The notes under the pieces are model-generated. The model worked only from the letters and a program-made list of their open reading frames with translations, had not been told where the DNA came from and ran no database searches. A DNA stretch of 53,806 bases, counting the filler, from Dimargaris cristalligena (taxonomy: Eukaryota): the NCBI GenBank assembly GCA_003614675.1. It is 4 parts of 4 records of this genome, joined end to end, with 100 filler letters (N's around TTAATTAATTAA, not from the genome) between each part and the next. Parts side by side here need not be neighbours in the genome. Positions count along the whole stretch, not along the records: positions 27,001 to 40,383 come from ML002992.1; 3 more parts are not named here. One strand, written 5' to 3'. Shown in pieces: positions 1-53,806 of the stretch. Position 1 is the stretch's first letter. Each line of letters starts with the position of its first letter. The translations under genes and the position numbers were made by a program.

Positions 1-267
1 TAGCCAGATGTATTTGTAAACTCTTCATTATTTATCAATTCAAGTAGTAATACTACATAGGTGGGACTTCAACCACTGCCTCAGTATAACTACCTTCAAG
101 AATCGCAGCTCTTAATAAAACATCTCTTTTTTCATTCATTCTTCTGAACTGTACTGGCAGTTTTGCCTACAGTTGTTTTAGAGGTTCGATTTTACTATCT
201 CTTTGATTATAAGGCATTCACGCCTATTATTTTATACTTACTTTACCATACTAAAGTAATTTATTCA

Positions 268-340
268 GGCCTCGTAGCTCAGTGGAAAGAGCGTTCCCCT
301 CCGGAGGGAAAAGTCCTTGGTTCGACCCCAAGCCTGGTCG
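268..340 (+). tRNA. tRNA-Arg(CCG), acceptor stem has two mismatches
   Basis: Cloverleaf read directly: D stem GCTC/GAGC, anticodon stem TTCCC/GGGAA with loop CT-CCG-GA, T stem CTTGG/CCAAG with TTCGA, A20 in the D loop, T-run terminator just downstream. Confidence 0.85.
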
Positions 341-757
341 CGTTTCTTTTTTAAGATTTTTTTGTTCTAGTCTTACAAATAATTTTATACTATAGTGATG
401 TGGTGGAAGTTGATATCCACGAAGTGTCTTCCATATTTTTAATACTGGGCGTCGTTGTGTTTAAACCCCAATGTTCGATCACGATCAGGCAAAATAATTG
501 CCGGGCACTTTATTTACTATTTCTGGCGGTTTGGCATGAAGAGGGTAAATTTATCTGTTTTTTTTTTATTCTGTCTTGTTTATATTTAACGTCCTAGGGA
601 CTAAATAAATATTGCCAATGGTGATTATGCTGTAATATAGTATAGTCAGAGTACGAGCCCATTTGGTAGTTCAATTGGGCTATTAGTTTCTATCGGAGAG
701 CAATATACAATACAGTGGGCGTAATAGGGCCAGGTCTATGGGGGCTGGCCGCCAATA

Positions 758-2631
758 TCAAAACTCGTCATCCCCCTCCTCGCCGAACGTGTATTTGGCG
801 TCTTTATTCCGTGTACGGGTTCGCGAGCTCAGAATTTCGACGTTATTATGTAACATAGCTGTTTTAAGGCGGGCTCTCTCCTGTTGTCGCTTTTTCTGTG
901 AATGTATTAATATTAAATAACCAAGAGAATGATCGGATGAATTGGGCATGGAAGGATGAATCTACCTAGTTAAGAGATGTAGCAATCAATACATTACTAT
1001 CGACGGATACACACGTAGAGCACTGGTATGAATATCCAGGTTTTGCATAATTTAAAGGAGTCACCAAACGTACCAGAGCAAGGGCATCAATCTCAGGGCG
1101 AATAGCCTGTTGAATACGGCGGTAGAGAAGCTTATCATAGCGCGAACTCGATGTACCAAGACTACTGATAAAGTCGTTGAACTCGTCTTCACTTGACGTC
1201 ACCTATGGAATAATCGGGTATGGAAAAGGTGAGAATGCAATGGGCAATTAGCCGAATATACATGCTTTCAGCGTATATCGAAATGCAATCGCGGCAAAAC
1301 TATACTGATCTTATAGAAACATGTTTGTATAACCTACCGCTTCCCAGCGACAATTGGGCTCGTGGGGGTCGGTTTGGCGATACAGCCAGGGGTGGCCTTT
1401 TGGTACGAATGCATTATAGATATCAGGATTAAGTGAAAACGGAGGCGATTAGATGGGGTTGATTAAGCCATAACAATTCATGCTATTGATTTATCGATCC
1501 TGGGCCATTTAACACCGACAAAATAGTCCAAAAACGGCTTGTTGAAAAATAGGGTACTTACCATCATTAAAGTAGTAATATTTGTGCTGATGGTCAATAA
1601 AAAAGGGCTCAACCATGATAGGATCCGATCGTTCGCCCTTCTTATTAAGGTTGGTGTTGGTCCTACTCTCAATATACTTGTGAATATCGGGGTTGTTTTG
1701 GAGCAGCGTTTCACAGAGGCCCCAAATAATTAAAAGCTGGAATTGCCATGAGAAGGCAAAAACCCCATTTAACGGAGACACGCAAACCAAGATAATCGGT
1801 TAGCATTTGAATATCGCTGAAAATAGTGCGGTAGTCATCAACGGAGATATTTTCCGGCTTACATCAATGAGTACCCACCTTATGTTGAGAGTCAAGTAAG
1901 TTGAAGTCGCCGTCGAATGCCATGGGGCTTTCCACCAACTGCCACGGCAAACTGCCTTGACACTGTGCCAGGTAGGCTCGTAAATAATTCTGCCAGTTAC
2001 CAGCACCGATACGCTCGCCTCTGTCAGTTCGAGCCAATTGAAGTAGGTCGCAGATCATAGTCTGGAGCAACTCCGACTGGTCACTTTGTAGGGCTACTTC
2101 GAATTCCTATGGAGTGCCAGTAGATCAGCCGATAATCATGGAAATGGGTGTTTATCGGGGGGTTAGGGTTATGTAGAGAGTATATTTGATTAGGGTGAGT
2201 AGTTAGGTTTAGGGTAAAGCGAGGCAGTCATTACAACCGATTCCGGCTGTAGGATAAGTTCCTAACGGCACCTTCGGTATTGGGCTAAGTTAGACTTATT
2301 TAAGAATAGCCGGTAATTATCCATTATGTAGCATGTTTACTTTATGGTGCAGCCTTGGATACTAGCAGAGAAGGTGTGGGTGAGGGGAAACGGACCTAAA
2401 TGGGCCAATCACTTGGTGCATTTGGTGCAGCCGGTGGTCGATTCCCCCTGCCCCTCTCCCTATCGAATGGGGAAATGCACAAATAGCTTGAAAGCCCCCA
2501 TGTACGCCCGAATTACTTACATTGGGGTCGAATGTGAAATCCTTGAATAGGAAACCGAATCGGGAGTAGAATCCTTGAACAAAGGCGAATTGCCACTGAT
2601 GCTTGACGGTGGATTCGGGCACGGTCATCAT
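758..2631 (-). CDS. Compact DDT-WHIM1/2/3 protein (RSF1/CECR2/Ioc3-type ISWI accessory subunit), ~279 aa, 6 exons
   Basis: Hand-spliced exons 2631-2521, 2106-1879, 1736-1562, 1396-1338, 1202-1074, 895-758 are in phase with GT-AG ends. Motifs: WQFAFVQGF..F..EFEVAL (DDT-like), KLLIIWGLCE (WHIM1), EPFFID..KYYYFND (WHIM2), WEAVTSSEDEF..L..S..RYDKLLY (WHIM3). Confidence 0.72.
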
Positions 2632-3842
2632 AACAAAGAACGGGGTGTGAGGAAGGGCAATGGGCAAGTTGGGGAGTGGGTAACGGCCAGGTAGAGGTAA
2701 TAACGGAATTAGGCTAGGTAAAAAGCATAATAAATTAAACCGCTGCCGTTGGATTGAAACGCGCAGGTAAACAAGAAGGGAGTAGTAGTAGTGTTATGGT
2801 ACATTTCCAGGCTAGTTGCAGAGCAGCTTTTACCGGTTTGTAGTAATATAGGCTCTATGCGACGCATGTTATAATAGTACCAGCACCTTTCTATTCCCAA
2901 TGCAGCAAAAAATGGATTAGCACTAGGGGAGAATGGATATACAGAGGGTTAGTCGAAAAAATCTGAATCAGCACATAAAAACATCTGTGTGTTATTTATT
3001 TACAATTACTTTTTATGTGAGGGTTAGTACTACGTAACTATACCACTGTGTAACATATGGGGCAGAGAAGCAAATGTAAATTAAATGAGCAAGGGGCCAT
3101 CGCGGACGGGTATGCTAAAAATGGGCGGGCTAATTAATCCGAGGCTAGCAGTAACTATCGGCATCAGCGGAAAAATAAGATGGCCTTTAATATAAGATTA
3201 ACCATTCTCTCCGACAGCAATTAAAGATAATGATGACACAAAGGAGGCAAGCAGCCCCCCTAACTCAACAAAAGACGCCTTTCCATTCCCTCTTTCCAAT
3301 TGGGAAGGGTAGGGGGTGTAGATATTCAAGGTTCGCTTGGATCAAGTGAGGTGGAGAGCCACTAGGCAGCATGATTGACCCAATGTGAACTGGCGATAGC
3401 TGATGAGTAAAATGATCAGCAACTTAGCTAGGTTGGAGGCAATAGGTATAGTAAAAGGTACTGGAGAACATCCTCCGCTCATGTGGGGGGAAAATCCAGA
3501 TTGAAAGGATAAAAGGAGGCATTATATTTTATTAAGGCCATAGGCGCAATCCATAGCACAGGATTACCAAGGCATTAAAGAAGATCGGGAATAACAATAC
3601 ACAACTAAAGACATTATGAGGTACAATAAACAGCGGAAATACGAAGGGAGGATGAGACACAGGATCCGTGGGAGCCGACCAAGTGGCAAATGAATAGGAG
3701 GAGTTGGTGCTGGGGAGATAGAAAGGTCGGGCGGGGGTAGAGGATAGGCGCAGATCCAACCCCGGCGGGTCCTCCTCCCCAATTCCAAGCCGCCATTGGG
3801 CCAGTCCAACAGAACCAAAACCCAAGGACAATTCAGGTAAGT

Positions 3843-4868
3843 CTATTTCATCTCATGGAAAACCTCCAGCCGCTTGCGGGTCGAAAAGCCCAGGTCCCCG
3901 CCGGTCATGCCGTTTTTCCCGTCGGTGTTGATATCGGAAGTGTCGCCGGCAAAGTGGTACTGGGTAATGATGGGAGGGCTCAGAGCCAAAACATTGAGTT
4001 CTTTGGACTTGGTCAAGCCGACAATCAGCAGATCGATGGGACCGTGGGGCTCGGCCAGCTTGGTCAGAAGCTTACGGGCGCCCTTCTTGGAAACGATGTA
4101 GCCGTGGCTGCAGACGGGGTAGTCGGCGTGGTAGAGATTGGCCTCCTTGTTGATGACATTCTGCTTCTGGCCTTCGAACCCACTGCAGTGACCCAGGTAC
4201 AGCATATCCCACTCCTCGCCCTTGGCGGCGTCCAGGGCGGCCTTGGTCTTGGTCGCAATATCGTAGTCGATGTCCACGTCGTCCTCAAGAACCAGGGCCA
4301 TGTTGATATCGGAACTGGCGATGACCTCCTCGTAGATTCGCATGTGGCTCTTCCAACAGGCCAACTGGGCATCCCGCAAATGGGTCTTCCCGCTGGTCCA
4401 GAGGGGGTCCTTCTTGATCTCCTCCTTGTCAGTGGCCGGGAACACACTGAAGTCGAGGTGGAGGAAGGAGCCCATCTCCAACATGGAATCGCGGCGGTCG
4501 GTACGGGCAGGCAGGTTCATGAGGAAGATCTTATCCAGACCCAGGTGACTGTAGAGAACGGGCAGGGCCGGGGTGGTGGGGGCGACGAGCTGAGTAACGG
4601 TTTGGGTCACGGTTATGACCTCGGCCGATACCAGGGCCGAGGGAGTGGAATCGACGGCCACCTGGGAAGCGGACTTTTCGACGGAGGCAGCCGCGGTGGT
4701 TTCGGCACGGTTGGACAAAGAGTTGGACACCAGGATGCAGATACCGCCCACGGTAACCAAGACCAGTAGGACGTACAAATACTTGCGCCGGGAAAAACGG
4801 GGCTTGGAGGAGGAAGTGAACTGGTCCTCGGTGCCCTCCTCCACTAGACTGTAACTGTCGGGACGCAT
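3843..4868 (-). CDS. Glycosyltransferase family 25, type II membrane protein, intronless
   Basis: N-terminal TM helix after RRK; LMNLPARTDRR, ACWKSH, LVLEDD, WDMLYLG and SHGYIVS..GARKLL motifs. Start taken at MRPDS because the longer ORF-track start runs through a CT microsatellite. Confidence 0.88.
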   Translation of the reverse strand: MRPDSYSLVEEGTEDQFTSSSKPRFSRRKYLYVLLVLVTVGGICILVSNSLSNRAETTAAASVEKSASQVAVDSTPSALVSAEVITVTQTVTQLVAPTTPALPVLYSHLGLDKIFLMNLPARTDRRDSMLEMGSFLHLDFSVFPATDKEEIKKDPLWTSGKTHLRDAQLACWKSHMRIYEEVIASSDINMALVLEDDVDIDYDIATKTKAALDAAKGEEWDMLYLGHCSGFEGQKQNVINKEANLYHADYPVCSHGYIVSKKGARKLLTKLAEPHGPIDLLIVGLTKSKELNVLALSPPIITQYHFAGDTSDINTDGKNGMTGGDLGFSTRKRLEVFHEMK

Positions 4869-4991
4869 GGAGGTACGAAGTGGATAAAAAATCAATATAG
4901 GAATGAAGTCCAATAATTGGGTCGAGGCCAAGCGGGGGAAAGGGCCTGGAAGAAGGGCCAGGCACTGGTACTGGCAGAAGACAGACAACAC

Positions 4992-5035
4992 GAGAGAGAG
5001 GGAGAGAGAGAGAGAGAGGGAGAGAGAGAGAGAGA
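4992..5035. repeat. Imperfect (GA)n/(CT)n microsatellite upstream of the GT25 start
   Basis: Seen directly. Confidence 0.9.
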
Positions 5036-6542
5036 TGGAGTGAAGGATGCAAGGCGGGTGGGGGGGAATAGAAAAGTTATATATAGTGTGTTTGTAGGCC
5101 AGTGTGACCAATGCATGTAATCAAGCAGCTGGAATGCTGGAGGCGGATCGTCGGAGTGCGGCAATAAGAGCTGAAGAGTGGTGGGGAAGATGGGGTGGAC
5201 TACTGAGAGGCCACCTATATAGCCTTGAAGTCAAAGAGAGAGATCCTTTTCGGGAAAGTGAAAATCTCGCCCGGGATGAAAGAAAATCCCCAAAGCCGCG
5301 CTAAAATATATCCCATCCGGCTCTCAGCCAGCCAATGATAACCTCCCTTTCCGTGATAGGCATGTGGCTCGTCAGCAAGGGTTGGCCTGGTAATAGAAGT
5401 AGCAATAGATAGATAGATAATCCATCTACTCTATACATCCTTTCTTCTCCTACTTTTTGTAGCAGGTGTCGACTACAACGACGACTTTACTTGGAAACCA
5501 CTCTTGGGAGTTGCTGCCCCTACCATTTACCACGGGGCCACCCCCTGCGCCCCCCTCGGATTGCCATCCCACACTACTAGCCGGGGGCTTCTTTCCTTAG
5601 TGGCTCCACCATGTCTGCTAGCTTGGATAAGAGTAATAGCCTCCCGAACCGCAGGGGGAAATGTCCTAATAGTACACATCCAAATCCCCGCCATTGAAGC
5701 ACAACTATGCTGCTCAGCCTCTCCATCAACCGCGTTCCTGAGGCTGATGCGTGGCTGTTTGCAGCTGTGGTACAACCCCCGTTTTATAACGACCGGCTAC
5801 CTTAATTATCCCCCTCCATTTCATGGTTTGGTCAACTCTCCCTCTAGGCCACCACCCTCTTTCCCATCAACCACACTCCAAACTGCCAAATAAACCTCGG
5901 CCATAATAACAAAATAGGCCAATCCACTCCTACATATATTATTAAATACCCATGAGTAAGCAAGTACAAAGTACCAAAATTTGCTATAAATTACCTTACC
6001 GTCACATTTAAAATGGTGGTGGCGCTACAAGATATCCTACTTTGACCAGTGTCTATAATAAATCAAGCGCGAATTACCTGTAGGATCATCATTCCAAACT
6101 CCCAATAACTAAACAATGGGTGCCCCCCCCCCATTCATCTAACCCGACCAGCCTGTTCATTAAATTCTGCTTTCTCACACCAATCAATCCTATTGTTGCC
6201 GAGAGATTATGTGAAAATTATTAATCTATAGAGACCATCTTAAAAATAGACTCGTATTTTTAGCTGAACAGTAACCGCTCCTTATACGAGCCACTTTACT
6301 GCTGGCCAATGAAATTCCTGGAAAGGACAATGAAAGTTGGCATCTCTAACTTCTCAATTGGGGTGTTGGACCAATAGTCGATAGACTGATTATTTTTTCA
6401 TTGGCCAGAGTGCAGTTTCTGTACGAGCCTCACTCACACACTCACACTCACACATACCATATGTACACAAACAAAACAATATATACCTCATCTAGTCCTA
6501 CCACCATCACAGTGCTTGGACTAAAAGAATGAAAAAGTTGAG

Positions 6543-6624
6543 TGAGCAGAGTGGGGTTCGAACCCACGCCCCCGAAGAGACTGCGGCCTAAACGCAGCGC
6601 CTTAGACCACTCGGCCATCTGCCC
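6543..6624 (-). tRNA. tRNA-Leu(TAG)
   Basis: Reverse complement GGGCAGATGGCCGAGTGGTCTAAGGCG-CTGCG-TTTAGGC-CGCAG, long variable arm, GTGGGTTCGAACCCCAC-TCTGCTCA; 82 nt, no intron. Confidence 0.96.
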
Positions 6625-7290
6625 TCACATGTTAGTGGTGATTTTCTTTAAACTATATAAAAGCATAAAAATAAAATGGTGGGCACCAAATTGGGGGCTT
6701 CTAACCCTCCGTAATTGTAATCTCACTGTCCAAGTATCGTACGAATTGATCTTCCATGTCGGTAGTACTCTACCCTACACACCGGTTGATTAATACTGGT
6801 TTAATATCTTAGTGGAACCAACTATCTTGTAATTGTTAATCCTATCTTTTACTATATCAGCTTTACCGGGATTAAAGCATAGAATAGTTTTTGATATGTT
6901 TTTGCACCATAAATACCACTGCTAATGTCGCTTGATGTATCCTCCTGGTAGGCAATATATATAGCAGACCGCCAACGGGCCTTTTTAACATATAGTCTAT
7001 AATTGATTATCCAGTCCTATGACATGCAACATTCTCGCATTATATTTTAAACGATATGCGTGGCCTTCGGGCCTATTAAATGGGAATATTTGGGAAGATT
7101 TCATGGTCATTTTCCGGTAATCTACCCAAGCCACATTGATAGGGTATTTATTTTTCCCCCCAGACGTTAGGCCACAGTTTTGGCAATACTCGAAATTCAG
7201 TTGAGCAACTTTCTCTGGTGAACACCGCGATTCTCATTATTTTTATCAATGTAGTTTTCTACATACCTTATATTTAACTGATTCTCCATA

Positions 7291-9270
7291 ATGTCCGCTC
7301 GATTCCCAGCCCTTAAGCTCAGAAGGCTCCCGGCTGTTCTTGGCCATACCGGCTTCCGCCGCATTCCTGTCCACCCATTGGGTCAGCCTTTAGTGCCTCA
7401 ACGGCAATTTAGCGGTTATCCGCACACTGGGGCTCCCAAGAAATTCAGACCGGCGCTGAGTCCTTTTGATGTCAACGCTAGAGATCACACCACAGGACCT
7501 CCCGTTTCACAACGACGACCCACCAAGATTCGTTTTAATCCTAAAGAGCTAACGAACACCTGGGACCCAGCTATCCATCACGATAACCCGAATGACGGTC
7601 TGAATAGCGAGTTCGGTAGGTTTTTTATTTTCTTCTTTATACATGTGGGAGTGGCCCAATGCGCCATTACAAGAAGTGAATGAGCGAACGAGTGGATCAC
7701 CCAACGTTACAAGCCAAGCGTGGCCTAGTCAAAGGGGGTTTTTGTTGTACGGCTGATTAGAACTGGTCCCATGGTGTAAAATGCTTTATGTGTGGGGAGT
7801 GCTTTCTTAGGAATAGTATACCTCTTAGTTGGTCCATTATTGGTGTCCAGATTATATCCAAACATTTCGAAGGAAGGCACTCTAAAATCCATCGCCCACT
7901 CGGCCCAGCACGTATGCAAACCAGGCCTGGTCTGACACTACTGTTCTAGCCCATAATCGCTAATGCATTCCTTTGACTTAACTACCTGTCACCACGGGTC
8001 TTTCCTTATTTTCTCCTACAGGGCTGGACGAATCACACTTGCCGAGTCGATTTATAATTGTACAAAATGTCCCGCCCACGATGATTCCAGCTGATTTCCG
8101 AGCCATTGCCCAACGCAGTGGAATGCTCCCTGAGCAAATCGTGGATGGTAAGTCCTACGTAAATTCCTATTTATACTTTAATCGTTCTTCCCAAATTACT
8201 ACAGGTAACTATAGGGGTTGGCCACTGCCACAGTCGGTTGATCCATCTAATTACCCAACCTTCTTATCTATACGTCCTTTGTACATTTACCTGATATCCG
8301 AACATCGCATATTATTCACTGCGTGTATATCGATTTAGTATATCCACGCTATGACTCCAACTCTATATTAACCAGTCAAGTGGTTGTTGAGTTTGCAACC
8401 CGTTCGGCAGCCTCCAGCTTTCTCATCAAAAATGGCCAACACAGCGTCACGGGCCAAGTGCTAAATATGAACTTCGTAAGTGGTCCTCTACATCCGGCCC
8501 CGGTGCCTTTTTTTAAATAATAATAATAATGGCGAAGTCCGTTGAAATTTAAAGGGATTTTTAGGGATTTTAACTATTTAGTGGGATCCTAAGGATTCGC
8601 ACCATCAGCGACGATTTTATTTTTACCTCAGAGGTGCTAACTCCACATAATTCCTATGCATTCTCTTTATTATGCGATCAATCAATGATGATATTGGGAC
8701 TACACCAATCCTTATGTTTGACTATGTACCGCGTGTAGTTAAAAGATAATATAGACACGCTACAGCTGCGGCCTTCCTTCATCAATAATGCCTCAGGCCG
8801 GTGCGTCTTGGCCCTAGGGTTCCCCAAGCAAGTCACCGATAGTGAAGTGCACCAATTCTTCAGCGGATACGAAATTGTGGAGAGTTCCAACGCGGGGGTC
8901 ATTCGCCTTCCCATGTAAGTAGCTTACTAATCGGCTCCATCCACTTTCTAACCATTCCATCCATAGCCAACCCTGACCCAGAATTAAGCCGCTGGGCCAT
9001 CCATTGTTATCCAACTCAGGGGTGTCGGAGCTTTTCTGTCCTTGGCTATTCGATCCACCAAGAATACGCTGATACTCATACTCTGAACGATTTAATTTGA
9101 CTTTAACCATCTGAATTAGGAACCCACCCCGAATCGTTGCCAGCCGGTTTGTGATCCATCTATCGGGCAACCGAGAGGCCGAGCGCGTGGTGCGCGAGAC
9201 TAATAATAAGTTCTTCACCCCCACTACTTCCACCGGATTTCATCCTATCAAGACCTCCATTCTCTACTAA
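7291..9270 (+). CDS. Putative mitochondrial protein with two RRM-like domains, multi-exon
   Basis: Arg-rich presequence-like N-terminus lacking acidic residues. Exons encode FIIVQNVPP..VVVEFATRSAASSF and CVLALGFPKQVTDSEVHQFF..FVIHLSGNREAERVVRE..IKTSILY*, with GT-AG junctions. Confidence 0.6.
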
Positions 9271-9864
9271 GTTCACCGCACGCCAGCCTTATAAATACTA
9301 AACTCCGGCGAGGTCTGTCCTATCGAACTAGCTACCAGTTGATATGAAAGTTGCATATGTTTGGACCCCCAAGGCTGACTAAATTAGTTCATTAATGTAG
9401 TTAATTGGGCTACAACTAATTTAGACCTTCCTCCAGTTCCATGATAGTTTAATGAGTTCTCGGGCGCATGAAAATGGCACAGCTCCCGGAAATATACATG
9501 CCTCATTCATTAGATGCCATATCCATATGAAGGGGGTCTTGCCTGGCCGGGGTTGGTTTTTTTATTAACCAATAATATATTAGACCAACAAAAATAAAAC
9601 AAGGAATAGTTGAAATAACATAAATTGATGGGGGATTTTAAGAATACAGAGCAAACAATGTAGGGTATAAGCCATGATGTTGGTCATATGCTAAATCTGG
9701 TATCTAACGATTGGCTTCTATTAGCCAGCTAAATTCTACTCACCAAGTCAAGGAATTCAAAAACAATAATGGTAATAAAAAAGGGGAGCCCCTCTTCCAA
9801 GTTGGGATACCGGGGCACCATCTGCTTCCTTGTCGGCTTTCGACGAGGCCTGGAGAAGGTCACT

Positions 9865-12735
9865 TTACAACGGATCTTCGACCTTGACACCAAAGGCCTT
9901 GAACCAGTAATCTTTCACGTATCTGCATCCCCAGTCCCGGCCCACTAGACTCTGGGCCTCTTGGGCCGAAATCGTGCTCGAGCGATCCCGGTTCTTCTCC
10001 ATGAGGCGGGTGGCCAGGAAGAGCCAGTTGACGGTCTGGAACGGGGTGTGGTATTCCTGCCGTTTGATCGTGTCGCGTTTCGCGTTCGTGTGTATACGCT
10101 CGTAAAGCTCGCGGTCGGTCATGAGGTCGTACAACGTGTCGGCGGCCTTGGCGATATCCCCGGTCGGTACCAAGAACCCGGTCTTGCCGTGTTTGATCTG
10201 TAGGGGAATCCCGCCGGTGGCGTAGGCCACCACCGGCTTGCCCTTGGCTAGGGACTCCGTCACCTTGACCTCGAAACCCTCCCGGGTGGACAACTGAAGG
10301 GCGCAGTAGGACCCACTCAGCAGGGCGTTGAGCAACTGGTCGCACGGGGGAATACGGGCCACACAGATGTCATCGCTAATCTCCTCGAATTGCGGCTCGG
10401 AGAGGCGGCGGATGGTGTCCTGGTACACAATGGCACCGTCGGGGTCGTCAACGCTCCCGTGGCCACAAATAACCAACTGCGGCAACTGCACATCGAGATC
10501 TTTGTTCTTCGCCATGCGCTCGCGAAGCAGACGGAAAGCTTCCAGACAGTCGGGAATACCTGTTTGGTTGGCGTTTTGGAAATTATAGATGCCCATTTAA
10601 ATATTTCAAAGCGTTAGAGCTGTTTTCAAGATATTATGTTCTTCATCCCAGCATTGGTCCGAACCAATACTACCGGGCTTGCAGAAGTATATTGGTGGCC
10701 AAATGGGCCCAATGGTCGAATGTCCGAAATATAAGCTACGTACCTTTCGATGGGTCGAACCGGGCAATCTGGATAATATAGGGGCGAACCTGGCTCAAAG
10801 GCGGCGACAGCTGATCGTTACAAATACGGTTAAAGATAACGTGATAGTAGTTCTGGTTGATCAAGTTAAGGTGTTTGTTGAGACCATCGAGGGGGTCAGT
10901 CGACGCGGGCATGAGGACAACCCTACTGTGCTCAACCCAGGGTGGGATGAACCCAGCGACGGGGTGGCTAATGAACAGGTCGGCGTGCTTGATGAACTGC
11001 CACAGGAAACTCCAAGTATCGTGTTGGGGGGAGCCTTCGATCGCAACCAAGTCGGATCGGATTTCAATGTGCGACCGGAAAATGATCTTGCAGTTGGGAT
11101 TGCTTTCCTTGATACGGGGGATAATACCGGCCACTAGAAGTTCCATGAAATAAACGTGATATAGGGGGTAACCGCAGTGAGTTAAGAGAGTCTCTAAAAT
11201 GATCGATCCAGCGAATTTCGGGACAGGTCTGGAGAAAAGGTAGCCAGTATTACTGGTCTAAGTCCTCCAATGGCCTCATTTATCTCCCTCTGATAGAAAG
11301 GGGACATGTACTAAGCTAGGGCAGCAATGGGTGCCAAGCGGTCAATACACAGAAAATGAACCTACGTTGTGGGTCATCCATAATGATAACATCGGAGCTT
11401 TGAACCGGCCCTTTGGGGGTAATCCAGTAGCGGTCAAAGTTCATTTCGCACCACTCAATGTACAGTTTCTTCTCGTCGTCGGTGAGACGCAAATCGGGTT
11501 TTGCAACACCCTGTAGTACATTGTGGAATTTGCACTTTGTAATCTGGAACACAGCAGGGTTGGGCTTGGCCACGTACCCTAAAGGCACGACAAGCCAGTA
11601 TCACAGGGGAATTGTAAAATAGCAGGGGGTGTGATTAGGGCGGGGATAAACATGTGGCTAATTTAGCCTGGCTGGCTAAAGACCAAAGATCCGGGAATCT
11701 ATCAACAGCCAGTATCATATTCAAAATGCGACGGACTTACAGTGAGCGTCCACTCCAAGAAGATTGAGCAACCGAATGGTAGCGTGACGCATCAGTGCCA
11801 CACCGCCACCTTGGGGAGTGGAGTTGAAGAAGGACATGGTCAAATCGCGCTCGCGGCACTCGTGGGCCAGCTTGATAAGTGCCTGCCAATAGCCTGCATG
11901 GGTGATGTCTTCGTAGTGTGGCAAATCGGAGATGCGAATGTGACCACCCACATCGACTTTATAAGCCCATAATTAAGAAATAATAGTTCGCGGATTGCAA
12001 TACAAAAGCTGTGATTAATATGGGACGATTTTGATGGCAGGGGGGGCACCTTGGCAGTGATACGGCAATGGGGGGAGGGCAATCATGGCGAAACCCGGGG
12101 GCGGTTCCCCAAGGGATAGTATATACCGCGCTCATTGTAGAAGCTTATTTATAGTATTCAATGGGGGAGTACGGGCACGTACCTTCGACTTCGTGATGGA
12201 TGGAGACGCTGATACGGGGTACGTTACCGGGAGTTTGAGGGCTGAGCCAGTCCACGATCTTACGCACCCCCGATGCGGCGCGCTCCTGGATACTGTCACC
12301 TTCGGTCGTGATCTCAAAGGGGATAGAGTCCATGTCGAACCAGGACTTCATCAAGACGGCGTGGTGGATATCCTGCAGCATTTCGTTATCCGCGCTCGCC
12401 GAGCCGCCGTCGGTTACCCCTACGCTGATGGCTAGAATTTTGTAGCCGCGCTCACGGGCATAGCGACGGAGCACCGTCATCATATGCTCTGCGTAGTGGT
12501 CGGCAATTGATACGCCCTCTTCGCGCAGGGCCAGTGTAATGGACCCTTCGTGGAAGTCCAGGTAGAAACTACCGTCGTGAGTACAGACGGCCCAGTGCAC
12601 CAGAGTGGGGTCCTTGGAGTCCAGGGCCGCGTCCACACCACAGTAGACGCCCTGGAGGACGACGGGTACGCTGTCCATTGAGGGACGACGCTGGTAGACC
12701 CGGCGACTAAATTGAACCTGTTGGTCGGCTGGCAT
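9865..12735 (-). CDS. Trehalose phosphorylase / trehalose synthase (GT4, fungal TSase/ccg-9 type), multi-exon
   Basis: FFNSTPQGGGVALMRHA, FQITKCKFHNVLQGVA, DDPQ, RSHIEIRSDL, QIARFDPSKG, GHGSVDDPDG and LSTREGFEVKVTE..KGKPVVAYATGGIPLQI motifs on successive exons. Confidence 0.92.
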
Positions 12736-13413
12736 GGTCGCTGAATGGCCAAAGGGGGGAAATAGGAGGGGGGAGGGTCTTCTTACTAGGAGAAATGGGG
12801 GGTAAAGTGACGAGGCCACCGCGTTACACAGAGGCAATAATTAGAAGTACAGGGTAGCACGACGGCACAGTCCAGACCAAGCGAAGAACCAAACTATAAA
12901 ACGGAGCCAATGGGAGGGAGCAAAGACAAAGGAGGAGGCTAAAGTCAGGGCTATGGGGAGATAGTTCAGAGAAAGTTATGGTAGGGGAGTGAAGAGTTAA
13001 AGGCTGTGCCAAAGTAGAGGAGACACTGCCAGTGAGATGATGTGCAAACGGGGGGATACTGTGAGAGACCCAGGCACTCAAAGTACACAGTTAAGCCCAG
13101 GAGATATATAGAAAAGCCGCAACCGAGACGGCCATGTATCAGAATTAAGGAGGAGAATGGTGGAGATGGTAGTAGTTACTCAGCCAGTATAGCCGAAGTT
13201 CCGTTCCTTTATAGCCCAGTGTCTCAGATTCTGAAACCTATGCGATCCTAAACTGAAGCGCCCGCCCCGTCGACTCTGCTGCGAATAGGGGTTACAGAGA
13301 CGGTTGCGTGGCCCCTCCCCACTCGGACTGGGGCGGAGCAGTCCGGATCATACCACCTATTCCAAGGGCCGTGTGCAACAGGTATTTAATGAGCCGCAAA
13401 GCGCCTTGCCCCT

Positions 13414-13513
13414 NNNNNNNNNNNNNNNNNNNNNNNNNNNNNNNNNNNNNNNNNNNNTTAATTAATTAANNNNNNNNNNNNNNNNNNNNNNNNNNNNNNN
13501 NNNNNNNNNNNNN
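13414..13513. other. Artificial contig spacer
   Basis: 44 N + TTAATTAATTAA (stops in all six frames) + 44 N. Confidence 0.97.
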
Positions 13514-16500
13514 GCCGACATCACAGCCCGCCCGAAAAATGGGATCCTGGAGGGTACCGATTCCGAAAGCGAACCCGCTTTACCTCGGCTTCCCGTCCGG
13601 CGGCGGCTGGTGTCCTCCAAGGCCCAGCGGGCCGTCGAGGATGTCCACACCACTCTCCGCCGCCTCATGGATGAGAGCGAGTCGGTGACCAGCCCCTACG
13701 ACTCAGAGGTGAGTAATGACTCGTTCATTGTGTACGATGATGGCAGCCATAGGGGTTCTTCGCGACGGACTGGACTGAGGCCGACCGTATCCCCTCCCCC
13801 CACGTCGTCCCCGGGGCCATCCCACCCAGAGTCGAACACCTTAGAGGAGCCGCCCAATGGTTCCATTTCGAAGTCCAAGTTTCAGCCGGCAGCTGCCCCC
13901 CCGAAACGCAAAACCAAACTGTCCTCTTTGGCCCGCGCTCCCAAGCAGTCCCCGATCGTCACTAATACCACCACCCCCATCGCCCAAAATGCGCACCGGC
14001 TAGTTGATGCTGAAACGCTCTCTCCGTCGTTTGACTACGCCGTTTTAATGGAGAGTATGCTCGGCAATGTTCAACTGGTGGGTTCGCGGGACCCTTCCGG
14101 GCTGCACGGGTTTACGTCTGAAGGATACCAGAAGTTTTCCGTCTATCGTCCGGGTAAGTTTGATTGCGGTGTTTGCACCCCAACCCCTGCACCCGAAGGC
14201 ATACATTGCTTCCTAACCGTGTTTTGAATCCCTGGATCCACCGCCAAACTTTGGCCTAAGCTGAACTAATAATATGCACGACATTTTCTTAATTTTACCC
14301 CCCTGTATACTCGTATATTCCTGGCTGGCTATCGGCATTTTTATATCATCCCGTAGGCATGCCCGAGTTCTCCATCCTCAAATCCCCTTATCATGAAGCA
14401 CCGTTCGCCCAGCCCAGTCCGATCACCCTTATGAACCAGGGGTCATTATTTAATAAGCCCGTGCCCTTCGATAGTATCGAGTTCCACGATAGCTACATAA
14501 CATCGGCCCGAAATGAGCGCCCTCCGCTCAGCCCAGCGGGTGTGATCCCGGGATCAGCTTCCGTATGGGGGGGCCGTGAGCAACCTATCCAATCCCGCTA
14601 CGATCCCACCCCTTTTACCCGCCCGTTTTTGCAACCCGTAAGCTCGCTCACGCAGGATGACCACCCCACCTTTTATAAGCTCCAGGCACTTTCCCGGAGC
14701 AGCTCCTATCAATTATCCCCCGAGGAAGACCGGCGCTTCAAAGATCTATGCAAGCGGATCCAGAAAGAGCGACTATTCTACCACACTTTCCTGCAAAATT
14801 TGACCCTCCCCCGGATAGAATATATACCCCAAGCAGTCGAAACCATGCTGGATGCCCATCTCCGGGCCCAGCTGGAAAAAACCCGGCGGGAATATCCGGC
14901 CGGGTACTATGACTACCGAAAGGTACCTATCCCTGTGACCCAGACGGACCGAGCGGGAACCAACTTGCCGGTCCTGACGTATCGGGACACGGTCCTGTGG
15001 CGCGGGCGGCGCTGTAAGGTCCGGTTTCCCTTTCCGACCCGGTCACCCGACGCCCATTTGCTTTCGCATTACCCCTGGCTCGACACGAAACGGCCTGCGC
15101 AGTCGACACAGGTAACACCCCCAACCCCGACCGCTCCGGGCAACTCGTTGGATGATACTACCCCCGCTATGCGGGAAACCTCCGAGCCCCCGTCGGCCGA
15201 ATCAACGAATGGGGATGGTATATTCTGGCTTGGGGCGCCGTCCGGTACACCAACAGTCCCCTCCTCATCGTCATCGCCGGCTTCCCCTACCGTACCGATC
15301 TTGGGAAGCAATCGGCCTAGCGACGGTCCCCCGCTGGCCCCGACACCCGTGGTGTCCCTCCCCGCGGTGACCCAGGACCCCAACATCCACGAGATTGTAG
15401 CGCAGCATGCCCCCCATATTTCGATTGCCGCCGAAACCATGTGCCAGATTGCAGCACTCAAGGCCAATATGCGGCGGTACTTGGAGGTGCCCATCACGGT
15501 CGTCGAATGTCCTTCGCTTGCCCGGGCCCCGCGGGACAGTACGGACCATCGGGTCATCTTCGTGGATGAGCCCTGGGTGCCTCCTGGTCTGACGGCCCGG
15601 GAACGGTCCCAGATGTTCTACGAAGCGGCCGTCCGGTCCCGCCTTATGCTACCCCATGATGCAGTCCATCTGAACAAAAGTGCGGCCCCGGAGACCCCCG
15701 CCGGCGAACGAAAGGAAAACCCCGCCGACCTCATAGCGTCGCTGGATTCGTCGTGGCCGGCCGATACTTCAGCGAATCCCCCGACCTCTCAGCCAACTAG
15801 TAGTGCTACCGCCCCCCCTTCGCCCTCCCGGTTTATCCCAACGGTGTATACCCCCGAGGACATGGCGGCCGTGTATCAATATACCAATGTACAGTACAGT
15901 CTCTGGCAGTTTGGCACCCTCGACCTGTTGGTGCGGAACGAGTTCCACGGCCACATTGATAGAACTGATCCCTCACCCAATAAACTGCCCACGGCGTCGG
16001 TCGTCAATCCCAATGTCCCACCGAAGAAGGAACCGGCCAAACCCCCGGGCATGCAGATGGTATCTATCCAAACCAAAGTCGAATACCAGAGCGATTTGGG
16101 CAGCGAAATCAACACCCCGGAGGAACGGGCCCGGTGGTGGTTGGGTAACTATCTCCTGGGGGATGCCAAACTAATTCTTGCCCGAGTGGACGCGGGCCAA
16201 TCCATCATCCGAACGGTGGAACGGCTGGCCATGACGGATATTATCAACAACGGTCACTGGCCCGTCCCCTACTGCGAGTTTCTGCATTTCGTCCTGCAGA
16301 CCATCCGGAGCCTGCCCCCCGGGCGGTACATGATGCGACACAAACCCCATGCCAAGGGCCTCGATTTCCTGCAAATGCCGACCCAACAGGCGGAACTGCC
16401 GCCGATATTCCAGAACTACCAGCACAATGTCGCCCAGCGCTTAGCCACCCTGCCCCGCTATGAGACGGCGACCCAGCACGACTACGTGGAAATTGTCAAC

Positions 16501-16560
16501 CAGTGCCCAAAGAACAGTATTAACAATACTATACCCGAGAGTGGGTATACTATCCAGTAA
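13514..16560 (+). CDS. NARG2/ICE2-like protein (NARG2_C-type C-terminal domain), 5'-partial
   Basis: Frame is open from the contig edge; intron 14154-14356 is in phase. C-terminus NVQYSLWQFGTLDLLVR..TKVEYQSDLGSEINTPEERARWW..LILARVD..LPPGRYMMRH resembles the NARG2_C pattern. Confidence 0.68.
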
Positions 16561-17952
16561 AAAATTGAACACCCTCCCCCTCTACTACCCCCTCCTCAAC
16601 CCAACATTGTCCAATGGCTGGGTGGGAGGGGATGGTGGACTCGGGAATATGCTACCCATAGTTTAGGTGTCCAACCAACGGACCCTTGTTGTATCAAAAG
16701 ATCGTAAATAACCCCATTTATTAATATTAAGAGATGCCCGCCACATCTATACAAGTTAAAAGAGTGGCTACACCATATCATCTATAAATTTGCATTCATT
16801 TGAGCTGACCAAGGTAATTTTTTAACTCTATTTGCATCGTTCTGTGAAAGAAATGTGGATGTATGACTTCGGCCCGGTGTTGGCGTGGGTGGGGCGAGGG
16901 ACCAAACTTGTTTGGGAATAGCCGGGGCTGGGTAAATGGCTTCACCATCTTCCTACATGGACGGACATACACACTCATCCCAAATTGGGAATGTAACTCG
17001 ATTACATGTCATCAACTTGGACTTGCAATACACTGCTACTGACTCTCCGAGAGTGTGCGGGGGGCTTCACAAGAACAAAATACAGGTCAAAGACCTAATA
17101 ATAGATCATTTCACCGTCGACGAGATTGGTGGTTTATGGCGCCATAAATCCGGTTCTGATTCCATCGTTGTCAGTCTAGGATGCTCTTTTGATGGATTTT
17201 CATACACATACTACTAATACCTGCCGATCTCTATCGCTCTTCCTTCAGAATTACGCGGTCGGGCCATGGGTGACTAGATTGAAGATACTGCTCCGAAGTA
17301 CGTTTTCTGTTTAGGCGTTTTGGATTCGACTGCCAACTGCCGCAATCCCCAGGCAGGGTCCGGCAATTGCGAGGTATAGCCCGGTCATACAGCGGACACA
17401 TGATGGGACATTCCCTATCGATGTGGTAGCCACCAAGGCCTATTTCTCGGTTATAATTTAGCCCCAATATCAGGTATAGTGGCATGAAACAACTAATCGA
17501 TGTATATATTGGCGACATTCAACACTAACGTATAAGGTTTCAACTGATGCGTGTATGACCAGATAAACAGATTATTCGCTTTACCATCTGGTCGAACCTC
17601 TTCCCTATATAATATTGCCCTAGTGTGGTTGTATGTGCACTTTCGAGCAGAGTCACCCGAGGCTGCAGCATGGAGTCAGCCAGGTGGTTGGCCCAGTGGT
17701 TGCCACCTGCGACACTACAGGTTTGGGCCACGGGAAGCAGCATTAACGGATACAGTTATGGTGTTTCCTGCCCCCCTGCTCCCAGAAAACCTAGATAAAA
17801 ACCCCTATGCGGAAAAATCAAACCAGAAGCAAGGATATGCCCTGGCTAAATTTTTTAGCTTAGCCCCATATACTCTATAGTGGGCCAATTAGTTTAGAAG
17901 GCTGCCTATATGGAAATAAGTCAATAAATTTGGATGCCTAATTAGAAAGGGC

Positions 17953-18729
17953 TGTTACGTCAAAAGGGTGAGACTACGCAAGAGGATAAGGCGATTAAAT
18001 TAGTCAGCAGACCTCTCGGTCTTTCAGTTTAGAGTATTCCAAAAGTAGGGTGTGTGGATCCTTACGTAAGCCTCGGTGATAACCACTAAACTGGCCATCA
18101 GAAACACGCACCTTCTATTTACCCTTAGCACTGCCAATTCCTCCCACCCGCCGGTTTCAAAAGGAAAAGGGAAGAGGGGGTTGGTGACGCCCCCCTTCAA
18201 ACTGCTGGGCATACGAGAGAGACTGGCCCATGTCCATATATATATTTCATCTAGGCTGCGACGTTTACCCATATCCCCTGCACTCCGCCACGACTGCTAT
18301 AAAACCTATTCGGGTTATAGGGTTCTTCTCCGTCTTTTAGAATTTGTATACTTCCTTCTTCTCCTTATTTTCAATCTAGCTAGTTTTTGCATAACAAGCC
18401 AAGAGCTTCGGTATTCAGTTCCCTCGTTCGATTTTAGGACTACTTCATCTTGACTGGCGTTTCTCTGCTCCCACCGCCCTTTAGCTTTGTATCCCTCCGC
18501 TTTTGCTGCTCCGTATAATAGTCCGATAGCGTCGAACGTGCGTTGCACACTGCGAGCCTCCCACCTGTCTAATTCCGAATCCCTTACGTTGGTCGCCCAG
18601 TCAGCAAACTATTCCTTTCCCCTGCATCCCGAGTGCGTGGCCACCGAGCCGAGCAGAACTGACGAGTACTTTGAGCATCCCACACACTGAGTTACCTGAT
18701 ACCCCGAATCGAATCCCGGTATCGTTACA
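17953..18729 (+). mobile_element. Possible solo LTR (~777 bp)
   Basis: Bounded by TGTTACG...CGTTACA (6/7 inverted repeat, TG..CA), internal TATAAAA, GATACC/GGTATC hairpin near the 3' end, no convincing ORF. No target-site duplication found. Confidence 0.35.
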
Positions 18730-19431
18730 GAAGAAAAAAAACCCCGACCAGCCGGTTTATTCTTCAGTCAGATATACATACATACCTTAACCACTCTCCC
18801 TTTTAAAGCCTAACCGGAACTCCCTAAATTTGGGGAAGAACACTGCAGACAAGCCCCCCCCCCCCAATCTCGCCTTATTTTTAGCCAAATTTCCGGGCGC
18901 TTCAACCGCCCTCCCCTATTCCCGGCCCCTGTGGTATTTCCTGCCTTCTCAATTAGACAAGACAACCCCCTCACTCTCAGCTGGGCGGCAAAACCCTCCC
19001 TATAATTACCCTCTTGCACGTGTCATCTGAGCAGGTCACCCAGACCGACTGCTCCACTCCCCGACCGCTCATTGCGAGCCCCTTAATTATCATCTGAGCC
19101 CCTTGGCATTGGTAGCAGAGCCATAAATTCACCCCGAAGTAGAGGTGAATGTAAAGACAAACTTTCACCTAAATTGGGTAATTTCGCACTCCCCGTAAGA
19201 ACACTCCGATTTCACAGTGTGGGTAAACCAGTGTGTAAAGTGCCACTCGAATAATTCCTAGCGCCCTTCCCCCTCTATACCCCATACCCTCCCTCCTTTC
19301 CCCCCTGGACGTCTCCCGCACAGCATCGCTGGCTAGCCCTCCTCCCCGATTGCCCCATTTCCGATATCTCCCCGGCCATTCGATTAGAGACGAGCGACTT
19401 TGTGGCGGTAGCCTTTTAATCTGAGCCTGCA

Positions 19432-21744
19432 ATGACCCAGCATTCTGATCTCACCATGTCTGGCATGGATGACTACATGGGTGCAGACCGGGAGGTTGGT
19501 CCCAACTGCACCTGCCCTGGGACCGACACCTGTGTCCCTATTCCTTCATGGGCCGATTCGCCTCCTCCCCCGTATAAAGAGAGCCGGAAGGCAGGCCAGT
19601 TTGGATACTTCGCATATCTTCCTTCCGTCTATCTAGACACCAAGACTTCTCGTCGCAATCGCTGGAAATCCATTATGAAGACCGTCGGGTTAGTTGGTGT
19701 GTCCATTTCCTTTCTCGCATATTTATCGTACGGTTGGTCATTGCCCACCGGCGAATCGAATAAGCCAAATGGTAAGTACGCAAGGGACCTGAAATATATA
19801 TTTTTTATAATCGCCCCTGAATATAGACCATGCCTTTTCCCCTGCCCCATCGTATATGTCGATATATACCGTACAGCGGAGTAGGTGGGAACCCCTTTGT
19901 GTCAGGTTATTCGGCACATCCAGCCACCACGCCATGTCTACCCAAAAGGGACACTGCCGTTTTTATCCGCGCTAGTGATAGCACGGCTACCCACTTATCC
20001 ACTCTCTCATACTGACATATCCTATACTTATTTCTGTTTCGATCTGTAACCATGATATGGAACCACAGATGAGTCACCCTACCACTCCACATCCATTTAC
20101 GGCAATCAGGGCATGGTTTCGGCGGAACACCCCACCTGCTCGGCCATCGGCGCCGACATCCTCCGGGCCAACGGGTCGGCCGTGGACGCCACCATCGCCT
20201 CGGCCCTATGTATCGGCGTGGTGCACAATTTTTCGTCAGGCATAGGGGGAGGTGGCTTCGTTTTGGTGCGCAACTCCACGGACCAAGCTTCCCTAATCGA
20301 TTTCCGGGAGGAAGCGCCCGCCGCCGCCACCACGGACATGTACAAGGACGACATCGCATTAGCCCAAGTCGGGGGTCTGGCCGTGGCCATCCCTGGGGAA
20401 ATTCGGGGGTTTGAGGCCGCCCACCGGCAATACGGCCGCCTGCCGTGGTCGGAACTCTTCGCCCCGGCCGTTCGTTTGGCCCGGGACGGGTTTGTGGTGG
20501 ACGAAATCTTGGGTCTAATCCTGGAACTAAAGAAGGACCGGATCCTCAACGACCCGGGGTTCCGGGAGTCCTATACGGTACTCGAGCGATCCATCACTAC
20601 CGTCCACCACCCGGGGGATGGCAACGGCGACGACGACCCTCCGGCGATTCGGGTGGCCCGGAAGGGTGATACCATCTTCCGTAAACGTTTGGCGGATACC
20701 CTCGAGGCGGTGGCCACCCACGGGGCCGATATCTTCTACAAGGGCCCGCTGGCTGAGTCGATGGCCCGGGCGGCCCAGGCCGCCGGCGGTATTATAACCG
20801 CGGCCGATTTCGCCCAATACGAGGCGCAAACGCGGGAGGTGCTACGCTCGACCTACCACGGCCATACGGTCGTCACGTCGCCCCCACCGACCAGCGGTTC
20901 GATCCTGATTCTATTGCTGAACATCTTGGAGGGCCTGCCGTTCAGTGAAGAGGGCAATACGCCCCTGAACTACCACCGGCTGATCGAGGCCTTCAAGTAC
21001 GCCTACGCCCAACGCACCGTCCTGGGTGACCCCGCGTTCGTGGCGCTCACCAACCACACCGCCAAAATGCTGAACTCGTCCTATGCCGAGCAACTCCGCC
21101 GCAATATTTCCGATGCGCAGACGTTCCCACCCATGCATTATAACCCAACTTATGACGTCCAAGAACCCCACGGAACGACCCACATTTCGGTGGTGGACAA
21201 GTACGGCCAGGCGGCGTCCATGACCACCACCGTTAACTTAGTCTTCGGATCCGAGGTCATGGACCCTTACTCCGGGGTCATTCTCAATAACGAAATGGAC
21301 GACTTTTCGACCCAGAACAAATCCAACGCTTTCGGCTACTTCCCGTCCCCCAATAACAAGATCCTGCCCGGTAAACGGCCCCTGTCGAGTTCCGTGCCCG
21401 TGATTTTGGAGAAGGACGGCAAAGTCACGTTTGTGGCTGGCGCGAGTGGCGGGAGTCGGATCATCAGTGCGGTGGTTCAAGTCATGATCAACGCGTTGCA
21501 GTTCGATATGCCTCTGGCCAAGGCCGTGGACCATAGTCGCCTCCACCACCAACTGATGCCCAACGAGATTCGCGTGGAACAGGGCAACGACCCGGAATTG
21601 GTGAAGTACCTGGAAAACAAAGGGCATCAGACCGTTCCGTATAGAATGTTCGAATCCAGTGTCCAGGCCATCTATGCTTTTCCAAACGGGACATTGCTGG
21701 GAGTATCCGATAATCGCAAGCGTGGCCTCGCCGAGGCTGAGTAG
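19432..21744 (+). CDS. GGT: Gamma-glutamyltranspeptidase (type II membrane anchor), 2 exons
   Basis: Intron 19772-20068 is in phase. GSAVDA..SSGIGGGGF, IDFREEAP, HGTTHISVVD (catalytic Thr), LNNEMDDF, PGKRPLSS and GASGGSRI motifs. Confidence 0.96.
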
Positions 21745-22130
21745 CTTGTCTGTTGCTCGGCTGCAGTATTGATGACGGCTGTTTTATTTTATAGATGCTA
21801 AGAATGCAATGGACACTCTTCTGTATGTACGAATTACTAAATATTTAGACATTTCCTATCAGCCAATCCAGTATTCGTTGTTACCTCATTATTATTACGC
21901 GGAGTCTCTTTTGGTAGTCTAGATACATAAACCTGCGTAACATTATCATATCTTTAACGAAAATGGGATACTTTAAGCAATGTACTCGGTGTTTAATTGA
22001 GATCGATGCCAGACTGCAAAGTAGTTTAGCCCGATTATTATTATATATATTTATTTTTTTTTAAAAAAAAAGCTTCCAATCACAAGCCATAAACACACCA
22101 GGTGCAACTTTTCCCTTCCCTGTTGTCATC

Positions 22131-22492
22131 TCAAGGGTTTTCGCCAAACTTGCGCTTGACTCCAGTTGAAGCTACTGACGAATTCCCGGCCCGTTCGGAT
22201 CTTACCGCGGCCCAGCACTCAGCACAGTACCAAGGGTCATAGGTCAAGTCCTTTTCGGAGATGCTCGGGACTTGACAGGTCTGATGCACGCCTTCATCAC
22301 ACTGATCGCAGAGCACGATTTGGTTTTCCGGAACTTCGTCCCCACTCATACATATTTTACAGGCGATGAAGTCGAGCATATCGTCGGCAGTCGCAAAATT
22401 CTCGGGGTCGTTCAGGTCATAGTCGCCGTAATCGATGTTGTGGTCTCTGGATGTATCCAGAGATTGGGTCACTGACTGTACATCAGTCGCTC
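22131..22492 (-). CDS. PHD-finger exon (Phf1/Phf2 or INTS12-like spacing); 5' end unresolved
   Basis: C4HC3 pattern CKIC..NQIVLCDQC..GVHQTC..P..WYCAEC, followed by a KRK NLS-like tail. Confidence 0.8.
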
Positions 22493-22912
22493 TAATAAAA
22501 TTATTTGAGTAGTAGGGATATATGTCATAGTTTGTTAGGGTAAGTAGAAGGGGGCGGGTAATTACATCTTCGATGGTAGGGGCGGTATAGTAGGTTGGTG
22601 ATGGTTCTTTAAAGGAAAAAAAATACTTACCGATCTAAATAGTTGGTACAAGCGGAAACGGGGTGGGTATTAGAGTATATCGTCGATGGTTGGACCGAAA
22701 AATACAATACAGGATACCAAATTACCCATAAGGGTTATTAGTCAAGTGTAATGAGGGGGTGCTCTATGGGTATTCGCCAACAACAAGTACGCCCCAATGA
22801 CTTGAAGAAACCCGCCCGTCTCTTTTACATTAACGATAAATTTATATGGTTAAAAATAATTGCTAAATTGTGAACCAAGGTTATATCCTACCTGAAACTA
22901 CGGGATCACGAC

Positions 22913-25035
22913 TTAGTCGGTAGAAAAGCCAAGCGATTCTAGAGTCGGGTCCGACTAGGGGTTGGGGTAATGAGGACTATAATATAACCGGGTATACAGT
23001 TAAGGATATACAGGGTTATAATTAATTGGGGATGTAGAGTTATTAGGCAATAGTGCTGGGCGGAATCCATACCTTTCACCAAAGCTAGCACGGGTTGAAT
23101 AACAGGGTTAACTCCAAGTAGCTGGTGGGATGGAAATACTTTAACTTACCATTTTTGTAGGACGGTTGCCCTCCCAATGCTTCCATTTGGAAGGTTCGAC
23201 CAAATCGCGGTCATAGAGTGTAAAGTAAGGCGAGTCGGCGCTATCACTCTGAACAATGATGCTCTGGAGCGTGTACTTTCCCCTGGCTGTCTCGTCCACA
23301 GGGTAGGTTCCGGGTATAGTTTACAAAATAGGGGGATGGGATTAGGGCCGGTTTTATTTTGTTTTCACCCGGAGGAATTCACTCGGGTATATCCAGTGCC
23401 AAACACCCGAGATAACAATAAAAAAACAATATATAAATGGGCGGCGTGTTCATATAACCGCTGTGGTATTTCAAAAATCCATTATAACCACAAAGCCCCT
23501 TTTAAAACGAATGGTGTACTTACTTGATATTGGTGCCGGTCCTATCTGGTTCCACTGCTTGCGAAGGAAATCGGCGGTGGACTGACAAGCGGCGTTTGAC
23601 ATGGGTATCCGGGACGCATTATCCAGAAGCCACTGGGAAGTTCCCTGGAGGCACTGGCTTATGTGACTGAAGTTAGGCTTAAGCGAGGTATATTTAGGGA
23701 GAATATAAAATGGATATTTCAAATGTCAATTAGATTGGAATAGCCATTATGTATAGCATATATCATAGCTGCGAAAAGTCGGCCAACTGGGAGTGGCTAC
23801 TCTAACAGTAGAATGTCTGGGAGGGGAATGATGCACTTGTTAAAGTTGATCATGGTAGCGATTCCCCAATAGACTTACCTGCGAGCCAGAAGTCGGCTGG
23901 GAGGTTGTGGGGGCGGTAGGGCTGTATATTGACAGCTCAACTTCTAGGTGCTCGGGAGGGGAAACAATATCCTCGTCCTAAGGTAAATATATATATATTT
24001 ATATATCGATGTATATGGCATGGCGATAGGGCGAAGGGTTAGCTATTAATAATCATGAATCTGGTCAGTTGATGTCGCCAACACTTGGGGACGTGGGAGA
24101 GAGAGGGAGAGGGGGGTTAATCTAAGGGATTAATTATTAGCTACTTACCGCTAAAAAGCGCAGGTACTGGGGAAGCCGGGGAGATGCTTCGGTGCTGGGA
24201 GTTTTGGTGGTTTCCGGGGAAGGCGGTGACTGTTTCTGTAACTGATTAGCTCCCGATTCAGCCGGAAGCGTTAGAGCAAGACAGGGCTCCAGGCCGGAAT
24301 GCAGACTTGATAGAGCAATGAACCGCCGGGCGAAATCCGACGCTGCAAGTGGGGGGGCTTGGGGGGTTTCTTGGGGACCGGGAGGCGGGGTAAATATATC
24401 GAACCAGCCGGCTAGCACGGGCGGGGATATTCCCAAGTGGACCAGGATTCGATCGAGGGCCCACGGTAACCGGGTGGAGTCGGGCAGATATCCCTGCGAA
24501 ACCACTGCACTTGCCAATATAGCTTGGTTGAACGCAGCCGAAGGACAACGGGCCGTGGGTGTAGGGGTCGAGGTCGATGGGACCAGGTCCCCCGTCGCGT
24601 CGAGTAGGTCTGTCCAGGCCACGTGAACCGCGGCCAGTAAGCTGGGCTTGGGCTGGGTTGTTGTTGCCGTCGCGTCGGCCGGGGTGGTAGAGGAGGTTGG
24701 AAGTAAATGAGATAGGACGGTTTGGGTGGTGCCCGAATGGTCGTCGCCATTCGCGAGTAGGAGGGTGAAGCAGAGTGCGGTAAGCACCACCTCCACACCA
24801 GGAGGGATGGTCGTCATTTGGGAGGGTTTATTTGAGGTACTGAGCATACAGGGGGGCCACAGTGCACATGGGGTTCGGGATGGGTCAGATAGGGCCAAAT
24901 TACGGCGGTTCAGCGGAAGGGAAAAGTCAAAGGGAATTGAATGGCTATGGTCGAAGACCTCAAGGCCAATAATGGACGCGCAGAGGAGGGGTTGCCATAG
25001 TTTCCCAGTAGTCGTGGCATACGAATAAAATATAC
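22913..25035 (-). CDS. Hypothetical multi-exon protein (start not located)
   Basis: Long open exon ending at 24149, then in-phase exons 23977-23879, ~23654-23524 and 23285-23150, and a probable last exon 22954-22913 (SDPTLESLGFSTD*). No family recognised. Confidence 0.5.
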
Positions 25036-26036
25036 TACTTGGTTATATGCATGCAGGTGGTTTTCCGGGCAGAGGAGGAGGGGGGGCATCCCACTAGATA
25101 GGCGAATCAAGTCAAATTAGGAGGGACACCCCAGGTTCCTGGGATACGAAAAGGGTTCGCGTTTGGGTAGATTGGAAGTTCCCATAAATTGACGCCTACA
25201 GGGCAATAAAAGGCTATGTTAGTAACTATTGATTACATATATTGTCAGGGCCTGGCCCAGGGTACCAAAGCAGCACAACTCTATTAGAGTCCTCCAGTAC
25301 AACTAGGATAATGGCCCCGGCCAATATGCCTGATAACCGGTGTGTTTTACAGCCGCCTTTAGCCCGACCAGGGCCCTGTTAAACATTACTCCTTCCCCTT
25401 TTCAGTATCACGGCTTATTAGCGCATATATCCTTCCTTGGGGTTCGATGGAATTCCTGCTGGCCCTCCTAAATGCCTTGGATGTGAGTTATTAGTTATAT
25501 AAATAGTGCACCTTGATTCCCTTGTTTACTAGCATTCACAAGGCGGTCATTAATATCCATGCTATGGGTTCCTTTTAAATAAATACACTCATACAATTCG
25601 CTATTCTAACACTCCCATTAGGGCATATGTGTGGATTAGCGGGGGAAACTAATTTCACGCCCACGGCCCAGTGAAAAAAAATCCCACCAATGATATTGGT
25701 ACATATTATCAAATCCAAATAGGCGGCCCTCCTCCCCTATACATATACCCAAGCTTTCATTAAAAAGCTGGAAAAAAAAAGAGGAGGTGAAGGGGTTTTG
25801 AAAGCGCCTTTATGCTGTAGGTTATGTCCTCAACTTTATCACTGCTATTGTTCCAGTGGCAGCTTTCTCGCCTCTTGGTTTTTTGCGATCGACTAGTCCA
25901 GCAGTTCTGGCCTCTATATTCTCTGCCCTTTTCGCTCGGTTTCCCAGCATCGGTTCTCTCGCTATTCATATCGCACTGCTACTTCGGAATCCCCGGCCAC
26001 TACCGCATTCGCCGATTTTCGTTTCAAATAGTTACC

Positions 26037-26845
26037 ATGGTGAAAAAAACCCTCGAGAACTTCCACCACCGGGCCACCCTAAAACAAAAGAACAAGCCGT
26101 TCAAGAGTCGCCAGGCCAGCAAGGGCACCCTACGCGATCGCTCGAAAGGTAAACCGTGCTATTCCTATTTAGGCGGGAGATACTTCTACCCCGCCGAATG
26201 GGTAACACCCCCCCCCCCCTTCTCGGGGTATCTCGGTTGAATCATTAACCCCTTCCCCTTTTGATTACACCGAGGAATTATGCACTTTACACCTTCGACC
26301 AACTCAGTTGATAATTTCCGTTTATGTATGTTTTTTACGGGAACTTCCTAAATCATCGCAGGCAAGATCCAGCGCCAATCCGTAAAGGGCAAAACCATCA
26401 AAGTGTCCCGCAAAATCGATCGCCAGAACGCCGCCCGAGCGTTCCAGCAGCGGAAACGGGATGCCCTGGCCGAAACCAAGCGGCTCTTTACGGGCCGGAG
26501 TCGGTCCACCAAGGTAGTTGCTATTATCCCCCTCTGCCCTGACGTTTCCTCCCTGTCCGTGGCCCAGCAGATGTTTGCCGCCGTGGATGCCCCTTATCCC
26601 GGTATGGACCAGGCCACCGCCAAAGACTCCTCCTCTGCGCCAGGAGCATCAGTCACCCTGGAAGTGGAGCGTTTCCACCAGACCCTTCAGATCCTGCAGC
26701 TGCCCCGGCATTTTTGGCAGATCCTGGATGCCACCAAGGTCGCCGATTATGTTATCTTTGCCCTCTCGGCTGAGGTAGAGGTGGACGCCTTTGGCGAAGC
26801 TTGTCTGACCGCTATCCAGGCCCAGGGCTGTAGTACCACCCTGGC
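26037..26845 (+). CDS. TSR1: Ribosome biogenesis factor TSR1, 3'-truncated at contig end
   Basis: HHRATLKQKNKPFKSRQASKG..KGKI, SRKIDRQNAARAFQQRKR, KVVAIIPLCPD and LDATKVADYVIFALSAEVEVDAFGE motifs; intron 26149-26361. Confidence 0.9.
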
Positions 26846-26900
26846 CACCTTAGAGGAGCCGCCCAATGGTTCCATTTCGAAGTCCAAGTTTCAGCCGGCA
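26846..26900 (+). repeat. Exact 55-bp direct copy of 13837-13891 at the contig end
   Basis: CACCTTAGAGGAGCC...TTTCAGCCGGCA is identical at both places. Confidence 0.97.
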
Positions 26901-27000
26901 NNNNNNNNNNNNNNNNNNNNNNNNNNNNNNNNNNNNNNNNNNNNTTAATTAATTAANNNNNNNNNNNNNNNNNNNNNNNNNNNNNNNNNNNNNNNNNNNN
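26901..27000. other. Artificial contig spacer
   Basis: N44-TTAATTAATTAA-N44. Confidence 0.97.
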
Positions 27001-27817
27001 ATATATAACTGGGCCCCATTGGGACCAGTTAGATTCCTTAGCTTATTCTTACCCCCGCAGTTTACCCCAATAAACTCTATATACACTCACTCCCTCTTGT
27101 ACTGACCAGTAAGTGTGCCTGCTGCACATTCCTTACATCAATCCAATCACCTAAACCTTTATTAGTTAGTACTGTGCCCCATACCTAACACTAGTAGCCC
27201 GCTTGGCTGAGTCTAAGCCCCACCTACCATTAGAAGCCTATCCCCGAGACTCTTGATGGACTAAGAGTAGTTAACTCAGGCAACATAAGCTAAAAAAAAC
27301 ATTAGTTCCTAATGGGGAAAAACGGGTAGTTTGGTACCCATATGACATCTGCAACTCCGCTAAGAGACGGGCTATTTATGCTTCAAAGTATAAGGGACTC
27401 GAATTCAATATCAATGGGTTCTTGCTTAGGAGTATAAGTCACATTGGAGTGCATCGACCGTCAAACAGGTCCGCCTCTACAGTACCAACCCCTTGTGGTA
27501 CTGGCCCACATCTAGTTAGTCCAAGATATTGGTAAGAAGTACTACTACAGGTTCTCTTTGAGGCATTACATTCGGTAGTAAGAGCAAGCGAATGCATCAC
27601 TTGACGCGCTTTCTTTGGTAATTTTTATGTACCCCTTATCAAGCGTTTCCGAACACCCCGCTCTTTTCCCATCTATACTGTCCCGCCTTGCCATTATTTC
27701 TCTTTGACATTGGCCCAGCTGAACTCTCTTCCCCATTAGCCTTGGAGCGCCCCTCCCCCACCCCTTTGTGCACTCTACTTGACCATTACTATCATTCTCT
27801 CATTCGGTTCGCCCAGC

Positions 27818-30381
27818 ATGTCCGACCCAACGATAACCGGCGCGGAGGCCTCCACGGATGGGCCTCGCCGATGCTGGATTTGCCTCGGCGATGAAACGGA
27901 TTCCACCGGGTCATGGTCACAGCCCTGTCCCTGCTCCCTCGTTTGCCATACGCAATGCTTAATGCGCTGGGTCACCGAAAGCCAACGAGAGGATCCGCAA
28001 ATGCAGGTAAGCGACCGGTTCTTCCGTTCCATAGTCCATTGGCTTATTCAGTTATTCCTGGCCTGAAAGTGGTTTGTCCCATTTAAGCTCCGCTTCCCCT
28101 GTGACTTACGGTCATGTATCCTATACTAACTCTCCCGAGGACCACCTTGTAATCAAATATATTCCATAATTCCTACATATACGCACTCCAGATTCGCTGC
28201 CCGCAATGCAACACGCCGTATAAAATGGACCGGCAGCATTCTCACATCGTCCGATTTATCAACCGACTCGAACCGCTCGCCACCAAAGCGGCGCTCACCA
28301 TCGCTGCCAGTGGCCTGACCTCTTGTGCATTCACTTGTATGACGACTTACGGGTAAGTTCTTTCCATACTTCTAGCGAAATGTCTCAGACAAATTGTGGC
28401 CCTGGGGAGTGCAAATGGCGTTAACCGCGTATAGTCCGATGCTGCAGCTTTATTTGGCCGTAAATCAAGCGATAAACCCTTCTATTAATCCTTCATTCCA
28501 TTCATACAATACCTCATAATCCCAATTTTTTATTTATACCGATGCCTTTAGTGCCTATGCCGTCCTGACGCTGTGTGGTTCTCTGGAGGGAACGCGTCTC
28601 CTGGGTTCTCCCACCCCCTGGGGATGGCGGATATGGGTAGGTTTAACTTTTGCAACCACTTCCGCCTCTACCTACACACATTTAGTATGCCGTGATTCTT
28701 TGGACAATTGGCTATGAGCAATCCCATTTGCTATACCCTTCTAATCTCGCCAGGTCTATATATTTGATTTTATGTTTTAAATCCTACCGGAATGCAACTT
28801 GCTAGGTGGGCTTGCCCCTGATCCCCATGATCCTTGTCGGCTCTCGTACCCCAATATTCGACAATGTTCTACCTCTACTTCCTCTGATATTTGTGCAGCC
28901 CCACGACCTATCACCAACGTTCCCCCCTAACTCCGCCACTATCGTAACGGCCCTTCCGTGGGTGCGGTAAGTCTCACCCTTTATCCCAGTACAGCTTTTA
29001 CCAACTATTATATTGATTTAAAAAAATCTGCTACCTGGGCCCTCAACTTACTAGCCTAATCTGCAATTATCGGCATTATTTTTATGCTTGCCATATATAG
29101 CATGATCTATAATGGAATATATGATCACTATTTTGGCACGCTCGACCTCGAGTACATTCTACACATGGCACCCGACAGCGTCGATATTGAGACTGCGGTG
29201 AATATTACAACCAATACCGACGATGGCCATGTGTACCGTCAAGTGCTAAACACGTCTCTCGCAGACCAAATCGACTTTATGCAACGAAGGGACTCCATGG
29301 GTCAAGGTAAAGGTGGCTTGTTTAATTCGGGACTTTTGATATCGATGATCTGCCATCCCATCATCAGCTATTTACCCTTTTGATTCACTCTTGCCTCGAC
29401 ATTTCAGTTTTTTTTATCTAATTCAACACTCGGAATTACTAACGGCTGGTTTTCTTTGGTATTTATACGTTGTTGTTTTTTGGCCGAACTGCTTATTTTC
29501 AGATGTTCTAGCTATTGACCAGATAGACCAAATTCATCGCGGCCCTGGGGACACGGTTGTTGAACTACAGACTGGGATTCAACTCAAGGGAACCGCATTT
29601 GTTCGGGCAGTCGTGAGTGCACTTATTTTCCCAGGTAAGGATACTGGCGCTTATATGTATATATCTCTATATTTCTCACCATGGTGGGTCACTGAAATGC
29701 TTAAGTCGTCTTTTATAGCCAGACATACTGGGTGAGTGTTATATGTGGTGTCACTACTGTATCCCATAGCTAATGACCGAAATGTGTATATTTATTTTGA
29801 TTTGATCGGGAATTAGCAATATCGTCTTTCTGTGGAAGGTAAGCTAATATTACATTATATTCATTCAGAGCATACGCCTCGACCCCGATCTTTAATTGCG
29901 CAAAACGATCATCCGCACATGAGCTGACTAATGAGCCTATTTTGATCCGTGTTGGTCGTTGTGCTTTCACCCACTAGTCTTTTGGGCACGATGCCTTTGT
30001 TCCGCTGCAACTTACCTGCCCCATTTCAACGGAATGTACTCGGCGGGTGCCTTTTTGTTCTTTTTAAGGTAGGTCAATTGCTGCGTGACTAGTTACATAC
30101 TTGGGGCGCACAGACGAATTAATCTGAACTACCCTCTATCGATTGGCTATGTATATTCCCCTTGCTGCTAAATAGAGCACATTCCACATTGTCCCGGCCT
30201 GGGCTATCTTTGTCTATTATTGGCGAACTATTTTTTACTGTTAATCTCACACCCTATGCGCGTGCGACTGCTGTATTTTGCATGTTTTTTTCTCTCTCTC
30301 TAGGACATTGTCTCCGTACTGTACAAATATCGAGCGGTACAGTCCCGCAAACGCCGGCGAATCCTAAACTATGGCGAGTAG
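27818..30381 (+). CDS. RING-CH (RINGv) membrane E3 ubiquitin ligase, MARCH5/MITOL-like, ~9 exons
   Basis: CWIC..WSQPCPCSLVCHTQCLMRWV|IRCPQCNTPY, TTYG|AYAVLT, VGLPLIP, RAVVSALIFP|AISSFCGS|LL and QRNVLGGCLFVLFK|D..LYKY..RRRILNY match the MARCH5 layout; includes a 22-nt exon at 29817-29838. Confidence 0.85.
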
Positions 30382-30851
30382 AAATGAGTCACTTCAGCCA
30401 TGGGCTTTCCACCCCACCATGTTTCAATTATTGGACAAGCATGACTGGTTTTTAAATTCACAGTCCGCATCAAGCAATCGGAGTTTTTTTAGATATATCT
30501 CATTATATGGAATCAATCAAATAGTTCTTTCTTGCCAGCCTCTTTAAAGCTCAATGATCCATCATATAGAGAGCGGGGTGACTATGCTCGCCTCGTGGGT
30601 CTGGTAAGCCTGGTAGGTCGACATTAAGTTGGCTTGGTCATCAACAAATACACCATTCCAGTGGTTATATGCCATAAACTCAATCACAATATGGCCAATA
30701 GGACTGGACATGTATCAGCGATAGCACTCGATTTCTGTGACAATCCACTGGTTTTAATAAAGGGCGGTAGTCAGTTATAAAGTTTTATTTTGATACACCG
30801 ATTTCGCCCAACCAAAATGATGGCCATGCTGGGCTGGACTGAATCATATTA

Positions 30852-32582
30852 CTATGCGCGGTGGCCGTGGGTCTGGCGCCAACTACCCCCCTTAAAGTAT
30901 AACAGAAATCCCAAAGCCGCACCTACGCAGCATGTCAAGGACAGCATAGTAAACGTCCAGCCCACACCAATAGAGCGGCTCACTGAGTCGATTATACCGG
31001 TCCAGAGGGCTGTGTAGAGGCCACGGAACATATTGGCCATGGATGTGATGGAGGCGCTGTTGGTGGTGAACAGATCGACCAGATAGGTGGAAAAAACCGA
31101 AAATATGGCATTGGTGGCGAAACCGACTGGAGGTTGCAATATATGTAGGAAACAGTATATGCGGATAGAAATTAGACCAGAAACCGGGGCAATTCAATCA
31201 ACAAAGTACAGGTACTTCCGATGAATTCGGCACAGTCGCACGATAGGAGCCCTGTGAATTCAAGTTGATTCGGGAGGTGGGTGATGTCCCCAAATAATCG
31301 ATGAACTGGGAGGTGGGTATGGAAACTTACCAAAGAATTGTGAGCACAAGGCAAGAGCAATCGGGGTTTTGAAGTGCATAAACCAGCCGTAAGCCAGTAT
31401 TCCGAGGGGGAAAATAATGCTGCATAGGAGAACAAAGGGAAGCCGCGCTTCCACGGGGCGGTCTTTGGAATGGTCAGCCGAGGTGGATGGAGTGGTAGTA
31501 GGAGGGGAACTCCCCTTCTCGTTGGGCAGGGATGTATCCAGTTGCGTCGACTTGCGTAAGTGACGTTGCAAGGTATAGTCAGCCATGGTCCCCCCTAGAA
31601 TAGCGCCCAGGACGTTACCCGCCCCTGAGGCAATGTAACACAACCCCACGGTGGCGGTGGTGTAGCCATAGTCGCGCTTGAGGAGCACGGTCATGATGGT
31701 GTTCATGGAATAAAACGAGGCCATGATGAGGGACATTTCGACCACGGGAATGACCACATAGGGACGTCGGAGCGTCCCGAATACGGCGAAGGGGTTCAAT
31801 AGGGACCAGGTGAAGATGGGGGGATTCCGAAGGACTTCCTCGCACGAGAGACCTTGCAGGTCGATGCGATACTTCCGCACCACAGAGGGCCGATGGGTTT
31901 CCGGCAGCACAAAGGTCAGGAGGAGCCACGAAATACCGCTCAGAATGGTCGTCATCCAAAAGATCGAGCGCCAGCCGAGGGCCTGGCCGACATAGCCACC
32001 CAGGATAGTTCCGAAAATTGGGCCGGTCATTTGGCCCCCGAAGTACAGGCCGAGCGCTTGACCGCGGTGGGCCGGTTCGTAAATATCGCAAATGGTGCCG
32101 GCTCCTCCGGCGATGAGGACGGACCCCCCAAAAGCCTGGAAGAACCGCATAGCAATTAGACAGGAGGGATTGGGCGACAGGGCACATCCGACCGACGCAG
32201 CGGTACATATGAGAGAGCCGCACGAGAATGCCCAGCGCCGACCGAAATTATCCCCAAGGGGGCCCCAGAGCAAGGGGGCGATGGCCATGGCCGCCATGAA
32301 TACCGAAATAGCCGCGTTGATGGTACTCACAGTAGTATTCATGTCGTTGGCAATATCGGGTAGGGCGGGCAAAAATACATTGGAGCTGAAGGGGGCAACA
32401 ATGCCGGTAAAGGCGATGATGGCCACCATGAAACGTTTATGGACAGTTGAAAATGTCGAATAAGGGACCGGGGAAAGCACGGAGTCGAGCGTCGACTGGC
32501 TCCGGTTATCATGCCAGGTGGTATGGGCACCGTTAGATGAAGGGGACGGCGACTTCCCCGTGACTGTGACTTGCAATGACAT
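30852..32582 (-). CDS. MFS transporter, DHA1 (Qdr/Dtr1-like) family, 2 exons
   Basis: PYSTFS..K, PFSSNVFLPALPDIA, WGPLGDNFGRR, MRFFQAFG, GAGTICDIY..RG and LPETH motifs; last exon TYLVDLF..SAS. Confidence 0.93.
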
Positions 32583-35483
32583 TATAGGTTAAGAACGGGG
32601 GGTTCTTTGAAATTGGGCGTGAATTAGATAGGGAAGTTGCGGTTACTGTATGAGAGTCGTAAAAGTTGGTCGTTATAGCAATCGGGAAAAGGGTGTGCGC
32701 GAAAATAGCAATACATATAAATAAACAGCACACGCCAGGTTGAAACGTGAGTGGGCACCACGGTAAACAAAGCCAAAATAAGCAGGTAGAGCGGGGTCAG
32801 TTTCTATTTGGAGCGAATTCGGTCCAGGTTTATATCGAGCCGGGTTCTCCCAAAGACGGCCCACCCGGTTGCCACCGACTCCTCCTCCCCCCTTGGGAAG
32901 GGGGATTTTTTTAGTGACTATTGGGCGTCAGTTGACCAAGCTGCTCCGTAATTTTTGTTTTTACTGGCGTGCCCCCCCCCCTCCCACTCAGACCCGGCGG
33001 ATTCGACCATACGGGGATTAGGTGTAACATGGACTCACTTTAGCCACAGGCCGAGTGGCAATCCCAACTGGATGAGTATTGCACCCTGCTGAGCTGGCAT
33101 CACCACCCCGTATGCATCGTTTACCCGTTTTACTCGGAGGATGGGTGTGCCCATGCTGAGTCAAGCTGGTCCGGAGACCATCGATCCGGTTGATGTGACG
33201 GCGTATGCCATAGAGGTAGGGATGAATAAGATATACGTGTAACTGTTAACACGTGCGGCGACTTACATAAATCAAAGGTGTGGGGGAGACTATGACTTGG
33301 AGCCAGTCACGAACGCACTAGTAGTCTCGCCAGTAAGTGATGAGTCGTACGTTGAAAATGCCGGAATAAAATATCCGGTCAAGTAATTACAGGTTAATGG
33401 AATCTACCAAAGTCAGGGTGGCGGACTAGACGGAAGCGCTATTTAGAAACAGTCAGCGAATTGTGGCGAAATGCAGAGGAGTGGATGATGTAACTTGGTG
33501 TATAGTATTAAATCGCGGTGGTGGCGGAGCCTACTGCACTACTTATAACACCGGAAGCTGCGTAGGTCAACGGCTTGATCTTACTAACGACTGTCTAAGT
33601 TAACTAGGTGGGCATCAGAGTGTGACTGTATTTAATATAATAGCAGCATAAGTGTGACTGTATCCCCTAGCCCCATGTCACCTCCTACATCGGCTCTTAA
33701 ATACCTCACCAATGAGTACCACCAGCTACATTTAAATTTAATGTTAATGGCGTGCTGCCGGCTATCCCGCTACCCCTGACCACTACGGGAGATTTCGGTT
33801 GCAAAATGTTTTCGTTTTTATAATTTTTGGAAAGAAATATATAATATAGATGCGATTGTAGTAGCCCCTAGCATTGCGCATTCCACGGGATAGTGGATTA
33901 ACGACTTTCTAGCCATTCACTCTCGGAAGATAATGGTGATCGTAGCCACTGCCCCTACTCTACTTCCCTATTACTATAGAATGGGCTAGTGAGCCCCCTT
34001 TTGAATGACGTCAATGGACTGTCCTATCTCGCCAATTAAGGGGAATCGGCCCGACCAGCGTTCGAATGTTTTTTTTTGAAAATGCGGGCTAGGAACGAGC
34101 CTGCCCAATGTCAGCCCGACGCAACGCCATTTATTCTAACAGATTACGGATCACCCGTAATAAATCTGCGATATACCCCCGACTCTTGACAAGACTGGGA
34201 CATGCTACTCTACACTACCGACTCCCGCAGTCCACGTAGCCTATTGTATGGCGGGCCTTTTTTTATTGTGTCTTTTCTCCGCCCGTACCCATCAGCTGAA
34301 ATGGAAATATCACTGCAAATGAGACCACCTGGCCTTTGCTTTATCGAATGCTACATACATGGGTGAAACTCAATCCAACTGTATAAGATTTTGGTTTAGT
34401 AAAGCCCACATTATCAACCGGATACTTCGCTACACATATATCTTGAACCTCGCCTATATTTAACTTGCCAATACCTCCAACTAATGACCTTCCAGTCAGG
34501 GGGAACCCTACCTCTCCCTTATCCTGTTCTCCTGAACGGGGGAAGGAGTCATCGCCGTACTGTAGCGATCTCCTGCTTCGTCAACGATGGTCCAATCATC
34601 TCAGCCTCATCTACTTTTGGCCTGATTATAATGCATTATACGACTTAGATAGAACATATAAAACTGAGGGGTGTGATGACGCTCTCTGCCTCGTATTTTT
34701 GTATTTACGATCATCCCCGATAGCTAGATACCCAATACTTAGTTAGGTGTAAAAATAATAAGCAATGGTATTAATAAAATCCCGGCACAGGTGACCACAT
34801 AGGAACTACACTGCCGTAAAACAAGGAGCTACTGCGATAGGGACTAAACCCGCGACCATTCCCCGCCATCCACCACGTAAAAAACACTCTATAACTGATA
34901 TGTTTCTCATTTAGACATTTACTGCTACTTCGCTCAATCAGCCACAGCTCCACTGCACTAATTAAACTATTTACCCCTCACCATAATGCACCCGACTTTG
35001 AGTCCCCAAGAACAAGAGAATCTTCCCTTCTACCCTTATGTTAGTTCTAAAGTATTAAACATAAAGAATCTGGACCCATATTTACGGTAATTGGCTATTC
35101 AATAAAATATGAATCGTTAAAGCACCCTCGAATTGCGCAATAAGGGTTTAAGGGAGCTAATGCCCTCCTAGATTGAAAGACGTCAGTCTATTTCTAAAGT
35201 TCCGGTTATTATATTGCCAAATGAAAAATAATCCCCAATAGACAATCCAATATGTGAAATTATCTCACCGGTACAATTTACCAATTATGTATATGCCTAT
35301 TTAGCATTTATACCACGTCCAATGTTTACTTTATTGTTCCATTATAAGCAAATAGGACAATAAATATAGCCATGGGGATTCTGAGCTTCGTCCGAAATTA
35401 AGGTGACCCCCCAAAAAAGTGAAATAATCTGCCATTCCGGGGCAGTAAAATGGGGGTAGGCCGCCGATAAGGTAGCAAACCTA

Positions 35484-35866
35484 TTATATGGGGACGACAA
35501 AATCATTGAAAAGGTACTGGCTGCGTTTATCGACAACAACGTAGTCATTCTCATCCAAATCAATTCCTTCGGAATTCAACAGGCTACGCTTGTTGCTCAC
35601 TTTACCGCAACCCCAGTCGCTGTCAAGAAAGAAAAAATTATAGTAAAGCAAAACTAAAGGTTAGAAAAGCTGGGCATTATGGTACACATTGGAAGCAACC
35701 AGTGGACTATCTATAATCAACCAACTTACCCTGAAAACCCACCCAAATAGAGATCAGAGGCGAGGACTCGGTGGCCTACGAGAATTAAGCAGATCTTGTA
35801 AGAGAATCGATTGGTTAGTATTGAGTCAACATGTGCATTGTCCACCAATTGACATGGTAGCGGCCT

Positions 35867-35907
<41 letters not shown>

Positions 35908-36833
35908 TCGTGTTCAATCCACGAAGGGCGCATCATTGATGTTCACTGTGTTATCGTTGTACAATGTTATCTGTGATTATTTTTTCATTTGCGATTATTT
36001 TTTTCATCAAACACTTACATGGTACAGGGAGGGGATCGAATGGGTTATTCCTTAGAGCCTGGCCCACTATGATGGATGAGTAAATAGGATGGAGGGCCAA
36101 ATGAGAAGTGCGACTATTTTGGTAAATACCATGGTAAAGGGTAGTAACATAAAATAGGGTGGTGGACCACCATAACAATGTGTGGATGTAGAATATTTAC
36201 CTGCGCGCGGGGACGATTTGAGGGCGTCCGAGATCATTTTGTAGGTGGAAATACGACCAGCGGGAATCTTATTACCATGGGCATATGTAGATTAGTGAGT
36301 TGATGGTAGATATCCCACATGGATACGGTTAAGTACGAAGGGGGTTAGTTACGAATAATCTGGACTTTAAAGCAATTTGCGAAAAAAAAACTGGAATAAA
36401 GAGAGGGCCGGTTGGCAAAGCGACTATTAGCCGCTATAAGCCAAGGCTTACCTGGGCGCAGAGGTCATAAACTCTGAACTGAAACTCCGTCACCCGTCTA
36501 CTTGTTTTGGAGTTGATGAAATCCGACCGTTCGCCCGACTGGGTGGGGAAGTACTTGACTGCTGGCGGGAACGCACGGGCCAAAGACATATATATATATA
36601 TATATATATAAGCATCGCTGTTAGTCAGGAAATTCGCACATGAGTTAGCCGTATCCCTTATGGGCTATTGCCTAGATTCGAGGACGAGGGTCTCGCTATT
36701 CCGTCAGGGTTAGTTAGGGTGAACCTTATCTAGTGAAGTTACCCCTCCCAGAAACACTTGGTGGGTGCTGCGGCTACCGAAAAGGGAGCTTACCTTCCGT
36801 GGCGGAGTCCACATTCACAACGGGCGGGGACAT
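35484..36833 (-). CDS. MGMT: O6-methylguanine-DNA methyltransferase, 147 aa, 6 exons (not recovered as a gene in the ORF track)
   Basis: Exons 36833-36794, 36558-36452, 36267-36201, 36066-36019, 35775-35730 and 35619-35484 are all GT-AG and in phase. They give VTEFQFRVYDLCAQIPAGRISTYKMISDALKSSPRAVGQALRNNPFDPLPVPCHRVLASDLYLGGFSG..KRSLLNSEG. Confidence 0.95.
35860..35932 (+). tRNA. tRNA-Phe(GAA), nested antisense in MGMT intron 4
   Basis: GCGGCCT-TA-GCTCAGTTGGGAGAGC-G-TCAGA-CTGAAGA-TCTGA-AGGTC-TCGTG-TTCAATC-CACGA-AGGGCGC-A; one G.G mismatch in the acceptor stem; T6 terminator at 35980-35985. Confidence 0.95.
36588..36610. repeat. (AT)n microsatellite in MGMT intron 1
   Basis: Seen directly. 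Confidence 0.9.
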
Positions 36834-37695
36834 GGTGAGTACAGACGATAGGAAGCTGCAAAGAGCGGACAAAGGTGGATTGGTGTAGGACGTATGTTAA
36901 AGTCGACGACACGGAAGGCCTGAAAAGTGAGGAAAGAGAGGTAAAGGAAGCCGAGTGCAGCAGTGCAGAGTATTTGAAACTTTTATGATGGTGTCGTAGT
37001 TGCTGCGGCATCTGGGGGGGAGAGCTCTGTTGCTCGCTGACCCTGTCGTGTTCCTGTGAGTAGTGGTGTGGGGGACACTATTGCATCAGAGTATGGGAAA
37101 TAGGAGGAGGGCTGTGAAATGACAAGGGTCACGTGTATATTCTTACTGTGTTTATAGATGTGCTCTCCTCCCTCCACCCTTCAAACCCTCCACAATACTC
37201 AAACCTTGGTCTCCTATATCCCAAACTGGTATAAATGTTCTTGAGGCTGAGATGCTCTACTTCTCCTCAACTTATACCCCAGTTTCCCTCCCTGTCGATA
37301 TACATCGAACTGCACATGGGACAGGAGGAGGAGTGTTTGGTACATGTATGGGAAATGGACCCCGAAACGGTCGGGTAATTGGCCACTGTACCGAAGGTAT
37401 ATTATTAATTGGGTACTTTTGGAGCGGGTCACTGAGCTGGGGTCCTTTGTAGAGGACATGAGGCCGGATGAGTGCGGGTTGGCAGACCACACCTGTCGAC
37501 CAGCCAAGGTGCAGTTAGGGGCCTAACACCTTCTCCAATCACCACCACCACAAGTCATCTGTTCTGTGCATTGCTCCCCAGGGTTATTTATCTGCTTGTT
37601 TATTCCTATTCATTTTGCCTCCACTTTCCATCCACCCGACCTCATCTCATACCATCCCCCCCTCCCGCCCATCCGCACCCGCTAAACTCGCCACC

Positions 37696-39605
37696 ATGGA
37701 TTCAATCTCAATGTGGGATGTCAAGGACATGTTCAACAAAGTGTAGGTGATATTTCCGAGACTGTTGTATCCCCGTAACCCCCGCAAGCTATTCAATCGG
37801 AGGCTTGGTGCCACTAGATACGGTGCAGCTGTTCCGTTTTAGGTCCTGGAGTTGGCCGAATTGACAATACCCATCCCAATCCCTCAACCACCCTCAGCCT
37901 TCCAATGCACTACTTATCAAGTTACTCTCGAAAATCGTTTATACTTAAACCCAATCCCTCACCTTTATATTAACCAGGAAAAATGTTGTCATGAACTACA
38001 CCGAAATGGAAATCAAAGTCAACGAGGCTACGAACGGCGACGCCTGGGGTGCCTCCAGCACTCTAATGAAGGAAATTGCCCAGGCCACGTACAGCTTGTA
38101 AGTTTGACCTAGCTCCAAACCTCGTTTCCCTATGTTTAGCAACCCCGCTAGCGGCTAGGTTAGTGCGGCCCTTTAACGCATACTTGTCTAATACCCACCC
38201 ATACTATGCGTTCTGTCTACATACGCCACTCTCACCCGCATGCCTTGGCTACCATGTCACCTATACTAGCCAAAACTTCAACGAGATTATGCCGTGTATC
38301 TACAAGCGATTTTCGGAATGCGAGGCCCACCAGTGGCGACAGATTTACAAGGCCCTTACTCTGCTGGAGTACCTCCTTAAAAACGGCTCCGACCGGGTGG
38401 TGGACGATGTCAAGGCCCATATTACCACCATAAAGATGCTACGTAGTTTCCACCACATTGACGACCAGGGTAAGGACCAGGGCATCAATGTGCGCCAGCG
38501 GGCCAAGGAGCTGGTCGAGCTGATCCAAAGCTCCGCCCGCATCCGTGAGGAACGGGCCAAGGCCAAAGCCAACCGCAACAAGTACACGGGAGTTAGCTCA
38601 AGCTCCGGTGGTTACGGAGGCTTCGGCAGTTCCAATTCCGATAATTTTGGGCGTTCCAGCAGTCGCTATCAGGATGACGACAGCAACACCAGCGAGTACT
38701 CCCGTAGCCAGTCTTCGAGCCGGTCCTACCGGGACTCGCCCACTTCCTCTAATGCCACCACCACCTCTTCCTCCCGGATGAACACTACCCGCTCCACTCC
38801 CCGAGCCCCACGGGCCCCTAGTCCCCCACCAGCCAGCAGCGAGCCGACCCCAAGCCTGTTGGATTTGGACGATTTCAATGCGATGCCCACTCCGACCCCG
38901 GCCGTTCAGCCGGCGATGTCTCTAATGGACGCCGGTAATTCCAGCCTTATGGATAGTGTCGCCACCTCGGGTGGGGCTCAGGACGACGACTGGGGTGACT
39001 TCCAATCCACGGGCGCCCTCAGTAATACCATCACTACCCCGGCCCCTCCTTCGGCCCTGGCTCCCCAGTCGGCTTCAGCCGATTTACTGGCAAATGACTT
39101 TGATTTCCTAAGTGTAGGTGGAAACGCCGGTGCCAATAATGTCCCCATGAGTCACCAACCCCAGTCGTTCGCATCTACCCCGCTTGCGGCTCCCCAATCA
39201 TCTAGGAGCCCGGGCCTGTCCAGTTTGACTACTCCTTCCACCGCTTCTCCCGCCAATGCCGCCTCCCCAAAGCCCGGCAATGATATTTGGAGTCAAAACG
39301 CTAGCCTGGTGTCCCTCGATCTTCTCGGCTCAAGAACCTCCGGAAAACCCGCCAAGGCCCCCGCGAAACCTTCCATGAACTCGCTGGCTAGTATGCAGGC
39401 AATGAATAAATTAAGCCAGTCCACCGCTAGCCCCATGGCGGATTGGGGAAGTAACTTCAACAGTGCCAATGCCAGTCGGACATCGCCGGCCATGGGCTCA
39501 TCCTTGGCCGGTTCTTCCGCTAGTCTGGGTTCCGGTCGGCCAGCTGCCACTGCTAACCAGGCTATTACGCCTATTTCCAAGAGTGATTTGGACCTTTTCC
39601 TTTAA
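37696..39605 (+). CDS. ENT3: ENTH-domain epsin-related protein (Ent3/epsinR type), 3 exons
   Basis: MWDVKDMFNKV|KNVVMNYTEMEIKVNEATNGDAWGASSTLMKEIA, WRQIYKALTLLEYLLKNGS and GKDQGINVR motifs; tail carries LLDLD clathrin-box-like and DDDWGDFQ AP-1/GGA-ear-type motifs. Confidence 0.92.
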
Positions 39606-40309
39606 GACATTATCGATCTTCACATTGTTCTCTCGCTTCCTTTCTCTTTCCCTCTTCTTTTCTCGTATTAATTTTGCTCATACCAGTTTATCGAAATATA
39701 TATATATATATTATATTGGTGGCATCCTAGCCAAACCACATTATCTGCCGTGTACGTTGGCTTATTTGCATTAGGCTTCAGCCGCCTATTTTTGGCGCAG
39801 TCGAAAGACATATTTCTAACCCATTGCCGCCACCATCCGCTAATTTTACCCCGGTCCGAACAGTTTGGTTAAGGAGAGAATATATGGGTGGGTACCAACA
39901 CAATTGTATACAATTATAAATGATACATGAAAAAATCGGTGGAGTGTTTATTTTTTACTAAAAATACTCTCGTTTTATCAAACCCATTATTCAATCCATC
40001 ACCCACTGTATCTTCCCTATATTAATTTTAAACCATGCCCACCCAAATGTACTTAATTTACATTCCTGTATTTCTAGGGAGCGAATATTGTGTTTTTTAT
40101 TTCACTTTCAATGACAGCGCAGAAAAGTAGCTAAGCAGCAATTCAGTGGATGGTGATGTATGTGGGCGTGTATACAAGCGAGTCGGCGGGAGCGACAGCC
40201 TGAGAGTATAGAATGAACGAGTAGTGAATTAGTCTAGTAAAAAAAAATCGCAAATGAAAAAATAATCACAGATAACATTGTACAACGATAACACAGTGAA
40301 CATCAATGA

Positions 40310-40334
40310 TGCGCCCTTCGTGGATTGAACACGA

Positions 40335-40375
<41 letters not shown>

Positions 40376-40377
40376 AG
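40310..40377 (-). pseudogene. 5'-truncated copy of tRNA-Phe(GAA), within a 139-bp inverted duplicate of 35865-36003
   Basis: 40239-40377 is the reverse complement of 35865-36003 with one mismatch. The first five tRNA bases are replaced and the contig ends 6 nt later. Confidence 0.8.
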
Positions 40378-40383
40378 CATACC

Positions 40384-40483
40384 NNNNNNNNNNNNNNNNN
40401 NNNNNNNNNNNNNNNNNNNNNNNNNNNTTAATTAATTAANNNNNNNNNNNNNNNNNNNNNNNNNNNNNNNNNNNNNNNNNNNN
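40384..40483. other. Artificial contig spacer
   Basis: N44-TTAATTAATTAA-N44. Confidence 0.97.
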
Positions 40484-40541
40484 TATCAGCCAATTTAGTA
40501 CTGAGGTGGGTGACCACTTGGGAATAGTTGGTGCTATAACT
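40484..40541 (+). rRNA. 5S rRNA, 3' half (cut by contig start)
   Basis: GCCAATTTAGTACTGAGGTGGGTGACCACTTGGGAATAGTTGGTGCTATAAC matches the eukaryotic 5S pattern GCC..TTAGTACT..GGG.GACC..GGGAATA..GGTGCT and is followed immediately by a T6 Pol III terminator. Confidence 0.88.
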
Positions 40542-41523
40542 TTTTTATTTTGCCTTTGAATTTCTATGGACCCCAGCAGAATTAGGTTTTCAATTATTAC
40601 GGTCATATTGACCATCCTCAGTAGGTGCTGGACTATCTGGTGGTAGATCCTTCTATATATGGGATACACTGTATCGACCAATAGGAATAGTATTGGGGTA
40701 ACTATAATACCCGGCATAGGACTGGTAATGGACATATACAGCACCCCCCACTCCCCTCCATGGATCTAGGAGGTTCCCTTCTTACTTGCAATTATCTCTA
40801 TTACTTCTTAAAGACCTAATAAACGGTACACTATATAAAATTTACAACACCGTATTGTTAGTTCATAAAAAAACAGTATTATGCACCTTTTATGGTCTCA
40901 ATGACTATACTAATATCCTAAGTAAAATTAAAGTGCTATCTGTAACATAGCATGGGAGAGGCTCAGTTAGGCTGTAAAACAAAAAATCCATGGAATATGG
41001 CAAATATTACTGTTTCCAAATAAATCGCCCGCCTATTTTCCCATACCCACACCATTTATGGGTTATCCAGCCGGGTCGAGTGTCACCCATATTATGGTAG
41101 CTGCAGTGCAAAAGAGTTAGCTGTGGCGTGGCCAGCTCACTTAACTATGCCCATGTATCACTCTCAGGAAATAGTCTCCCACTTGAAGAATTCGCAAAAC
41201 CTATCTTTCAGATGGTTCATTGCTAACCACCGCATCTATTACTTTGACGGGTCCATTCCCTTCATATTTTGTTTACCAACCCGGGTGGTCATGTACATTG
41301 CCTACCAAATTCCATTGACAAATTCTCCAAACGACCAACATGGTAAAAATCCCACTCCTCCCCTCCTTTTACTTTACTCAGGACCTATATGGCAACTACC
41401 AACCGACCCTATAACACCTACTCCTCTAACAGCACTAAAATGGGTTTGCATTTTACCTACATTTTGCCCCAATTGGCCATTCGGGACGCATACACCCGCT
41501 TCGGTTATTCGTTTAATTTATAG

Positions 41524-43920
41524 GGCAATGAGCAAGCGAAGCCAATGGACCCCGCCGCCGGATTCCGCGAGCGGTCGGTTAAGCCTCTCGACTCTAGTTT
41601 CCGGCAAGGCATTCACCTGAACCGTAAGTAAAGACTAATTTCCGAACTCATCCAGCTGACCGCACTATACGCAGCCTTTGTGCCACAATCAGTTGCCTCT
41701 ATTCGGATGCCAGCCTTTTCTAATCCTTCTAAACCGGCAATGCGTACTAAACTATTTTTACATTTAATATCATATAGTCAAAATCATCATTCGGGGAGAC
41801 ACAATAACGGGTAAAACCACCCTGTGTAAGTTTATTAACCCGGACTTCTCCATTTATTCCCCTGACTGTTGGCCATACCTCAGTTGCTTGTAATGTTTTT
41901 AACTGATGTCTTTTGGAACATCCTGAGCAAAAAAAAAAAATGTTGCGAAACAAAACCCGTCAATTCGTTGCTAAAGCTATTGCCTTATTAATTTTTACAT
42001 TGGGCCACCTTTCCTATCCCAATTCGGTAACTAGACCACCATCTCCAAAACCTCCCCCCTCCGCCAGAATATGAGCCCACTTCCGAAATTGGCATCTCAC
42101 ATATAAAATGGGACCGACAGGAGGACCAAATGAGAGTCAAGGCCGAAATATGGGACGTAGTAGACCGCAGCCCCGCGCGCCGGAAACTTAGCCATCACCT
42201 CAAATTGACCAACTCGCCTGCCCAGGACCCTTCATCAGCCTCCCCAACTGCCGATCAGCCACCAGCCGACGTGGGTTTAGACGCCGAAACGGTTAACGTG
42301 TACAGTAATACTAACTGCGTATTGGTTCTCTTTGACCTGTCCAAACGTTGGACCTTCGAGTATGCACTAGCGGAGTTGCAGCGAATCCCGCACCACCTTA
42401 CGACGCTGTTGATCGGTAATTTTCTGGACCGCACTGAGCAACGGGCGGTCACCCCCGCCGAAATTCGAACGGCACTGGCCCGGATTACCCGCCAGCGTAT
42501 CCGGCAACGCGACCGACGGCTGCGAGAACAAAAGCAATACACCCTACCAACCATGGAGGGGTCTTCGACCCACCCATGGCTACTGAGTTCGGCGGAAATT
42601 CAAGACCCCGCTGACACTATTATCTTACGCTATTGTGAATGTGCACTTGGGGCACCTCCTAGTAAACCCAAGGGACCCGCCGCCGCAACCGTGGTAGGAG
42701 GCGCTAGTGTCCTACCGCGGACATCCTCATCATCACGAGGTCCCACCACACCCACCCTGAATCTGGCTTCACCCATAACTACCGCGTCGCCGAGTGGAGG
42801 GAGTTCCCGGGATGTCACCGGGCTTGATTACATTTGGGCGTTTTTGAAACTGCCGCTGCTACAACAACAGACTCGGGATTGGTATTACCGGGCCCAGCGA
42901 GGACAACGCGAATTGGCCACCCGGCTGCAGGAGGTCAGTGGGCCCGAGGCGGCTGAGTGGGAGATTGACTGGGCTCGACTTCTCGATACAGAGGATGACG
43001 ATGAGGAAGACATTGGGGATAGTCATGTGGAGGTGGCGCACGTTGGCTCAGAAAATAGCCGAAGCCAAAGTGAGGACAACCATGCCAGCGGACTGCATGC
43101 CCCTATTCAGAACCCGATCCCTCTCAAGCGAGGGGATATGGGACCTGTCATAGGTGCAGACACCTCCTTGGGCCCCACGCGAAGGTACAAATCGAGCCAA
43201 CCCCACGAGCGGCAGGCCTTGGCCAGTATTGTTTCCAAATCAGTGGCAGCTCCCCGGACCAAACGCGCCAGCATACCCTCACTCTCAGCTAAACGTTTTG
43301 ATGCCCAACAGGCGATTACTTCCGATTTTGGCACACTCGATGATACGTTTTTCGATGGGTCACCCAGCGACGAAGAGGGCCTTTCACCATCACTTCGGAC
43401 CAATCATCTACCAACCCCTGGGCATCATTGTATAGATTCGGACAGTGATGACGGCAACCCGATGGTGGCGGAGGATGAAGACATAGATGACTACACTGAC
43501 CCCGTCCATTTTACAAGAGGGACCAAATCAGCCTCGGTCCAGGACATCCGGACCCTTCCGAAGTCCCTACACACTTTATCCCTGGGCGAGACCAGTCTCC
43601 ACTCGGAAACCGATTCATACAGGCGTCCCCATTCCCCTGGCAGTAAGCGTCTTGTCGCAGATTACCCAAATGTGCAGGTAGATACGGTAGTACCCGACTT
43701 ATCCTACGATCGGAGCCAATACGAAACAATCAGTGACCAAGACGACGCTAGTGATGGCGTTGACGAGAGTGACTCGGAACATAGTAATAACCCGTGGGCG
43801 GCTAATACACCTAACCGATCCGTACGGTCAGTTCAGTACGTTACTGAGTCCCTCGACGACGAGTGGGATCCGGCGCGGATACAGCATACGAAGTTATCAA
43901 CCGAGCCGAGTAATCCCTAA
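41524..43920 (+). CDS. RABL6: Rab-like protein 6 (RABL6/RBEL1-like atypical GTPase); start uncertain
   Basis: Spliced: FRQGIHLN|LKIIIRGDTITGKTTL|YHHLQ..EYEPTSEI..IKW..VKAEIWDVVD..LDAETVNVYSNTNCVLVLFDLSKRWTFEYALAEL..LIGNFLD, then GLDYIWAFLKLPLLQ and an acidic tail with GNPMVAEDEDID. Confidence 0.85.
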
Positions 43921-45476
43921 ACGTTCTCTATCCACTTTTGATTTACTGTAGTTTTCATGGAAAATCGAGCCGGCTGGTTTATGGTAGTGGCCAAGAACTA
44001 ATTCGCATAGTCGCACCATCCATGGTCTCTAATAGTTTGCGCCCTATTGGGATATGATATAGACTGGGCCATCGGCCCAAGAGTAGACGCTCTGCCTTTA
44101 ATTAATTCCAAATGCGAGGAATAAAGTATTGGAAATGCATCTCCCCCCGAGTGCCATTTACTGTATCGGACAATTGGCGCGATCTTATTGGTCCAAATTA
44201 TCTCTAATAAATACTATCGCGATGAGATTTAAATCTCATCTTGTGTTTCTTTCCTACTTCTATCTATTTTTGACAAGCTTTATTATTGATCTCAGATTAC
44301 AACTACGAGAGAACTTGCGGTTTTTTTATATAAAGTCCTTTGGTTTTGGAACTATCAATTGGACTTGCGAAAGCTTTTTTTTATAAGCTATAGTAGTGAG
44401 GGGAGTAGGGTATGTTTCAGAGAATAAACAGTATACAGTTATTCACTCGACTTAATCATAGGGATATGCGAAACCGCGAGAGTCTATGCATTTTCGCACT
44501 GATCCTGGGTATGCTATTATCATCCGGTTGGACTGCTTTACAAGGTACAAAAATACACGCCCCGGCAGTGTTTATTTGATGGCATCTATATTTCTGGGCT
44601 ATTAGATTGCCGCGAATAATATATTTACCATGATATGCACTAACAATATTAATGGTAAGTACCACGTCATTTATAATCCAACGATTGTGGGTAAATTCTT
44701 ACATTCCGTGCTGTCCTTCTGATCCCTAGTATATTGGTGGGGCCATATATGGATGCCAATTGCAAATTACCCATGTCGTGTTCCCAGTATCGTTTAGCTG
44801 CTGAGAGCTATACAGGCACGGTGAATTGCATAGGGGAAATCAATTATATACGCCAATGCCCTAATTTCCTTGGCTAATGATACCGCCATAGTTGCCGCTC
44901 ATTTCTACCGAGGGGTCTACCTAGCTTGTTTGCCTCTGGCAGCCAGTTTGCGACCACTAGATCCCTAGTTGATTCGAAAGACCGACTTACCGAATAGATG
45001 GATAGTAGCAAACCCTCCCCCTCTAAGCCGACGTTTTCCCCGGCTGTTCGGGAGTTTCCTTGGGGGGAGGAGGAGGTCGCACCCTACAGTATTCAGTCAC
45101 TGTAATTTGACCATGGTATAGTAGGGACTGCTGTTTTGGTACAAGGATGGGCGCCCCAGTCTTCACATGCACCAATCGGCAGGGGACCAAGCGGGTTCCG
45201 CCCTCTCCACCAATAAGGAGGAGCTCTAAATGGCCACCCTCTCCCACATTAGTCGCCAGTCACAGGACTCTGCTATCTTTCTTACCCATCCCTTGTGAAC
45301 CCAACAACAGCGAAGAGGAAGAAGGGTTTCCCTATTGAAACAACCGACCACCACCACTAAACCCTTCTAAGGAGGATATAAGTAACATTCCTCTCCCAGC
45401 TGCCTGATATACTCCTTTACCCTATTTCTTCTATTTATAACCTAACTTACACCCATTTCTCCCCAGACCCTTGACC

Positions 45477-47283
45477 ATGAACTCGCTCGTTTCGCGAATC
45501 GCACCTTCTCTGTCCAAGGCCGGTCTGACCACTAGCCGCCTGGCTCTCCAGGCCCAGCGCCCGCGAGTCGCCGCCCTCCATGCCTCGGCCCGTGCCTTTA
45601 ACGAGTACTCCTCTCTCCCCTCGCTGCACACCTTCACCGACGACGAGCTCATGATGAAGGAAGCTGGTAAGTTCCCTATTTTAGAACAGGGCCCACTAAC
45701 AACCTCTCCCCAACCTCCTTAGTCACACCATGCTACTCGGGAATACGGACTCAGGCCTAATTTAACTTACGGTTTGTGTGTATGATGCCTTCTTCTCCTT
45801 CAATATTATACTACCGTGCCCTATATTCCCATGTGGTACGCAGTATCCAAGTTTGCCACTGAGGTGGTTCAGCCGAAGGTGTCCGAAATGGACGAGGCGG
45901 AAGTTGTTGACCCCGCTGTCCTTAAGGGACTCTTTGACCAGGGCCTGATGGGCGTTGAAGTCCCCGTCGAATACGGCGGCTCGGGTGCCTCCTTCATGTC
46001 GGCCATCATTGTTATTGAGGAACTGGCCAAGGTGGATCCGTCCATCAGTGTCATCAGCGACGTTCACAACACTCTAGTCAACACCATTCTGAACAAATAC
46101 GCCTCCAAGGAACTCCAGGAGAAATATCTGCCCTCCATGACTTCTGAGGTGGTAAGTAGCAAAATTGTTATTGTTATTCTACATTTCCAGGCTATCACAT
46201 ATCGTTCACTAAAAGTGCTCGCGTTTGGATTAAGGCAGTCTCGTCAATGGTGGGCATCGTAGGTCCATCAGGGAATATGTGAGGGCCAGTCCCCCAACCC
46301 AAACCTCCCACTAATCAAATGCGGGAGTCTGGTCGTGCTATCCATAGCCTCGCTAAATTCACCATAATTGACCTATAGCCGACTAGCCACTTCATGTGAC
46401 GCCTGCTTTCACACCACCCCATACTAACCTTATCTATTCTTTCTTCTTCTAACATCTCATCAATTCTATTTGTTCCATTAATATTTTGCAGCTGGGCTGT
46501 TTCTGCCTTTCCGAGGCCAGCTCCGGAAGTGACGCCTTCGCCCTTCAGACCCGCGCCGAATTGCGTGGCGACCACTATGTCCTGAACGGCTCCAAGATGT
46601 GGATCACCAACTCCTACGAAGCCGGGGTATACCTCGTTTTCGCCAACGTGGACCCCTCCAAGGGCTACAAGGGCATTACCTGTTTCCTGGTGGAGCGGGA
46701 CATGGGCGTCGAAATCGCCAAGAAGGAAGCCAAGCTCGGTATCCGCTGCTCGTCCACCTGTACCCTCAACTTCGACGATGTCAAGGTGCCCGTCGCCAAC
46801 GTAATTGGCGAAGTAGGCCAGGGCTACAAGATCGCCATTGAAGTTCTGAACGAAGGGCGCATCGGTATCGCTGCCCAGATGATCGGTCTGGCCCAGGGAG
46901 CCTTTGACTTCACCCTGCCCTACCTGTTCCAGCGCAAACAGTTTGGTCAGGAAATCGGGTCGTTCCAGGGTATGCAGTACCAGTACGCCCAAATCGCCAC
47001 CGAAATCGAGGCCGCCCGTCTCATGACCTACAACGCCGCCCGCCTTAAGGAGCAGGGCCGCCCCTTCGTGAAGGAGGCCGCCATGGCCAAGTTGTACGCG
47101 TCCCAGGTCGCCGAACGGACCACTTCCCGCTGTGTCGAATGGTTGGGTGGGGTGGGTTTCACCCGGGAATTCCCCGCTGAGAAGTTCTACCGTGACTGCA
47201 AGATTGGCGCCATTTATGAGGGTACCAGCAACATTCAGCTGCAGACCATTGCTAAGTTCCTGACCAAAGAGTACAAGAATTAA
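45477..47283 (+). CDS. ACADSB: Mitochondrial short/branched-chain acyl-CoA dehydrogenase, 3 exons
   Basis: Presequence; [66 protein letters not shown] and [18 protein letters not shown] motifs. Confidence 0.95.
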
Positions 47284-47517
47284 TTCTAATTGCGACTTTT
47301 TCGAATGGCCGCCCACCTGTCCTACCACCCACCCAGTCACTGGATAGAAGCATGGATACTTATTTAGGATTGTAGGTATGCGAATCAGCTTGTACGTATG
47401 TGTACCACGATTTTATTTAGAATATTTTAAATTATAAATATCACTTGAATAATATACCAATTTTTTAACCGTAAATTACTAATGGGCCTAAAAGTGAATG
47501 AATAGATGCAAAATGGA

Positions 47518-49266
47518 CTATAGGAATAGTGGGGAGACCCACCGAATATATTTACACTTCACCCCATCGGCCGCCTTATAGATTGCGCAGGCCTCCTGCA
47601 GCCCGGATTTGGTACGTATAAAAGTCGCTTCATCATACACCACCGAGAGCAATACCACGTTGGAAGTGAACAAAGGGAGGGCCGTTTCCAATTCTGAGCA
47701 CATGGACTTATCTGTCGTTGAGAAGATGCGAAGCTCCACCGTTGCGGTAACCTTATTCCAATCTAACACCAGGATCAGTTGGGGTTCGCCGAGGCGCTGG
47801 ATCAGGGTTTTGAACACCCGACCGACCTTTAAAATAGTATCCGGTTCCTCGGCTGACTGGTCACCGGGAACGGGGACGGTGGTTGGCACCAGGGGATGGT
47901 CGGCCTGAAGCCGCTGGGTTTCGTGGAGTTTGGCGTAGTATTTTTCGATCAATTCCGAACCAAAGATATACGGTTCGCTCGGTTCAATGGTCTCTCCGTT
48001 AATGGCGGTCAAGGTGGCCTTGGCTGTCTCACTGTCAATGGGTTTGGATTCAGCCGAGGACGAGGACGAGGAGAGGAGACCGGCGAAATTTCGGCTGATG
48101 AGCGATCGGCAGAAGGTAAGTGATGGTGGTGGAGGTTGGAAAGGTGACGACGATGATGCCTCCCCCGAAGAGGAGGAGCGAAGCCGCTTTATAAGGGCAA
48201 TCAGTTCGAGCGTATCTGTACCGGCGAGTGTTGGAGCAAAGGAGGAGGAGACATCGGTTGATTTCACCTCTTCTACTTGTGACGATCGTGGCGAAGGTAC
48301 CGTCGGAGGGGAGTGGGTCTTCTGCGTGCTATCTACCACCGCCATGGCCGAAGGTGATAATGCTGGTAGGGTGGGGGATAGGGGAGATGGTGACAGGGAG
48401 AAGAAGGGGGAGAGAGACGGCGGCTTGGGAGTGGAGGGATGGTTTATAGCCGCAGCGTAACCACCGATCGTTCCGTGGCCTGCGGTATTGGCATTGGTAT
48501 TGGTATTGGTGGTGAGGTCACCACTATGAAAAGCGGAGGGCTTATTCCCCATCAGCAACGGTTCATCCGCCCCAACATAAATGGCCGCCCCCCGACTATG
48601 CCCGCTATCGTCCGAAGAGGCGGGTTCCGAAAGCCACAAAGTGCTGTCAGTCCCCGTATCATGGTGATGGTCGTTGATTACGGCTGTAAATGGGAAAAAG
48701 GGGGAGGACTGGGCTTGGGGTGGGGGTACAAACGGGGTTTTGGGCATTGGTGGTGATGGTGGCGAAGAGTGTTGGAGAGGAAAAGGGGGCCAGTCACTAG
48801 GGAGGGTCCCCCAAACTAGGTCGTCCGGGGGGGCGACGGTTACCGCAGCAGATGCCGGATTTGTCGGGGCCAGACGGGCGGGGTTGATTGTATTGATATA
48901 GGATCGGCCTAGGCGATGGTCCCTTGGTGGACCCTGATAATAGGAACGCAGCTGAGGTTGGGGGTAGCTGTCGACGGGACGCCGATACGGGTGACTGTCA
49001 TACCGGTGCCGATGGCGACTATAAGGGCATGGGCAGGGGTAGTCAACGGCGGGACCCGTACCCACCAGCACTTCGGGAGGTGTATCCAGCAGCATCGACG
49101 AGTCAACGCACTCCCAACAAGCATTGTTATTGAAATAGAATGGCCTATCCTCTTGGCGGACTGTTGGCCCAAAGCCAGAGGCATGTGTAACATTTAGAAA
49201 TTGGACCACCAGAGTGGTTGCGATAAGTAGGGTACGTAACCCACCAAGTCGTCTGAGGAATACCAT
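47518..49266 (-). CDS. Putative secreted Pro/Ser-rich protein, 582 aa, intronless, unknown family
   Basis: Signal-peptide-like MVFLRRLGGLRTLLIATTLVVQFLNVTHA, then a short Cys-containing N-terminal part, a long low-complexity middle and a ~110-aa globular-looking C-terminus. Confidence 0.7.
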   Translation of the reverse strand: MVFLRRLGGLRTLLIATTLVVQFLNVTHASGFGPTVRQEDRPFYFNNNACWECVDSSMLLDTPPEVLVGTGPAVDYPCPCPYSRHRHRYDSHPYRRPVDSYPQPQLRSYYQGPPRDHRLGRSYINTINPARLAPTNPASAAVTVAPPDDLVWGTLPSDWPPFPLQHSSPPSPPMPKTPFVPPPQAQSSPFFPFTAVINDHHHDTGTDSTLWLSEPASSDDSGHSRGAAIYVGADEPLLMGNKPSAFHSGDLTTNTNTNANTAGHGTIGGYAAAINHPSTPKPPSLSPFFSLSPSPLSPTLPALSPSAMAVVDSTQKTHSPPTVPSPRSSQVEEVKSTDVSSSFAPTLAGTDTLELIALIKRLRSSSSGEASSSSPFQPPPPSLTFCRSLISRNFAGLLSSSSSSAESKPIDSETAKATLTAINGETIEPSEPYIFGSELIEKYYAKLHETQRLQADHPLVPTTVPVPGDQSAEEPDTILKVGRVFKTLIQRLGEPQLILVLDWNKVTATVELRIFSTTDKSMCSELETALPLFTSNVVLLSVVYDEATFIRTKSGLQEACAIYKAADGVKCKYIRWVSPLFL

Positions 49267-50088
49267 GACAACTGAATTAAACGCTTTGGCTTGTGTAGCC
49301 AAAAGATAGTGCTTAAAAAAGGGTAGGGGAGGGGAGGAGGTGCAGTGACCAGGAAAAATAGGATCGATTGTATAATTATCCGCCCTAGGAAATGGAAACA
49401 GGGCGTGAAATGGTGAATAAGCTCCGATAATAGCTTTGCTAAGAAAAAATGGAAATGGGTAACCCAAATTGCTCAGTCAATTCAAAACATATAGAGAGTG
49501 TGATCTACAGTGGGAGAGGACGAGGACGGCGTGCCTATTTATATCCCAATGTGCTTCCGGGGACTGCGTCTTGATAAATAAATAATAATAATAATAATAA
49601 AACTACCCAGGCACGTCCATTAGAGATTAAGGGGGTATAGGAAGACGTCGCTAGTTTTCCAAAAAGTGGCATCTTGTGTAATTAACCATGCTACAATGAT
49701 TCGCCCAGTCACTGAAATAGGGAAGTGGTTAGTGTGAATGGCGGGCCACTTCATCGATAAGGGTGGTTTTTGAATTAAAGGAAGAGAGAGGGAGAGGGCC
49801 AAAAAAACGGAGCCTTTTAGTGAATATCTCCCCCATCACGCGGATAAATGATAGCCATCTCGTCCTACAATAGTGCAACGCCAATATAGCCCATATATTT
49901 CTAATCGCGTCGATTTGGTCATGCGATAGGGGAACGGTGCTTATCAAGATGCTACGATGGCCGGTTGATGAAACAATTGGGCCAGGAAAAGATTAGACTG
50001 ACTTTGAAACAGGGCACATGTTCGGATCAGTTTGATCGGTTTGGCTGAAGTGTCAGGTTGAGTGAAATAACATCGGTTAATAATTCAA

Positions 50089-50109
50089 ATATATATATAT
50101 ATATATATA
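50089..50109. repeat. (AT)n microsatellite
   Basis: Seen directly. Confidence 0.9.
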
Positions 50110-50985
50110 CAAGTAAAGATAGTAAATGTCTGACAGTTGCCCGGAAATTACACCAAAGTGCGCTATCGTAAGGCCGATCAAATCATGTACCCCAGGAATT
50201 GGAATACATATTTACGACATTCTCATCCGCAGGTGTGGCACCAACGAACTTTAATCAAGTGATAGCAGGCCTCGTGAGCTCCGAGGGGCGCCCGGGTTGG
50301 TGGGATTCTCGATGGCAGGTAAGGTGCCCACCAAATTCGTGATGTCACCCTAGTAAGGAGATGAAACAATCCCCCCTCCACACACGCACACACAACAACT
50401 GCCATCACCATTGGAGCTGGGGGTGTGGCACAGGACTTGGTCTAAAGGGAGAGCCACGCGATGCTAATATCGTGTGGCCGAAGACACTATTGATAAGGGT
50501 TAACTAATTATCGAAAGAGGCGCTACAAGCCACGTGTACTTAATAACATTAGAATAAAAACGGGGACTGGTGTGACGGGCTACTTATAGGAGCCTGAAAT
50601 AGTTTATTGAGCTAAGCTGGTCAAGCTCGATAAATCGATTGAATTACAAGTAAATAGGGCGGTGATCAGCTATATTGTACGAACCGTAAATGTCGCGATT
50701 GGAGCGCGAATCAATGGCACAGTAATGCTCCTACAATGCCCATTCGTAATATTAATTTTCCCAATAACTCTTTTTGTTATTGTTTTTTTTTTTAAAAAGA
50801 ATAATAATATGCAATTTGGGCATTCTCAGTGCTATTGTATTTCCAAATGGCTCATCGATTTGGATACGCTTAGGTATTATTAGAGATCCGGTGGTATCTT
50901 ATCGATTTAATCTACACCGTGGAGCCCGGTCAGCGAGTGACCAGAAACCCTGAAAGCGTCGGCCAGAACCCAACGCACCCGGGCA

Positions 50986-52562
50986 TTAGACCCGGTTGGT
51001 CTTCTCAAGCTGGACGGCCCTCGCCATAGCATCCAGGAACTTACCAATGGATACTGGCGGATGCTCGACCAAGTTAGCGAAGGCCGACACCGGCAATTTC
51101 CGCAGGGTACGGCCACTAAAACCCACGCATTGCTCCACAATGGCGTCCAGTCTGACTCGCCGCGGATCAGATTCGCTAGGGTAGCCGCAGGCCGGGTGGG
51201 AAGAAGGCAAGGGTAGGGGTAGGGTAGTGAGGGACAGTGCGGTCATTTCCGATGGAGCCGACTCGTCGTCCGTCACCAGGTGACACCGCACCAATTCGTC
51301 GATCCCTGACTGCACGATCCGGCGGATGGCTTCGGCACTCGGCGGACCAATGTACTGCTGCACATCGGCCCGGTCGAGCAGGGCACTGTCGATGGCTTCG
51401 GTCATGTTGGAGGTGGCCAGCACCAGGACCTGGGGCCAGTCCCGGAGTTTATCGAGTTCGGTCAGGACGGCGTTCACCACCCGGATGGCATCGGAGGGCT
51501 CGTTGCCCTGGGCGGAGTGGGCGCGGGATGCGGCCACGCTTTCGATTTCGTCAATGAGGACAATGACGGGACCCACGGCAGCCAAATCCCGGATGCGGGC
51601 GAAGGCCCGGGCGACTAATTTGCCCGACTCGGAAAACCATTTCGAAAACAGGGAGTGGCTGTTGATTTCGCAAAGGTACACGGGCTGGGGTAGCGAACTA
51701 GAGCTGAGTTGAGGGTCTGGGTCTAAGGCGGTTCCTAAAGAAGGCGCGGTGGAAGGAGTGGGAGGGACATTGAAGGATTGCCGATAGGTGGGTTGGAGGG
51801 CAATGGCCAATTTGTGGGCAAGCGCTCGACATAGGGAAGTCTTACCCGTGCCCGGGGGACCGTGGAATAATATAAAGCGGTTGCTGGTGATGGTATTCGG
51901 ATCGAGACCCTGTCGACTAAACCACCACGCGGTACGAACGTACTGGAGCATCCGTTCCCGGACCGGCTCGCTGAATTCCAGCGAGGGCCATAAACCCTGG
52001 TATTTCGAGTGGGGTAAAGTGAGTAATTGGAATAGAGTGGACTGGCTCTCGTCGTCAATCTCCTCCACCGGATCCTCGTCGTGCAGAAGATGCACTTGGA
52101 TCCGTAGGCCTGAGCAGTCCGCCGGGGTGAGTAGACAGCGTTCGCCCGGGGTGGTACTAGGGGTGAATAAATTAACCTCGACTCGGTGGTTCTCGTCTAA
52201 TGAGTGGTCCGCCAGCGAGTAGCTCCGGTTACAGTCCAATGACCGGGGACTGCTCCGGATTTTCTGGAGCAAGCCGGTCTGGACTAGCTGGGCAATGGCC
52301 GAGGGATCGCGGGCGTCGCCCGGTTGAATGTGACATTCCACTGGTTGAAGTTGAATGGGAATTGAGTCACCAGCCCCAGCGGCATAATAGAGGTAAAGCG
52401 AATGTGCATTAGATTCGGATTCGGTCGACGAATTCAGTGGCGCTAGGTCGCATGAGGACGAATAAGCCTGCAAAGGTATCGGCGAGGGGAGTAGAGCGGA
52501 CGCTGGATACCACCACGAGACCTACCGTTAATTATAGGCCGTTCCACTTGCAAATCAGCCAT
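50986..52562 (-). CDS. PCH2: Pachytene checkpoint AAA+ ATPase PCH2/TRIP13, 2 exons
   Basis: NRFILFHGPPGTGKTSLCRALA, EINSHSLFSKWFSESGKLV, LIDEIES, EPSDAIRVVNAVLT and GFSGRTLRKLP motifs; intron 52525-52341 gives the N-terminus MADLQVERPIIN|VECHI. Confidence 0.95.
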
Positions 52563-53806
52563 AGAGGATGGGATGGGTAGAGCCAAGGATGGAAAAAAAA
52601 CGGGGGCGAATGCGGTTTGGGACTGGGCTTCGAAAGAGACAGTAGGGCAGGCTATATTTTACAAAAGGACTATATAATTGAATATATTATATAAGTTGGA
52701 ATATAGAAATAATAACAGACATTAAGCCTGAGGCAATCACATCAATATACAAAGACAACAGCTTGTGACCCATTAGGTGTGGGGTATGCAACTGTATTGC
52801 TACGAAGCGTAGGATTAGAGGAAGTCAAAATTTTTATCGATTTTACCGCGCTTTCATCATTCCCTAAATCATACATATTACGGTGAAACTGGTGTTGCTA
52901 TCGGTCCCACCAGGCGAGTCAATCGTTATGACTGAAATTATGAGTGAAGAGAACTCCGCCAACAGCGGGATGGGAAGTAAAGGCAGAGCGCAGCCAATAC
53001 CGGAGAACTCGTCACTGGCGACCACATAGACGTCGATGAAACCGTTCGGCATTAGCCTTGCTGTTGGGGCATTTAAACCTGTCAATTTTGCTCCTACGTT
53101 TGAGGAGAGTGTGAATAGATGCGCGGTTTCTGTGCAACTTCGAACACCAGCTCGTTTATAAAAATACACAATTAACGACTTGTTGTCATAAAACCGTTAG
53201 GTATCTTGTTCGAAAAAGGTACCATATTGGTGAAGATGTTAGTAGCGACGGCTCTCTGTGTGCGATCTGGTTTTTCTTGTAGGACTATTTTGGAGATTAT
53301 ATTATTATAATTTGTTTTCGAAATACGCCCTGATCTCGCTCCCTAATGGACCGGTTGCTTGGGATAGGCTCTCTGTCACGGTTCGGCAATCATCAAACTA
53401 GCTGGACCGCACTGAGCCCTTCTGAACTACCAGGCCGTGTCATTACATATATGTCCCTATATTTCACTGCTACCTCTTCAACCTCCTCATTGTCAACTTG
53501 ATGGTGCAGAGCTGTATTGTGCAGAGTGGGAAAAGGTTTTTGGGGGCCACCAGTGCTACCTTTGACATAATCCAGAGACGTCCACCAGAATGGAAGTCCG
53601 AGGTTAGAAATTACCAACTGTCGGTAGTTTATATAACATATAATCATTTCTCTCGCGATTGCCAGCTATTATGGTACAGCTTCTCTTTGATCTAGCAATT
53701 TACCGCTAGAGTATTTGTCTAAATGACAAGTACTGTCGGGCTTAATAATCTATAGGATTAAAGCCGACTAACTATGAAGGACTAGGCACCATCATCGCCT
53801 AGTTCT

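Follow-up and report, generated by a model that had tools for sequence, protein, structure and literature searches.

The window, that is, the whole stretch of 53,806 nt analysed here, consists of four contigs of Dimargaris cristalligena with N linkers between them. One of these contigs carries a gene predicted to encode an O6-alkylguanine-DNA alkyltransferase (MGMT), and one intron of this gene harbors a tRNA-Phe(GAA) gene on the opposite strand. The host gene comprises the following features.

35484..36589, minus strand: MGMT (O6-alkylguanine-DNA alkyltransferase) gene from ATG to stop, five exons, 144 aa
36589-36452, 36267-36201, 36066-36019, 35775-35730 and 35619-35484, minus strand: the MGMT exons, 435 nt in sum
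36019..36066, minus strand: exon 3, 48 nt, in frame, coding for (V)GQALRNNPFDPLPVP plus T, the first base of the Cys85 codon
35776..36018, minus strand: host intron, 243 nt, phase 1, inside the Cys85 codon (T/GC), with the 5′ splice site GTAAGT, a TACTAAC branch site and the 3′ splice site TAG
35814..35820, minus strand: candidate branch site TACTAAC of the host intron, with CTAAC at intron position 201

The MGMT gene and the intron in its Cys85 codon

The five spliced exons translate exactly into the public protein P0001 (144 aa), and the introns between them measure 184, 134, 243 and 110 nt in order. P0001 matches the Pfam family PF01035 (DNA_binding_1) over the entire profile (positions 1-81 of 81), scoring 77.1 bits where the cut-off is 27. 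The exons taken singly gave weak Pfam matches, none of them reaching the PF01035 cut-off; a match of a single exon to DUF348 was put down to chance. Archaeal OGTs are the best solved relatives of P0001, for instance 1wrj (E 2e-14), in which PCHRV is aligned. The acceptor Cys85 is located within this motif (residues 84-88), which aligns to PCHRV of 1wrj and 4zyg, and C85, H86, R87 and V88 are each conserved to at least 90% in an alignment of 26 sequences. In alkyltransferase-like (ATL) proteins the acceptor cysteine is missing. A PF01035 score above the gathering score and a PCHRV motif containing Cys85 thus identify the spliced gene as a predicted member of the MGMT family. The DNA-binding/active-site domain, PCHRV, the SPRAVG helix and the NNP hinge of the MGMT/OGT family (1wrj, 4zyg, 1eh6) all align in P0001, which differs from the family in being short and devoid of the N-terminal domain PF02870, as are its relatives from early-diverging fungi.

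Removal of the host intron restores the conserved PLPVPCHRV sequence seen in full-length homologues of the 26-sequence alignment. GT..AG ends, a branch site, the restored reading frame and the conserved protein all point to a spliceosomal intron at 35776-36018, and we infer that it is removed by splicing. It carries the best splice signals of the MGMT gene, namely GTAAGT and TACTAAC. The latter is the yeast-type branch consensus, and some 39 nt separate its branch A from the 3′ splice site. The first-pass annotation had proposed a 243-nt intron with GTAAGT..TAG ends that splits the PCHRV Cys codon as T/GC, and the splice model, which reproduces P0001, agrees with it in every one of these points. 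Counted on P0001, this intron is the third; the number 4 used by the first-pass annotation results once the extra upstream exon (MSPPVVNVDSATE...) of a rival public annotation, P0002, is included. Translation of the unspliced sequence also yields the product foreseen for intron read-through, ...PLPVPCKCLMKKIIANEKIITDNIVQR followed by a stop.

Only two of the 431 internucleotide positions of the coding sequence lie within the Cys codon, equivalent to a chance of 0.5% for one given intron and of 1.9% for any of the four, and this coincidence was chosen post hoc. The location of the intron within the catalytic Cys codon is most likely coincidental. Literature on MGMT intron positions was searched and provided nothing relevant.

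The antisense tRNA-Phe unit and its copies

The predicted Pol III unit inside the intron is composed of four elements.

35860..35932, plus strand: tRNA-Phe(GAA) gene, 73 nt, antisense to MGMT (ARAGORN; Rfam RF00005)
35933..35979, plus strand: 3′ trailer, 47 nt, from the tRNA to the first T run, locus-specific sequence
35980..35985, plus strand: T6, the first of two candidate Pol III terminators, 33 nt away from the 5′ splice site of MGMT (36018)
35998..36004, plus strand: T7, the second candidate terminator, as a back-up, 14 nt away from the boundary of exon 3

RF00005 aligns with the tRNA-Phe from end to end (1-71 of 71), scoring 61.5 bits (E 1e-11) where the gathering score is 29. Together with the ARAGORN prediction, this confirms the earlier claim of a complete tRNA-Phe(GAA) on the strand opposite to MGMT; the T6 run, placed by the same claim about 30 nt from the 5′ splice site, is found at 33 nt. 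The covariance model, a readable anticodon and the downstream oligo-T characterize 35860-35932 as a putative nuclear tRNA gene. The acceptor stem contains one non-standard pair, a G4-G69 mismatch. The A-box and B-box regions look intact when judged against the consensus sequences. The tRNA gene lies 86-158 nt from the MGMT 5′ splice site, and on the DNA TACTAAC is found 40-46 nt upstream of the tRNA start. The Pol III unit takes up 126 or more of the 243 nt of the host intron, and the sequence upstream of this unit covers the branch site, which makes a degree of functional interaction plausible. A bacterial promoter and terminator scan was disregarded because the sequence is eukaryotic.

We consider it barely credible that an assembly or amplification artefact placed the tRNA inside MGMT. 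Both tRNA/intron junctions are present in contigs of all four DNA sequencing runs examined (X1, X3, X4 and X5), in which no spliced joints appeared. A 3629-nt contig of X1 spans 34500-36576 with zero differences and bridges the whole intron. In X5, which derives from a second sample and study, one contig extends from exon 4 into the 5′ end of the tRNA (34500-35889) and another from the tRNA 3′ end out through exon 3 (35904-40248), so the arrangement exists in two samples. What lends the artefact some plausibility is that the same contig of the window ends in an apparent inverted chimera of this very segment.

40249..40383, minus strand: inverted copy of 35856-35994, found by alignment and comprising the tRNA and its trailer together with four nucleotides of 5′ flank (GGTA)

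The duplicate sits at the very end of its contig (40383) and includes an apparent second tRNA-Phe (40310-40382); the window accordingly contains two exact matches to the trailer. Contigs of X3, X4 and X5 depart from the window at 40248 and continue into more than 2 kb of other sequence (about 4 kb in X4 and X5). The inverted duplicate probably arose as a chimera during assembly or amplification instead of representing a second gene, and the second tRNA-Phe of the window should be flagged as a likely assembly chimera.

The tRNA itself is a multi-copy sequence. In X5, the exact 73 nt form a contig of their own with a depth of 1186 compared to 182.6 and 196.1 in the flanks, and in X4 the corresponding values are 697.7 compared to 181.4 and 108.2, so that the depth of the tRNA is about 5-7 times that of its flanks. 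Moreover, further contigs (7241, 4821, 1716, 1699 and 645 nt) terminate within the tRNA and have other flanking sequences. The depth of the 73-nt repeat and the diversity of its flanks indicate that the intronic gene is a copy of the canonical tRNA-Phe family, G4-G69 mismatch included. The trailer is single-copy, as the X3, X4 and X5 contigs pass through it without a break (35904-40248), and therefore the tRNA is not part of a SINE; being unique, the trailer could act as a tag for transcripts of this particular locus. A tRNA-derived SINE was rejected on the same grounds: the repeat consists of exactly the 73 nt, and the X3, X4 and X5 contigs lead unbranched from the tRNA 3′ end into unique sequence. 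A box C/D-like, dicistronic reading of the trailer, considered by eye, was dropped because the 47-nt trailer is too short, is single-copy and had no Rfam match at E values up to 1.

The context of the intronic gene differs from that of other tRNA genes. The two remaining tRNA genes of the window, tRNA-Arg and tRNA-Leu, have AT-rich, TATA-like upstream sequences and a first T run (at least four T) at +6 in both cases, and at another tRNA-Phe locus, situated at a loose contig end, the first T run is found at +14. The 70 nt upstream of the intronic tRNA-Phe are not AT-rich and lack a TATA-like stretch, and its T runs follow at +48 (T6) and +66 (T7). These features would fit a sequence-perfect yet inactive tRNA gene, silenced by poor upstream context or by host transcription and without effect on MGMT. 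Consistent with this, Pol III occupancy in C. elegans was reported to be lower at intronic than at intergenic tRNA genes (PMC4999229). We nevertheless regard a silent gene as rather improbable, given that all 73 of its 73 nt equal the multi-copy family sequence, that its internal promoter regions are intact and that the comparison involves just two to three genes. Pol III activity of this copy is presumed.

The neighborhood of the comparator genes was surveyed by Pfam searches with 36 of the 123 ORFs of at least 90 aa, those of contigs 1 and 3. The tRNA-Leu gene is flanked by a GT25 gene on one side and a GT1-type gene on the other, and no exons were recognized next to it; the tRNA-Arg gene is separated by 268 nt from the end of a contig. 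Both genes are not visibly intronic, although their assignment as intronic or intergenic falls short of certainty, and they lend no support to such nesting being common in this genome.

Intron positions in related genes

Orthologous MGMT proteins occur in Dimargaris verticillata, Tieghemiomyces parasiticus and Dispira simplex (P0005-P0007). A metagenome scan with the patterns PLP[VI]PCHRV and GQAL[RK]xNP[FY][AD], which finds only genes uninterrupted at the Cys codon, returned 80 loci, four of which (L001-L004) were examined. L001 (64% identity) and L002 (52%) are fungal-like MGMT loci and look eukaryotic; their Cys codon is free of an intron, as the search pattern demanded. Both code up to residue 100 and then break where intron 4 of the Dimargaris gene lies, and L002 is interrupted at the position of intron 1 too. 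L003 and L004 are uninterrupted MGMT loci.

These loci bear on the age of the intron. The Cys-codon intron might be young and might have originated from, or together with, an insertion of tRNA-bearing DNA. L001 and L002 would be in line with such a gain, as they are devoid of this intron yet break at the position of intron 4 and, in L002, also of intron 1. The tRNA together with its trailer moreover makes up some 60% of the host intron. On the other hand, the scan pattern required an unbroken PLP[VI]PCHRV, so that intron-less loci alone could be found, and inspection of the intron ends by eye revealed no target-site duplication. We hold an origin of the intron by this route to be highly improbable.

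Nested genes and possible coupling to Pol III

The presence of the tRNA-Phe gene in the MGMT intron is best explained as an ordinary nested gene pair that implies no evolved coupling of MGMT to Pol III, a reading to which we assign a probability of roughly 0.6. One member of the multi-copy tRNA-Phe(GAA) family would reside antisense in a spliceosomal MGMT intron, the two genes being transcribed independently of each other. In favor of this reading, the host intron would measure about 98 nt if the roughly 145 nt of tRNA and trailer were taken away, a length close to the 110-184 nt of the other introns. Initiation by Pol III would be expected a few bases ahead of 35860, and termination at T6 (35980-35985) or T7 (35998-36004). 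Pol II would travel along the other strand, and the entire Pol III unit would leave the MGMT pre-mRNA with the intron. Head-on interference between Pol II and Pol III might arise as a by-product, and a selected regulatory role is presumably absent.

Similar arrangements are frequent in animals. In C. elegans, 44% of 609 tRNA genes are reported to be intronic, which corresponds to the chance level, and only 56% are in sense orientation (PMC4999229); in Drosophila, the intronic share is given as 46% (PMC9249942). As at the MGMT locus, ordinary tRNA family members are embedded there in introns of protein genes in either orientation (PMC4999229, PMC9249942), exemplified by sup-7 in intron 3 of C03B1.2 in C. 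elegans (Sagi et al. 2016, PMC4999229). The introns of these animals are long, whereas the Pol III unit leaves little of the MGMT intron unoccupied. Furthermore, the influence documented for C. elegans is one of the host promoter on the tRNA (PMC4999229). A literature search returned no report on nuclear intronic tRNA genes in fungi, so that fungi with short introns may have fewer of them than animals do.

Maf1 represses Pol III under stress and DNA damage, and the first-pass annotation had raised the possibility that MGMT output is coupled to Pol III activity. If the tRNA-Phe unit were a selected regulator, Pol III together with TFIIIB and TFIIIC on the intron would halt or delay the oncoming Pol II, or else the trailer of the pre-tRNA would pair with the intron, and Maf1 shutting down Pol III after alkylation damage would raise MGMT. 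Such a role, which we judge unlikely, would be favored by the position of the unit, head-on in most of the intron and adjoining both splice signals. It would also be in keeping with the conservation of intronic tRNA/host pairings across Caenorhabditis species (PMC4999229) and with the best-studied precedent, mammalian Polr3e. Intron 1 of this gene contains an antisense MIR, a SINE of tRNA origin that Pol III transcribes (Yeganeh et al. 2017, PMC5358760). According to that report, the antisense but not the sense Pol III unit acts as a roadblock for Pol II; the evidence described comprises Pol III occupancy, conservation in mammals, CRISPR deletion and a reporter (PMC5358760). Common to both systems is a Pol III unit, at the MGMT locus a predicted one, that has an A-box and a B-box and lies antisense and head-on within an intron of a gene transcribed by Pol II. 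They differ in that the MGMT intron holds a bona fide tRNA gene instead of a SINE and is only 243 nt long. The effect on Polr3e, the sole tested precedent, was modest, as the antisense unit lowered host output about 1.5-fold (PMC5358760). The intronic tRNA-Phe, which unlike the two other tRNA genes of the window has neither AT-rich, TATA-like sequence upstream nor a terminator at +6, may also be weakly transcribed. Taken together, the flanks of the tRNA, the loci L001 and L002 and the chance rate in C. elegans lean slightly against selected coupling.

Two further systems deserve comparison with the nested pair. In Arabidopsis, tRNA-Pro genes antisense to AtNUDT22 show an expression negatively correlated with it (Lukoszek et al. 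2013, cited in PMC5358760); there, a cluster of nine tRNA genes is involved. The nimtRNAs, intronic look-alikes of mitochondrial tRNAs derived from numts, are described as splicing enhancers in pre-mRNA (Hoser et al. 2020, PMC7722341). They resemble the MGMT case in that a tRNA-shaped intron sequence, also in reverse complement, is found 50-100 nt from the 5′ splice site, compared to 86-158 nt for the tRNA-Phe. In contrast to nimtRNAs, nuclear tRNA genes were without effect in that study (PMC7722341), and the MGMT intron has no special fold, with z = −0.91 and 37 of 200 shuffled sequences folding at least as well.

A further version of the regulatory idea, in which the antisense tRNA-Phe unit serves as a Pol III-dependent valve on MGMT, with the variant that the Cys-codon intron arose together with the tRNA insertion, appears very unlikely to us. 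Active Pol III would limit productive MGMT transcripts by collision or through TFIIIB and TFIIIC positioned over the branch-site DNA and beside the 5′ splice site; alternatively, it would favor loss of the 48-nt active-site exon. Full-length MGMT would rise once Pol III is repressed after alkylation stress. If true, this coupling would represent a compact and genetically tractable gating of a DNA-repair enzyme by Pol III in a short-intron fungus.

The ordinary nested pair favored here provides a clean example of nested Pol II and Pol III genes in an early-diverging fungus. It also accounts for the rival public annotation P0002, which leaves out exactly exon 3 and thereby drops the active-site exon.

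The MGMT gene and the intron in its active-site codon

Three linkers (N44-TTAATTAATTAA-N44; 13414-13513, 26901-27000 and 40384-40483) join the four contigs of the window artificially, and features on different pieces are not genomic neighbours. The MGMT gene with its nested tRNA belongs to the third contig, 27001-40383 (13,383 nt). The translation of exon 1, used as query, retrieved a 100% identical public protein of 144 aa from Dimargaris cristalligena (P0001), which NCBI names 6-O-methylguanine DNA methyltransferase. Five exons, joined by script according to their coordinates, form a 435-nt CDS whose translation is exactly P0001.

Exons and introns of the MGMT gene (joined-exon model, read from the minus strand)
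36589-36452, minus, exon 1
36267-36201, minus, exon 2
36066-36019, minus, exon 3
35775-35730, minus, exon 4
35619-35484, minus, exon 5
Introns, minus, 184, 134, 243 and 110 nt

P0001 matches the PF01035 profile over its whole length with 77.1 bits (cut-off 27). The solved structures that match it best are the archaeal OGTs 1wrj (E 2e-14) and 4zyg, to which its SPRAVG and PCHRV align; the matches to human MGMT and S. pombe Atl1 are weaker. Among 229 related proteins (E of 1e-8 or better), the nearest come from D. verticillata, Tieghemiomyces parasiticus, Dispira simplex and Syncephalis; Mortierellomycotina, Basidiobolus, Mucorales and Kickxellales come next. Across 26 aligned sequences, C85, H86, R87 and V88 show at least 90% conservation and the exon 3/exon 4 junction of the spliced Dimargaris protein is free of gaps, which gives good support, at the level of sequence comparison, to splicing of the intron between them.

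This host intron (35776-36018) begins with GTAAGT, ends with TAG, contains a perfect TACTAAC at 35820-35814 and lies in phase 1 within codon 85, which encodes the Cys of PCHRV. A 243-nt GTAAGT..TAG intron splitting this codon, as described in the first-pass annotation, is thus borne out by the 435-nt CDS identical to P0001. Its designation there as intron 4 matches P0002, a rival public annotation that splices in an upstream exon (MSPPVVNVDSATE). Conceptual translation into the intron likewise yields the retention product predicted there, ...PLPVPCKCLMKK..., with a stop 20 residues further on. The fold of the host-intron RNA is no more stable than that of shuffled sequences (z = -0.91).

P0002 (131 aa, same species) skips the 48-nt in-frame exon 3 (36019-36066) and is without VGQALRNNPFDPLPVPC, including the catalytic Cys. 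Either the annotation is wrong at the intron that carries the tRNA, or the loss hints at an isoform that skips the exon. The two public annotations also differ at the 5′ end of MGMT. An (AT)11 microsatellite at 36588-36609 adjoins the start codon of the P0001 model, and contigs of one DNA sequencing run (X1) break at it (36577-36618). Neighbours on the contig are an ENTH-domain (epsin-like) gene (38070-39602, plus), an MFS transporter (31263-32588, minus) and a RING-variant protein (27740-28063, plus), none of the three suggesting a DNA-repair cluster.

The intronic tRNA-Phe in DNA sequencing runs of two samples

Opposite to MGMT, the host intron carries the following elements.

tRNA-Phe unit of the host intron
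35860-35932, plus, tRNA-Phe(GAA), called by ARAGORN
35980-35985, tRNA strand, T6, the first T run, 33 nt from the 5′ splice site
35998-36004, tRNA strand, T7, the next T run

The Rfam tRNA model covers 35860-35932 at full length with 61.5 bits (gathering score 29). The call and this score agree with the complete antisense tRNA-Phe(GAA) reported earlier, and the measured 33 nt with the approximately 30 nt given there for the distance between T6 terminator and splice site; all sequence statements of that annotation proved correct. One acceptor pair, G4-G69, is non-standard. The 47-nt trailer between tRNA and T6 (35933-35979) gave no Rfam matches at E up to 1.

Five DNA runs contain the stretch; four derive from one sample, possibly the source of the window, and the fifth (X5) from a second sample and study. 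Contigs of X1, X3, X4 and X5 were compared with 34500-40383. In X1, a single 3629-nt contig spans 34500-36576 without differences and bridges the whole host intron. In X3, X4 and X5, contigs break exactly at tRNA-Phe, the left one ending at 35889 and the right one covering 35904-40248. X5, an independent sample, therefore has both junctions: its left contig enters the 5′ end of the tRNA from the side of exon 4, and its right contig leaves the 3′ end on the side of exon 3. Over 34500-40248, X5 deviates from the window by 11 single-base differences and one 8-nt insertion (CCACAGCT after 34941), with none in tRNA-Phe and one in the trailer (A>T at 35961). This divergence of approximately 0.2% would fit a different strain of the species.

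The exact 73 nt of the tRNA (35860-35932) form a separate contig in X4 and X5, with a depth of 697.7 (flanks 181.4 and 108.2) and 1186 (flanks 182.6 and 196.1), respectively; the X3 pieces of the tRNA reach 600 and 521 (flanks 112.2 and 53.6). As contig depth is not a copy number, these values, roughly 5-7 times those of the flanks, are taken only to mean several copies. At least five other contigs (7241, 4821, 1716, 1699 and 645 nt) terminate inside the tRNA, within 30 nt of its start or its end, and have different flanks. The trailer of another tRNA-Phe, with T5 at +14, shows up as a loose end. The G4-G69 mismatch (35863 and 35928) is part of the exact high-depth contig and thus seems normal for the tRNA-Phe(GAA) family of the species rather than a defect of the intronic copy. 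A decayed pseudogene was ruled out because the intronic tRNA, G4-G69 included, is identical over 73 nt to the common sequence of the family. We also rejected a tRNA-derived SINE, since the repeat is confined to the tRNA, and beyond its 3′ end the contigs continue without a branch across the trailer and for 4.3 kb.

Other tRNA calls in the window

Further tRNA calls
268-341, plus, tRNA-Arg(CCG)
6542-6624, minus, tRNA-Leu(TAG)
40310-40382, minus, second tRNA-Phe call (ARAGORN; Rfam 49.8 bits, broken acceptor stem)

The second tRNA-Phe call lies in an inverted duplicate of the intronic locus (40249-40383, minus) at the very end of the contig. Its identity to the locus extends from position 6 of the tRNA across the trailer as far as GCGA, and GGTA, the 4 nt directly 5′ of the intronic tRNA, is also present. 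At 40248, contigs of X3, X4 and X5 leave the window for more than 2 kb of other sequence (ATGAAATGTATAAT...; about 4 kb in X4 and X5), and none of them shows a branch there. The second call is probably an inverted chimera from assembly or amplification, with its junction at an A/T run, and hence the window holds three real tRNA genes, not four. Multiple displacement amplification is known to produce inverted chimeras. A published D. cristalligena genome was obtained from single cells by this kind of amplification (PMC6784888).

Both tRNA-Arg(CCG) and tRNA-Leu(TAG) are preceded, within 40 nt, by AT-rich, TATA-like sequence and followed at +6 by a run of T6 or T5. The intronic tRNA-Phe lacks these features; its first terminator is at +48, and the tRNA is preceded by the 3′ portion of the MGMT intron with the branch site. 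Judged from two to three comparators, this is no more than a hint that expression of the intronic copy may be poor or that host splice signals may constrain its flanks. Neither tRNA-Arg nor tRNA-Leu is visibly inside a gene, which, with exons as short as here, is weak evidence on how common nesting is in this genome.

Nested genes, Pol III and intron positions

The arrangement is best explained as an ordinary pair of nested genes: a tRNA-Phe that is a canonical member of its multi-copy family sits antisense in an MGMT intron and would be spliced out together with it. Intronic tRNA genes are routine in animals: 46% of tRNA genes in Drosophila (PMC9249942) and 44% of 609 in C. elegans, the latter no different from chance, with 56% of the intronic ones sense-oriented, host/tRNA pairings conserved and the tRNA influenced by the host promoter (PMC4999229). 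For nuclear intronic tRNA genes in fungi, our literature search found only mitochondrial or non-fungal cases, and for MGMT intron positions nothing relevant.

The first-pass annotation had proposed that the antisense tRNA-Phe could couple MGMT output to Pol III activity. Such coupling would be mechanistically plausible and has a direct precedent in Polr3e, where a MIR that lies antisense in intron 1 and is transcribed by Pol III makes a Pol II roadblock; its deletion raises expression about 1.5-fold, with a reporter effect in antisense orientation only (PMC5358760). For MGMT, we consider it improbable. Splicing can also be enhanced by tRNA-shaped sequences in introns, although nuclear tRNA genes had no such effect in the study concerned (PMC7722341).

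A metagenome scan yielded 80 loci, of which four were examined; its patterns demanded an uninterrupted PLP[VI]PCHRV and were blind to genes with a Cys-codon intron. Two fungal-like loci, L001 (64% identity; 1501-1761) and L002 (52%; 1501-1827), look eukaryotic. Both matches end at residue 100, exactly the position of Dimargaris intron 4 (110 nt), and L002 has an interruption with a stop codon exactly at that of intron 1. At least these two positions are thus shared beyond Dimargaris. The Cys-codon intron is absent from L001 and L002, within a scan limited to uninterrupted PCHRV, and is therefore not universal among such relatives. Its position in the Cys codon is most likely a coincidence, noticed after the fact (2/431 positions by our arithmetic).
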